Source of the DNA: Clostridiales bacterium oral taxon 876 str. F0540
Lineage (GTDB): Bacteria > Bacillota > Clostridia > Clostridiales > Clostridiaceae
Direction: 5' to 3'
Length of the DNA: 46,851 nucleotides
Assembly: GCA_000466585.1 (NCBI GenBank)
Contig: KE993461.1
Span: forward strand, 1 to 46,851
In this document: positions 1 through 46,851 of the stretch, in pieces
How the letters are laid out: every line of letters starts with the position of its first letter
Numbering within the stretch: the stretch's first letter is position 1
Translations under genes and position numbers: made by a program
The notes under the pieces: generated by a model
What the model saw: only the letters and a program-made list of their open reading frames with translations
Databases searched by the model: none
Told to the model about the DNA's origin: nothing

Positions 1-239
1 ACTATAAAAATTTTTAAATATATAAATATTTACTTCAACCATGCTGCTTTGCAGTAATTTGCGTTCTACAATATCAAAGAACATGTTTATATCAACACTA
101 TTATTAAAACAGCACCTAAATTTTAAAAAAGCACAGGTTAAATATCAACCTATGCTTTTTTAAAAGGAGTATTAAATTGTCAAGTCTTAGTCCCACATTA
201 GTTAATATAACCAGTATAAAAAATAATATACTGTTTATT

Positions 240-503
240 TCACATTTTATATAAAAGCCATTCTCCGGTTTCATGGTTATATCTTAAATCATATAATTTT
301 CTGGAATTATCGATTAATACCTCACAGGTAAAAGTAGTTATGTACTCTCCATCAATCTTTTCCTTATCTCGTCTTATTATTCTTTGAATTTTTATAAATT
401 CATTTGTATCTTCTGAACTTATCCTATAAAATCGTATTGGTTTAATTTCTCTTGCAGAGTCATACACCGCAACTACTTCTATAGGTAAATTTAATATTGC
501 CAT
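240..503 (-). CDS. Hypothetical small protein of about 87 aa. The start is set at the internal ATG (MAILNL...), which follows an AAAGGAGAG RBS.
   Basis: The ORF has an RBS, but I recognise no domain. It lies at the window edge, next to AT-rich sequence. Confidence 0.35.
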   Translation of the reverse strand: MAILNLPIEVVAVYDSAREIKPIRFYRISSEDTNEFIKIQRIIRRDKEKIDGEYITTFTCEVLIDNSRKLYDLRYNHETGEWLLYKM

Positions 504-640
504 AAACACTCTCCTTTGCATGTATAATTAGCCTACTATTATTATACATATTTTATAACTGATATTTCAATTTAAGTATTATTTTATAATAACTTTTTTA
601 AAAAATTAGAGCCGGATAATAGCTCCGGCCCTAATTTGAA

Positions 641-1114
641 TTAATCTTCTTTTTCTTCTTTATTTTCTTGTTTTATATCCTTATGGTCCTTATCTTTATG
701 GTCCTTAAATTCTCCATCCCATTTTGAAATCTTCTCTTTCATATTGGTTTTTATTTCTTCACCTTTTTCTTTGGTTATCTTGCCTTCTTTTACTTTCTCA
801 TCAATTGCTGCAGTTTTATTTTTTATTATCATATCTTTTGCCTGCTGTTCATTAAATCCCTTTTGTTTAGCAAGCTCAAAAAAGTTTTTACCGGATTGTC
901 TTGCTTCCTTCATTTCTTCCTTAGTAATACCCATTTCTTTAGCGGCCCTAAACATGCCTCCATGGTGTCCGCTCTTTTCCTTTTGCTCTTTCATTTCAAC
1001 CTTTTTCTCCGGCTGGCTTGGCATATCCGCTGCTGGTAATACTGCTGCATGTACGCTGACTCCTGTGCTTACAGAAACTGCAACCAGTAAGGCAGCTAAG
1101 CTCTTTAGTTTCAT
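641..1114 (-). CDS. Secreted Lys/Glu-rich protein with an N-terminal signal peptide and His-containing motifs (SGHHGG, DHKDKDHKD); DUF2680-like.
   Basis: There is a hydrophobic signal sequence (MKLKSLAALLVAVSVSTGVSVHA), the composition is strongly charged, and a GGAGG RBS lies 7 nt upstream. Confidence 0.55.
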   Translation of the reverse strand: MKLKSLAALLVAVSVSTGVSVHAAVLPAADMPSQPEKKVEMKEQKEKSGHHGGMFRAAKEMGITKEEMKEARQSGKNFFELAKQKGFNEQQAKDMIIKNKTAAIDEKVKEGKITKEKGEEIKTNMKEKISKWDGEFKDHKDKDHKDIKQENKEEKED

Positions 1115-1120
1115 GTAGAT

Positions 1121-1296
1121 TCCTCCTTTTAGTCGGAAGCACTGAGTAATTTAATACTCTCGCTCCGCTCAAAAATTACTCGTTAAAGGTCATTTAGACC
1201 TTTAACCTCCTTTTAGTCGGAAGCACTGAGTAATTAAAGATTACTCGCTTCCGCTCGCTAATTGCCGTAAAAGTCACATTTAGGACTTTAGCCTCA
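1121..1296 (-). repeat. Two tandem units of a dispersed 5'-leader repeat, read on the minus strand. Each unit ends ...CAGTGCTTCCGACTAAAAGGAGG, and the proximal unit supplies the RBS of the 641-1114 gene.
   Basis: The two units are near-identical direct repeats of about 85 nt (TTTTAGTCGGAAGCACTGAGTAATT...). They contain a hairpin GGTCTAAATGACC or GTCCTAAATGTGAC plus AGCGAG motifs, and they are homologous to 20137-20340 and 42536-42617. Confidence 0.6.
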
Positions 1297-1328
1297 TAAA
1301 AAACATACATAGTATTATCTACAAATGA

Positions 1329-1763
1329 TTAAATTATGTATAGGAATAATAAAAAAATCCAAAATACATGCAGTAAATTAATAATAAAATAAGCTATCAT
1401 GCATATATTTATTAAAATATTTCCCAAAAACAGCTGTTTCTCACTAGCATCTTTTAATCTTATATATAAAAATGCTAAAAGAATAAAAGGAATTCCTATT
1501 TTTATTATTAAACTTAAAGCTTCATTTTGTACTATATTTTTCATTAATATATTAGCTTCAAGAAATGCTCCGGATTTGAGAAGAATTAAGGTAAATATTA
1601 TATCTGTAATATTAAAAAAATAAATTATTATAAATTTAATTTTTATATTTTCAAGGCTATAACCTCTTAGTAAACCTAGCACATGCCCACCTCTTATACT
1701 ATTAAAATCATATAAATCTATTAATATATTATATTGTGGACATGTTTTATTAATTATAAACAT
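1329..1763 (-). CDS. Hypothetical integral membrane protein (3-4 TM segments).
   Basis: The ORF is hydrophobic (LLAFLYIRL, FWIFLLFLYII). I see no confident family match. Confidence 0.35.
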   Translation of the reverse strand: MFIINKTCPQYNILIDLYDFNSIRGGHVLGLLRGYSLENIKIKFIIIYFFNITDIIFTLILLKSGAFLEANILMKNIVQNEALSLIIKIGIPFILLAFLYIRLKDASEKQLFLGNILINICMIAYFIINLLHVFWIFLLFLYII

Positions 1764-1838
1764 GAAAAGAAACTATAGAAATTTCACAATAAATTTCTAT
1801 AGTTTCCCATTATTTATATGTAGTATATTTTTTCTGCA

Positions 1839-2828
1839 CTAAGAAACTATATTCTCAATTCTATCAAGCTCTTCCTTAGTAAAACTTAAATTCTTAAGAC
1901 AGCCGATATTATCCTCTAGTTGTTCCACTCTGCTTGCTCCAATTAAAGCTGAAGCTATAACTTTTTTTCTTAATACCCATGCTAAAGCCATTTCAGCTAA
2001 AGTTTGATTTCTTTCTTTTGCTATTTCATTAAGCTCCTTTACTTTCTGGAGCTTATCTTCTGTTATGTCTTCTTTCTTTAAGAATATGGAGTTACCTGCT
2101 GCTCTTGAATTTTGAGGTATTCCATTTATATATTTGTTAGTGAGAACTCCTTGGTATAGAGGTTTAAATACTATTGTTCCTATTCCTTCCTGCTCCAGCA
2201 AATCTAAAAGACCTTCCTCTGCCTTTCTGTCAAACATTGAGTAAGGAGTTTGATGAATAACAAATGGAGTTCCTAAGCTTTTAAACATCTCAATTGCCTG
2301 TTTTGTTTGTTCAGCACTATATTTTGAAATGCCTATATATAAAGCCTTGCCTTGCTTTACAAATAAATCCAAGGTTCTTATAGTTTCCTCCAATGGAGTA
2401 TTGGGATCCGGTCTGTGATGATAAAAAATATCTATATAATCCAGACCTATTCTCTTTAAGCTTTGGTCAAGACTTGCTGTTAAATGCTTTTTTGATCCCC
2501 AATCTCCATATGGCCCGGGCCACATTAAATGACCTGCTTTTGTAGATATAATTATCTCATCTCTATAGCTTTCAAAATCCTGCTTTAATATTTTACCGAA
2601 GTTTTCTTCTGCTGCACCTGCTGGAGGACCATAGTTATTTGCAAGATCAAAATGTGTTATACCTAAGTCAAAGGCCTTTCTTATCAAAGCCTTTTCATTA
2701 TCAAAAGAGTCCTCAATTCCGAAATTGTGCCATAAACCTAAGGATATAGCCGGCAGCATCAGCCCGCTTTTTCCGCATCTATTGTATATCATTGAATCAT
2801 ATCTTGTTTTATCCGGTGCATACCTCAT
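1839..2828 (-). CDS. Aldo/keto reductase of the YghZ/Gpr (L-glyceraldehyde-3-phosphate reductase) family.
   Basis: The N-terminus MRYAPDKTRYDSMIYNRCGKSGLMLPAISLGLWHNFG and the AKR catalytic-tetrad context are present. The start is placed at the ATG after a GAAGGG RBS; the ORF track extends it to an upstream GTG. Confidence 0.8.
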   Translation of the reverse strand: MRYAPDKTRYDSMIYNRCGKSGLMLPAISLGLWHNFGIEDSFDNEKALIRKAFDLGITHFDLANNYGPPAGAAEENFGKILKQDFESYRDEIIISTKAGHLMWPGPYGDWGSKKHLTASLDQSLKRIGLDYIDIFYHHRPDPNTPLEETIRTLDLFVKQGKALYIGISKYSAEQTKQAIEMFKSLGTPFVIHQTPYSMFDRKAEEGLLDLLEQEGIGTIVFKPLYQGVLTNKYINGIPQNSRAAGNSIFLKKEDITEDKLQKVKELNEIAKERNQTLAEMALAWVLRKKVIASALIGASRVEQLEDNIGCLKNLSFTKEELDRIENIVS

Positions 2829-2938
2829 TGTTGTCCCTTCTTTCACAAATTTATGTTATTAATATTATAGCATTAAATTAAATAAAAAATCAGGACTCCC
2901 TAAGTTCTAGGAAGTCCATGATAAAATCATCTATTAAA

Positions 2939-4588
2939 TTATGCGCCCATAAACATTTTCATGTCATCTTCAACATTTGTTATTCCGCCGATACCAAAGT
3001 TTTCAACTAAAACCTTAGTAACGTTTGGAGATAAGAAACCTGGTAGTGTTGGTCCTAAGTGAATATTCTTAACACCTAAGTGTAATAAAGCAAGCAGTAC
3101 TATAACAGCCTTTTGCTCATACCAAGCAATGTTGTAGGAAATCGGTAATTCATTTACGTTTTCTAAACCGAATACTTCTTTAAGCTTAAGAGCTATAACA
3201 GCTAGTGAGTAAGAGTCGTTACATTGTCCGGCATCTAGTACTCTTGGAATACCGTTAATATCTCCCAAATCTAACTTGTTGTATTTATATTTAGCACAGC
3301 CTGCTGTTAATATTACTGTATCCTTTGGAAGTGCCTCAGCAAAATCTGTGTAGTAGTTTCTGCTCTTCATTCTTCCATCGCAGCCTGCCATTACGAAGAA
3401 TCTCTTTATAGCACCGGTTTTAACTGCTTCTACAACTTGATCAGCAAGAGCTAAAACTTGAGCATGAGCAAATCCACCTACGATTTCTCCCTTTTCTATT
3501 TCTGTTGGAGCAGGAAGTGTCTTTGCAAGTGCAATTAATTCTGAGAAGTCCTTTGTTCCATCTTCTTTCTTCTCTATATGCTTAACGCCTTCAACACCTG
3601 TTGCACCGGTTGTAAACATTCTATCCTTGTAGGAAGCTTTTGGAGGTACTATACAGTTAGTTGTCATTAAGATAACTCCGTTGAAGCTTTCAAATTCCTT
3701 ATCCTGCAGCCACCAAGCATTTCCGTAGTTTCCTGCAAAGTGTGAATACTTCTTGAATGCCGGATAGTAGTGAGCTGGAAGCATTTCGGAGTGAGTATAT
3801 ATGTCTACTCCTGTTCCTTCTGTCTGAGCCAATAGTAATTCTAAATCCTTTAAGTCGTGTCCGCTTACAAGTATTCCAGGATTGTTTCTAACTCCTATAT
3901 TTACCTTTGTTACTTCAGGATTCCCATAAGCTGTTGTATTTGCTTTATCAAGTAACGCCATAGCATCTACACCAAACTTACCGCACTCTAAAACTATTCC
4001 TACATAATCATTTACGCCCAAAGTATCATCAGTTGTTGCTGCAAGACCTCGTTGCATAAATTCAAATACTCCTTGATCAGCAAAGCCTAAATTGTTTGCA
4101 TGCTCAGCATAAGCAGCCATACCCTTTAAACCATAAGTTAATAGTTCTCTTAAGCTTCTTATGTCTTCATCTTTAGTTTGAAGAATGCTTACGTCTCCTG
4201 ACTCTGATTTAGCTTCTAATTCAGCATCAGTTGAACCTGTCCAAGTTAGACCTTCATAATTGCTTTCTATGTTTCCGCCAGCATTTTTAACTGCTGCTAT
4301 TATTTCATCTCTAAGTCTAAGACCTTCTCTAATTGAATTATAGAATCTGGCCTTATCCCAGTTAGCATTTGTTATAGTCATGAATAATCCGTCAAATACG
4401 AATTTATCAGTTTCTGCTTTATTAACGCCAAGCTCTCTGGCCTTTACGTTAGCAACAGATATTCCCTTAACAACATACATTAATAAATCCTGTAAATTAG
4501 CAAGATCTGAAGTCTTACCGCAAACCCCTCTTAATGTACAGCCTTTTCCTCCAGCTGTTTCCTGACATTGATAACAAAACATACTCAT
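2939..4588 (-). CDS. hcp: Hydroxylamine reductase / hybrid-cluster protein.
   Basis: The N-terminal Cys cluster [23 protein letters not shown] is present, the length (549 aa) fits, and Hcp motifs are conserved throughout. Confidence 0.9.
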
Positions 4589-4817
4589 TACTAAAAACCC
4601 TCCCTGTATATCTATATATTAATAAGTCTTCTAGGTCGTCTTTGTTTTTCATTTCTTACAGGATCTATATTACTAAAATAACTCATATAAAGCTGTAACA
4701 TATATCACGGATTTTAAAAAATATTATAATATTTTAAGAGAGTTATCTTGGTGAGCAAAGTCAAGCTTAAATCATAAAATATATATTACAGCCTAATAAT
4801 ATTGAGGAGATTATATA

Positions 4818-5348
4818 ATGTATATTTTAAATCCCTATGAAGATACTCACCTATACAGACAAGGTTCTTATTCCAGAAGTGCGGCAGTAAATTATGCAGT
4901 AACCTATGCTTTAAAGCCTAATCCCGCCTACAGATACTTTCCGATAGTTAACGACAGCAGCGGAGATTGTGCTAATTTTATTTCCCAATGTCTTCATGCC
5001 GGCGGTGCTCCCATGACTTACAATCCAAAATACAGCTGGTTTTACAATAATAATAAATGGTCCTTATCCTGGACAGTTGCACATTCTCTTTATTGGTATC
5101 TAAAGATTAATCAGGCTAATAAATACCCTGCTGTAAAAGGCTTGGAAGTTTCAAATGCATCTATGCTTGAACTGGGCGATTTAATTCTTTTCGAAGACAA
5201 TAAAGGACTTATCTTTCACTCTGCCATTGTCACAGGTTTTTCAGGCAGCGTTCCTTTAGTGTCACATCATTCTTACGAAGCCCTAAATATTCCATATACC
5301 CGTTCCTGGGGTGCGTCAAAGTATCACTTCCTCAAGATAAGTATATAA
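4818..5348 (+). CDS. Putative amidase-domain protein (CHAP/NlpC-like, 'putative amidase domain' family).
   Basis: The GAGGAG RBS is followed by a Cys-containing motif SGDCANFISQCLHAGG that is typical of this family. Confidence 0.55.
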   Translation: MYILNPYEDTHLYRQGSYSRSAAVNYAVTYALKPNPAYRYFPIVNDSSGDCANFISQCLHAGGAPMTYNPKYSWFYNNNKWSLSWTVAHSLYWYLKINQANKYPAVKGLEVSNASMLELGDLILFEDNKGLIFHSAIVTGFSGSVPLVSHHSYEALNIPYTRSWGASKYHFLKISI

Positions 5349-5353
5349 ATGTT

Positions 5354-5392
5354 AAAAGCCATGAAAAACTTGAAGTTCTTCATGGCTTTTAA
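5354..5392 (+). terminator. Rho-independent terminator with an 11-bp perfect stem (AAAGCCATGAA/TTCATGGCTTT) followed by a T-run.
   Basis: The inverted repeat is visible in the sequence. Confidence 0.7.
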
Positions 5393-5408
5393 CAATAGTG
5401 CAAATTAA

Positions 5409-5645
5409 TTATATACATTTAACACTATGGGTTCTAAATTCATTATTCTTTAAAAAGGCAGCAGACAATATATTTTCTTTTCTAAACCCCCTGTTTTCTT
5501 TCCTTAAGTAACAATATGCCTTAATTCTGTCTCCTGTTAATTCCAATACTCTTATGTTTCTCATCGTAATCTCATTACCCTTTAAATACACTATAGTTAT
5601 TATTAAATTCCTCTCTAGTGAAGCCTTTAAAATATGTTCAAACAT
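5409..5645 (-). CDS. Small WYL-like domain protein of about 78 aa.
   Basis: The motif AYCYLRKENRGFRKENI resembles the WYL-domain core (WYL...RxFRLDRI). The start is set at the ATG after GAAGGTGGG. Confidence 0.35.
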   Translation of the reverse strand: MFEHILKASLERNLIITIVYLKGNEITMRNIRVLELTGDRIKAYCYLRKENRGFRKENILSAAFLKNNEFRTHSVKCI

Positions 5646-5802
5646 ATTACCCACCTTCTTTCTACATAAATTTCAAAGTAAATCTGCTATTTGAGTTTCG
5701 CAAAACCTGAAGAAGCATCAGAGTTTTACTCGCTCAAATAGCGATTTACTAGTTGAAACTATATATATTATAACTCGAACTTATGTTCGTGTCAATTGTA
5801 TA

Positions 5803-5840
5803 AAAAAAGAAAGCCTCCTTTATTTCGGGCTTTCTTTAGT
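5803..5840 (-). terminator. Terminator of the ComFB gene (stem GAAAGCC/GGCTTTC plus T7).
   Basis: The inverted repeat is followed by a poly-T run on the minus strand. Confidence 0.6.
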
Positions 5841-5843
5841 ATA

Positions 5844-6116
5844 TTAAGCATCATGTTTTGGATACAATTTTACTAATTCAATAGCTCTCATTATTGCTTC
5901 CATAACATCTATTTCGAGCTGTTTTCCTAATTCATCATATCTTCTGTATATTTCTCCGATATCACTTACTATATATTTTGCCGGTAGTCTGTTAAGTGCT
6001 ATTGCCTTAATATCCATAACGCATCTTTCACACTTACAAATAGTGTTTTCTTTAACAAGCATACCTGGCAGTATCTCATCGACCAATATCTCCATATAAT
6101 TTTTTAAATGATACAT
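5844..6116 (-). CDS. ComFB-family (late competence development) protein.
   Basis: The protein is 90 aa, carries the CxC..C pattern (ICKCERCVMD) and has ComFB-like helices. Confidence 0.6.
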   Translation of the reverse strand: MYHLKNYMEILVDEILPGMLVKENTICKCERCVMDIKAIALNRLPAKYIVSDIGEIYRRYDELGKQLEIDVMEAIMRAIELVKLYPKHDA

Positions 6117-6300
6117 AAAATCCCCACCTCAATACTTAATAATTCAATCTATCTACATAAAATATGATACACATAAAAGATTGCATTGTACACAAAAACT
6201 TTGCAACGTGAATAAAGTTTTGTCATTTTATTTCGATAATTTAGTTAATTAGTAAAATATTTCTCAATTACCAATTTGCATAAATACAGAGGAGGAAATC

Positions 6301-8001
6301 ATGGCTGGATTCTTTAAAAATCTTAAAATATCAACTTCTATCTTTATTATTAGTATTCTATCTTTATTATTAATCTTTTTAGTTGGAGGTTTGGGCTTTG
6401 TTAATATAAAAAATATTAATGATAATATGAAAAATATGTACAGTAACAATCTTCAGCCGATAGCCAGACTAGGAGGCATGAGGGCCGACTTCTTAAATAT
6501 AAGAATAGAAGCTTCAAACGCGTTTATGGCATATAACTCAAAAACAGACGATAATATAAGGCAATATATTGATAAGGTTAATGATAGTATTAAACAATAT
6601 CAGCAGTCAAACCTAACAGATTCTGAAAAGCAAACTTTAACTGCATTTGAAGCTAACTTCTCTGAGTATGTTAAGGCCTGGGAAAATATAAATTCTGCCC
6701 TAAAAGATAACGTAAAAGTTTCAAATGATGACAGGGATAATCTTTCGGAACTCGGTGCTTTGGGTGAGGAAAAATTAGTAGCTCTTAAAGATTTTAACGA
6801 AAAGCAGGCTGGACAAGTAAATGCAGCAAGCGATAAAATGTACTCTAATACAAGAGCTGTCATGTTTTACATATTTGCTGCCTGTGTAGTAATCTTTTCT
6901 ATTATCAGCTATTATATTGCATCTGTTATAAAGAAATCTTCAAGCAAACTAATAAATACTATGGACATAATTGCTGATGGAGATTTTACGGTTAAACTTG
7001 AAACTAAAAGCAACAATGAATTCGGTATTATGCAGAAGACTTTATCACGTACAATAGACAATATAGCTTCTATGCTTAAAACAATAAGGGAAAAATCCTT
7101 GTCAATAGACTCACATTCCGAGGATCTGTCTTCAATCTCTGAAGAAATGACTTCTTCCTCTGAAAATGTTGCAACAGCAATAAATGAAGTTGCAAAAGGT
7201 ACTTCCTCTCAAGCTCAAGAGTTAATAAGTACAACTATGATTTTAAATGAATTTGCTATAAAACTTGAAAACATAGTACATTCCATAGAAGAAGTAAACC
7301 TTAGCGCAAAAAATATCAATTCAGTAGCCAATAACAGCACTAGTAATATGCAGATTTTAGCTGAATCAGTTAACAAGGTTATGTCAGCTTTTAACGAGTT
7401 TACAAGTAAAATTTCTATCTTAAGCAAAGATATAAACAAAATAAATGAAATTACTAACTTTATAAACAGTATATCTGAGCAAACAAATCTTTTAGCTTTA
7501 AATGCTGCAATTGAGGCGGCAAGAGCCGGTGAAGCCGGAAAAGGCTTTTCTGTTGTAGCCGATGAAATAAGAAAACTTGCTGAGCAAAGCAAGGATTCTT
7601 CAGAAAGTATAAATTCATTAATTAAAGGAATATCAGGAAATTCAGAGTCAATTATTAAGACATCTGAGGACATGAACACAGAGGTTGAAAATCAAGTTGA
7701 AATAATAAATAACACAATCTCATCCTTTAAAAATATTATAAACTCAATTAATGGAATACTTCCTCAAATTCATGAAGTTAGCTCTTCTGTTGTAAGCATT
7801 AATAATGATAAAAATATAATACTAGAAAAGGTTGAGGAAACTTCCTCAGTAGCTGAAGAGGTTTCTGCCTCTTCTGAAGAAATATCCGCATCTGCAGAAG
7901 AAATGAACAGCTCCTCCGAAGAGGTTGCAGTTTCCGCGCAATTCCTAAGTGAAATGACTAAAGAAATGCTGGAACAAGTTAATAAGTTTAAACTTAGTTA
8001 G
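6301..8001 (+). CDS. Methyl-accepting chemotaxis protein with an N-terminal TM segment, a periplasmic sensor domain, a second TM segment, a HAMP domain and an MA domain.
   Basis: The conserved MCP signalling motif [33 protein letters not shown] is present, and a GAGGAGG RBS lies upstream. Confidence 0.9.
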
Positions 8002-8062
8002 ATTAATTTCGCAAATTTATAAAGGCTGTGCATCTTTTAAACTTATGCACAGCCCTTTATAT

Positions 8063-8596
8063 TTATTTCAGCTTGACCTGCCACAATCTCAAGAGCTTGA
8101 TTATCTCCTGTTTGATACTATCCTTATTATTATCATTAACTTTAAATATATATATATCCTCACGGCTTTTTATTGTATCAATATACAGGCAAGGAACATC
8201 CTTCAATGCTGCAATAACAAGCTTTTTACTGTCTAATATTTTTTTCACTTCACCGGTAAAAGCTTCTGCCTTTGACTCTAGAAAACCTATTTCATTCATA
8301 ATGATTACATCTGAATAATTAAAGCTTTTAGTAAGCATCTCCACGCCCTTAGTGTTAAAAACCTCAATGTTTAATTTAGAGAACCCTGTTGAGTCATCCT
8401 TTCTGAAAAACACATTATTTCTGTCTTCCTCATAAAGAGATGTTAAATCAAAAATTCTTATATCCTTATTTTCACTATCTCTTGTTATATCTACCCAATA
8501 CCCTCCGATGCTGCAATCTAATAGAGCCATTATTTCTGATAGAAGCTCCGAGGACTTGCTGGTGCGCCTCCCGCCAATGATTAAAATATTATTCAT
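8063..8596 (-). CDS. THEP1-like (COG1618) NTPase with a degenerate Walker A motif. It overlaps the upstream cysteine desulfurase gene by 8 nt.
   Basis: The layout matches THEP1: IIGGRRTSKSS replaces GxPGxGKT(T), and IIMNEIGFLE corresponds to Walker B with the IDEIGKME motif. A strong AAGAGGTGA RBS precedes MNNILII. Confidence 0.5.
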   Translation of the reverse strand: MNNILIIGGRRTSKSSELLSEIMALLDCSIGGYWVDITRDSENKDIRIFDLTSLYEEDRNNVFFRKDDSTGFSKLNIEVFNTKGVEMLTKSFNYSDVIIMNEIGFLESKAEAFTGEVKKILDSKKLVIAALKDVPCLYIDTIKSREDIYIFKVNDNNKDSIKQEIIKLLRLWQVKLK

Positions 8597-9734
8597 TGGA
8601 AGCTTCACCTCTTAACTTTTCTAAGCACTTTCCCATATGGTACACAAGTAAATCTATATCTTCGAAACTATTTTCCTCACTAAAGCTAATTCTAAGACCG
8701 CCCATTATTTCCTCGGGTCTTAATCCTATAGACTTTAAAACATGGCTGTCTTTTAGATTTCTTGAAGAGCAGGCTGAACTCTTAGATATATATATTTCTT
8801 TGTCATTTAAATAGAACAGTACCTTTCCTGATCTGATTCCTACTATCGAAATACTAACGATGTACGGAAGAAAGTCATCATCAGTTCTGCAATTAATTTT
8901 TACCCCATTAATATTTTGAAGCTTTTGTACTAAATAATTTTTTAAATTGTGTACTTTTAAATAGTTTTGTTCTATATTTTTGTGTATTTGCTTAGAAGCG
9001 TGTACAAAGCCGGCAATAGCCGGCAGGTTTTCAGTTCCCGATCTAAAGCCAAATTCCTGACCGCCGCCGTTAATCAGAGCTTTCAATGGAGTATTTTCTC
9101 TTATGTATGCTGCTCCAACACCTCGAGGTCCATGAATCTTATGAGCGCTTAAAGAAAGCATGTCTATATTCATTTTATTAACATCAATTTTAAGCTTTCC
9201 ATAGCTCTGTACTGCATCTACATGGAGCTTTATATTTCCATTATACTCCTTAACTGTTTTTCCTATAGCTTCAATATCTTGAATTACACCAATCTCATTA
9301 TTTACATGCATAGTACTAACTAGCTTGGTACTTGGCTTCAGCGCTGACTTTAACTCATCAATATTGATTCTTCCATATTCATCAACTTTTAGATAAGTTA
9401 CTTCTATACCCTTATCTTGTAATTGTTCAGCTGAATTTAATATACTGGAGTGCTCAATGCAAGTAGTAATTAGGTGATCCCCTTTGTTTAGAAAGCCTTT
9501 AAGCAAAAGATTATTGCTTTCACTTCCTCCTGAAGTAAATATTATTTCCTGAGGCTTGGCATTTATAGTTGAAGCTATGCATTCTCTGCTTTCATTAAGA
9601 TACTTTTTAGCCTTTTCACCAAGTGAATGTATAGATGAAGGATTTCCATAGAAGTCAATCATACATTTTGAAACCGTATACACTACATTACTATAAGGTT
9701 TTGTAGTAGCACTATTGTCTAAATATATCTCCAT
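8589..9734 (-). CDS. Cysteine desulfurase of the NifS/IscS family (class V aminotransferase).
   Basis: A PLP-lysine motif (SLSAHKIHGPRGVGAAYI) and a catalytic Cys loop (SSACSS) are present, and an AGAGGGA RBS lies upstream. Confidence 0.85.
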   Translation of the reverse strand: MEIYLDNSATTKPYSNVVYTVSKCMIDFYGNPSSIHSLGEKAKKYLNESRECIASTINAKPQEIIFTSGGSESNNLLLKGFLNKGDHLITTCIEHSSILNSAEQLQDKGIEVTYLKVDEYGRINIDELKSALKPSTKLVSTMHVNNEIGVIQDIEAIGKTVKEYNGNIKLHVDAVQSYGKLKIDVNKMNIDMLSLSAHKIHGPRGVGAAYIRENTPLKALINGGGQEFGFRSGTENLPAIAGFVHASKQIHKNIEQNYLKVHNLKNYLVQKLQNINGVKINCRTDDDFLPYIVSISIVGIRSGKVLFYLNDKEIYISKSSACSSRNLKDSHVLKSIGLRPEEIMGGLRISFSEENSFEDIDLLVYHMGKCLEKLRGEASNE

Positions 9735-9802
9735 AACTTATCCCTCTTTCTTAGGTTATTACTAAAATATATTAGACAATAGTTCTCTATATTAATAAAT
9801 CT

Positions 9803-10414
9803 TTATCTGAATTTAACTGTAAATTTATCTTTTGTGGATACTATTTTAATGTTTAAGCTTGCTAGCAGCTTCTCCAGGCTTCTGGTATTATTAATATATC
9901 TTATATTATTTCTTTTAACCAAAAGCTCAATCATCTTGATGATATCTTTTTTCTGATCTTCATTAAGATTATTTTCCTCTTTTAATATCCATGAATTAAT
10001 ATAGGTAAGCGTATTCCAAATCTGCTCATCTGCGATTTTATTGATATCCATAAGAACCCATGTAAAATCTTTTCTTCTGTTATTTTCAGGATAAGCTTCC
10101 TTAAAAAATTCTATAAAATGATTAATAGGCTTTGGGTCTTTTTCCTTAACTAATTTCCCAAGCTGTGCTTTTAATTGATTTTTTAAATATAATTTTGTAT
10201 TAACTTTAACAGTTCCACCTAAATCCTCTATAGCTTTATAAACAAAATTATAATTTTCTTGTACCTTTTCGCTAGGTATATTATCCTGCTTCAATACTTT
10301 CAAAAGCTCAATATACTCTAATATGTTCTTTTTAGTAGTCAATTCTTTACCATATAAAACTTCCCAAGCCTCTTTAGCATTTAAATTCAATAAATCATTT
10401 GTTGATTCGTTCAT
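9803..10414 (-). CDS. Hypothetical protein of about 203 aa, cytoplasmic and charged.
   Basis: The ORF has an AAAGGAAGG RBS before MNESTND, and I recognise no domain. Confidence 0.4.
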   Translation of the reverse strand: MNESTNDLLNLNAKEAWEVLYGKELTTKKNILEYIELLKVLKQDNIPSEKVQENYNFVYKAIEDLGGTVKVNTKLYLKNQLKAQLGKLVKEKDPKPINHFIEFFKEAYPENNRRKDFTWVLMDINKIADEQIWNTLTYINSWILKEENNLNEDQKKDIIKMIELLVKRNNIRYINNTRSLEKLLASLNIKIVSTKDKFTVKFR

Positions 10415-10660
10415 TGCTGCACCTTCCTTTTCAGAATTCATTATAACATATATTATTATTATCAATCAGAATCTTCATTAATTTATATATAGATAAACAA
10501 CTTCTGTTATAAACTTACAAAAATAATAAATCATTGAATATTTGCTATTTTTATTGTATGTAAGTTAAGTTTTCGTAATGTTTATCTATAACTAACATTG
10601 AACTGCAAAAGAAATTATAATAAAATATTTGTAACATCTGCGGTTAAAAGGAGTTATATT

Positions 10661-12070
10661 ATGACAAAAGAAGAATTGGTTAAATTGCAGCAAGAAGTTA
10701 CTTTACTTAGATCTGAAGGAAAATATAAAGAAACTATTCAAAATTCCTATAGCCTTCTTAACGCCGGCATGGGAATGAAAGATTACAAATCTATTTTGAC
10801 TTCATATATAAATCTTGCGGCCTCCTATTATTGTATTGGAGATATAGAGGAAGCCTTTAAATGTATTGAAGCACATGAAACTATTTGCAATATGCATGGT
10901 GATGATTTAGACAAATTAAATTCCTGCAATATTTCCTTCCTGATATATGAATATAACAAAAACATTGATAAAGCAAAAACTACCCTCGAAAAGAGCATTG
11001 CTTTAGGCAAAAGACTTAGCAAACATAATATTGTGAGCAATTCATATAGTAACTATAGCCATATCTGCATGATAGACAAAGATTATAATAAAGCTTTGGA
11101 AATGGGAATATTGGGTCTTGAGGCCGCAAAGCTTCATGAGCCAGCTTCTCCTATTTTAGAGTTAAGAGTAAAACTAAACATTGCAAAAGCCTATATTTAT
11201 CTGAAGGATTTTCAATTTTCAAAAGTTTTGATTGACGAAATGCTTAATAGTCATTTTTTAGATTCCTTTCCGCGAGAAAAATCTCAGTGTTATGATCTGG
11301 AAGGTCAATGGCATAGGGAACAGAATTTATATAGACAAGCTTTTGAATCTTTTACTAGCGCCAAAGTTATAGTTGAAAGTTATAATGATATTTACTTATT
11401 AAAAGACATTCAAGAAGAACGCTGTAAATTATGTGAACTGATGAATGATTTTAATCTGGGCTATAAGATTCAAAAGGAATATATAGCAATTTTAAAGGAA
11501 ATTAATGAACGTGAGCTTTCTTTAGCAGCACTAAAACTTGAGATTAAATATAATATAATGCTTTTGGAGAAAAAAGCTTATACTGATCAGCTTACCGGAA
11601 TATATAATCGCGATTATATAGAAAGCACTACAAATAACTGGCTTAGTGAAGCAAGCGAAAAAAATGAAAGTATAGTGTGTCTTGTTTTAGACATTGATAA
11701 ATTCAAGTCCATTAACGATGAATTTGGTCACCTTTTTGGAGATGAAGTTGTAAAACAAGTCAGCAGAGCCTGCTCAAATATTATTAGAGAAGATGATTTG
11801 ATTGGGCGTTTTGGCGGAGATGAGTTCGTAGTTATTTTAAGAGGAGCCTCCCTTAAGGATGGTATAAATAAAGCTGAACAAATATTAGAAACGATACGGA
11901 ACTTGAAAATTAATCATGGAGATAAAACCATTCAGATTACAGCCAGCATAGGTGTTACTGATAACTTTGACAGTACAGCTATGCACTTTAGCGAGTTATT
12001 CAGAGCCGCTGATATGAGACTTTACAGAGCAAAACGCTGCGGCAGAAACCAAGTTTGTGCGGCAAGTTAA
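10661..12070 (+). CDS. Diguanylate cyclase with a C-terminal GGDEF domain and an N-terminal TPR-like helical repeat region.
   Basis: The RFGGDEF active-site motif is present, and an AAAGGAG RBS precedes the MTKEEL start. Confidence 0.8.
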   Translation: MTKEELVKLQQEVTLLRSEGKYKETIQNSYSLLNAGMGMKDYKSILTSYINLAASYYCIGDIEEAFKCIEAHETICNMHGDDLDKLNSCNISFLIYEYNKNIDKAKTTLEKSIALGKRLSKHNIVSNSYSNYSHICMIDKDYNKALEMGILGLEAAKLHEPASPILELRVKLNIAKAYIYLKDFQFSKVLIDEMLNSHFLDSFPREKSQCYDLEGQWHREQNLYRQAFESFTSAKVIVESYNDIYLLKDIQEERCKLCELMNDFNLGYKIQKEYIAILKEINERELSLAALKLEIKYNIMLLEKKAYTDQLTGIYNRDYIESTTNNWLSEASEKNESIVCLVLDIDKFKSINDEFGHLFGDEVVKQVSRACSNIIREDDLIGRFGGDEFVVILRGASLKDGINKAEQILETIRNLKINHGDKTIQITASIGVTDNFDSTAMHFSELFRAADMRLYRAKRCGRNQVCAAS

Positions 12071-12071
12071 T

Positions 12072-12108
12072 CAGGCAGAGGAATAACACCTCTGCCAATT
12101 ATTTTTCC
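12072..12108 (+). terminator. Rho-independent terminator (GGCAGAGG/CCTCTGCC plus a T-run).
   Basis: The inverted repeat is seen directly. Confidence 0.65.
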
Positions 12109-12199
12109 TCTATATACAATTCAAAAGTTCTAATATATTAATGATGTACTAAAAATCCTTGAAGATTGGATATTTTATGACATCATTAATACAAGGACT

Positions 12200-14455
12200 T
12201 TACTGCATTGTATTTAGCTTCCAGCTAAAACTATTGTCTTTAACATTCTTTACATATTGTAAGATTCCAACATCTTTAAGTTCAATACTTCCATCTTTCA
12301 ATAGTTTTTTCACCATAGTCTTTGTAAGTTTTTTATTAATAGATTTTAAAAAGTCGTCTTCCTTCCATATTACGAACTTGCATCCGTTCTTCCAGTTGCT
12401 GCAGCCAAATCCTCTCTGCCCCTCGATAATAGGATGCCCGCATATAGGACATTTTCCAAAGGTCTCAACTTTAGTTTTTTCATCAGAGCTTTGGTTCTTA
12501 TCAGTTGTATCTTTTTTCACCCTTGTCTTTTTATCCTTATTTTCTTTGTCAGATATTTTTCTATCTTCTAAAGCTGAATTTTTATTAGCGTAAGCTTTGG
12601 CCTTTTCAGAACAATCTTTTAATATAATAGGCTTATCTTTTTTTATGTTCTCAACAGACTTGCTTACAAATTCGAAAACAAGCTTTAAAAAATCCTGCTT
12701 ATTAAATTTTTCCTTTTCTATATCTGATAGAGTCTTTTCAAGTCTTCCTGTGTACTCCAAATCAAATAGCTCTTTTATTGGAAAGTTCTCAACTATCTTT
12801 CTTCCTAAATCCGTACAAATAAGTGATTTATCCTTGCTGTATATGTAGCCTATATCCTTAAGCTTCTTGATAGTTTCTGCTCTTGTTGCCGGAGTACCGA
12901 TGCTAAAGCCGCTTAGTATTGCAGCCATCATTTCATTGCTGTCTTCCTCCTCAAACTTCTTGCCGCAGGTTTCCATTACCCTTAGTAAGGTCTTTTCAAT
13001 ATGGTGCTTTGGAGGAGTGGTTTTATGCGAGGTTATTTTTAAAGCAACAAGCTGAACCGGTTCATTGATATTTACAAATGGAAGGATAACATCCTTTGAT
13101 TCAATTCTCTCTATCTTTTTCCACCCTTCAATAATCTGAACCTTGCCTTTTGATACAAATACTCCTTCACAAAAGGCATCATTTATTCTTGTCGTTATCT
13201 TAGTTTCTTCAGCCTCAGCTACAGGCATAAATTGAGCAATAAATCTATTTTTAATTGCATTGTATACAATTGCTTCATCGCTTGAAAGAGTTTTGGGAAG
13301 AATATAGGTAGGTATAATAGCACTGTGGCTTTCTACCTTTGAATTATCAAATACTCTTTTTGTTACTTTAAAGTGTATCTCGTCTTCAAAGGGCAGTCCT
13401 CTCTTTAAAAGCTTTAATACTTCTTCAGCCTTTCCTGAAAGACTTTCTTCCAGTACAGAACTTGCTGTTCTTGGATAGGTAATATGCTTTTTCTCATATA
13501 AGCCTTGAGCTACAGTAAGCACCTTGTCAGAGGTCCAACCTTTGTTTTTGCTTGTTATATATCCCTGAAGATTTGATAAATTAAACAGAAACGGAGGATA
13601 TTCTTTTTTCTTTTCCACCTCTTTATCTACTATAACACCACTCTTGCCCTTTAAATTTTTTAGAACTTCTTCAAGGTCTTTTTTAACACTAAACTTTTCT
13701 TCACCTTTTAGTGTATAGGTACCTTCGTATTCTTCATTTTTTTCAGTCTTAAAGGTTCCCTGAAGCTTGAAGTAATCATTTGGAACAAAGCTTTCAACTT
13801 CCTTGTCTCTATCGTATATAATTTTAAGAGTAGGAAGTATAACTCTTCCAATGTTTAAAGGCTTTCCCATACCTCTTTGATATTTTAAAGTAGCCACAGA
13901 GGTCAAATTAATTCCTATAACCCAATCTGCCCACTGTCTGCTTATTCCTGAATCTTGCATTGGTTTCATCAAATCATTGGGTTTAAGTTTATTAAGACCA
14001 GCCAAAACTTCCTTTGGTGTCCATTCATTAAGGAGAAGCCTGTATATAGGCTTACTCACCCTTAAATATTTTAATATTATATCACCGATAATCTGACCTT
14101 CTCTATCATAATCACAGGCAGAAATAACTGCTTCTACATCATCTCTGCTTATAAGATACTTGATTATATTAATTTGCTTATCAGCGCCGCTGTCTTTTTT
14201 ATTTCTGTCCCCTGAAGCACTTTTAACCTTATATTTAAACCTCTGTGGAATAAAAGGAAACTTCTCCATTCTCCATCCGGCCATATTAGGATCGTAGTCC
14301 TTGGCATCATAAAGCTGAAGTAAATGTCCAAAGGCCCAGGTTACAATATAATCCTGTCCTTCAAGATATCCATCTTTTCGTAATTTTATATTTAAAGCCT
14401 CAGCTATATTTTTTGCAACGCTTGGTTTTTCCGCTATTATAACTTTTTTACCCAC
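12200..14455 (-). CDS. topB: DNA topoisomerase III.
   Basis: A Toprim N-terminus (KKVIIAEKPSVAKNIAEAL), a type IA core and a C-terminal zinc ribbon (CPICGHPIIEGQRGFGCSNWKNGCKF) are present. Confidence 0.9.
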   Translation of the reverse strand: MGKKVIIAEKPSVAKNIAEALNIKLRKDGYLEGQDYIVTWAFGHLLQLYDAKDYDPNMAGWRMEKFPFIPQRFKYKVKSASGDRNKKDSGADKQINIIKYLISRDDVEAVISACDYDREGQIIGDIILKYLRVSKPIYRLLLNEWTPKEVLAGLNKLKPNDLMKPMQDSGISRQWADWVIGINLTSVATLKYQRGMGKPLNIGRVILPTLKIIYDRDKEVESFVPNDYFKLQGTFKTEKNEEYEGTYTLKGEEKFSVKKDLEEVLKNLKGKSGVIVDKEVEKKKEYPPFLFNLSNLQGYITSKNKGWTSDKVLTVAQGLYEKKHITYPRTASSVLEESLSGKAEEVLKLLKRGLPFEDEIHFKVTKRVFDNSKVESHSAIIPTYILPKTLSSDEAIVYNAIKNRFIAQFMPVAEAEETKITTRINDAFCEGVFVSKGKVQIIEGWKKIERIESKDVILPFVNINEPVQLVALKITSHKTTPPKHHIEKTLLRVMETCGKKFEEEDSNEMMAAILSGFSIGTPATRAETIKKLKDIGYIYSKDKSLICTDLGRKIVENFPIKELFDLEYTGRLEKTLSDIEKEKFNKQDFLKLVFEFVSKSVENIKKDKPIILKDCSEKAKAYANKNSALEDRKISDKENKDKKTRVKKDTTDKNQSSDEKTKVETFGKCPICGHPIIEGQRGFGCSNWKNGCKFVIWKEDDFLKSINKKLTKTMVKKLLKDGSIELKDVGILQYVKNVKDNSFSWKLNTMQ

Positions 14456-14606
14456 TACTTAGGCACCTCAATTTGTATAAAATTATCCTTCTTATTCTAT
14501 CACACTTAATGGCAATATTAAAAGCTTATAGATAAACATTAAGTATTGTGTCAATTCTAAATAATTTACATAACATAATAGTGATGAATTTGTTTGGAGG
14601 TTTAAA

Positions 14607-15176
14607 ATGAATAATAACTACTGGTATAATCAAAATCAGTATTATCAAAACCCTTATCAATATTCCTACTATTACTGCAATGACTGTCCCGTAATGCAAG
14701 ACTATTACAGATCCTATGAAATGCAGCCATACTATCAGGATTATTACAGCAATAACTATGACAGCTTTTACAGATCAACGGAGGAAGATTTTATAGATAC
14801 TAGTTTTGACGAAACAAATACTCTTGAAAGAAACATTAACATAACTAAAGATATTATAGAAGACATAACTGCATCCATAAGAAAAGATTCTATGCATATA
14901 TTTAAAGACATTGAAGGCTTCATAACTGATACTAGATTAATGGACTATATGCTTGCAGCTCTCATAACATACATCTGCAATAACTACTATAAATATGAGA
15001 ATGTCATAGATGATGCAACAGACGGCTTAGTTGAAGAGTTAAGACGCAATCTTCCTTGGGTATTCGATATTCTAAAAGTATTCGGAATCACACCAAAAGT
15101 AGTAGATAAATTCTTAGATGATCTAATAAGATCAACTGTAGAAAATCTCAGAAAAAAGATGCCCGCAAATCTATAA
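14607..15176 (+). CDS. Tyrosine-rich protein, possibly a spore coat protein. The N-terminal 55 aa are Y/Q/N-rich; the rest is a structured C-terminal domain.
   Basis: The N-terminus (MNNNYWYNQNQYYQNPYQYSYYYCNDC...) is extremely Tyr-rich. A GGAGG RBS lies upstream and a terminator follows. Confidence 0.5.
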   Translation: MNNNYWYNQNQYYQNPYQYSYYYCNDCPVMQDYYRSYEMQPYYQDYYSNNYDSFYRSTEEDFIDTSFDETNTLERNINITKDIIEDITASIRKDSMHIFKDIEGFITDTRLMDYMLAALITYICNNYYKYENVIDDATDGLVEELRRNLPWVFDILKVFGITPKVVDKFLDDLIRSTVENLRKKMPANL

Positions 15177-15180
15177 TATA

Positions 15181-15216
15181 AAAATCCAGCAGTTTATTTT
15201 TAACTGCTGGATTTTC
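15181..15216. terminator. Bidirectional terminator (ATCCAGCAGTT/AACTGCTGGAT) serving both convergent genes.
   Basis: The 11-bp stem is flanked by A-runs and T-runs. Confidence 0.7.
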
Positions 15217-15222
15217 GTATTA

Positions 15223-16299
15223 TTATTTTTCTTTATTCCAATCTATATAAACAACAGCCTTAATTAAATCCTTTGGCTTATCTCTCATAACATAAAAGGC
15301 TTCTTCAAGCTTATCAAAACCATAGAATTTATGAGTAACCATCTTTCCAGGCTGAATTCTTCCATATCGAATCATATTTAGCAATCTTTCAATACGAACA
15401 CGTCCACCTTCACAAAGATCGCCTTTAATTGTTTTCCCTGCCATTCCACGTCCAAAAGCTAATGTAGGAATAGGCAGATATTCTGAACCTGTAAAGTAAT
15501 TTATATTCGCTATATTTCCTCCTCCAAAACGAGTCATAGCAACAGCCAATGCAAAAGTTTCAGCATTTCCGCCAGCAATAATTGTTGCATCTGTACCTCT
15601 TCCTGAAGTAAGTTCAAGAACTTGTTTAGCAATGTTTCCATCTTTATAGCTTATAATATCGGTTGCCCCGTATTCCTTTGCAAGAGCAACACAATCTGGG
15701 CGTGTACCTACAGCAAAAATACGAGCAGCACCACGAAGCTTTGCTCCTGCAACAGCCATAAGGCCCACAGGTCCTATACCAATTACACATACAGTATCTC
15801 CAAATTTGATATCAGCAAGTTCTGCTCCGCTAAAACCTGTTGTAACCATATCTACTGTCATAAGAGCATCATCTATAGAAATATCCTCAGGCATAAGAGC
15901 TAAGTTATTATCAGCATCATTTACCATAAATAATTCTGCAAAAACTCCATCTCTTGATCCTGAAAGTTCAAGTCCTGAAAAAGGACCCCCTGCATGCTTA
16001 AAATTATGTTCTTGAATTCCTCTTGCACGCCAATTTGGAGTACCTGCTGGAACAACAACCTTGTCCCCAACTTTAAACTCATTAACCAATTCTCCAACTT
16101 CAACTATTTCTCCAACTGCCTCATGTCCGAGAACAAACCCTGAAGGTTTTTCCGCTCCTCCTTCAAAAGCAGTATGTACATCTGAAGAACATGGCGCAAT
16201 AGCTATTGGCCTAATTATCGCATCATACGGTCCTGCAATTGGTTTTTCTTTTTCAATCCATGCAACTAAGTTTGGCTTTATTAATCCTAAGGCTTTCAT
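15223..16299 (-). CDS. adh: NADP-dependent zinc alcohol dehydrogenase of the secondary-alcohol dehydrogenase type.
   Basis: The protein is highly similar along its length to the C. beijerinckii / Thermoanaerobacter secondary ADH (PCSSDVHT, GHEAVGEIVEVG, GIGPVGLMAVAGAKLRGA). Confidence 0.85.
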   Translation of the reverse strand: MKALGLIKPNLVAWIEKEKPIAGPYDAIIRPIAIAPCSSDVHTAFEGGAEKPSGFVLGHEAVGEIVEVGELVNEFKVGDKVVVPAGTPNWRARGIQEHNFKHAGGPFSGLELSGSRDGVFAELFMVNDADNNLALMPEDISIDDALMTVDMVTTGFSGAELADIKFGDTVCVIGIGPVGLMAVAGAKLRGAARIFAVGTRPDCVALAKEYGATDIISYKDGNIAKQVLELTSGRGTDATIIAGGNAETFALAVAMTRFGGGNIANINYFTGSEYLPIPTLAFGRGMAGKTIKGDLCEGGRVRIERLLNMIRYGRIQPGKMVTHKFYGFDKLEEAFYVMRDKPKDLIKAVVYIDWNKEK

Positions 16300-16334
16300 A
16301 TTACAAACCTTCTTTCAATTAGTTTTACAACTTA

Positions 16335-16363
16335 ATTATAAAATTTTGTTATTTTTTTGTCAA
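16335..16363 (-). promoter_or_regulatory. Consensus sigma-A promoter for adh: TTGACA, a 17-nt spacer, then TATAAT (minus strand).
   Basis: The hexamers and the spacing match the consensus exactly. Confidence 0.5.
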
Positions 16364-16367
16364 TGTG

Positions 16368-17411
16368 TCAAAACATAGAAATTTGTTCTGTTTTATTCTC
16401 CTTTAAGGAGGATATTGAAAGTCCTATAAGCCTAATCTTTTCCTTGAGTTCAAGTTCCTCAAGTATACTTAAAGCTTCCTCATAGATATCCTCTTTATCA
16501 TATATAAAGTGAGTCAAGGTTCTGCTTTTTGTATGATTAACAAAGGAGGAAGTTTTTATTTTAATAGTAACACTTTTTCCACTGAAGTTTTTATTTCTCA
16601 TGGTATCAGCTATTGATTCAGAAAAATCCTTTAAGTAAATCTTTAAGTCTTCTTTGATATCTGTATCCACTCTAAGGGTTGTCTCTCTTCCTATGGATTT
16701 TCTTTCTCTGTCTATGCTAATCTCCCTATTATCAATCCCACGTGCTCTTTCATAAATTTCCACTCCAAACTTTCCAAAAAACTCTACTAAGAGCTCCTTT
16801 GGAAGCTCATAAAGTTCTTTAACAGTAAAAACGCCGATATCATTAAGCTTCTTAACCGACTTCTGACCAAGCCCATAAACCTTGCTTATTGAAAGCGGAA
16901 ATAGTATTTTAGGAACCATGTGTTTTTCAATTACTTTTAAACCATCAGGCTTATTCCAATCTGAAGCAAGCTTTGCTAAAAACTTGTTATAAGAAACACC
17001 TGCAGAAATAGTAAGTCCCGTTTGTCTTTTTACTTCCTGCTTAATATATACTGCAATTTCAACAGAATCTTTTTCTAGATGCGTTATATCCAGATAGGCC
17101 TCATCTATACTTAAAGGCTCTACTAGATCTGTTATCTTATGAAATATATTAAATATTCTATTTGATATTTCCTTATATCTTCCATATCTTACTGGTAGAA
17201 AAACGGCCTCCGGACACCTGGCTTTTGCCATATATATAGGCATAGCACTTCTTATGCCAAATTCTCTGGCCTCATAAGAGCAGGTTGCAACCACCCCTCT
17301 TTCGGTAGTTCCGCCAACTATAACAGGTTTTCCTTTAAGGCCCGGATTATCCATAATCTCGACCGATGCAAAAAATGCATCCATATCTACATGAATTATT
17401 TTTCTATCCAT
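16368..17411 (-). CDS. dinB: DNA polymerase IV.
   Basis: The MDRKIIHVDMDAFFASVE motif and the Y-family polymerase layout are present. The start codon abuts the folT stop codon (TAGATG). Confidence 0.9.
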   Translation of the reverse strand: MDRKIIHVDMDAFFASVEIMDNPGLKGKPVIVGGTTERGVVATCSYEAREFGIRSAMPIYMAKARCPEAVFLPVRYGRYKEISNRIFNIFHKITDLVEPLSIDEAYLDITHLEKDSVEIAVYIKQEVKRQTGLTISAGVSYNKFLAKLASDWNKPDGLKVIEKHMVPKILFPLSISKVYGLGQKSVKKLNDIGVFTVKELYELPKELLVEFFGKFGVEIYERARGIDNREISIDRERKSIGRETTLRVDTDIKEDLKIYLKDFSESIADTMRNKNFSGKSVTIKIKTSSFVNHTKSRTLTHFIYDKEDIYEEALSILEELELKEKIRLIGLSISSLKENKTEQISMF

Positions 17412-17930
17412 CTATTTTCCCATTTCATTTATTATTTTTATTTTAAAAGCAGAATTTAACGCTTTATAGACTATACATATTACTATGACTTGTATTGGAA
17501 GCATAACTGCATTAGATATTACTCGCGTTGGAAGTATTGCTAGTACTGCCTTGTTGAGTAGTATGTGGAGCCATAAAGTATTCAGGCCTAAATCTATAAA
17601 TAATTTAATAATTAATACTGATATACTTACTCTGACAGTACTTAAAGTTTTTTTATATAAAAAAATTCCATAAATTGCACCAGTTAAAAAAGCACTTAAA
17701 GTAAAGCCCGGAAAATAAGCTGCCTTTGGAAAAAGCATCATTCCTATTAAATCTGCTATAGCTGCAGTGGTTCCTCCTACTAACGGACCAAACATAATGG
17801 CTGCTAATGCTATAGGCAGAAAATCAAAGCTTATTCTAACTATTGGAGTTTGTATTGATAAAAATCTTGTAAGTACAATATCAATAGCAATAAATAATCC
17901 CATAAGAATAATTTTTCTTGTTTTTTTCAT
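17412..17930 (-). CDS. folT: Folate ECF-transporter substrate-specific (S) component.
   Basis: The membrane protein is about 170 aa, with a typical N-terminus for the family (KIILMGLFIAIDIVLTRFLSIQTP). A THF riboswitch lies immediately upstream. Confidence 0.7.
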   Translation of the reverse strand: MKKTRKIILMGLFIAIDIVLTRFLSIQTPIVRISFDFLPIALAAIMFGPLVGGTTAAIADLIGMMLFPKAAYFPGFTLSAFLTGAIYGIFLYKKTLSTVRVSISVLIIKLFIDLGLNTLWLHILLNKAVLAILPTRVISNAVMLPIQVIVICIVYKALNSAFKIKIINEMGK

Positions 17931-17990
17931 AAATAAATTCCCCCTCTTTTATAAATGGCATAATGCCACAAAAGAAGGAGAACTCCTTTT

Positions 17991-18096
17991 TTGTGGCAGC
18001 GGAATGCGATAAATGCACCGCAGCTTTTTAAAGCTTTCGTCTAGCGGCAACTTCCCGTCCAACTAGCACTTGACGCACATTTATCTACTCTGCCCT
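17991..18096 (-). promoter_or_regulatory. THF (tetrahydrofolate) riboswitch in the folT leader.
   Basis: The minus-strand sequence GGGCAGAGUAGAUAAAUGUGCGUCAAGUG...GACGAAAGC...GCGGUGCAUUUAUCGCAUUCCGCUGCC matches the conserved blocks of the folT motif (AGAGUAG, GCGUnAAGUG, ACGAAGC, GCGGUG...GCAUCCGCU). Confidence 0.8.
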
Positions 18097-18149
18097 ATTA
18101 CTATCTATTTTAGTTAATTTTGTAATTTAAATCAATAACCATATTTCTA

Positions 18150-18578
18150 TTAAATTCTTCTTATGTCTTTTTGGAGACATAGATATACAGTAATTACTGT
18201 GAAAATTACTGAGGTTATAAGAAGCAGCATATTCATCGGCATTAAATCTGCAGCAGCTCCTCCCAAAAGCATTCGTAAAGGCATGGCAGCCATAATAAGC
18301 GTATTAAGAAGAGAAGAAACTTTACCTAATATTTCATTTGGAACAAGTCTTTGCACAACAACCCCAATAGGAATATTTAGTATTGAGTTTGCCATACCAA
18401 TAAATAAATATATTGCAATAAATAAGATTACAACCATTTTACTTGACAGTATTCCTTTAGAACCTGCGAGCATTACAAAGTAAATTGAAAATATAAGTAC
18501 ACTAAAAGCTTTTAAATTTATTATTGTCAACAGAATATAAAAAATATATTTATTCAACAACTTCATTATAATCGGCAT
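18150..18578 (-). pseudogene. C-terminal fragment (about 4 TM segments) of an MFS transporter; probable gene remnant.
   Basis: The MFS C-terminal signature (VVQRLVPNEILGKVSSLLNT...LLGGAAADL) is present, but the N-terminal 250 or more aa are missing. The unrelated upstream ORF overlaps it in another frame. Confidence 0.45.
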
Positions 18579-18912
18579 TTATTATTTTATCCTTACTATA
18601 GAATGCATCTGGATCTCCATATATTTTTACTCTTGTTTTAACAAACTTTTCTCCTAATCTCTTTCCGCTTACAAAATCTTCATCTGAAGCAGCCTGTATA
18701 ATGCTTCCAGCTAACTTTGCGGACATCTTTGTTGCTTTTCCAGCAGCTTTTCCAATAACTTTTCCTGTTTTTACAATATTTTTGCCCAAATCTTTCCTGC
18801 CCGCCAGTATTACAATGCCGCCAACAATAGCACCTGTTAACAATAAATTATATTGAAGTATTGAGCCAATCAATTGTCCTGTACCTCTTACCACTGTTGA
18901 TTTATTCATCAT
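18550..18912 (-). CDS. Hypothetical membrane-anchored protein (one N-terminal TM segment and a Lys-rich tail; YtxH/DUF948-like).
   Basis: An AAAGGCAGGA RBS and a TM helix (LLLTGAIVGGIVILAG) are present. Confidence 0.4.
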   Translation of the reverse strand: MMNKSTVVRGTGQLIGSILQYNLLLTGAIVGGIVILAGRKDLGKNIVKTGKVIGKAAGKATKMSAKLAGSIIQAASDEDFVSGKRLGEKFVKTRVKIYGDPDAFYSKDKIINADYNEVVE

Positions 18913-19125
18913 ATAATCCTGCCTTTCAATTTATTATTAAATTTATAATAATTATTCCCAATCTTACTATACGCTTATACGATTTTAAGTCTAAGTATCA
19001 TTGCAGTTATTTATAATAAGTATTAATATTAATTATAGTACAATACATTTGTAGATTAAACGCATAAATTATGTTTGAAAATAATCGAAATTTCATTGCC
19101 AGGTGTTTTGAGGAAGGTGAAAATA

Positions 19126-20136
19126 ATGAATTCTCTTCAAATTAAAGAGAAGCTTAATTCAAAAGATTATGATTTTATAAGGCTCAACAAAAGCCTCGGG
19201 AAGAATATAATTCTTTTAACTACAGGCGGTTCACATGCTTATGGTACTAATACAGCTAACAGCGATTTAGACATTAGAGGTATAACTCTAAACTCTGCTA
19301 AAGAAATACTTACCATGAATTATAATGATAAACCTATAGAAGACCGCCCTACCGATACAGTTATATACTTTTTAAAGCAAATAATTTCTCTTCTTCTAAA
19401 TTGTAATCCAAATACTATAGAAATACTTGGTATAAAAGAGGAACATCTTTTTGTTTGCACTGAAGAAGGAAGGCTTTTAAGAGACAATGCTGATTTATTC
19501 CTTTCAAAAAAAGCTGCTGCAAGCTTTGGTGGTTATGCTATAGCTCAGCTTAGAAGACTTCAAAACGCTCTTGCCAGAGACAGCTATCCGCAGAAAGAAA
19601 AAGAAAAGCATATATTAAGCAGTATCCAAAAACAGCTTCTTACCCTGCCAGAAAGATATAAAGATATTACAAGCGGGTCGCTTAATTTATATTTAGATTT
19701 ATCTATGAAGGAGGGCTTTGACGAAGAAATATTTATGGATATAACCTTAAAGCACTATCCCCTTAGAGATTTCAAAAATATATACTCTGATATGAATAAT
19801 GTTCTAAAGGATTATGATAAGCTTAATCATAGGAACAGCAAAAAGGATGAACTTCATCTTAATAAACACGCCATGCATCTTATACGCCTCTTAATTATGG
19901 GTAAAGAAATACTTGAAGGTAAAGGAATTCATACTTACAGAGAAAAAGAAATAGCTCTTTTAATGGATATAAGAAATGGCAATTTTAATTACAATGATAT
20001 ATTTGAAATGGTTGATAAATTTGATAAAGAATTTAAATATGCTGCTGAAAATACCATTTTACCTGATGAACCTGACTATGACGGGGTTCAGGAATTACTA
20101 ATTCAAATTAATAAGAAAGTAATTAAAAATATTTAA
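19126..20136 (+). CDS. Predicted nucleotidyltransferase of the Pol-beta superfamily (RlaP/YcgL-like).
   Basis: The motif GGSHAYGTNTANSDLDIRG matches the GS...DxD nucleotidyltransferase signature. The start is placed at MNSLQ, after a GAAGGTGA RBS. Confidence 0.6.
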   Translation: MNSLQIKEKLNSKDYDFIRLNKSLGKNIILLTTGGSHAYGTNTANSDLDIRGITLNSAKEILTMNYNDKPIEDRPTDTVIYFLKQIISLLLNCNPNTIEILGIKEEHLFVCTEEGRLLRDNADLFLSKKAAASFGGYAIAQLRRLQNALARDSYPQKEKEKHILSSIQKQLLTLPERYKDITSGSLNLYLDLSMKEGFDEEIFMDITLKHYPLRDFKNIYSDMNNVLKDYDKLNHRNSKKDELHLNKHAMHLIRLLIMGKEILEGKGIHTYREKEIALLMDIRNGNFNYNDIFEMVDKFDKEFKYAAENTILPDEPDYDGVQELLIQINKKVIKNI

Positions 20137-20340
20137 GGAGGTAAAAGTCCTAAATGGACTTTTACGGGCAGACTAGCGAGTGATAACGAGCGAGTTCAGG
20201 CTGCCCCGTGGAGTCCTAAATGGACTTTTACGGGCAATTAGCGAGCGGGAGCGAGGTTAATGTCCTAAATGGGCTTCGACGGGTACTCTGCGAATGAAAA
20301 TGAGTGCTCTAGAGTACCCAGTGTTTCGAGTTAAAGGAGG
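20137..20340 (+). repeat. Three tandem units (about 70-80 nt each) of the dispersed 5'-leader repeat. They end CAGTGTTTCGAGTTAAAGGAGG, 6 nt before the MazG-like start codon.
   Basis: The hairpin GTAAAAGTCCTAAATGGACTTTTAC occurs twice, with AGCGAG motifs. The region is homologous to 1121-1296 (opposite orientation) and 42536-42617. Confidence 0.6.
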
Positions 20341-20346
20341 AAACTT

Positions 20347-20673
20347 ATGAATTTTAAAGAATACACAGAAAACATGAAAAGAACTGCAGGCAACCTTGAG
20401 CTTACAAATGAGAACTTATGCTGGAGTGCCATGGGCATTTCCGGGGAGGCTGGAGAAGTAACAGATTACCTTAAAAAGGTAGTTTTTCATTGTCATGAAT
20501 TAAATAAAGAAAAACTTGCAGAGGAACTCGGTGATGTACTTTGGTATCTAGCTTCTACTGCTGAAATAATCGGCTACAGCCTTGAGGAAATTGCTGAAAT
20601 GAATATAGAAAAATTAAAGAAAAGATATCCTGAAGGCTGGGATGTAGAAAGAAGTATAAATAGAGACAGATAA
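20347..20673 (+). CDS. Small MazG-like nucleoside-triphosphate pyrophosphohydrolase (all-alpha NTP-PPase).
   Basis: The protein is 108 aa and carries the motifs EAGEVTDYLKK and EELGDVLWYLA, which are typical of the MazG / dimeric dUTPase-like fold. Confidence 0.65.
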   Translation: MNFKEYTENMKRTAGNLELTNENLCWSAMGISGEAGEVTDYLKKVVFHCHELNKEKLAEELGDVLWYLASTAEIIGYSLEEIAEMNIEKLKKRYPEGWDVERSINRDR

Positions 20674-20679
20674 AAAATT

Positions 20680-20740
20680 TAATGCCGTCTCAAAATAGCC
20701 TGAATCTATGCCGTACTATTTTGAGGCGGCCATATTTTAA
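20680..20740. terminator. Bidirectional terminator with a 14-bp stem (GCCGTCTCAAAATA/TATTTTGAGGCGGC).
   Basis: The inverted repeat lies between convergent genes. Confidence 0.65.
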
Positions 20741-22683
20741 CCTAATGCATTTCTCATTGCAAGTATAAATTTGGCTCTGTCTAATGGGTTTACTCCTTGG
20801 CGTTCTCTAACTTCACCTAATTCTAAGGCAATTGGTTTATAGACTGAAAGCTTTGAACTGATTATGCCTTTTCCACCTGAAATTATGCCTAGTCTAACCG
20901 GGTAATCAAGGGATGTCGCAGCGGGCATTTCTCCCTCTACTGTAAAATTGCCATTTGTTATTACAGGGCTGTCGAAGCTTCCTCTCATATTTATAATATC
21001 TCCTAATACTTTTCCTCCTGCTTCTTCAGGCACCGTTATCCTAAACTTTAATATTGGTTCCAATAGTGTTGTACCAATACTTTGTAATCCATCCATTATT
21101 CCCATAGCTGTTGCTATTAAAAAATCTCCTGGATTACTGTGCATCACATGATCTTCCCCTTCTATCAATGTTATCTTAAGATCAACTACATTCCAACCGT
21201 ACAATCCCTGCTGTAAAGTTATAGGCAGCTGTCTTTCAACTTCATTCTGATATCTAAGCTTAATGTCCTCTGCTCTTACCTGAGATTCATATACAATTCC
21301 TGAGCCAGGTTTAAGAGGTTCTATATAAAATCTCACAATTGCCCAACAAGGTTTAGGCATCGTATATGCTGCGAAGCCATAACCTGCTTTGCTTGGAGTT
21401 TCCTTATAGATGACAGAAGGCTTCCCAAAAGATACCTCTAAATTAAATCTGCTTTTTAATATGCTCTGAAGTATTTCAAGCTGTACCATACCCATTATTT
21501 GAATATGCAATTCTTCCTTTTCTCTTATCCTTTGAACGTAAAGAAGGGGGTCTTCCTCCTGCAGTTCTTCTAATGCTTCCAGAAGCTTTGTATACTCGTT
21601 TTTAATTTTAGGAAGCACCTGAATTGTCAGAAGCGGTGTTGCAATGCTTGGAACCTTTGGCACATTATCACTTCTTCCTAGAATATCTCCAATACTGCAG
21701 CTTGAAAGACCTGAGACTAACGCAATTTCTCCTGCCTTTACTTCACCTGCTTCTATTTCTTTCAGTCCTTTAAGCTTCTTTATCTGAGTAATTTTCTCCT
21801 CAACGTTCTTTGCTGAATTATAAACTGAATCCCTACTTTTTATTTCACCACTATACAATCTTATATAAGCTGCTTTTCCTAAATTTTTAATATGCTCTAT
21901 TTTAAAAACCAAAGCAGATAAATCCTCAATTTCATTACTAGATGGTACAGGCAGCAAATCAGTCAAAGTGTTGAGAAGTTCCTCTATTCCAACTGCTTTA
22001 ATAGCAGAGCCATATAAAACAGGATATATTCTGCATTTTTTGATAAATTCTATAAGTTTTCCCCTAAGACAGCTTTCAGTAACCTCTTCTTCATTAATAT
22101 ACTTATCAAGAAGGTCCTCATCCTTATCAGCAATTTGCTCAAGCACACTTCTATCAATTATGTATTCAACCTCCGGACTGCTGCTTTTCTCACCTATTAT
22201 ATTTTCCAGAACAACTGTATCTTTAGTAAGGCTTTTATTTATATCCTTAATAACCCTATTAGTGTCAGCCCCTGTTCTATCAATCTTATTAATAAATATA
22301 ACTGTAGGCACTCGCATTGCCTGCAAAGCTTTAAAATAAACTTCAGTTTGAGGTTGTACACCTTCAACAGCTGAAATTACAAGCACAGCCCCGTCTAATA
22401 CACTAAGTGAACGTTCTACCTCAGCTGAGAAATCTATATGCCCGGGAGTATCAATTATATTTATGTTAATATTCTTCCATAATAAATTAGCATAAGCAGA
22501 CTTCACAGAGATACCTCTCTGCCTCTCTATTTCCATACTATCTGTATGTGCCGTGCCTTTGTCCACACTGCCTAGGGAACGTATTGTACCGCTTTTATAT
22601 AGCATTTGTTCAGTAACTGTTGTTTTTCCTGCATCTACATGTGCTAGAATGCCAATATTTTTTACATTTAAGCCTTCACCCAT
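20737..22683 (-). CDS. Ribosomal-protection-type GTPase of the TetM/TetO family (tetracycline-resistance-protein homologue, EF-G-like).
   Basis: The N-terminal G domain (GILAHVDAGKTTVTEQMLYKSGTIRSLGSVDKGTAHTDSMEIERQRGISV...IIDTPGHIDF) is about 50% identical to Tet(M). The length (648 aa) also fits. Confidence 0.7.
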   Translation of the reverse strand: MGEGLNVKNIGILAHVDAGKTTVTEQMLYKSGTIRSLGSVDKGTAHTDSMEIERQRGISVKSAYANLLWKNININIIDTPGHIDFSAEVERSLSVLDGAVLVISAVEGVQPQTEVYFKALQAMRVPTVIFINKIDRTGADTNRVIKDINKSLTKDTVVLENIIGEKSSSPEVEYIIDRSVLEQIADKDEDLLDKYINEEEVTESCLRGKLIEFIKKCRIYPVLYGSAIKAVGIEELLNTLTDLLPVPSSNEIEDLSALVFKIEHIKNLGKAAYIRLYSGEIKSRDSVYNSAKNVEEKITQIKKLKGLKEIEAGEVKAGEIALVSGLSSCSIGDILGRSDNVPKVPSIATPLLTIQVLPKIKNEYTKLLEALEELQEEDPLLYVQRIREKEELHIQIMGMVQLEILQSILKSRFNLEVSFGKPSVIYKETPSKAGYGFAAYTMPKPCWAIVRFYIEPLKPGSGIVYESQVRAEDIKLRYQNEVERQLPITLQQGLYGWNVVDLKITLIEGEDHVMHSNPGDFLIATAMGIMDGLQSIGTTLLEPILKFRITVPEEAGGKVLGDIINMRGSFDSPVITNGNFTVEGEMPAATSLDYPVRLGIISGGKGIISSKLSVYKPIALELGEVRERQGVNPLDRAKFILAMRNALG

Positions 22684-22703
22684 GGCAATCTTCCTTTCGG
22701 TTA

Positions 22704-22742
22704 TATAAATACTAAAAGCCCACCTGTTTCCAGATGGGCTCT
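22704..22742 (-). promoter_or_regulatory. Leader hairpin in the 5' UTR of the TetM-like gene, in the style of an intrinsic terminator or attenuator.
   Basis: The minus strand reads AGCCCATCTGGAAACAGGTGGGCU followed by UUUAGUAUUU, about 35 nt upstream of the RBS. Confidence 0.35.
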
Positions 22743-23049
22743 TGGTTTAGCGCATTCACATTCAAATTCAATTTCTTAAATACAACACCGGTATCTTTAG
22801 CCTTAATATACCTTACATAAATATCTTATAACAAAAGCCTAAAAGTGTCAAGAAATATTTTATAAAATTGTGAAAAATAAATTTTACATAGATTTGTCTG
22901 TCTTTACAGCTATTGATAATAAAATATGCCTAATTATCAAACTTCACTTTTCTCTCTTGATTTATTAAAATTAAGAAGCAGTAAAAAATTATATAGATGT
23001 GTATAGCGGCTGGTACATGTCCTTCATTAAAGAATGTGAGGTGTAAACT

Positions 23050-25321
23050 TATGTCTGCGTTAAACCATCCTGATTATGAAAACGAACAAGAATATCTTAA
23101 CTACACTCTCCAGTATGCAAGAAACTACAATAATCGCATTCTTTCTGAGAAAGAAAGAATTGCAAAAGATGTAGATTACGGAGTAAAGCATTATAACTCT
23201 GATAATGCTGAACAATTCAATGATCTCATTATTAATAGTACTCTTTTAGAAAACATGAAGCAAAAGCTTAACAATTTAAAAAGAGCCTGCTCAAAACCCT
23301 ACTTCGCACGTGTTGATTTTATTGAAGACAACTCGAGACTTCAAAAGCTTTATATTGGGAAAATGGCACTTTTAAGAGATGAGGATAACGAACCGATTGT
23401 ACTTGATTGGCGCTCCCCTGCTGCAAACCTTTATTATGAGGGAAGAATTGGAGATGCCTATTATAACTGCCCAGAAGGCAAAATAAATGGGGAACTTCGC
23501 TTGAAAAGACAATACTCAATAGAGGATTCCTGTCTGCAGGAAATATATGATATAGATATAACAACAAACGATGACTTTCTTCAAGCCTGCCTTAATTCCA
23601 GTAAGGATAACAGGTTAAAGGATATTGTCTCAACCATTCAGTCGGAGCAGAACAAAGTCATAAGGGCTGATATGTGGAAGCCTCTGATAGTACAGGGTGC
23701 TGCCGGAGGGGGAAAGACCACAATAGCTCTTCATAGAATTGCCTATCTTCTTTATAATTATGAAAAATCTTTCAGCCCCCAAAACTTTATGATTATAGCA
23801 CCAAACAAATTTTTTCTAAGCTATATTTCGGAGGTACTTCCTGAGCTTGGAGTAGAAAATGTAAAACAAACTACCTTTGAAGATTTTGCTATTGATACTA
23901 TAGGTCAAAAATTTAAAATAATAGATCCTCATGAAAAGCTGTCAAAGCTCATATGCCTCTCAAAAGACAGCAATTTGATTAAAGAGTCTTCAAGCTTTAA
24001 ATCTTCAATAAAGTTTAAAGATTTAGTTGAAAAGTATATGAGAAAAATTGAAGAAAGTTTTATTCCTGAGGGTGATTTTAAAGTATCCAGTTTCACAATA
24101 ATAAGTTCTTCAGAACTGAAAAGATTATTTCTTGAAGAATATTCATATCTTCCTTTGATAAAGAGGCTAGATGAAATCAAAAAAAATCTTATCAATACTC
24201 TAAAACGAAAAAAACCAGAAATAATAGAAAACATAATCTTTGAATACGAAAGTCAGCTTGAAGATATCCGATATGAAATGAAAGACTGTGAAGAAAGACG
24301 CCGGCTTATAATAGATATTACTAATAAGAGAGAAGCCTTAATTGAAAAGGTAAAGAAACATTCAAAAACCGTTGTAAGAGAATACTTATCTAAATTTTCC
24401 CCACTAAATACTATAGAATATTATAAAAACTTTCTACGAGATAAAGAGTTCAGTGATAGTCAAATCAAAAATTATATTGATGAACAATCCTGGAACTACC
24501 TGTCACAATCTACTGTATCAAATCTTCAGTCCGGATATGCAGAGCTTGAGGATCTTGCTCCATTAATGCTTATAAAGACTTTTGTTTACGGACTTGAGGA
24601 TAAATTAAAGGTAAGACATATAATAATCGATGAAGCTCAGGATTTTAGTTTATTTCAGCTACATGTGCTTAAAAGGATACTAAACAGTTCTTCTTTTACA
24701 ATACTTGGGGATCTTTGCCAAGGAATTCATTCTTATAGAGGTATAAGCAACTGGGATAATGTATTAGACACTATTTTTAAGGAAGATTCACCCAATTTTT
24801 TATGTCTTGAACAAAGCTATAGAACTACTATAGAAATAATGGAAGCTGCATCTACTGTAATAGAAAGTCTTAAAGATTCAAATCTGCCCTCAGCTAAGCC
24901 TGTAATTAGACATGGTGATAAAGTTGAGCTTATTGTCAAAAGTTCTCTTGATGATATATGTATATCTATAAAAGAAAACTTACAAATTATGAACAGCAAA
25001 AGCTATAAATCAGCCGCAATAATTTGCAAAAGCATGGATGAATGTATAAGAATGAAAGGCTTATTAAAAGGTCTTAAAATATCTGCTAAAGTAATTAACG
25101 GAAATGAAAAGGAGTACAGCGGAGGTATTGTTATTGTTCCTACTTACCTAGTTAAAGGACTTGAATTTGATATGGTTATAATAGCCAATGCCTCTAAAAC
25201 GCAATTTACATTTAATGAACTTGATGCAAAGCTTCTATATGTAGCTATGACAAGACCACTTCACAAGCTTTACATTTATTCCTGCGGTGAACAGTCTGAA
25301 ATGCTCAAATTCCTGCTATAG
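23050..25321 (+). CDS. helD: HelD / helicase IV-like superfamily-1 (UvrD-type) helicase.
   Basis: Walker A (QGAAGGGKTTIALHRIAYL), UvrD-like C-terminal motifs (VIIDEAQDFS, ...YVAMTRPLHKLYIY) and an N-terminal HelD-like domain are present. Confidence 0.75.
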
Positions 25322-25438
25322 TAAAAGGATTTGCCTCAAAACTACTAAGGCTAACTGTAAAAACTAAATTTTTATAAAATTAAAACATCACAAATTATGC
25401 TTAAGCTGTTTTGAGGCTTACCCATTATTTTTGTTTCA

Positions 25439-26302
25439 TCAGCTTCCGGTTATTGTTCCTCCATTTACATGAATAACCTGTCCTGTCACATAGGATGAAT
25501 CCTCCGAAGCTAAATAAACATATGCAGGTGCCAACTCATAAGGCTGCCCTGCTCGTTTCATAGGTGTATCTGACCCAAAAGAAACAACCTTATCTGAACT
25601 ATAACTTGATACTATGAGTGGAGTCCAAATTGGTCCAGGTGCAACTGCATTTACGCGAATTCCTTTGTCTACAACTGACAAAGATAGTGATCGAGTAAAA
25701 GTAACAATTGCACCCTTTGTTGATGAATAGTCTATAAGCTCCTTATTGCCTTCATAGGCAGTAACAGATGCTGTATTTATTATAGAACTTCCCCTCTTCA
25801 GATAAGGCATAACAAATCTAACCAAATAAAACATAGGGAAAATATTTATTTTAAATGTCAGCTCTAGTTGCTCTGCAGTTATGCACTCTATGCTTGGCTG
25901 CGGAAACTGAACCCCTGCATTATTAACCAGTATATCAATCTTTCCTAATTCCTCTATAGTAGTTTTGATTATTTTTTTACAATTATCTTCTTTTGAAATA
26001 TCGCCTTTTATCAAAATACATTTAGCACCCTGTCTTTCAACATATTGCTTTGTTTCTTCAGCATCTACATCCTCATATAAATAAGAAATGACTATATCAG
26101 CACCTTCTTTAGCAAAGGCAACTGCAACCGCTCTTCCAATACCGCTGTCGCCTCCTGTTATTACAGCAACTTTGTTTTTTAGCTTTCCGCTTCCTTTGTA
26201 CTCAGGATTATCAAAAATCGGTCTGGGTTTCATAATAGCTTCTATACCCGGCTGGATCTCCTGGTGCTGTGGTGGAAAAGGCGGTCCTAAGTACTTTTTC
26301 AT
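25439..26302 (-). CDS. SDR-family oxidoreductase (YhdF/YdaD general-stress-type short-chain dehydrogenase).
   Basis: The Rossmann motif AVITGGDSGIGRAVA and the NNAG and YxxxK motifs are present. The start is placed at MKKYLGPP, after a GGAGGA RBS. Confidence 0.8.
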   Translation of the reverse strand: MKKYLGPPFPPQHQEIQPGIEAIMKPRPIFDNPEYKGSGKLKNKVAVITGGDSGIGRAVAVAFAKEGADIVISYLYEDVDAEETKQYVERQGAKCILIKGDISKEDNCKKIIKTTIEELGKIDILVNNAGVQFPQPSIECITAEQLELTFKINIFPMFYLVRFVMPYLKRGSSIINTASVTAYEGNKELIDYSSTKGAIVTFTRSLSLSVVDKGIRVNAVAPGPIWTPLIVSSYSSDKVVSFGSDTPMKRAGQPYELAPAYVYLASEDSSYVTGQVIHVNGGTITGS

Positions 26303-26364
26303 AAAGTCCTCCATTTAAATTAGTTCTATTAACCATATTATGAATAAGTAATATTTAAGTTACA

Positions 26365-26400
26365 TAAAAATAATCCGTCATTTTCATGACGGATTTATAA
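26365..26400 (-). terminator. Terminator of the 26409-27377 gene (ATCCGTCAT/ATGACGGAT plus a T-run).
   Basis: The inverted repeat is seen directly. Confidence 0.6.
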
Positions 26401-26408
26401 AATAAATA

Positions 26409-27377
26409 CTATTTATTTTTTCCTTTTGCTTCATTTGATTTCCCATGTTCTTTATCGCTCTTTTCCTTATCTTTCTTATCTTGTTTTTCTATATTTTTAC
26501 CGTTTCCATTACCATTATTGGTTTTGATTTGTTCTGCTGTATTAACTATATCCTTAGAATCAGACTTAACTTGATTTATTGGCTGCACTGTTTGAATATC
26601 AGCTTTTGCTGTGTCATCTTTTTTATTTTCATCTTCCTTATCAGCTTTTTTCACTGTCTGCTGCTTCTTCTGGAAAGCGTCCTGAAGTTCTGCCTTTTCT
26701 TTATTAAAGGCTTCTTGATACTGAGCAAGTGTTTCTTCGGCTTTTTTAACAGCTTCTGCATCTCCGCTCTTTTCAACCTTTTTAAGGTCTGCCTTAGCCA
26801 TATTCAAGTCCTTTTTAGCCGCATTAAATTGATGTCTTTCTTTTACAAAATTAGCTACTGCTTCTTTCTTAGCAGCTTGATCTTCAATTACCTTATCTAC
26901 AACCTCACTGGCCTTTTCCCCTACTTTATCCTTAATCTCACTTAAAATTTTAAGAGATTTTTCTTGGGTTTCTTGAATATTCTTTTCCAGTTCTTCTACT
27001 TTTTGATCAAGCTTATCATCTGAACTGTCTGTAATCTTATCTAATGATGTTTGAAGTTTATCAACAGCCTTAATCATTGTATTGTTATATTCCTCTAAGG
27101 CCTTGTTTGCTAAATCTACTTTCTTCTCTTCGGTCATAACCTCGCTTTCTCCAAGCCTTTCCTGAGCTATCTCTTCCATAGCCTCTGCTTTCTTCTCATC
27201 TGTGGAAGCTAAAGTTATCTTGAGATTATCAAGAGCTAAATCTATAGGATATAATATACTGTCAGGCGTAATACCTGCCTCTGCCTTAAATGATTCTGAT
27301 GTTTCATCAGCAAAAGCTCTGACACTAAAACCTGTTGCTATTACTACTGATGCTATAAGTACAGCTATTTTCTTCAT
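26409..27377 (-). CDS. Secreted coiled-coil, Lys/Glu-rich protein with a signal peptide and a C-terminal NGNGNGK / KDKEK low-complexity tail.
   Basis: A signal peptide (MKKIAVLIASVVIATGFSVRAFA) and long charged helices are present. The gene is divergent from the sigI-rsgI operon. Confidence 0.5.
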   Translation of the reverse strand: MKKIAVLIASVVIATGFSVRAFADETSESFKAEAGITPDSILYPIDLALDNLKITLASTDEKKAEAMEEIAQERLGESEVMTEEKKVDLANKALEEYNNTMIKAVDKLQTSLDKITDSSDDKLDQKVEELEKNIQETQEKSLKILSEIKDKVGEKASEVVDKVIEDQAAKKEAVANFVKERHQFNAAKKDLNMAKADLKKVEKSGDAEAVKKAEETLAQYQEAFNKEKAELQDAFQKKQQTVKKADKEDENKKDDTAKADIQTVQPINQVKSDSKDIVNTAEQIKTNNGNGNGKNIEKQDKKDKEKSDKEHGKSNEAKGKNK

Positions 27378-27612
27378 TTTACCTCTCTCCTTTATTTATA
27401 AACTTTAAGTGTGCTTTGTGTATTTTTGTGTTTTCGCATATATGTACGCAGCTAATTGTATATTTTAAGGGGGTGGTCTTTTATTGGTTTAAATTCTATA
27501 ATTTTGTTAAAGACCTACACCTTAAAATATCTTATAATATACGTAAATATATTTGAGAGGGATAAACTTAGATTTGTTTTATATTTTGTTTCACTCAATA
27601 GGAGGATTTATG

Positions 27613-28296
27613 GATACTAAAATGTTGTCTCTAGAAAATAGAGATAAATTTATAGAAGAAAATAAATCTTTTATATACAATGTTACCTATAAAGTATGTA
27701 AAAGAAACCTTTCCTTAGAAAATGATGATGAACTTTCAATCTCTCTCATCGCCTTTAATAATGCCTGTAATACTTATGAAAGTGATAAAGGAAACTTTTA
27801 CAGTTATGCTAAAGTGATAATAAAAAACGCTTTAATAGATTATTTCAGAAAAATGAGCAAGACACCTTATGTGGTATTTAATAATGAAGATGAAACTTTA
27901 GAGTATATAGATTACAAAAATTCTATAGATAATTACGAAATTGAAAACGAAAATAAAAGACGTGCAGAGGAGATAGCATTGTTTTCTAAGGAACTTATAG
28001 ATTATAAACTTGATTTTAATATTTTGGTTAAATCTTCACCCTCTCATAAGGATACGAGGGATACCCTGCTTAATATAGCCTTCGTGTGTTCTAAGGAAGA
28101 AGGAATTGTTAGCTACATTAAGCAAAAAAAGCTTTTGCCTATTAAAGAAATAATGCTTTTAACTTCAAGCAGCAGAAAGCTTCTTGAAAAATGGAGAAGA
28201 TATATTTTAATTCTCATATTGATTCTATCAAACGATGAATATCCTTATTTGAAATCATATTTAAATATAAAGGTAGGTGATGATAATGAAAAGTAA
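27613..28296 (+). CDS. sigI: RNA polymerase sigma factor of the SigI family.
   Basis: Region 2 (ISLIAFNNACNTYESDKGNFYSYAKVIIKNALIDYFRK) and the C-terminal LPIKEI...YPYLKSYL align with B. subtilis SigI. An AGGAGG RBS lies upstream. Confidence 0.75.
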   Translation, partial: DTKMLSLENRDKFIEENKSFIYNVTYKVCKRNLSLENDDELSISLIAFNNACNTYESDKGNFYSYAKVIIKNALIDYFRKMSKTPYVVFNNEDETLEYIDYKNSIDNYEIENENKRRAEEIALFSKELIDYKLDFNILVKSSPSHKDTRDTLLNIAFVCSKEEGIVSYIKQKKLLPIKEIMLLTSSSRKLLEKWRRYILILILILSNDEYPYLKSYLNIKVGDDNEK

Positions 28297-29176
28297 TACA
28301 GGTATAGTAATGCAGCTTGATAAAAAGCATGCATTTATTATGACTGAAACAGGAGAGTTTTTAAAAGTAAAACTTAATAGAAACATTCCTAAAATAGGAG
28401 AAATATTTACTGGCGAAATTTCTTCAAAATACGCATTTTATAAATACGCCGCAGCAGCTGCAAGCCTGATCTTTGTTCTTCTTTCCGGGAGCGGAGCTTA
28501 TGCCTACTATAGTCCCGCAGCTTCAATCTTAGTTAACATAAATCCATCTGTAAAGCTTCAAGTAAACAGATGGGATAGAGTAATAAAATCTATTCCCTTA
28601 AATGAAGACGGAATCATATTATTAAAGGACTTGAATTTGAAGAACAACTCTATAAATTCTGCTTTAGATAAAATTATTGATGAATCTAAAAAAGATAATT
28701 TTATAAATAAGGACTATATTGAGAGCGGAAAAACCATAACTATAGCTGTAGAAGATAATAAATTAAAAAAAGATTTTAATCTATCACAATTTGAAGAGCA
28801 TGCTAAAGAAAATAAGCTGAATATAAAGATAATAAAAGATCCTCAAGTTAAGTCTCAAACAGAAGAAATTAAGAGTACTGAAACAAAAGGTTCTAACTCA
28901 AATACACCTAATAATTCTCAGAACACAAAAAATAGTTCTGATGAGGACAATTCTAAAGGAAATTCTGATAAGAATTCTTCAACTGAATTTCCTAAAAATA
29001 ACAATTCCTCAAAATCAGAAACTGATGTTAATAAAAGCAAAAATAGTTCTGATAAAAACAATCAAAACCTAAAGAAGGACACTAATATTAGTATACCATC
29101 AAAAGATAATAATTCTGATAAACAAAAAGATAAGGAAAAACCTAAAGAAAAGGAAGAGAATAAAAGCAAAAAGTAA
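28286..29176 (+). CDS. rsgI: RsgI-like anti-sigma-I factor (RsgI_N domain, single TM segment, Ser/Asn/Lys-rich extracytoplasmic tail).
   Basis: The N-terminus (GIVMQLDKKHAFIMTETGEFLKVKLNRNIPKIGEIF) matches the RsgI_N domain. The gene overlaps the sigI stop codon. An alternative GTG/ATG start lies 9 nt upstream. Confidence 0.65.
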   Translation: MKSNTGIVMQLDKKHAFIMTETGEFLKVKLNRNIPKIGEIFTGEISSKYAFYKYAAAAASLIFVLLSGSGAYAYYSPAASILVNINPSVKLQVNRWDRVIKSIPLNEDGIILLKDLNLKNNSINSALDKIIDESKKDNFINKDYIESGKTITIAVEDNKLKKDFNLSQFEEHAKENKLNIKIIKDPQVKSQTEEIKSTETKGSNSNTPNNSQNTKNSSDEDNSKGNSDKNSSTEFPKNNNSSKSETDVNKSKNSSDKNNQNLKKDTNISIPSKDNNSDKQKDKEKPKEKEENKSKK

Positions 29177-29420
29177 AGCACGGCAATTCAGCCGTGTTTT
29201 TTATTGAATAATATTTGAGGATAGTGAAAAAAATATTTCTATCACCTATACAAAAATAATTTCAACTCCATATCTAAACTCTAAAACAGTTCTGTAAATC
29301 AAGACTCTAAATAAATTTTTGCAGGTGATTGGTTGCCATAACAAGAAGATTATACTATCTAAGGCAAGAAACAATATAAGTATACTAAACTGTTCGCTGA
29401 TTGTAATGAAAGGAGAAAAA

Positions 29421-29891
29421 ATGAAAATTGAAGGATTTTTCAGTGGAATAAAAAACGCAAACGAGGCTGTAGAAAAACTTAGACAGGCTGGATTTAACAA
29501 TGCATATGCTGATATAAATGAACATTACACAGTAAATAACAACGTTGAAACGAACTTTCCGGGAAATGAAAACACACCCAGTCTTTCTGATTTAGTATTA
29601 CGATCTGGAGACGCAAGCTCTGTTACTGATAAGTCGCCCCTTATAGCAGCAAGTCCAATGGTAAGCGGCTACGGAAAATTTGAGGAGGTAATGGATGTAA
29701 ATTATAAAGTAGTTGCAAATGTAGATGAAAATAATAAAGAGGAAGTAAGTAAAATTATAACTGGTATGGGCGGCACTCTCGAAAGTCCTAACTTAAATGT
29801 GCCAGACAGAATTAAAGATTTAAATTTGAGAAATATAGATACCAGGGATTTAAACCTTAGCGGTACAAATGATATAGGAATGACAACTTAA
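29421..29891 (+). CDS. Hypothetical protein with a YflT/general-stress-17M-like N-terminus.
   Basis: An AAAGGAG RBS is present, and IEGFFSGIKNANEAVEKLRQAGF resembles the YflT N-terminal motif. The call is weak. Confidence 0.35.
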   Translation: MKIEGFFSGIKNANEAVEKLRQAGFNNAYADINEHYTVNNNVETNFPGNENTPSLSDLVLRSGDASSVTDKSPLIAASPMVSGYGKFEEVMDVNYKVVANVDENNKEEVSKIITGMGGTLESPNLNVPDRIKDLNLRNIDTRDLNLSGTNDIGMTT

Positions 29892-29895
29892 ATTA

Positions 29896-29930
29896 AAGTG
29901 TAATGGCAAAGTTGCTGTTACACTTTTTAT
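29896..29930 (+). terminator. Rho-independent terminator (AAAGTGTAA/TTACACTTT plus T5).
   Basis: The inverted repeat is seen directly. Confidence 0.6.
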
Positions 29931-30131
29931 ACTTTGTTAAAGGGTGATAATGAAAGCAAACCTATGATAAATCAAGATAATACTTTAGAATATAATAAAA
30001 CCTACACCCCCTAGTAAAGCTTTGTCTAAAACAGGAATTGAGTTATTTAATACCACATTATAAAATAATATATGTAGTTATAAATAATACTACATACTTT
30101 TTTAAAAAAATGAATGGGGGGTATATAAATT

Positions 30132-32258
30132 ATGAATCTTAGTCCGGAACTTGCATCTACACTTATTTGGGTTGGCATTGGAATAGCAGCATTCTTATTT
30201 CTGATTTGGATTATAGGAATAAGAATAATACCTAATGACAAAGTTGCTATCATTGAAAAATGGTGGTCAGGCAAAGGTTCCTTAAAAGAACAGATTATAG
30301 CCTTAAACGGCGAGGCTGGTTATCAGCCTGAGGTTTTAAGAGGAGGCATTCACTTCTTAACTCCTTTAGTATACAAAATGCATAAAGTCCCATTAGTAAC
30401 TATTCCTCAAGGGAAAATTGCTTATGTGTTTGCCAGAGATGGAAAACCTCTTGAGCCTACACAAACCTTAGGAAAAATTGTGACTGAAGCAAATAACTTT
30501 CAAAATGTTAAAGCTTTTATACAAAACGGCGGTCAAAAAGGACCTCAGCGTGGAATAATTCGTGAAGGTACTTATGCTTTTAACTTAGCCCAATTTATTA
30601 TAATTACTGAAAATAAAACCTATTATCTGCCTATGGGAAATGATGCAGAGCAAAAAACCATAAATGAGATGACACAAAAAATAAGAGAGAGAAATGGGTT
30701 TGATCCAATTGTAATACAAGGTGAAAGTGATCTTGTAGGTATAGTAACTGTACATGATGGTCCTTCTCTTGGAAAGGACAACATCATATGTCCTACAGTT
30801 GGTGATGAACCATCTGATGAAAATTACCACAATAACTTCCAAGACCCGGAAAAGTTTTTACGTGCTGGCGGCTATAGAGGAAGACAGTACCAGGTATTAG
30901 CAGATGGTACTTATCTTATAAACAGGCTTTTTGCAACAGTCGAATTTATAAAGAAGACAGTAATTCCTGTAGGTTATGTTGGTGTTGTAGTTTCTTATAC
31001 CGGTGCTAAGGGTGAAGACAGCTCTGGAGATGACTACAAGCATGGAGAACTAGTTCAAAGAGGTTATAGAGGTGTATGGAGTGATCCTCTTATGCCTGGA
31101 AAGTATGCTTTTAATACTTATGCTGGAAGCATTATTCAAGTTCCTACAACAAACGTAATATTAAAATGGATAAGTAATCAAAGCGGAAACCATAAATATG
31201 ATGAGAATCTTAAAGAAGTTAACCTTATAACTAAGGATGCTTTTGAACCTTCTCTTCCTCTTTCAGTTGTATTCCATATAGACTATAAGAAAGCGCCTAT
31301 GGTTATTCAACGTTTTGGAGACATAAAAATGCTTGTAGACCAAACTCTTGACCCTATGGTGTCTGCATACTTTAAAAACGTTGGGCAAACAAAGACTTTA
31401 ATAGAACTTATACAGCAAAGAAACGAAATTCAAAATCAATCTTCAGTTGAGATGAAGGCTAAATTCTCACATTATAACCTTGAACTTGAAGAAGTTTTAA
31501 TAGGTACTCCTACAAGTTCTAAAAATGATACTAATATAGAGCAGATATTAACTCAGCTCCGTTCAAGACAAATAGCAAAAGAACAGCTTGAAACCTATGA
31601 AACACAGCAAAGAGCCGCAGAAAAGGAAAAAGAGCTTAAAGAAGCTGAAGCAATTGCTAAGCAGCAAACTTCTCTTACTGAATCTGATATTAATATTAGA
31701 ATCCAGGAAAATCAAGGTAAGGCTGAGCTTATGAAATCAAGACAAGATGCTGAGAAGATTCAAAGATTATCAGAAGCAGATGCTTATAAAATCAAACAAC
31801 AGGCCGAGGCTGAAGCTTATAAAGTTAAGCAGCAGGCTGAAGCTCAAGCTTACACCTTAAAGCAGACTGGTGAAGCTGAAGCCTTTAAGATTAAATCTGT
31901 AGGTGAGGCTGACGCAGACAGAGAAGCAAGAGTCGGTATATCTAAGGCTATAGCTGCCAGAGAGCAGGTTAACGCTTATGGTGGTTCTCAATATAAGATA
32001 GTTCAAGATGTTATGAACAACTTTGCAGATGCAATTAAAACTTCCAAGATTGATATTGTACCTAAGACAATAATTACTAATGGTTCAAGTGAAGACGGAA
32101 AGGCTGTGCCTAATGCCTTTGAAAGCCTTGTTATGCTTTTACTAAGCGAGAAACTTTCACTTAATGAACTGTCTCAGGCTGAACTTTCTCCGGAGTCTGA
32201 AAAAATAAGAAAAGAGATACTAAACAAGATTAAACCTACAAATATTGAAACTAAATAA
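30132..32258 (+). CDS. Flotillin-like SPFH/band-7 protein (FloT/YuaG-like), 708 aa, with C-terminal Ala/Glu repeats.
   Basis: An N-terminal TM segment, an SPFH domain and repeated EAEAYK(V/I)KQQAEA flotillin-type heptads are present. Confidence 0.7.
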   Translation: MNLSPELASTLIWVGIGIAAFLFLIWIIGIRIIPNDKVAIIEKWWSGKGSLKEQIIALNGEAGYQPEVLRGGIHFLTPLVYKMHKVPLVTIPQGKIAYVFARDGKPLEPTQTLGKIVTEANNFQNVKAFIQNGGQKGPQRGIIREGTYAFNLAQFIIITENKTYYLPMGNDAEQKTINEMTQKIRERNGFDPIVIQGESDLVGIVTVHDGPSLGKDNIICPTVGDEPSDENYHNNFQDPEKFLRAGGYRGRQYQVLADGTYLINRLFATVEFIKKTVIPVGYVGVVVSYTGAKGEDSSGDDYKHGELVQRGYRGVWSDPLMPGKYAFNTYAGSIIQVPTTNVILKWISNQSGNHKYDENLKEVNLITKDAFEPSLPLSVVFHIDYKKAPMVIQRFGDIKMLVDQTLDPMVSAYFKNVGQTKTLIELIQQRNEIQNQSSVEMKAKFSHYNLELEEVLIGTPTSSKNDTNIEQILTQLRSRQIAKEQLETYETQQRAAEKEKELKEAEAIAKQQTSLTESDINIRIQENQGKAELMKSRQDAEKIQRLSEADAYKIKQQAEAEAYKVKQQAEAQAYTLKQTGEAEAFKIKSVGEADADREARVGISKAIAAREQVNAYGGSQYKIVQDVMNNFADAIKTSKIDIVPKTIITNGSSEDGKAVPNAFESLVMLLLSEKLSLNELSQAELSPESEKIRKEILNKIKPTNIETK

Positions 32259-32261
32259 TGC

Positions 32262-32299
32262 ATTAAAGGGTACCCCATTGTTTGGAGTACCCTTTAAAT
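32262..32299. terminator. Bidirectional terminator (TAAAGGGTAC/GTACCCTTTA).
   Basis: The inverted repeat lies between convergent genes. Confidence 0.65.
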
Positions 32300-33460
32300 T
32301 TACAAGCTATTCACAGCTTTTTCTATTCTCTTAAGAGCTTCTTCAAGGAGACCTCTTGAGCAGGCAATATTGATTCTTTCAAAACCTTCTCCACCTGTCC
32401 CAAATATATATCCTTCATCAAACCATACACCTGCGGTTTCTAAAAAGAACTGGTGAAGTTTTTTTGAATCAAAGCCTAGTTCTCTGCAGTCAATCCATAC
32501 AAGATAGGTTCCCTGTGGTTTGATAATTTTGAGTTTTGGTATGTTGTTATTTATGTATTTACTCAAAAACTCAAGGTTTCCAGTTAAATAATCAATCACA
32601 TCTTCTAGCCATTGTTCACCATAATTATAAGCCGCTTCTAAAGCTTCTATTCCAAAAATATTAGGAGCCCATATTCCGTTACTATCCAGCACATCATAAA
32701 ACTTTTTTCTTAGCTCATTATTAGCTATAATAATTGATGAAGTTTGAAGTCCAGCTAAATTAAAAGTTTTGCTTGGAGCTGTGCATATTGCAGAAATTTG
32801 GGCAAAATCTTCGTTGATAGATGCAAATGGTATGTGTTTATATTCCTTATGCACTAAATCACAGTGTATTTCATCGGATATAACTAATACATTATTTTTT
32901 ATGCAAAGCTCGCCAATTCTTACCAGTTCTTCTCTTGTCCATACGCGCCCTACTGGATTATGGGGACTGCACAAAACTAATGCTTTGACTTTTTCATCTG
33001 CTAATTTTTTCCCCAGATCTTCAAAATCAATTTCATACTTTCCTTCATTTAATTTAAGAGGATTTTCAACAACCTCACATCCATTATTTTTTACTGCTGT
33101 AAAAAACGGATAATAAACCGGCACTTGTATAATAACCTTGTCTCCTGGCTTAGTAAATGCTCTTATAAGCATATTAACTGCCGGCACAACGCCTGGGCAA
33201 TAATTTATCCAATCTTTCTTCACAGAAAAGTTATGCCTTCTTTTAAACCAATTTATAATAGCATCATAATACTCATTGCCTGGAGCAGTGTAACCATAAA
33301 TTTTATGTTCAGCTCTGCTTTTTATAGCCTGCACAACCTCCTCAGGCACCTCAAAATCCATATCTGCAACCCACATAGGAATTATATCCTTCTTTTTTAG
33401 GTCCCACTTTACAGATTTTGTATTTTTTCTCTCGATAATTCTATCAAAATCATATTTCAT
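32300..33460 (-). CDS. patB: PatB/MalY-type C-S lyase (cystathionine beta-lyase-like aminotransferase).
   Basis: The N-terminus (FDRIIERKNTKSVKWD...WVADMDF) and the PLP-fold motifs are typical of the MalY/PatB family. Confidence 0.8.
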   Translation of the reverse strand: MKYDFDRIIERKNTKSVKWDLKKKDIIPMWVADMDFEVPEEVVQAIKSRAEHKIYGYTAPGNEYYDAIINWFKRRHNFSVKKDWINYCPGVVPAVNMLIRAFTKPGDKVIIQVPVYYPFFTAVKNNGCEVVENPLKLNEGKYEIDFEDLGKKLADEKVKALVLCSPHNPVGRVWTREELVRIGELCIKNNVLVISDEIHCDLVHKEYKHIPFASINEDFAQISAICTAPSKTFNLAGLQTSSIIIANNELRKKFYDVLDSNGIWAPNIFGIEALEAAYNYGEQWLEDVIDYLTGNLEFLSKYINNNIPKLKIIKPQGTYLVWIDCRELGFDSKKLHQFFLETAGVWFDEGYIFGTGGEGFERINIACSRGLLEEALKRIEKAVNSL

Positions 33461-33509
33461 ATGTTCGCCCCCTTTTACTTTTTAATAACATTATATTCCA
33501 TATAATATG

Positions 33510-33548
33510 TAAAAACAATAAAAGGACAGCCTTTTAAGCTGTCCTTAC
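33510..33548 (-). terminator. Terminator (AAGGACAGC/GCTGTCCTT plus a T-run) that overlaps the stop codon of the 33545-33820 gene.
   Basis: The inverted repeat is seen directly. Confidence 0.55.
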
Positions 33549-33820
33549 TTTATTTCTGTATATTCAACATCAATAACATTTCCATTTGTGTAGGTTTGTG
33601 AAAAATCACTATTTACAGTTTCCGCCTTTTCAGTTTTCCCACTGAATATCTTAGTCTTTTTGTTGTCCCACTTTTTAATAGCCTTGACAATATAATTTAC
33701 TCCAATAAACGCTGCAGCTATCATAAGAATAAATGGAAGAAAATTTAGTAAAACAGCTCCAAATATTATAACTAAAGCTAAAACTAAAAAGCTTGAAATG
33801 CCTTTATTAGCAAAATACAT
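33545..33820 (-). CDS. Small membrane protein (2 TM segments), function unknown.
   Basis: The ORF is hydrophobic and is followed by a terminator. Confidence 0.4.
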   Translation of the reverse strand: MYFANKGISSFLVLALVIIFGAVLLNFLPFILMIAAAFIGVNYIVKAIKKWDNKKTKIFSGKTEKAETVNSDFSQTYTNGNVIDVEYTEIK

Positions 33821-34042
33821 TTGAATTCACACTCTCTTTCTAAGTTCATGAAACTATTATAGCATAATTTATCTTATTAATTATTAAGATTTACTTAACT
33901 AGTTATTAAGATTTTGTTACTATTTTATATAGTATGTTAAACCTCTTTTCTTTTTTCCTTTAACTACCACATATATTTGAGGTTTATATGCAAATAATAT
34001 TTTTGTAATAGTGTATTACACTTAAATAAGGAGGATTATAAT

Positions 34043-34255
34043 ATGCAAAATAATAATCAAAAACCACAATTAGATGATAATAATTTGAAGGTTATAAAAG
34101 ATCAGATTGGTTATGAAGCTCTTCTTACTAAAAAATACAAAGATTATGAATCCATGTGTACAGACCAAGCATTAAAAGATTTATGCTGCAGTGCCAGCGA
34201 TACGCATAAGCAGAACTTCGACAGCTTGAAAAACTATCTAGATTCTCATCAATAA
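34043..34255 (+). CDS. Small protein of 70 aa that is co-transcribed with the Coat-F domain gene.
   Basis: An AAGGAGG RBS is present and the gene lies 27 nt upstream of its partner. I recognise no domain. Confidence 0.4.
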   Translation: MQNNNQKPQLDDNNLKVIKDQIGYEALLTKKYKDYESMCTDQALKDLCCSASDTHKQNFDSLKNYLDSHQ

Positions 34256-34282
34256 TAAATTATTAGCTGGAGGGATTAAATA

Positions 34283-34555
34283 ATGAATAATAAACTTACT
34301 GAAAAAGACTTAATGCATGACTTACTTGCAACAGAAAAACAGGTTATATCTTCCTATAGTACCGGAATAACCGAAACATCTTGTCCAAATCTTAGAAACA
34401 CATTGGTATCAAACTTTAAAAATGCTCAAGATACTCAATATAAAGTATTTGACGCTATGAGACAAAAAGGCTGGTATGCTGTTAAGGATGCAGCTGATGA
34501 AGAAGTTCAAAAAGCTAAAGATGATGCTAACACAATGATGAATGAATTGAAATAA
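34283..34555 (+). CDS. Spore coat protein F-like (Coat_F domain) protein.
   Basis: The pattern DLMHDLLATEKQVISSY...ETSCPNLRN...MRQKGWY matches the Coat_F domain signature. A GGAGGG RBS and a strong terminator are present. Confidence 0.6.
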   Translation: MNNKLTEKDLMHDLLATEKQVISSYSTGITETSCPNLRNTLVSNFKNAQDTQYKVFDAMRQKGWYAVKDAADEEVQKAKDDANTMMNELK

Positions 34556-34562
34556 TGCTGAT

Positions 34563-34600
34563 AAAGCCCCTGGATTCTTTTTTAGTCCTGGGGCTTTATA
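34563..34600. terminator. Bidirectional terminator with a 12-bp stem (AAAGCCCCAGGA/TCCTGGGGCTTT).
   Basis: The inverted repeat is seen directly. Confidence 0.75.
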
Positions 34601-34601
34601 T

Positions 34602-35018
34602 TTATTGAATTACAGTATGAGAAAGATTTAAAGTTTCTCCTCCTCCGTATATAACTGCATTTTGTGTTCCAAGATCAGTTTTTTTATCAACAACCCAATT
34701 AAAGGTTGCCTCTCCGCTTGCATCAGTGGAACGGCTTTGAGTTACATTTATAGTTCTGCCATTCATTTTATAAGATGTTTTTATTGTGTATGTTGTATTA
34801 GGTTTAGCCTTTATAGTTATAATACCGGCATCTCCTCTTCTAAGCGTAGTTTGATTCCTTATCAAGTCTATTCTGTTTGCTTGAACATTTAGTGCTGTAA
34901 CAGGCTTTGTTGTCTGTTCATAATTTAAAGCACTTTTAAATATATTGTTTCCAATATATGCTGTTGCTCCTAAAATAAATAAGCCAAATGCTAAAGCAGC
35001 ACTTACTCTTATTTTCAT
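34602..35018 (-). CDS. Secreted protein with a signal peptide, probably a beta-rich domain; function unknown.
   Basis: A signal peptide (MKIRVSAALAFGLFILGATAYIG) and a GAGGTGA RBS are present. Confidence 0.45.
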   Translation of the reverse strand: MKIRVSAALAFGLFILGATAYIGNNIFKSALNYEQTTKPVTALNVQANRIDLIRNQTTLRRGDAGIITIKAKPNTTYTIKTSYKMNGRTINVTQSRSTDASGEATFNWVVDKKTDLGTQNAVIYGGGETLNLSHTVIQ

Positions 35019-35202
35019 TATATCACCTCAATTTACCAGATTTATACGCTTATAATTCCCAAATTTATTAATAATATTACAAAATATTAAAAACATAATA
35101 ATAAAATAGACCATGTTACGTATACTCATAACATGATCTATTGGTATATTAATGGGGGAATATACTAAGCTTTCTATGAAAATAGCTAAATAAGTTTGAT
35201 AA

Positions 35203-36561
35203 TTAAGCTTCTATAGTTTCACTTGAGCTTACTCTTTTTTTATTTTTTGCTGCCATATATGCATAAACCGGTATTCCAATTACAGCTAAAAGTATACCAT
35301 ACTCTATAGCTTCAAGCCCTGAACCATATATTGCCCATCCAGCATATATCAATGCAGCAACAGGAACAAAAAATGTTTTTACTGAAGATAAAAGTGTCAA
35401 TTTCTTTCCTTCTTTTAAAGCATATTTTATTTCTGCAGCTGCAGTAGTTGCATAAACAGGAAGGAATGATAAAGTTGCCAGAAGTACTGTAAAATTAAAA
35501 GCAGAAGCTAAAGTTTTATTGTTTGCATAGTTCATCACCAACAAAAGATTTACAAGTATTGAACCAATTATTAATGCAACATGAGGTGTCTTGTATTTTT
35601 CATGTGTCTTACTGAAAAAGCTAGGGAACATTCCATCTTCACCTGCCGCAAAAGCTACTCTTGCGGTTGATAAAAGCCATCCTATTGTTGTTCCAAGCAC
35701 GCTTACAACTACACCTAAGGTTATAAATTGAACCATTCCGCTTCCAAAGTATTGTGATAATATATCTGCAATTGGTGCAGTACTCTTCTCAAGAGTTGCC
35801 TGAGGCATAGCTCCCATTGCAAAGAAATTAATTGCCATATACATTATAGCTGCGATTAGTATTCCGATTATTGTGCTTCTTCCAACATTCTTTTCTGGAT
35901 TTCTTATTTCACCTGCAGCAATTGATGAACTTTCAAGTCCGACAAAGGACCATAATGTTAATGTCGCAGCTACAGGTAAAGTCTCCATACCTTTTCCCTC
36001 AGGAAACAATGGAACCAAGTTGCCTGAATTAAAGTGCATTGCCGCTGCAATTATGAAAAATAAAAATAATAAAATTTCAAATATAGTTATAGCAGTTTGA
36101 ATTTTACCCGCCATTTTAACACCAAGTATATTAATAATAGTAAATATCCATAACACTGCACTTGCAAATAAAAATGCACCTAAATTGCTGTTTCCTATGG
36201 CCGGAACAAGCTTTCCTGCATAGCTTGCTACAGCAATAACAACTGCTGCATTTCCAATCCATGATCCATTCCAATATAACCATGCATTCATAAACCCTGC
36301 AAAATCTCCAAAGGCTGTTTTAGAATATTCGTATGGTCCACCTGTCTTTGGAAGTCTTCTGCTTAATTTTGCAAAGCATAGGGCTAATAGTATTGATCCA
36401 AAGGCTGTAAGCATCCAAGCTCCTATTGTAGCTCCCGGGCCTGCCTTCCCGGCTAATGTTGCAGGCAGCATAAATATTCCTGAGCCCATCATATTTCCTG
36501 TAACTAAGGCTGTAGCTATAACTAAGCCTAATTCTTTTTTAAGTTTCGTATTTTGTTCCAT
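35203..36561 (-). CDS. APC-superfamily amino-acid permease, inferred to be lysine-specific (YvsH/LysP-like) because of the upstream L-box.
   Basis: The protein has 12 TM segments. The N-terminus (GLVIATALVTGNMMGSGIFMLPATLA) is typical of the basic amino acid/polyamine antiporter family. A lysine riboswitch sits in its leader. Confidence 0.75.
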   Translation of the reverse strand: MEQNTKLKKELGLVIATALVTGNMMGSGIFMLPATLAGKAGPGATIGAWMLTAFGSILLALCFAKLSRRLPKTGGPYEYSKTAFGDFAGFMNAWLYWNGSWIGNAAVVIAVASYAGKLVPAIGNSNLGAFLFASAVLWIFTIINILGVKMAGKIQTAITIFEILLFLFFIIAAAMHFNSGNLVPLFPEGKGMETLPVAATLTLWSFVGLESSSIAAGEIRNPEKNVGRSTIIGILIAAIMYMAINFFAMGAMPQATLEKSTAPIADILSQYFGSGMVQFITLGVVVSVLGTTIGWLLSTARVAFAAGEDGMFPSFFSKTHEKYKTPHVALIIGSILVNLLLVMNYANNKTLASAFNFTVLLATLSFLPVYATTAAAEIKYALKEGKKLTLLSSVKTFFVPVAALIYAGWAIYGSGLEAIEYGILLAVIGIPVYAYMAAKNKKRVSSSETIEA

Positions 36562-36611
36562 TACAGAACCCCCTTATCAGATTTTTCCGATAAAGCAAAT
36601 CTACTAGAATA

Positions 36612-36852
36612 AACGTAAAGAAAGCCTTGAGCATACACTCAAGGCTTTTAAGCACGCAAATAAACAATCATCGTGTTAAATCCACTGAATGATAGCTCTC
36701 CACAAGAAACTTGTGACAGTTTTGCATATATTCTATGCAGAACCAGCTGTACAATCTTAAAGCATCGATTGTACGCTTCGGCGATTTTTCCTTTCCTTTT
36801 GCTTCTTTGTGCTTTCCTCCGCAAAAGTACTATTAAAAACCGCGCCTCTATC
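36612..36852 (-). promoter_or_regulatory. Lysine riboswitch (L-box) with an intrinsic terminator (36621-36648).
   Basis: The minus-strand blocks match the L-box: UAGAGGCGCGG..., GGAGGAAAG, UCGCCGAAGCG, GCUGGUUCUGCAUAGAAUAUAUGCAAAACUGUCACAAG and UGGAGAGCUAUC. Compare the B. subtilis lysC leader (AGAGGUGC, CGCCGAAGC, GCUGGCCGUGCAUUGAAUAAAUGUAAGGCUGUCAAG, GGAGGGCUAUC). Confidence 0.85.
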
Positions 36853-36921
36853 CTAGCTATTTACTTTTATCTTACTTGTATTATTATGCAATAAAACTTT
36901 AGTTTAGTCAAGAGTTAAATC

Positions 36922-37428
36922 CTACATATTGTTCAACATCCAAAAAGTGAAATTTAATACTCCTGCAAAAGAAACCCAAAGTATGTATGGAATCATAAGT
37001 ATTCCTGCTATCTTATCAATCCTGAAAAACTCAAAAGTAGTAAGAAGTATAAATACTAGAAGCAGCATGAGTTCAAAAAATGCTAATCCAATAAGCCTAA
37101 ATCTAAAGAATATTATAGTCCATAGAAAATTTAAAAATAACTGAATACCATAAAGAGTTAGTGCCTTGCCTGTATTAACTCCCCCTTTGCCCTTACGCCA
37201 TATTCTGTATGCAGCAATGGCCATTAATAAATATAATATTGGCCATACTATACCAAATACCCAATCCGGTGGAGCAAAGCTCGGTTTTATGAAACTCTCG
37301 TAATTTTCTTTATTGGACATTCCAAGATAAGCACTTAAAATGCCCGCTCCTTCTGCGATTATTATGCTTAAAACTAACGCAGTAATATTAGTTAATTTAT
37401 TGTTTTTTAACTTTTCCGGCAACCTCAA
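36922..37428 (-). CDS. tspO: TspO/MBR-family tryptophan-rich sensory protein.
   Basis: The protein has 5 TM segments and Trp-rich motifs (FAPPDWVFGIVWPILY, LFLNFLWTIIFF). It probably uses a TTG start after an AAGGAGG RBS. Confidence 0.75.
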   Translation of the reverse strand: MRLPEKLKNNKLTNITALVLSIIIAEGAGILSAYLGMSNKENYESFIKPSFAPPDWVFGIVWPILYLLMAIAAYRIWRKGKGGVNTGKALTLYGIQLFLNFLWTIIFFRFRLIGLAFFELMLLLVFILLTTFEFFRIDKIAGILMIPYILWVSFAGVLNFTFWMLNNM

Positions 37429-37584
37429 TACCTCCTTTATTATTACTCATACTTTAATATAAGATATTAATCCTTTAAATATGCTACTAATAATTTTACG
37501 GCTATTCTCTTGTAAAATTATCCTGATAAACATATAATTGTAATATAAAGCACAGCTTTAATTTACATAAAAGGGGGCAATATT

Positions 37585-39279
37585 ATGAAGTTCAGTGAAT
37601 TTCAATATAAAAGACCTGATATAAAGGTTTTGGAAAAAGATTTTTATCAATTATTAGATAGTTTTGATAATGCGGACAGTTTTGAGACTCAAAATTCATT
37701 TATGGAAAAAATAAATGACCTTAGAAATGAATTTGAATCTTTATCTCAAATAGTAAGCATTAGGCATACAATTGACACAACTGACAAGTTTTATGAAGAA
37801 GAACAGGATTTCTTTGATGAAAATACTCCTATCTATCAAGGTTTAGTTTCAAAATACTATAATTCTTTAGTTAACTCAAAGTTCAAAGGTGAATTAGAGG
37901 ACAAATGGGGCAAACAGTTATTTAATATTGCAGAGCTTACTTTAAAAACCTTTAAGCCTGAAATTATTGAAGACTTACAGCTTGAGAACAAGCTCTCAAG
38001 TGAATATACAAAGCTTATAGCATCAGCTAAGATAATGTTTGAAGAAGAAGAGAGAAACCTATCTCAATTAGCTCCTTTTATGCAGTCTACGGATAGAACT
38101 ATGAGAAAAAAGGCAAATGAAGCTAAATATGGCTTTATGGTAGAACATGAAGCAAAGCTTGATGAAATTTATGATGGTTTAGTTAAAGTAAGAACTAAAA
38201 TTGCCAAAAAGCTTGGCTATGAAAATTATGTAGACCTTGGCTATGCACGTATGCTAAGAGCAGACTATAATGCTGAAATGGTAGCAAACTTTAGAAAACA
38301 GGTTGAAGATTATATAGTTCCTATAGCAACTAAGCTTAGAGAAAAGCAAAAAGTTAGACTTGGTCTAGATAAGCTTAAATATTATGATGAAAGATTCAGC
38401 TTTAAGACTGGTAATGCAACACCTAAGGGTGATCCTGAATTTATATTAAACTGTGGAAAACAGATGTACAATGAACTTTCACCTGAAACTAAAGAATACT
38501 TTAATTTTATGGTAGAAAACGAGCTTATGGACTTAGTAAGTAAAAAAGGAAAAGCTGGCGGCGGATACTGTACTTATATAGCAACCTATAAATCACCATT
38601 TATCTTTTCCAATTTCAATGGGACTTCCGGTGATGTGGATGTACTTACTCATGAAGCAGGTCACGCTTTTCAAGCATATTGCAGCAGAAACTTTGAGGTT
38701 CCGGAGTATGGTTTTCCAACCTATGAAGCAGCAGAAATTCACTCAATGAGCATGGAATTTTTCACTTATCCATGGATGAATTTGTTCTTTAAGGAAGATG
38801 TAGATAAATACAAGTTCTCTCACTTATCAGAAGCACTTTTATTTATCCCGTATGGAGTATCCGTAGATGAGTTCCAGCATTTTGTTTATGAAAATCCTGA
38901 AGCAACACCTTCTGAAAGAAAGGCTGCTTGGAGAAAAATCGAAAAGAAATATTTACCTCACAGAGACTATGAGGATAACAGCTACCTTGAAAGAGGGGGC
39001 TTCTGGCATCAACAAGGACATATTTTTGGAACACCATTTTACTATATAGACTATACTTTGGCTCAAATTTGTGCTTTCCAATTCTTTGTTAAGGCCAATG
39101 AAAACAGAAAGGTTGCCTGGGAAGATTACTTAAGACTTTGTAAAGCTGGAGGAAGCTATTCCTTCATCAATTTAGTTAAGCTTGCAAATTTAAAATCCCC
39201 ATTTGAAAACGGATGTATTGAATCCATTATAGGGTTTATTGAAAATTACTTAAATAATATTGATGACACTAAATTATAA
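37585..39279 (+). CDS. M3-family oligoendopeptidase (PepF-like).
   Basis: The HEAGHAF zinc-binding motif is present, the length (564 aa) fits, and an AAAGGGGG RBS lies upstream. Confidence 0.85.
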   Translation: MKFSEFQYKRPDIKVLEKDFYQLLDSFDNADSFETQNSFMEKINDLRNEFESLSQIVSIRHTIDTTDKFYEEEQDFFDENTPIYQGLVSKYYNSLVNSKFKGELEDKWGKQLFNIAELTLKTFKPEIIEDLQLENKLSSEYTKLIASAKIMFEEEERNLSQLAPFMQSTDRTMRKKANEAKYGFMVEHEAKLDEIYDGLVKVRTKIAKKLGYENYVDLGYARMLRADYNAEMVANFRKQVEDYIVPIATKLREKQKVRLGLDKLKYYDERFSFKTGNATPKGDPEFILNCGKQMYNELSPETKEYFNFMVENELMDLVSKKGKAGGGYCTYIATYKSPFIFSNFNGTSGDVDVLTHEAGHAFQAYCSRNFEVPEYGFPTYEAAEIHSMSMEFFTYPWMNLFFKEDVDKYKFSHLSEALLFIPYGVSVDEFQHFVYENPEATPSERKAAWRKIEKKYLPHRDYEDNSYLERGGFWHQQGHIFGTPFYYIDYTLAQICAFQFFVKANENRKVAWEDYLRLCKAGGSYSFINLVKLANLKSPFENGCIESIIGFIENYLNNIDDTKL

Positions 39280-39283
39280 AAAC

Positions 39284-39325
39284 CAAATGAAACAGCAGAC
39301 AGTTATTCGTCTGCTGTTTCATTAA
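39284..39325. terminator. Bidirectional terminator with a 15-bp stem (AATGAAACAGCAGAC/GTCTGCTGTTTCATT). It overlaps the last codons of the convergent minus-strand gene.
   Basis: The inverted repeat is seen directly. Confidence 0.7.
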
Positions 39326-39971
39326 CTTCATTATCTTCTTTATCCCTTAGTAATCTTCCTATTGGTCCCTTGCTGTTAATTATATCCTCAATATCTGAAA
39401 ATGATATTTCAAACTCTAAAAAGCCATATTCATCGGGCGTGAACAAGCCAGGCTCATAGTATATTACTAAAGAATTTTCTGTAAGATAATAAGCTTGCTC
39501 TAAAGTAATAGTGTCAAATTCCTTATTTTCCTTTATTCCTTTAAATCCAATTTGAGTTCTAATTAAATCATTAAGTCTTGCAATAAATTTAATTTTTTTA
39601 ATCTTTCTGCTGAATAAATCATCTATATAGTATACTCTTGCATCCTTAAGACTTACATTAACTGCTTTTCTAATTGTGCTTCCTCTCTCCTCGCCTTTAG
39701 TAAAAGAATAAAGTTCAATAATTATACTCAGAGTGCCTCTTTTGTTTAATTTTACGGTATAGCCACCAGTAAATTTTTTATTTTCATTCTTTCCATATCC
39801 CTCTTCCTTAAGCATCTGATGTACTTCTTTCTTAATATATCTATTAATTCCAGACTCAGCACTCTTATGCTTAAGTCCACTAACCTTGGGATAGGTAAGA
39901 TTTAGTCCTGGGCTCTCAACTTTAACATCACTTACTAACGCCGGCTTTCTTTTATGTCCCACTGCATCCAA
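39303..39971 (-). CDS. DUF3298/DUF4163-domain protein (RsiV/PdaC C-terminal-like fold), cytoplasmic form with no signal peptide.
   Basis: The layout resembles the RsiV-like tandem domains. The call is moderate. An AAAGGAG RBS lies upstream. Confidence 0.45.
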   Translation of the reverse strand: MDAVGHKRKPALVSDVKVESPGLNLTYPKVSGLKHKSAESGINRYIKKEVHQMLKEEGYGKNENKKFTGGYTVKLNKRGTLSIIIELYSFTKGEERGSTIRKAVNVSLKDARVYYIDDLFSRKIKKIKFIARLNDLIRTQIGFKGIKENKEFDTITLEQAYYLTENSLVIYYEPGLFTPDEYGFLEFEISFSDIEDIINSKGPIGRLLRDKEDNEVNETADE

Positions 39972-40163
39972 CTCCTTTTATTATAATAAACAAAAATACT
40001 ACTTCCCTTATTATTTATATTATTCAAAGGTGGAATAAGATGTAACTTTTTATACTATAATTTTCCTGTAGAAAAAAATTATAAACAATACTAAACTTTT
40101 ATAGTAAGCAAATACAGGATTTTATATTTTTTTCTACAAAATCCTTAGCTTGAGGTGAATTGC

Positions 40164-41708
40164 ATGTTAAATATAGGACACATACTTGATAATAAATATG
40201 AGGTGCTTAAAGTTCTGGGGCAAGGTGGAATGGGAACGGTATATCTCTGTAAAAATAATCGTCTAGGAAACCTATGGGCAGTTAAAGAAACCAAAATAAA
40301 TGAAGCTGAAAAAATAAATTTCTTAGCTGAATCAGATATACTAAAAAACTTAGTGCATGATGGAATACCAAGAATAGTTGATATTTTTTATGAGCAGGAC
40401 TATCTTTACATGGTTGAAGACTACATAGAAGGGGAAACCTTAAAAGAATATATAAATAAATCCGGAAGCCTTGATAGTCAAAAATTAACGGATATATCAG
40501 TGCAGCTTTGCAGCATACTTAACTACCTTCACAGTTTTAATCCTCCTATAATATACAGAGATTTGAAACCTTCTAACATAATGCTTCAAAGTAATGGTAA
40601 AGTGATATTAATAGATTTTGGAATATCAAGAACGTACAAGGAGGCCCAGGACAGTGATACTGTAGTTTTAGGCTCAAAAGGCTATATTGCACCTGAGCAG
40701 TTAATGAATATTCAGTCCAATACCCAAACTGATATATATTCTCTTGGCGCTACAATGTACTTCATGGCAACCGGTAAAATGCCTTCTTATCCAACAGAAA
40801 TTATTAATAAAGACAATTACCCTTCTAATTTGAATCCAGTTATTGTAGATGCTATATTAAAAGCTTCTGCTATTGAGCCCGAAAATCGCTATAAAGATAT
40901 ACTTGAACTTAAAAATACTCTGCTAAACCATAAAAATGGTTTAGATGATTTTAAGACTAAAGCAGTTAATGAATATGATAAAACTATTTTAGCTCCTAAA
41001 TATACAGCTTTAGATAAAAAAGTTAATAAAAAGAAGCCTGTATTCAAAATAATAACAGCTCTAATATTGATGATAGCTTTAATATTCATATTATCAGTAG
41101 CATTAATGAATAGTAATAAAAGCAAAATATCAAGCAATAATACCTCAAATGATGCAGCTTCTAAAAATAACAGAACTAATGGTAAGGAAGATAAAAATAT
41201 AAATACTCCTGCTCCTATGCAGCAAGAAGACAAGGATATAACTATAAGAGGAATATTAAGCAAGGATAATGCTACTGTCTTAAACAGCGGCAACAATAAT
41301 GTTAAAGGTAAGGCTAAAGGCAAAGAGAAAAATGAAAATAAAAACCTGCAGCTTCTATTTAACTTAACCCCTGCTGCCTCTATCAACAATTCCAAGTTTT
41401 ATATTGCGATTGATAACATTGAATTGATTGAAAATACTCTGATTGCTAGTCTAAATATACAAAATAAAACAAATGATTTAATCAATATAGATTTAGAAAA
41501 GACTTATTTTCTTGATAGCAGCAACGAAAGCGTAAAGTGCTATAATCCAAGTTCAATAACAAAGCTTCCTATTCCTCCAAACAGCACTAAACAAGGAATA
41601 AAAATATACTTTAAAAACTTTAGTTTTAAAGGGACTTCCTATTCATTAAGTTCAACATTGGTAGGAAGTGTAAACAGAAACCTAAATTTATTTATTGATA
41701 TTAAGTAA
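40164..41708 (+). CDS. Hanks-type Ser/Thr protein kinase with a single TM segment and a non-PASTA extracellular domain.
   Basis: The Gly loop (LGQGGMGTVY), VAIK-like lysine (WAVKE), catalytic loop (YRDLKPSNIML), DFG motif and APE motif are all present. A TM segment (IITALILMIALIFILSVAL) follows. Confidence 0.85.
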   Translation: MLNIGHILDNKYEVLKVLGQGGMGTVYLCKNNRLGNLWAVKETKINEAEKINFLAESDILKNLVHDGIPRIVDIFYEQDYLYMVEDYIEGETLKEYINKSGSLDSQKLTDISVQLCSILNYLHSFNPPIIYRDLKPSNIMLQSNGKVILIDFGISRTYKEAQDSDTVVLGSKGYIAPEQLMNIQSNTQTDIYSLGATMYFMATGKMPSYPTEIINKDNYPSNLNPVIVDAILKASAIEPENRYKDILELKNTLLNHKNGLDDFKTKAVNEYDKTILAPKYTALDKKVNKKKPVFKIITALILMIALIFILSVALMNSNKSKISSNNTSNDAASKNNRTNGKEDKNINTPAPMQQEDKDITIRGILSKDNATVLNSGNNNVKGKAKGKEKNENKNLQLLFNLTPAASINNSKFYIAIDNIELIENTLIASLNIQNKTNDLINIDLEKTYFLDSSNESVKCYNPSSITKLPIPPNSTKQGIKIYFKNFSFKGTSYSLSSTLVGSVNRNLNLFIDIK

Positions 41709-41720
41709 GCTCAGTAAATG

Positions 41721-41753
41721 AAAAAAGCTGATTTTTTAACCAGCTTTTTTCTT
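41721..41753. terminator. Bidirectional terminator (AAAAAGCTG/CAGCTTTTT).
   Basis: The inverted repeat is seen directly. Confidence 0.6.
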
Positions 41754-41790
41754 TACAAGTATAAAAATTTCTATGTACCCTAAAAGCTAT

Positions 41791-42531
41791 TTACAGCATT
41801 CCTCCATCTACCGTAATAATTTGCCCAGTTATATAACTTGCTTCATCGCTTGCCAAAAATGCAGTTAACTTTCCAATATCCTCTCCCGTACCAAACCTCA
41901 TCATAGGAATTTCCTGAAGAAGTTCTTCTCTATCCTCCGTAGTAAGCCAGCTGTTCATTTCAGTATCTATTACACCTGGAGCTATTGCGTTTACTCTTAT
42001 ATTGCTGAGGGCCATCTCCTTTGCCAGAGCTTTTGTAAAACTATTTACCCCTCCTTTAGCTGCTGAATATATAGCTTCACAGGAAGCTCCCGCATTCCCC
42101 CATATGGAAGATATATTTATTATACATCCGCTCTTTCGGTATGACATATGTTTAAGAGAATAATAACAGCAATTTATTACTCCATTTAAATCTGTATTCA
42201 AAAGGCTGGACCATTCCTCTTCTTTCATGTCCATAAATAATCCTACCTTTGATATCCCAGCATTATTTACTAAAATATCTATCTTTCCGATCTTATAAAT
42301 GATTGTCTCTATCATATTTTTAACTTCATTATAGGAGCTTACATCACCCTTAACAATAATTCCAAAACCACCATTATCTTTTATTATTTTTAATGTCTCA
42401 ATAGCCCCTTCTTCGTTATTATTGTAGTTTACAGCTACTACAGCACCTGCTTTGGAGAGCTCTACCGCTATACTTCTGCCAATACCTCTTGAAGCACCTG
42501 TAACTAGAGCTGTTTTGCCTGCTAATTTCAT
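41791..42531 (-). CDS. SDR-family oxidoreductase, FabG-like 3-oxoacyl-ACP reductase.
   Basis: The motifs TALVTGASRGIGRSIA, NNAGI and the S-Y-K triad are present, and the length (246 aa) fits. Confidence 0.8.
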   Translation of the reverse strand: MKLAGKTALVTGASRGIGRSIAVELSKAGAVVAVNYNNNEEGAIETLKIIKDNGGFGIIVKGDVSSYNEVKNMIETIIYKIGKIDILVNNAGISKVGLFMDMKEEEWSSLLNTDLNGVINCCYYSLKHMSYRKSGCIINISSIWGNAGASCEAIYSAAKGGVNSFTKALAKEMALSNIRVNAIAPGVIDTEMNSWLTTEDREELLQEIPMMRFGTGEDIGKLTAFLASDEASYITGQIITVDGGML

Positions 42532-42535
42532 AACT

Positions 42536-42617
42536 TTCTCCTTTCAGTCGAGACACTGGAAGTCTTATAATGCTCCGTTCCCATGACTCCCGTTAATGCC
42601 CAGTTTAGGCTTCAACC
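42536..42617 (-). repeat. Single unit of the dispersed 5'-leader repeat. It ends CAGTGTCTCGACTGAAAGGAG, 7 nt before the FabG-like start codon.
   Basis: The minus strand reads GAAGCCTAAACTGGGCATTAACGGG...CCAGTGTCTCGACTGAAAGGAG. This aligns with unit C of 20137-20340 (GTCCTAAATGGGCTTCGACGGG...CCAGTGTTTCGAGTTAAAGGAGG). Confidence 0.5.
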
Positions 42618-42739
42618 TCTTTTCTGTACAAATATAATTCTAATTAGAATTTTAGCATAAATAAAAAACTAATTAAATTAAAATATCCTACAGAAATGAT
42701 TTTATTAACATTCTATAGGATATTTTTTAAATTATTTTA

Positions 42740-43537
42740 TTATCTAGCTTTCTCTAATGCCCTTCTAATAGCTAGCTTCCAGTTTTGGCCTATATCAGTA
42801 TTGTTTCTTCCTAAATTTACATCATAGGTCTGATTAGTAATAACTGCCGATGCAATCTCTCTTCTCATCTGGTCATAGCTTCCAAAGTTTGTAGTTGTTC
42901 CTCCAGTTGAACCATTCATAGTACCGCTATTTCCGCTTCCGGTCATTCCTGTTGCAGTACCTGTATTTGTTGTTCCTGTTACACCATTAGGCATACTTCC
43001 CGGCATAGGTCCGGTATTTCCTCCGTATCCCTGAAAGCTATAATCTCCAGAAGCAAAATTCGTATTTCCTCTAGGAGTTCCTGTAATATCCCCGGCCATT
43101 CCTCCAGCCATTCCTCCTGTTGTTGCTCCCGGGGTTCCTGCATTTCTTGTCCCTGGAGTATCTGCTGTTGTAGTTCCTGTATTACCGGTTATTCTTCCTA
43201 TTGTTGTCCCAGGTGTAGCTACATTTGTTCCAAATTCCTTACCTTGAGCGTCTACACTTCTAAGGCTTACATCAGTTATTCTGCCGCCGTATATTGTAAC
43301 AGTTGCTATCTGATTTCCATTTGGACCCTTGTCTCCTGTAGCGGAATACACACCGTCCCTATAGGTTCCTTGAGTCCTTCCCGGGTTAGTTGTCTCATAG
43401 CCTGTTCTTGTTCCTTGTGTTGTTCCGGGATGTGTAACCCTATTATAATCGTTTCTCATAGCAGTATTTCTATTTGTACATGCAGATAGAGTGCTAATTA
43501 ATAAAGCCGTCATAACTAAGCTAGTGACCTTCTTCAT
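42740..43537 (-). CDS. Thr/Gly-rich lipoprotein with an FMN-binding-like domain.
   Basis: A lipobox (LLISTLSAC) is present, and YRDGVYSATGDKGPNGNQIATVTIYGGRITDVSLRS resembles the FMN_bind domain. Long G/T/N-rich low-complexity tracts follow. The start is placed after a GGAGGG RBS. Confidence 0.5.
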   Translation of the reverse strand: MKKVTSLVMTALLISTLSACTNRNTAMRNDYNRVTHPGTTQGTRTGYETTNPGRTQGTYRDGVYSATGDKGPNGNQIATVTIYGGRITDVSLRSVDAQGKEFGTNVATPGTTIGRITGNTGTTTADTPGTRNAGTPGATTGGMAGGMAGDITGTPRGNTNFASGDYSFQGYGGNTGPMPGSMPNGVTGTTNTGTATGMTGSGNSGTMNGSTGGTTTNFGSYDQMRREIASAVITNQTYDVNLGRNNTDIGQNWKLAIRRALEKAR

Positions 43538-43847
43538 ATTAGTTCCCTCCATTGATTGCAGTTTATAAGTTCAAAAATAAATTTAGAATTAAATTTACTT
43601 TCATATTTAAATTAACCAATCATATAGTAATTATACTCTGATAATTTAGTAAACCAGCCATATAACTTCCATGCTTTTAGCTAATACTATATTTGATATA
43701 GTTTGTATTTTATTTGTTAAAATGCTAGACTAACTTTAATAAATAGACTACGGTGTGGAATCTGTATATTTTATGCTGATCTTTTAGTAAATCTAACACT
43801 TTAAACCTGCTTTACAATGAATAGAAATAGTGGAAGGAGAAAATAAT

Positions 43848-44732
43848 ATGCTCGAATTTAAACCTCTTACTCTTGATGCCAAAAGTGTATTTAATAAGTA
43901 TTTAAAGCCATATAATTTCAGAACCTGCGAATATTCTTTTACCAACCTGTTTATCTGGCGAAAGGCTTTAGATATACAATATACAATTATTAATGATACA
44001 TTGATTATTAAGAAGAAAGGTTTTAATGAAGAGTACCATTTTATGCAGCCAATTGGTTATACTGAGTCTAACTTTAAAGAAATTATAGAACTTCTAGATT
44101 GCTATAGAAAGAACAATGGAATGAAATATCTTATTAAGGATGCAGAAGTTGGTTTTGTCGAGGAAATGAGAATGTCATTTGGAAGTAAATTCAATATTGA
44201 AGAAGATAGAAATAATTTCGACTATATTTATGAAAGTTCAAAGCTCATATCCCTATCCGGCAAAAAACTTCACAGCAAGAAAAATCATTATAATAATTTT
44301 ATAAAAAGTAATAGCTATGAAACTGTTGATATCAGCAATGAGACTATAGATGACTGTATTAAAGCAGCCTGTGAATGGTGTAAAATTAATGAATGTAAAG
44401 GATATTTAAAGTATGAGCTTAAAGCAATTCATGATTTGCTCCACCATACAGATAAGCTTGATTTTGTTGGTATGGCAGTTTATGTAGATAAAAAAATTTC
44501 TGCTTTTACAATAGGCGAAAGAATGAATGAAAATATGGCAATAATACATATTGAAAAGGCCTCCACAGAAATAAATGGATTATATGCCTTTATAAATAAG
44601 ACTTTTGTTGAAAAATATTTTAGCGATATACCTTATATAAATAGAGAACAAGATTTAGGTAAGGAAGGTTTAAGAAAAGCCAAGCTATCTTATCAGCCTT
44701 TTAAACTTGAGCCAAAGTTTATAATAATATAA
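43848..44732 (+). CDS. DUF2156-domain protein (C-terminal domain of lysyl-phosphatidylglycerol synthase-like, aminoacyl-transferase fold).
   Basis: The ...SKKNHYNNF... and C-terminal REQDLGKEGLRKAKLSYQP motifs are typical of DUF2156. A GGAAGGAG RBS lies upstream. Confidence 0.5.
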   Translation: MLEFKPLTLDAKSVFNKYLKPYNFRTCEYSFTNLFIWRKALDIQYTIINDTLIIKKKGFNEEYHFMQPIGYTESNFKEIIELLDCYRKNNGMKYLIKDAEVGFVEEMRMSFGSKFNIEEDRNNFDYIYESSKLISLSGKKLHSKKNHYNNFIKSNSYETVDISNETIDDCIKAACEWCKINECKGYLKYELKAIHDLLHHTDKLDFVGMAVYVDKKISAFTIGERMNENMAIIHIEKASTEINGLYAFINKTFVEKYFSDIPYINREQDLGKEGLRKAKLSYQPFKLEPKFIII

Positions 44733-44764
44733 AATCCTGAGAATATTGTTCTCAGGATTTTATA
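44731..44764. terminator. Bidirectional terminator (AATCCTGAGAA/TTCTCAGGATT).
   Basis: The inverted repeat is seen directly. Confidence 0.7.
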
Positions 44765-45604
44765 TTACGCAATTGTATTTACTTTATCAATAATATTCTG
44801 ACTTAAGCTAAGATGAATATCTCCTGCTTTTTTAATTTCATATATTTTACCGGTAATCTCTTCTATTCTTTGAGTTACTTCATTAAATCCCTGTTTTGCT
44901 TCCTTAACTACTGATACTGTTTCAGATTTACCTTGATTTAGCTCAACAGCTTGTTCCTTGGCCTTAACTGCAATATCGTAGGTTTCTTTAACAGTATTTT
45001 GAATATCCTTTAAAAGTCTTGAAGTATTTTCAGAAAGCTTTTTTATTTCCTCAGCAACTACAGTAAAGCCTCTTCCTGCTTCTCCTGCCCTAGCGGACTC
45101 TATGGAGGCGTTTAATGATAAAAGCTGAGTTTGGGAAGCTATTCCGCTTATTTGAGAAGATATGTTTTCAATAGATTTAACTCTGTTTAAAAGTTCTTCA
45201 AAGGATGTTGTAAAATCATTAATAACGCTTCCAGTATCCTTCGTGGTTTGAGTCATATTTTTTAAAGTGTCTCCTGCATTTCTAGCTATCTCTTTTACGT
45301 TTAGGCCGATATTATTTATTTCATTTATACTAGCAATAACATTTTCATCCTGTCCCACAAGCTTCTTTAAAAGACTATTTAAATCAAATATAACACTGCT
45401 GTAATCTGCAGCCGCAGCTTCACTAAGACTTTCTTTCTTTTCATATAATACTCTTTCTAAAGAAGTTTTCTCATCTTCTAAAGAATTAATCTTTTTTTCA
45501 AGCTTACTGTTTTTCTCCATTAAAAGTTCTTTTTCAGATTTTTCTATATCAAGCTGTTTTCTTAGTGCTTCAATCTCCTCAACATATTTTTTACCAAAAA
45601 TCAT
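44765..45604 (-). CDS. Soluble (cytoplasmic) methyl-accepting chemotaxis protein with a coiled-coil N-terminus and an MA domain.
   Basis: The MCP signalling motif ([31 protein letters not shown]) is present and there is no TM segment. Confidence 0.75.
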
Positions 45605-45786
45605 GATTTACCCCCTATTTTTATAAAATAAAAAAACTTTTGTAGAATTCTCTCTACATAAGTCTAATTATACATAATTTTATAAACATTATCTACTATT
45701 TTAAAAAGCTCTATAAAGATAAAATTCAACATTAGCAAAGGTCATGTTGATTTATAAATATAATACATGTATTTTATATTTTTAAG

Positions 45787-46851
45787 CTATTTAAAGAAAA
45801 GCTCCAGTTTACTCAAATCAATTTCAGTTTCAAAACCATCTTTCATATTTTTAATTCTAACTTTACCTCTTTTAACTTCATCCTCACCTACAATTATTAC
45901 AAATGGTATTCCTTGTTTTCCCGCATATTCAAGACTTTTTCTAAGCTTTCTCTTATTCATCTCAATATCAGTTGGTATGCCCTGCCTTCTTAATCTTGTA
46001 GCTAAATTTAGTGATAGTGAATCAGTATCTAATGGAATAATATACACTTGTGCCGCAGGCATATTTCTCTCAATATTTTTGTGTTCTAATGCTAAATGAA
46101 TTACATCTAATCCAAAGGTTATTCCTACTGCCGGATATTCGCCTCCGTTATTTAAGAAAGCTCCTATTATCTTGTCATATCTTCCACCTCCGCTTAAACT
46201 TGAACTTATACTTCCATCAGCTAAAAATATTTCAAAGACTGTGCCAGTGTATATTTCAAGACCTCTTGCAAGACAAGGTGAAAACCTGCAAATATCTTTT
46301 ATATTTGATGCCTCCACGTAATAAATCAGCTCATCAAGCTCTTTCAACCCTTGTCTTATTAATTCATTAGGTGGATTATTTCGAAGTCTTTCAAGCAGTT
46401 TTTCTTCTTTCATCATTATAATTGAAAATAGCTTTGATATATTTTCATTTGTTAATCCTTTACTTTCAAGTTCGCTTTTAACACCTTCCTCCCCTATTTT
46501 TTCGAGTTTATCCAAACTTAATATAACTGTTCCCTCAAGCTCTTCACTAATTCCTATAGATTTGATTATTCCTGACAAAAGCTTCCTATTATTAAAAGAA
46601 ATAAAAATATCAAGCTCAAGCATTTTATATATATCCTTTGCCATAATCATTAGTTCTGCTTCCGCCATCATTGACTTTACTCCGACTATATCAACGTCAC
46701 ATTGAATAAATTCTCTGCTCCTTCCAGTTTTAACAGGACCATTGCGAAAAACTTTCCCTATTTCATATCTTTTAAAGGGCATTTTTATATTAGGATTCAT
46801 TCCTATAACTCTGGCGAATGGAACAGTTAAATCATACCGTAAACCTATTTC
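45787..46851 (-). CDS. hisS: Histidine--tRNA ligase. The 5' end lies outside the window; the visible part covers from motif 1-2 of the catalytic domain to the C-terminal anticodon-binding domain.
   Basis: Motif 2 (FKRYEIGKVFRNGPVKTGRSREFIQCDVD), motif 3 (GGRYDKI...PAVGITFGLD) and an HGTP_anticodon-like C-terminal domain (VYIIPL...IPFVIIVGEDE) are present. The reading frame continues to the window edge (…LRYDLTVPFARVIG). Confidence 0.7.
   Translation of the reverse strand, partial: EIGLRYDLTVPFARVIGMNPNIKMPFKRYEIGKVFRNGPVKTGRSREFIQCDVDIVGVKSMMAEAELMIMAKDIYKMLELDIFISFNNRKLLSGIIKSIGISEELEGTVILSLDKLEKIGEEGVKSELESKGLTNENISKLFSIIMMKEEKLLERLRNNPPNELIRQGLKELDELIYYVEASNIKDICRFSPCLARGLEIYTGTVFEIFLADGSISSSLSGGGRYDKIIGAFLNNGGEYPAVGITFGLDVIHLALEHKNIERNMPAAQVYIIPLDTDSLSLNLATRLRRQGIPTDIEMNKRKLRKSLEYAGKQGIPFVIIVGEDEVKRGKVRIKNMKDGFETEIDLSKLELFFK

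Follow-up and report, generated by a model that had tools for sequence, protein, structure and literature searches.

A structured repeat in Clostridium that ends in its own Shine–Dalgarno sequence and resides at ribosome-binding sites, probably as a non-autonomous mobile element

Three mutually unrelated genes on a 46,851-nt contig of Clostridiales bacterium oral taxon 876 str. F0540 (KE993461.1; this whole stretch is hereinafter designated the window) begin directly behind copies of the same short intergenic sequence, which raises the question of what kind of element sits between such different genes and their upstream DNA: an RNA leader that controls translation, or a mobile piece of DNA that brings a Shine–Dalgarno (SD) sequence along. 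A preliminary description, made from the sequence alone, had left both readings standing.

Alignment of the three loci and a search of the window with a family profile (nhmmer) find exactly six homologous units, at these three loci only (E = 1.5e-20 to 5.5e-9), which bears out the homology proposed in the preliminary description (Table 1). A covariance model (CM), run with filters off and every window position scored, gives five matches at E ≤ 1e-7, all at the three loci, and a best match of E = 0.33 elsewhere in the window; the pattern of the conserved 3′ block has a chance expectation of 0.01 in the window. The start codons follow 7, 6 and 6 nt past GGAGG, GGAGG and GGAG at loci 1, 2 and 3, respectively, in agreement with the proposal that the unit supplies the SD, and the downstream genes encode, as described, a protein without a Pfam match (identical to HMPREF1982_04620), a MazG-domain protein and an SDR. 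Two details need correction. The 3′ block is present but not uniform, as a 1-nt indel separates subtype A, CAGUG(C/U)UUCCGACUAAAAGGAGG, from subtype B, CAGUGUUUCGAGU(G/U)AAAGGAG, and locus 3 ends in GGAGA instead of GGAGG. The counts of two, three and one units per locus hold, but locus 2 is no simple tandem triplet, comprising an SD-less core (2a), a truncated unit (2b) and a unit lying inside (2c). All three arrays also carry an extra SD-like GAGG or GGAGG on their 5′ side, which had escaped the preliminary description. Elsewhere in the window, an Rfam search locates lysine and THF riboswitches. Short-read contigs that carry the same genes end within the repeat.

Table 1. Positions of the repeat units and flanking signals in the window.
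Feature	Position	Strand	Evidence
Locus 1, relic or native SD GAGG, directly 5′ of the first unit	1292..1295	-	read from sequence
Unit 1a: P1 hairpin, P2 stem, CAGUG, CUUCC, internal SD GGAGG (1206-1210)	1206..1291	-	nhmmer E = 8.7e-20; CM 37.8 bits
Unit 1b, subtype A; GGAGG at 1122-1126 is the working SD	1122..1205	-	nhmmer E = 1.5e-20; CM 112 bits, E = 4.9e-26
ATG of ORF 641-1114 (157 aa, secreted, K/E-rich, no Pfam match), 7 nt past the SD	1112..1114	-	ORF list, Pfam
Locus 2, native SD GGAGG, adjoining the stop codon (20134-20136) of upstream ORF 19075-20136	20137..20141	+	sequence
Unit 2a: P1 and P2 core without SD, 3′ end CCCCGUGG	20142..20211	+	nhmmer E = 2.9e-12; CM 74.5 bits
Unit 2b: truncated, part of P1 and P2 5′ strand to AGCGAGCGGGAGCGAG	20212..20255	+	nhmmer E = 5.5e-9, model positions 13-56
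Unit 2c, B-like tail, inserted after AGCGAG of 2b; GGAGG at 20336-20340 is the working SD	20256..20340	+	nhmmer E = 3.8e-19; CM 92 bits
ATG of MazG-domain gene 20347-20673, 6 nt past the SD	20347..20349	+	ORF list, Pfam
Locus 3, relic SD AGAGG, directly 5′ of the unit	42616..42620	-	sequence
Unit 3, divergent, single; SD GGAGA at 42537-42541	42537..42615	-	nhmmer E = 3.7e-9; CM 65 bits
ATG of SDR/FabG-like gene 41791-42531, 6 nt past GGAG	42529..42531	-	ORF list, Pfam

The repeat extends well beyond the window. Representative genomes were scanned with a pattern consisting only of CTAAA, CAGTG and AAAGGAG, which matched at least 84 stretches. The matches listed come mostly from Clostridium rhizosphaerae; further hosts among them are C. 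carboxidivorans P7, C. drakei, C. muellerianum, C. aciditolerans, C. manihotivorum, C. sulfidigenes, two Candidatus Clostridium species and several MAGs, and six of the matches listed are chance hits in unrelated phyla. A profile search of the matches listed yields at least 161 units in at least 97 arrays, of which 51 are single, 29 double, 16 triple and 1 quadruple. Because this pattern contained the SD, the sampling was repeated in metagenomes with a pattern taken from the 5′ hairpin (P1) alone, giving 66 loci with 79 arrays. The total recovered from related Clostridium genomes and metagenomes amounts to at least ~290 units in at least ~175 arrays of 1–6 units each, with a unit length of ~85 nt (range 68–90 nt) and SD-less cores of 68–69 nt. 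Plasmid, phage and viral-contig collections contain no copies. At the gathering threshold no family of Rfam 15 matches any of the three window loci, and at E ≤ 10 the same loci return only noise (for example NsiR9, 14.6 bits against a threshold of 90), so that the Rfam comparison suggested in the preliminary description assigns the element to no Rfam family. Literature searches with keywords and literal sequence strings retrieved no account of the repeat, only the analogous MAEB and TD-1 motifs. The element belongs among the bacterial interspersed structured repeats and is undescribed in Rfam or the searchable literature.

A consensus structure derived from an alignment of 110 distinct full units has the layout (GGAGG)–P1–C–P2–CAGUG–third element–AAAGGAG(G/A), with a single C between the hairpins and a short third element. 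P1 consists of 9 bp and a UAAAU loop. P2 begins with 9 bp, above which the 3′ strand bulges out by 5–6 nt; 2 bp, the tandem G·A/A·G and 2 further bp follow, and the tip is a G-N-(N)-A loop. The AGCGAG motif pointed out in the preliminary description is the apical part of P2. CAGUG, which stays unpaired, and the P1 loop UAAAU do not vary. Standard pairs fill 97.1% of the cells of this specified structure compared with 84.8% in shuffles, 390 cells are changed on both sides compared with 98 in shuffles, compensatory changes occur in 18 of the 26 pairs, and pairing falls to 31–49% when the partner columns are slid by 1–3. The covariation confirms family-wide both the compensatory changes originally noted in the 5′ hairpin and the second internal stem (P2), and its strength in these two hairpins argues for a conserved structure instead of a coding remnant; the latter is rejected, as P1 carries stops in several frames and the changes are compensatory. 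Stops in all three frames lie within P1 in 51% of units, compared with 3.9% of composition-matched shuffles.

G·U combinations exceed A·C combinations on the sense strand by 98 to 21 in a tally of the per-pair counts, indicating that the sense strand is the folding strand, which fits RNA, with sense single-stranded DNA a further possible substrate for such a fold. The P1 loop also contains an ATG, 96% conserved, that opens a mini-ORF of 5–12 codons 12 nt past the left SD. Since its residues shift along with the covarying P1 pairs, no particular peptide is conserved, and a translational attenuation leader of the erm/cat type or a conserved leader peptide was rejected on this ground. Readings of P2 or P1 as a K-turn, a CsrA site or an ANTAR element were dropped because the defining bulge, GGA motif and hexaloop are not conserved.

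The position of the arrays is as constrained as their fold. In the P1-selected sample, an SD and the start of an ORF of at least 50 codons lie within 30 nt past the array end in 66 of 72 evaluable arrays, and at 31–65 nt in one more; in the genome sample the same holds within 30 nt for 88 of 93 arrays among the matches listed. Most arrays failing this test are followed by an SD and the ATG of a shorter ORF, or by grdA, a selenoprotein gene whose reading frame is broken by the selenocysteine UGA. The array lies in sense orientation in every case in both samples. Since 67 of 72 arrays conform in the sample selected on P1 only, the start-codon association is a property of the family and not an artefact of selection, and copies scattered irrespective of start codons, the outcome against which the preliminary description had cautioned, are not what the two samples contain. 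The 3′ end of each array is the unit's own AAAGGAG(G/A), 5–11 nt ahead of the start codon, which implies that the last unit provides the working SD. In about 30% of arrays (49 of 163) no more than 30 nt separate the array start from an upstream ORF on the same strand, and such operon-internal units must be transcribed and cannot be terminators. Among themselves the 91 downstream proteins show essentially no relationship; judged by their N-termini, they include atpD-, recR-, mnmG-, deoD-, asnS-, grdA- and glgC-like types, transporters and others, so the associated genes do not form a regulon. A regulon or riboswitch reading was dropped on this basis, since the lack of a common function, despite the conserved fold, argues against a ligand-specific riboswitch.

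The junctions reveal how the units fit into their sites. The 5 nt preceding P1 of the first unit read GGAGG in 106 of 147 arrays (72%) and xGAGG in 80%. Twenty-one upstream ORFs of at least 100 codons run through this left SD and end at a TAA within P1, which carries such codons in up to three frames; in 5 further cases the upstream stop codon overlaps the left SD, and where empty and filled sites can be paired, the sequence to the left of the filled site matches the context upstream of the SD of the empty site. The read-through ORFs and the GGAGG flank indicate that the left SD is native to the host operon and that the unit begins directly after it. On the other side, the terminal GGAG is followed by GAA in 48 of 50 subtype A arrays, compared with 8% in ordinary ribosome-binding sites (RBSs) of the same loci, and by AAA in 32 of 41 subtype B arrays, compared with 3.6%; internal junctions all read GGAGG and then P1. 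Units have also been replaced at orthologous sites with their flanks kept: the orthologous pair L078/L156 differs in subtype and shares the spacer (GGAG-A-AAAAGGTGATG versus GGAG-G-AAAAGGTGATG), as do the window and its ortholog L054 (both ...GGAGGAAACTTATG). The kept spacers and the junctions place the right boundary at GGAG or, ambiguously, 1–3 nt beyond it.

GGAGGAA-type sequences are present at 4 of 8 empty sites, making a preference for such targets possible as judged from these sites. The right-hand GGAGG is constant and the left copy varies (TGAGG, AGAGG, GAAGG), which fits a native SD paired with an element-borne SD as well as it fits a decayed target duplication. No conserved terminal inverted repeat is seen when the unit ends of subtypes A and B are compared by eye, the left end TTAAAGTCC and the reverse complement of the right end TTTTAGTCG matching at 6 of 9 positions (A) or 5 of 9 (B), in A/T-rich sequence.

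Arrays appear, disappear and change in size at orthologous sites. In the grd operon, C. carboxidivorans has units before grdA and none before trx or grdB, whereas Candidatus C. stratigraminis has units before trx and grdB and none before grdA, so that three RBSs differ between the two. Among orthologs of the locus 1 gene the element is present at 88% identity, and a plain RBS is found at 57% and 51% identity; the RBS of the window gene at 34283 is plain, with two units present there in a relative, and three more empty/filled ortholog pairs were found. One locus holds three SD-less cores in C. rhizosphaerae and six in a 91%-identical relative, and several arrays contain identical neighbouring units. 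At six metagenome loci the apical loop of an outer P2 contains, immediately behind CGAG, an entire inner unit, around which the two halves of the outer P2 still pair. Insertion after the second AGCGAG is found likewise at C. rhizosphaerae loci L054 and L012 and in window units 2b and 2c, where 2b breaks off after the AGCGAG of its own P2 and 2c begins exactly at that point. The counterpart of 2b in L054 keeps the 3′ strand of P2 beyond the inner unit, and judging by this alignment the window arrangement is the remnant of a nested one that is still intact in the C. rhizosphaerae ortholog.

Loss is documented by C. rhizosphaerae locus L049, which lacks the 5-unit array found in its relative L115 within flanks that are 97% identical. 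L049 keeps the 'TTAA' of P1, identifying the event as a deletion via AG microhomology and not an insertion, and after the loss the old SD serves again as RBS. A clean recent insertion with identical flanks was not found, L115/L049 being the best pair and the other empty/filled pairs being too diverged. The most similar dispersed copies are ~98% identical and the majority 80–90%, which does not point to a recent burst; part of the turnover could stem from gene conversion or recombination. The association with RBSs, the presence or absence at orthologous RBSs and the tandem, nested and replaced units together support the dispersed, SD-carrying mobile element among the two readings first offered.

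Small, non-coding, present in many copies and insertion-polymorphic at orthologous sites, the repeat is probably a non-coding, structured, non-autonomous, SD-donating mobile element resident in the RBSs of a clade of Clostridium sensu stricto. Units would spread by orientation-specific insertion beside GGAG(G)-like sites, the putative targets being SDs, the terminal SD of a resident unit, which would produce tandem arrays, and the CGAG of a P2 loop, which would produce nesting. Such GGAG(G)-directed insertion would explain the RBS niche, the fixed orientation, the tandem growth and the nesting at once: the niche because GGAGG occurs mostly at RBSs in a genome of 32% G+C, and the tandem growth because each unit ends in a new target. 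Persistence may reflect a low translational cost, as an insertion that ends upstream translation, folds compactly and restores an SD at native spacing would be nearly harmless. The conserved anti-SD (UUCC/UUUC) may weakly mask the SD or guide targeting, and a putative regulatory effect on translation or mRNA stability would be secondary.

A serious rival, which we hold possible though not probable on the sequences compared, makes that regulatory effect the primary one. The unit would be a cis-acting translational-control RNA, either a portable leader in which the anti-SD masks the SD until released by temperature, a protein or a global signal, or a relic SD with hairpins that stabilise or insulate the mRNA, and it would have spread by selection for function. 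In its favour are the compensatory changes that maintain the fold, the tolerance of G·U pairs in the sense strand, the RNA-like character of the tandem G·A pairs and of the G-N-(N)-A loop, and a left SD that lacks a start codon and resembles a STAB-SD stabiliser. Some units are also more conserved than adjacent coding DNA. The unit at the MazG locus is 97% identical to its C. rhizosphaerae counterpart compared with 86% for the flanking coding DNA (unit 2a itself is ~97% identical), and units are 96.8% identical between C. rhizosphaerae and C. manihotivorum; that some units are better conserved than their flanking genes hints at selection on function and not pure selfishness.

The third element, where masking would have to take place, gives a mixed answer. 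In subtype A it is CUUCC or UUUCC and able to pair with the SD, in the divergent unit 3 the predicted fold allows UCUC to pair with GAGA of the SD GGAGA, and the masking helix proposed by RNAalifold, UU(C/U)C:GGAG, is possible in 98.4% of cells. However, this conserved anti-SD pairing shows no covariation, covariation is absent in the small third hairpin (P3), and single-sequence folds are ambiguous on masking. In subtype B the third element forms a UUUC-GAGU-GAAA hairpin just upstream of the SD, in which UUUC, as read from the sequences, would pair better with GAAA and leave the SD free. Nested or SD-less units carry CCC-GAA-GGG, CAC-GAA-GUG, GUC-GAA-GAC or GUC-GCAA-GAC instead, and neither these SD-less cores nor the nested copies follow an obvious regulatory logic. 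The missing shared function among the downstream genes weighs against control by this RNA as well.

If the element is mobile, its mode of movement might be that of known single-strand transposition, an assignment that we consider doubtful. IS200/IS605 elements insert 3′ of a 4–5-nt target, and PATEs and REP/REPIN sequences are non-autonomous, hairpin-based and strand-specific, without classical inverted repeats or target duplications. The units would then be palindrome-associated derivatives of this type, mobilised in single-stranded form by a Y1 HUH transposase that reads the hairpins and inserted 3′ of GGAG or GGAGG, with their own 3′ GGAGG re-creating the target and thereby building tandem arrays. 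The likeness is considerable, comprising oriented, strand-specific insertion directly 3′ of a 4–5-nt motif (P1 abuts GGAGG in 72% and xGAGG in 80%), nested units that follow CGAG or GAG in a hairpin loop, the absence of convincing terminal inverted repeats, conservation of structure and not of sequence, and an anti-SD subtype that co-varies with the junction nucleotides in a guide-like manner. Yet in IS608-type elements the hairpins at the two ends are alike and lie at a distance from the cleavage sites, whereas P1 and P2 of the repeat are dissimilar and P1 begins 0–1 nt past the target, leaving no space for an IS608-like guide. Of the three window arrays, one runs against the replication direction. 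An autonomous partner or transposase was not found by tblastn with an IS200 TnpA query in 1.16 Mb of fetched loci, a weak test given the limited sample. Finally, the notion that units are removed or cleaved as RNA, like a small intron or self-processing element whose excision between GGAG|G junctions restores a single SD, finds some encouragement in the same junction sequence on both sides of every unit and the invariance of CAGUG and the P1 loop, but is very improbable, since ~85 nt is far smaller than known self-splicing introns and makes an intron-like reading unlikely, known ribozyme families give no match even at E ≤ 10, and a working SD at native spacing makes excision unnecessary.

Within the preferred reading of a mobile, SD-donating repeat, a more specific and tentative proposal is that the element represents a new kind that homes to SDs, its anti-SD (UUCC/UUUC) acting as a guide that would pair with GGAG(G)AA-type targets in single-stranded DNA or RNA and direct oriented insertion, bringing along three-frame stops and a replacement SD; the arrays could double as tunable modules of translation or stability whose copy number varies between strains. 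There is a real chance that such targeting is categorically new.

The small repeats of bacteria are usually dispersed over intergenic DNA or found 3′ of genes. One that is almost confined to RBSs, ends upstream translation and gives a new SD would occupy a new niche for selfish DNA and would amount to a natural 'portable RBS cassette'. With 3 of roughly 45 window genes carrying it (~7%), it could shape translation efficiency, operon coupling and mRNA stability across a clade that includes the industrial syngas fermenters C. carboxidivorans and C. drakei. Its practical effects are that it breaks short-read assemblies and can mislead the annotation of start codons and RBSs, and the strong covariation of its fold, together with the tandem G·A pairs and the G-N-(N)-A loops, makes it a good candidate for a new Rfam family.

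Among known repeats, REP, BIME and REPIN sequences are palindromes of 20–40 nt, mostly 3′ of genes and often in inverted pairs, in contrast to units of 68–90 nt that lie 5′ of start codons and are always direct. Correia elements of Neisseria and ERIC/IRU sequences of enterobacteria are small mobile repeats in transcribed intergenic regions that fold in mRNA and alter the expression or stability of their neighbours; unlike the present repeat, they have terminal inverted repeats and TA duplications, occur in either orientation and lack RBS specificity. The units likewise differ from classical MITEs, derivatives of DDE transposons, in having no conserved terminal inverted repeats. An integron attC site was rejected because the units lie 5′ of ordinary chromosomal genes and the GTTRRRY core is absent. 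As in SD-masking thermometers (fourU, ROSE), a U/C-rich tract could pair with the SD (UUCC/UUUC:GGAG, 98%, no covariation), and as in STAB-SD 5′ stabilisers, of which the B. thuringiensis cryIIIA leader is an example, an SD-like sequence without a start codon lies upstream in the leader; fourU, ROSE and STAB-SD are, however, single-locus regulatory leaders and not dispersed mobile families.

BOX elements of Streptococcus pneumoniae (boxA-boxB(n)-boxC), described in part in PMC3049150, come close in being short, non-coding, multi-copy, intergenic and modular, with a middle part that varies in tandem number, a predicted fold and co-transcription. They are not limited to the gap between SD and start codon, are not known to supply the SD and are unrelated in sequence and structure. 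No BOX element is known to be nested in a defined loop. The MAEB motif of Burkholderia consists of 2–12 tandem hairpins with conserved linkers and is biased to primary-metabolism genes, and the TD-1 motif of Treponema denticola lies upstream of a wide range of unrelated genes; both are multi-copy, mostly in 5′ regulatory positions, show covariation and are of unknown function (Weinberg et al. 2007, PMC1950547). They share with the repeat the character of a multi-copy structured motif 5′ of many genes with covariation, but have other sequences and folds, their Rfam models do not match it, and they are not described as SD-supplying, flanked by a relic SD or nested. Compared largely by description, none of BOX, MAEB, TD-1, MITEs, REP/PATE and the thermometers joins the four features that meet in this repeat, namely strict residence between a relic SD and a start codon, donation of the working SD, stops in three frames and nesting in a defined loop.

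In 96% of units of the RBS-resident repeat family, the loop of the 5′ hairpin (P1) carries an ATG located 12 nt 3′ of the left SD, the native or relic Shine-Dalgarno sequence directly 5′ of the first unit. This ATG starts a predicted mini-ORF of 5-12 codons that terminates in the second stem (P2). Because its residues vary along with the stem covariation, a conserved peptide is improbable, and the predicted mini-ORF probably does not encode one. Among the few off-RBS copies is a truncated unit in C. aciditolerans, which has no adjoining start codon. A long inverted repeat (AGCTTCAGATGGAG ... CTCCATCTGAAGC) holds this copy in its loop, possibly placing it inside another repeat or a terminator.

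GC skew is negative over the entire window, which makes the minus strand leading; accordingly, replication runs in the direction of the RBS-repeat loci at the K/E-rich protein gene and the SDR/FabG-like gene (loci 1 and 3) and against that at the MazG-domain gene (locus 2). Logan short-read contigs (L001, 1-190; L086, 1-30) terminate within the repeat, both where they contain the window's MazG gene and where they contain a K/E-rich gene ortholog of 88% identity, so the RBS-resident family breaks up assemblies.

Elsewhere in the window, a long imperfect hairpin (AAATCGCTATTTGAGCGAG...CTCAAATAGCAGATTT) forms the 5′ leader of an 81-aa ORF. L049 (5690-5794) and L073 (5344-5446), two unlinked loci in C. 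rhizosphaerae, match it at 84-86% identity. A search of Rfam at the gathering threshold returned no family for this leader, which looks like a second dispersed leader-type repeat, distinct from the RBS-resident one. The segment flanked by convergent ORFs is a third dispersed repeat, intergenic in location: L073, L022 and L059, unlinked loci in C. rhizosphaerae, share 81-88% identity with it. An otherwise collinear C. rhizosphaerae region (L054) is without the ~1-kb segment that carries an SDR gene (25439-26314, minus strand), and both flanks of this segment are 86-89% identical between the two sequences.

Features of the window and of a C. aciditolerans locus
Feature	Position	Strand	Rfam score
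P1 with loop ATG	1183-1205	-	
P1 with loop ATG	20142-20164	+	
Hairpin leader of ORF 5409-5654	5662-5764	-	
Intergenic segment	12097-12216		
THF riboswitch	17995-18094	-	89 bits
SDR-gene segment	25321-26363		
Lysine riboswitch	36685-36858	-	126 bits
Truncated unit (P1 and part of P2)	L078, 5581-5628		

The two riboswitches of the window, both scoring well over the Rfam gathering threshold, are ordinary elements that are already known.

Follow-up and report, generated by a model that had tools for sequence, protein, structure and literature searches.

Does the supply of a translesion DNA polymerase in this bacterium follow tetrahydrofolate (THF) and not DNA damage? An earlier note on this DNA raised the question by pointing to a THF riboswitch, to the folate transporter gene folT behind it, and to dinB, the gene for DNA polymerase IV (Pol IV), behind folT. 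We analysed the locus in the window, that is, the whole stretch of 46,851 nucleotides, together with folT and dinB loci of relatives, which carry L numbers below. The order of riboswitch, folT and dinB on the minus strand proved correct, and each of the three matches the model of its family at a score well above the threshold (Table 1). The components are thus ordinary members of known families, and what is new is their combination, in which a THF-riboswitch unit has gained the gene of a translesion polymerase; a link between a riboswitch and dinB, or between folT and dinB, was not found in the literature searched. Co-transcription of the two genes under THF control would be the best reading of the sequence, and some translational coupling may be added to it.

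Table 1 Features of the riboswitch-folT-dinB unit and of the gene downstream of it, with positions in the window
Feature	Position	Strand	Evidence or remark
Promoter-like site TTGATT-17-TAAAAT	18135..18107	minus	9/12 consensus matches; ~7-13 nt 5' of the aptamer
THF-I riboswitch aptamer	18094..17995	minus	RF01831, 89.4 bits, E = 1.1e-19
Predicted anti-terminator/anti-sequestor hairpin, UGCCACAAAAAAGGA ... UCCUUCUUUUGUGGCA	17998..17964	minus	fold prediction
Predicted terminator/SD-sequestering hairpin	17985..17935	minus	pairs UUCUCCUUCUUUU with AAAAGAGGGGGAA, then UUUAUUUAU, then folT AUG
folT SD, AAAAGAGGGGGAA	~17939..17946		predicted pairing to anti-SD -11.4 kcal/mol
folT, folate-family ECF transporter S component, 172 aa	17930..17412	minus	TIGR04518, 160.4 bits (cut-off 60)
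Internal promoter-like site TTATCA-17-TAGAAT	17861..17833		9/12; in the 5' part of folT
Weak SD-like GGGA	17421..17418	minus	-10..-7 of the dinB ATG, within the last folT codons
dinB, DNA polymerase IV, 347 aa	17411..16368	minus	NF010731, 570.9 bits (cut-off 362)
Perfect consensus promoter TTGACA-17-TATAAT	16363..16335	minus	starts 5 nt past the dinB stop
Zn-dependent alcohol dehydrogenase gene (adh)	16299..15223	minus	served by TTGACA-17-TATAAT; predicted SD pairing to anti-SD -9.4 kcal/mol

A predicted OFF switch in front of folT

THF-I riboswitches are reported to control folT, folC and folE in Firmicutes (PMC9881143). The window resembles such riboswitch-folT units in its full-length aptamer, its OFF-type platform and the folate S-component gene directly 3' of both, and differs from them in that folT lacks the usual terminator and is followed, with no spacer, by a DNA polymerase gene. 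The aptamer covers positions 1-99 of the 99 positions of the covariance model and exceeds its gathering score of 36, and the homologous aptamers in L082-L088 reach 86-92 bits. The promoter-like site TTGATT-17-TAAAAT, identical in sequence in the clade members L082 and L086, is a likely candidate for the promoter of the whole unit, a consensus match alone being no proof of function. FolT itself also matches the Pfam family ECF_trnsprt (58.8 bits against 30.7); S components of its kind work with an ECF A/A'/T energising module whose genes lie elsewhere in the genome.

The 64 nt from the end of the aptamer to the folT ATG, on the same strand, form the expression platform, and in the structural model this platform follows a textbook OFF design, with mutually exclusive structures linked to the aptamer stem P1. 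The minimum-energy fold of the leader combines the aptamer with the terminator/sequestor hairpin (-56.7 kcal/mol, z = -3.8), and a hairpin-plus-U scan scores this hairpin at -16.8 kcal/mol with a U-rich tail. The rival structure is the anti-terminator, whose 5' arm has four nucleotides (UGCC) in common with the 3' strand of P1 and which also competes for the anti-SD strand of the terminator/sequestor hairpin. When the nascent transcript is folded only as far as the 3' arm of the anti-terminator, the minimum-energy fold includes this structure, and with this structure imposed on the full leader the energy is -51.5 kcal/mol, a penalty of ~5 kcal/mol. As read from the alignment, the anti-terminator is kept in the ancestral-type folT loci L083-85 with compensatory changes (AAGGA/UCCUU vs AGAGG/CCUCU).

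With THF bound, P1 would be closed and the anti-terminator could not form, leaving the long hairpin to bury the folT Shine-Dalgarno (SD) sequence and to bring its U-rich tail up to the folT AUG; transcription would then reach folT and dinB less often, and folT would be translated less. When THF is scarce, the anti-terminator would form and free the folT SD, and folT and dinB would both be expressed. The leader of the dinB-linked clade can be aligned closely with those of L083-85, which carry the same second hairpin followed by an uninterrupted U7. The U-tract is interrupted in the window (UUUAUUUAU) and in L082 and L086 (CUUAUUUAU), and is weaker than the U7 of the ancestral type. Since this tract is interrupted in the dinB-linked clade, termination there may be leakier and the switch may act mainly at the level of translation.

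From folT into dinB

Neither the hairpin-plus-U scan of the whole transcript nor the consensus scan found a terminator-like structure between folT and dinB. The only strong structure of this kind 5' of dinB is the riboswitch hairpin, and inside dinB there are two weak coding-region hairpins. The consensus scan found no terminator between folT and adh, hence none between dinB and the adh promoter, and at this perfect promoter the part of the unit that depends on the riboswitch ends. The 3' region of folT offers no evident promoter or LexA operator for dinB: its last 400 nt contain no promoter-like site with at least 9/12 consensus matches and no LexA site of the Cheo type with up to one mismatch. 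This operon test consists of consensus scans only, and in AT-rich DNA weak promoters can escape such scans.

Comparison with relatives indicates what the two genes would have possessed when apart. The free-standing dinB genes of relatives (76-80% identity) have intergenic regions of up to ~260 nt in front of them, with TATAAT, (TG)TATAAT or TGCTATAAT as -10 boxes and GGAGG-type (GGAGG, GGAGGAA) or GGGGGA SDs, and most of them start with GTG. By this comparison the dinB of the window is without the TATAAT box and without the strong SD. Ancestral-type folT loci end in strong terminators, and 46 of the 64 folT loci of other lineages have a terminator-like hairpin within 200 nt downstream; behind folT in the window the terminator is missing. 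Since both sets of flanking signals have been lost, co-transcription under THF control is the best-supported reading, and it is very probable that the two genes are transcribed as one unit behind the riboswitch, as had been proposed.

A second argument comes from the polymerase gene itself. DinB carries the Pfam domains IMS (PF00817, 179 bits) and IMS_C (PF11799, 92.5 bits), the catalytic motifs HVDMDAFF and SIDEAYLD, and a C-terminus, EQISMF, that resembles the QL[SD]LF clamp motif. Across the four lineages that share the fusion, dN/dS of dinB is 0.07-0.09 at dS 0.26-0.52. The gene is therefore under strong purifying selection in its fused context and has stayed functional behind folT, a persistence which tells us only that the arrangement works. 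A gene under such selection must be expressed, and the only evident source of its transcripts is the riboswitch promoter. We consider it probable, by a modest degree, that dinB expression is materially gated by THF, dinB being the promoter-distal gene of the folT-dinB transcript.

The alternative that bears most directly on this point is that dinB is transcribed mainly from an unrecognised promoter inside folT, its level being essentially independent of the riboswitch and the adjacency without regulatory consequence. The internal site TTATCA-17-TAGAAT, present in the window, L086 and L093, could be such a promoter; AT-rich Clostridium DNA is rich in -10-like hexamers, and a gene that selection maintains needs reliable expression even when folate is plentiful. 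However, sites with at least 9/12 matches occur at the rate expected by chance (18 found and 18.8 expected in 4.2 kb), this one falls below the threshold in L082, the last 400 nt of folT are free of scoring sites, and the perfect or near-perfect -10 boxes of the free-standing relatives are absent. We regard transcription from within folT as unlikely, if quite conceivable.

At the level of translation, the junction reads GGA AAA TAG ATG GAT AGA: the folT stop codon directly abuts the dinB ATG without an intergenic base, as described before, and both open reading frames lie in one frame. The statement that dinB has no separate ribosome-binding site holds for a strong SD and fails for a weak one, since GGGA stands 7 nt before the dinB ATG, within the last folT codons. 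Its pairing to the anti-SD amounts to -5.2 kcal/mol, a score that ~17% of random window positions reach as well. It is kept as GGG(A/T) in all clade members and may be a remnant of the GGAGGAA SD of free-standing dinB relatives. DinB would be translated by ribosomes finishing folT (termination-reinitiation), from the weak GGGA, or by both routes. In its adjacent UAG AUG, its weak downstream SD and its shared strand, the pair resembles known translationally coupled genes; it differs from them in that the spacing varies between 0, +26 and -16 nt in sister lineages and in that the dinB start is unmasked.

These variations indicate how the abutment is to be read. In the window and in L082 the junction is TAG|ATG with 0 nt spacing and a shared frame. 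L086-88 have lost one base from a T-run, so that folT stops after 163 aa and a gap of 26 nt separates it from dinB, and L093 has lost one base from an A-run, which lengthens folT to 177 aa and makes it overlap dinB by 16 nt; in both, folT and dinB lie in different frames. Because single-base indels in homopolymer runs give three geometries in four lineages, the exact TAG-ATG abutment and the shared frame appear to be incidental, one state of a drifting junction, and for the same reason we rejected the abutment as a conserved feature and hence as a selected coupling device. The region around the dinB start is not significantly structured (z = -1.07), and no hairpin masks the start. Since no RNA structure does so, translational coupling from folT to dinB is possible and would not be enforced; some termination-reinitiation could occur with any of the three geometries.

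The loss of the shared frame also bears on whether read-through of the single in-frame TAG could yield a FolT-DinB fusion protein. The window and L082 would allow it, with one frame and nothing but TAG between the genes. However, that frame has been lost in L086-88 and in L093 through single-base indels, which argues strongly against read-through, and a polymerase tethered to a membrane protein has no obvious rationale. The chance that such a protein is made is, in our estimate, close to nil.

As to the variable end of FolT, the profile match stops at residue 158, and the last ~9 codons encode a poorly conserved tail. FolT relatives are mostly ~171 aa long, with a C-terminal tail that is unconserved throughout the family, so that the 163-aa FolT of L086-88 is more likely the derived version. 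The idea that the last nine residues are a translated former spacer is unsupported on the same grounds.

The LexA question

In Escherichia coli, dinB (Pol IV) is a LexA-repressed SOS gene. The DinB of the window belongs to the orthologous enzyme family (NF010731/NF002677 matches) and carries the catalytic motifs; its gene differs in having no LexA box and in lying promoter-distal behind a metabolite-sensing RNA. We searched the whole 46.8-kb window for the Cheo-type operator GAAC-N4-GTTC with up to one mismatch and found four matches (5777, 12486, 36204, 37801), against 9.3 expected by chance. At this threshold there is none within ~4.9 kb of the unit and none between 12497 and 36204, so that the reported lack of a Cheo box nearby is borne out, and the Cheo operator in or near the promoter that would place a gene in the LexA regulon is missing from dinB. 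The exact Cheo box at 5777 was considered as a positive control and is uninformative, lying 123 nt 5' of an 81-aa open reading frame without a Pfam match.

The earlier note called the arrangement unusual for an SOS-type gene, and as regards the absent LexA box the relatives lead to a different view. With up to one mismatch, no Cheo match occurs in the ~300 nt 5' of dinB in L001, L003, L004, L089, L092, L173 and L174, nor in the 126 nt 5' of dinB in L091. GAACAAATGTTT stands upstream of dinB only in L002 (at -72) and L006 (at -36), Clostridia-class relatives that are more distant. Bacillus subtilis Pol Y1 (YqjH) is likewise a Firmicute DinB-type polymerase without LexA control, outside the SOS regulon (PMC13387608). 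Since the nearest free-standing dinB genes lack a Cheo box and Pol Y1 is not an SOS polymerase, the missing LexA box is not unusual for the dinB of the window. It also follows from the nearest free-standing genes that the fusion would have replaced a constitutive-looking promoter and not an SOS promoter. With their TATAAT boxes, strong SDs and lack of a Cheo box, these genes resemble that of Pol Y1; the dinB of the window departs from it in that the constitutive-type promoter is replaced by a predicted riboswitch-gated one. Riboswitch control of Pol Y1 was not reported in the literature searched.

Could dinB still be under LexA and SOS control, through a divergent operator or through one at the riboswitch promoter? 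The boxes of L002 and L006 show that the class contains such an arrangement, and heat shock is followed in C. botulinum by a rise of dinB along with other DNA-repair genes (PMC5413062). However, the window has no match with up to one mismatch between 12497 and 36204, the searched pattern being of the Cheo type, which may differ from the LexA motif of the host, and none of the nearer free-standing relatives listed above has one 5' of dinB. We consider LexA control of this gene very improbable.

Distribution and origin of the fusion, and what it may mean

The earlier note had named a lack of conservation of the adjacency in relatives as a refutation of its proposal, and outside four lineages the adjacency is indeed not conserved, being lost among DinB relatives of 80% identity or less. 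The fusion is present in a Logan contig identical to the window (L081), in Clostridium sp. YIM B02515 (L082, GCA_016765585.1; FolT 95% identical), in one NCBI MAG and two ENA contigs (L086-88; DinB 93%) and in a JGI contig (L093; FolT 97%, DinB 94%). Among the loci compared it is thus confined to four closely related lineages, whose DinB proteins share 93-94% identity. DinB relatives at 79-80% and at 76% identity lack it, including two at 80% (L173 and L174) and Ca. Clostridium radicumherbarum (79%), whose dinB comes after SRAP and DsbA genes and keeps a downstream topoisomerase gene and a nearby HTH/MFS pair. It is also absent from L091 and L092, and from three contigs that hold both genes; on the one examined these are ~18 kb apart, and folT lies there between an M17 peptidase gene and nuo genes. 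Nor was it found at 57 other folT loci, each with at least 1.2 kb of downstream sequence, or, among the matches listed, at 80 DinB loci of species-representative genomes. In this last scan nothing above 63% identity was among the matches listed, the HVDMDAFF pattern being widely conserved, so that it is uninformative on close relatives; these were drawn instead from a large protein collection and from gene-context look-ups.

The fusion appears to have a single origin and to be restricted to its lineage. Since the window keeps the linkage of dinB to the topoisomerase gene, dinB seems to have stayed more or less where it was, with the riboswitch-folT cassette coming to lie ahead of it; none of the neighbours of ancestral-type folT (M17 peptidase, nuo, nucleoside symporter) occurs in the window. 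In the mechanism that we propose, an ordinary THF-I OFF riboswitch-folT cassette would have become linked head-to-tail with dinB within a single narrow lineage of Clostridium, and the join would have removed the folT terminator, the dinB promoter and the strong dinB ribosome-binding site. With terminator and promoter lost, dinB would now be the promoter-distal gene of a folT-dinB transcript. In the breakpoint alignment, the part homologous to free-standing dinB begins near the start codon, and the part homologous to ancestral-type folT runs up to the last transmembrane segment; the ~30 nt that separate the two are too short and too AT-rich to be assigned, and alignment was given up as a means of placing the breakpoint. 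The resemblance of ATGGGAAAATAG ATG to TGGAGGAATTTAA GTG at the possible breakpoint is suggestive only.

Whether the link has been selected is a separate matter. In this interpretation, folate shortage would lead to a shortage of thymidylate and purines and so to replication stress, and the THF sensor would raise Pol IV, increasing translesion and gap-filling capacity and mutagenesis before, or without, LexA damage signalling. The connection of folate to Pol IV makes biological sense, because E. coli treated with antifolates has higher Pol IV levels, by way of DNA breaks and SOS, and is driven to form Pol IV foci (PMC7470938), a response implying that Pol IV is used under folate or thymine stress; in the window the link would be direct, bypassing damage sensing. 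The fusion has, moreover, persisted over four lineages, at dS of up to ~0.5, with dinB strongly constrained. However, it has a single origin in one narrow clade, and the geometry of its junction drifts freely through indels. The identified passengers tightly behind folT elsewhere are mostly folate enzymes (formate-THF ligase at three loci, a FolC-like ligase at one), but unrelated ones occur in other lineages too, among them NmrA-like, FMN reductase and M48 peptidase genes. Independent recurrence is the usual signature of a selected linkage, and none was found among the loci compared. An adaptive origin of the link therefore seems improbable to us. We grant the same small chance to the specific proposal that Pol IV supply is set directly by the riboswitch, independently of LexA and damage, and has been selected to pre-empt nucleotide-pool stress or to raise the supply of mutations.

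That one-carbon status and mutagenesis are functionally linked is plausible, and neutral rearrangement fits the data equally well. Given that the fusion arose once, is narrowly distributed and has a junction that drifts, the simplest view is that it is a side effect of a local rearrangement, tolerated or maintained ever since, and not a designed regulatory link. The same three features limit the importance of the case, since they fit a tolerated accident as well as an adaptation. The case lends itself to a clean test, since Clostridium sp. YIM B02515, which shares the arrangement, is available as a cultured isolate.

The locus suggests that a riboswitch regulon can gain an unrelated gene by a single rearrangement, one which here would also have stripped that gene of its promoter and ribosome-binding site. 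If the proposed control is real, a drop in THF would turn on folate uptake and Pol IV at the same time. Should dinB follow THF, this would be a natural case of an error-prone polymerase whose supply responds to a nutrient signal instead of DNA damage, and it would bear on how stress-induced mutagenesis is wired.

Neighbourhoods of dinB and folT in other lineages

In Ca. Clostridium radicumherbarum (L089), a relative with a free-standing dinB, an SRAP gene (SOS-response-associated peptidase, YedK-like; 162 bits) and a DsbA-like gene precede dinB on the same strand (L089 3547..4880), so that the earlier setting of this dinB was one related to DNA damage. Upstream of another free-standing dinB (80% identical), a segment of ~25 nt that takes in the -10 box has been duplicated in direct orientation within the intergenic region (L173 3745..4000), such that GGTTATGTATAATATTATATATCAC occurs twice and two promoter-like copies stand in tandem upstream of the gene. 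Behind folT, three other lineages (L119, L135 and L142) carry the formate-tetrahydrofolate ligase gene fhs, 12-58 nt downstream, and the folT locus L157 has a FolC-like Mur ligase gene; in both cases the THF-folT unit seems to have been extended into an operon by a folate-related gene.

Upstream deletion and other elements of the window

The ORF directly upstream of the riboswitch is an MFS transporter remnant, retaining only residues 306-427 of a 427-aa protein that is full-length in L082 (Clostridium sp. YIM B02515) and L086 (89% identical). Since the ArsR-type HTH gene (370 aa) preceding the MFS gene in L082 is also absent from the window, the window organism has a deletion of ~2 kb upstream of the riboswitch, as a result of which a 120-aa hypothetical gene now overlaps the remnant.

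The Cheo site is flanked by a ComFB-family gene and an 81-aa ORF without a Pfam match, and could point to a small gene under LexA control, or else be due to chance. Elsewhere, the lysine riboswitch lies upstream of a 452-aa ORF.

Features of the window with coordinates
Feature	Position	Strand	Remark
81-aa ORF	5409..5654	-	
Exact GAAC-N4-GTTC (Cheo) site GAACTTATGTTC	5777..5788		sole exact match in window
ComFB-family gene	5844..6116	-	
189-aa ORF	14607..15176	+	markedly Tyr/Asn/Gln-rich N-terminus (MNNNYWYNQNQYYQNPYQYSYYY...); adjoins adh
Bidirectional terminator	15181..15215		after 189-aa ORF
adh	15223..16299		
Sigma-A promoter TTGACA-17-TATAAT	16335..16363	-	12/12 consensus match; begins 5 nt past dinB stop
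U-tract 3' of terminator/sequestor hairpin	17931..17940		
MFS transporter remnant	18150..18578	-	compared with L082 2307..4781
120-aa hypothetical gene	18550..18912		
452-aa ORF	35203..36561	-	
Lysine riboswitch RF00168	36685..36858	-	125.8 bits

Termination and possible read-through around dinB

The sigma-A promoter serves adh, which encodes a zinc-dependent alcohol dehydrogenase. The adjoining 189-aa ORF has no Pfam match, is kept beside adh in L082 and is present in shortened form in L086. As the window sequence contains no terminator between dinB and the adh promoter, riboswitch-dependent read-through from dinB could provide additional adh transcription. The U-tract behind the riboswitch hairpin is broken in the dinB-linked clade, reading UUUAUUUAU or CUUAUUUAU; at the corresponding position (~4990..5000 in their own sequences), the ancestral-type folT loci L083-L085 have an uninterrupted U7. 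The broken U-tract may confer leakier termination where dinB relies on read-through.
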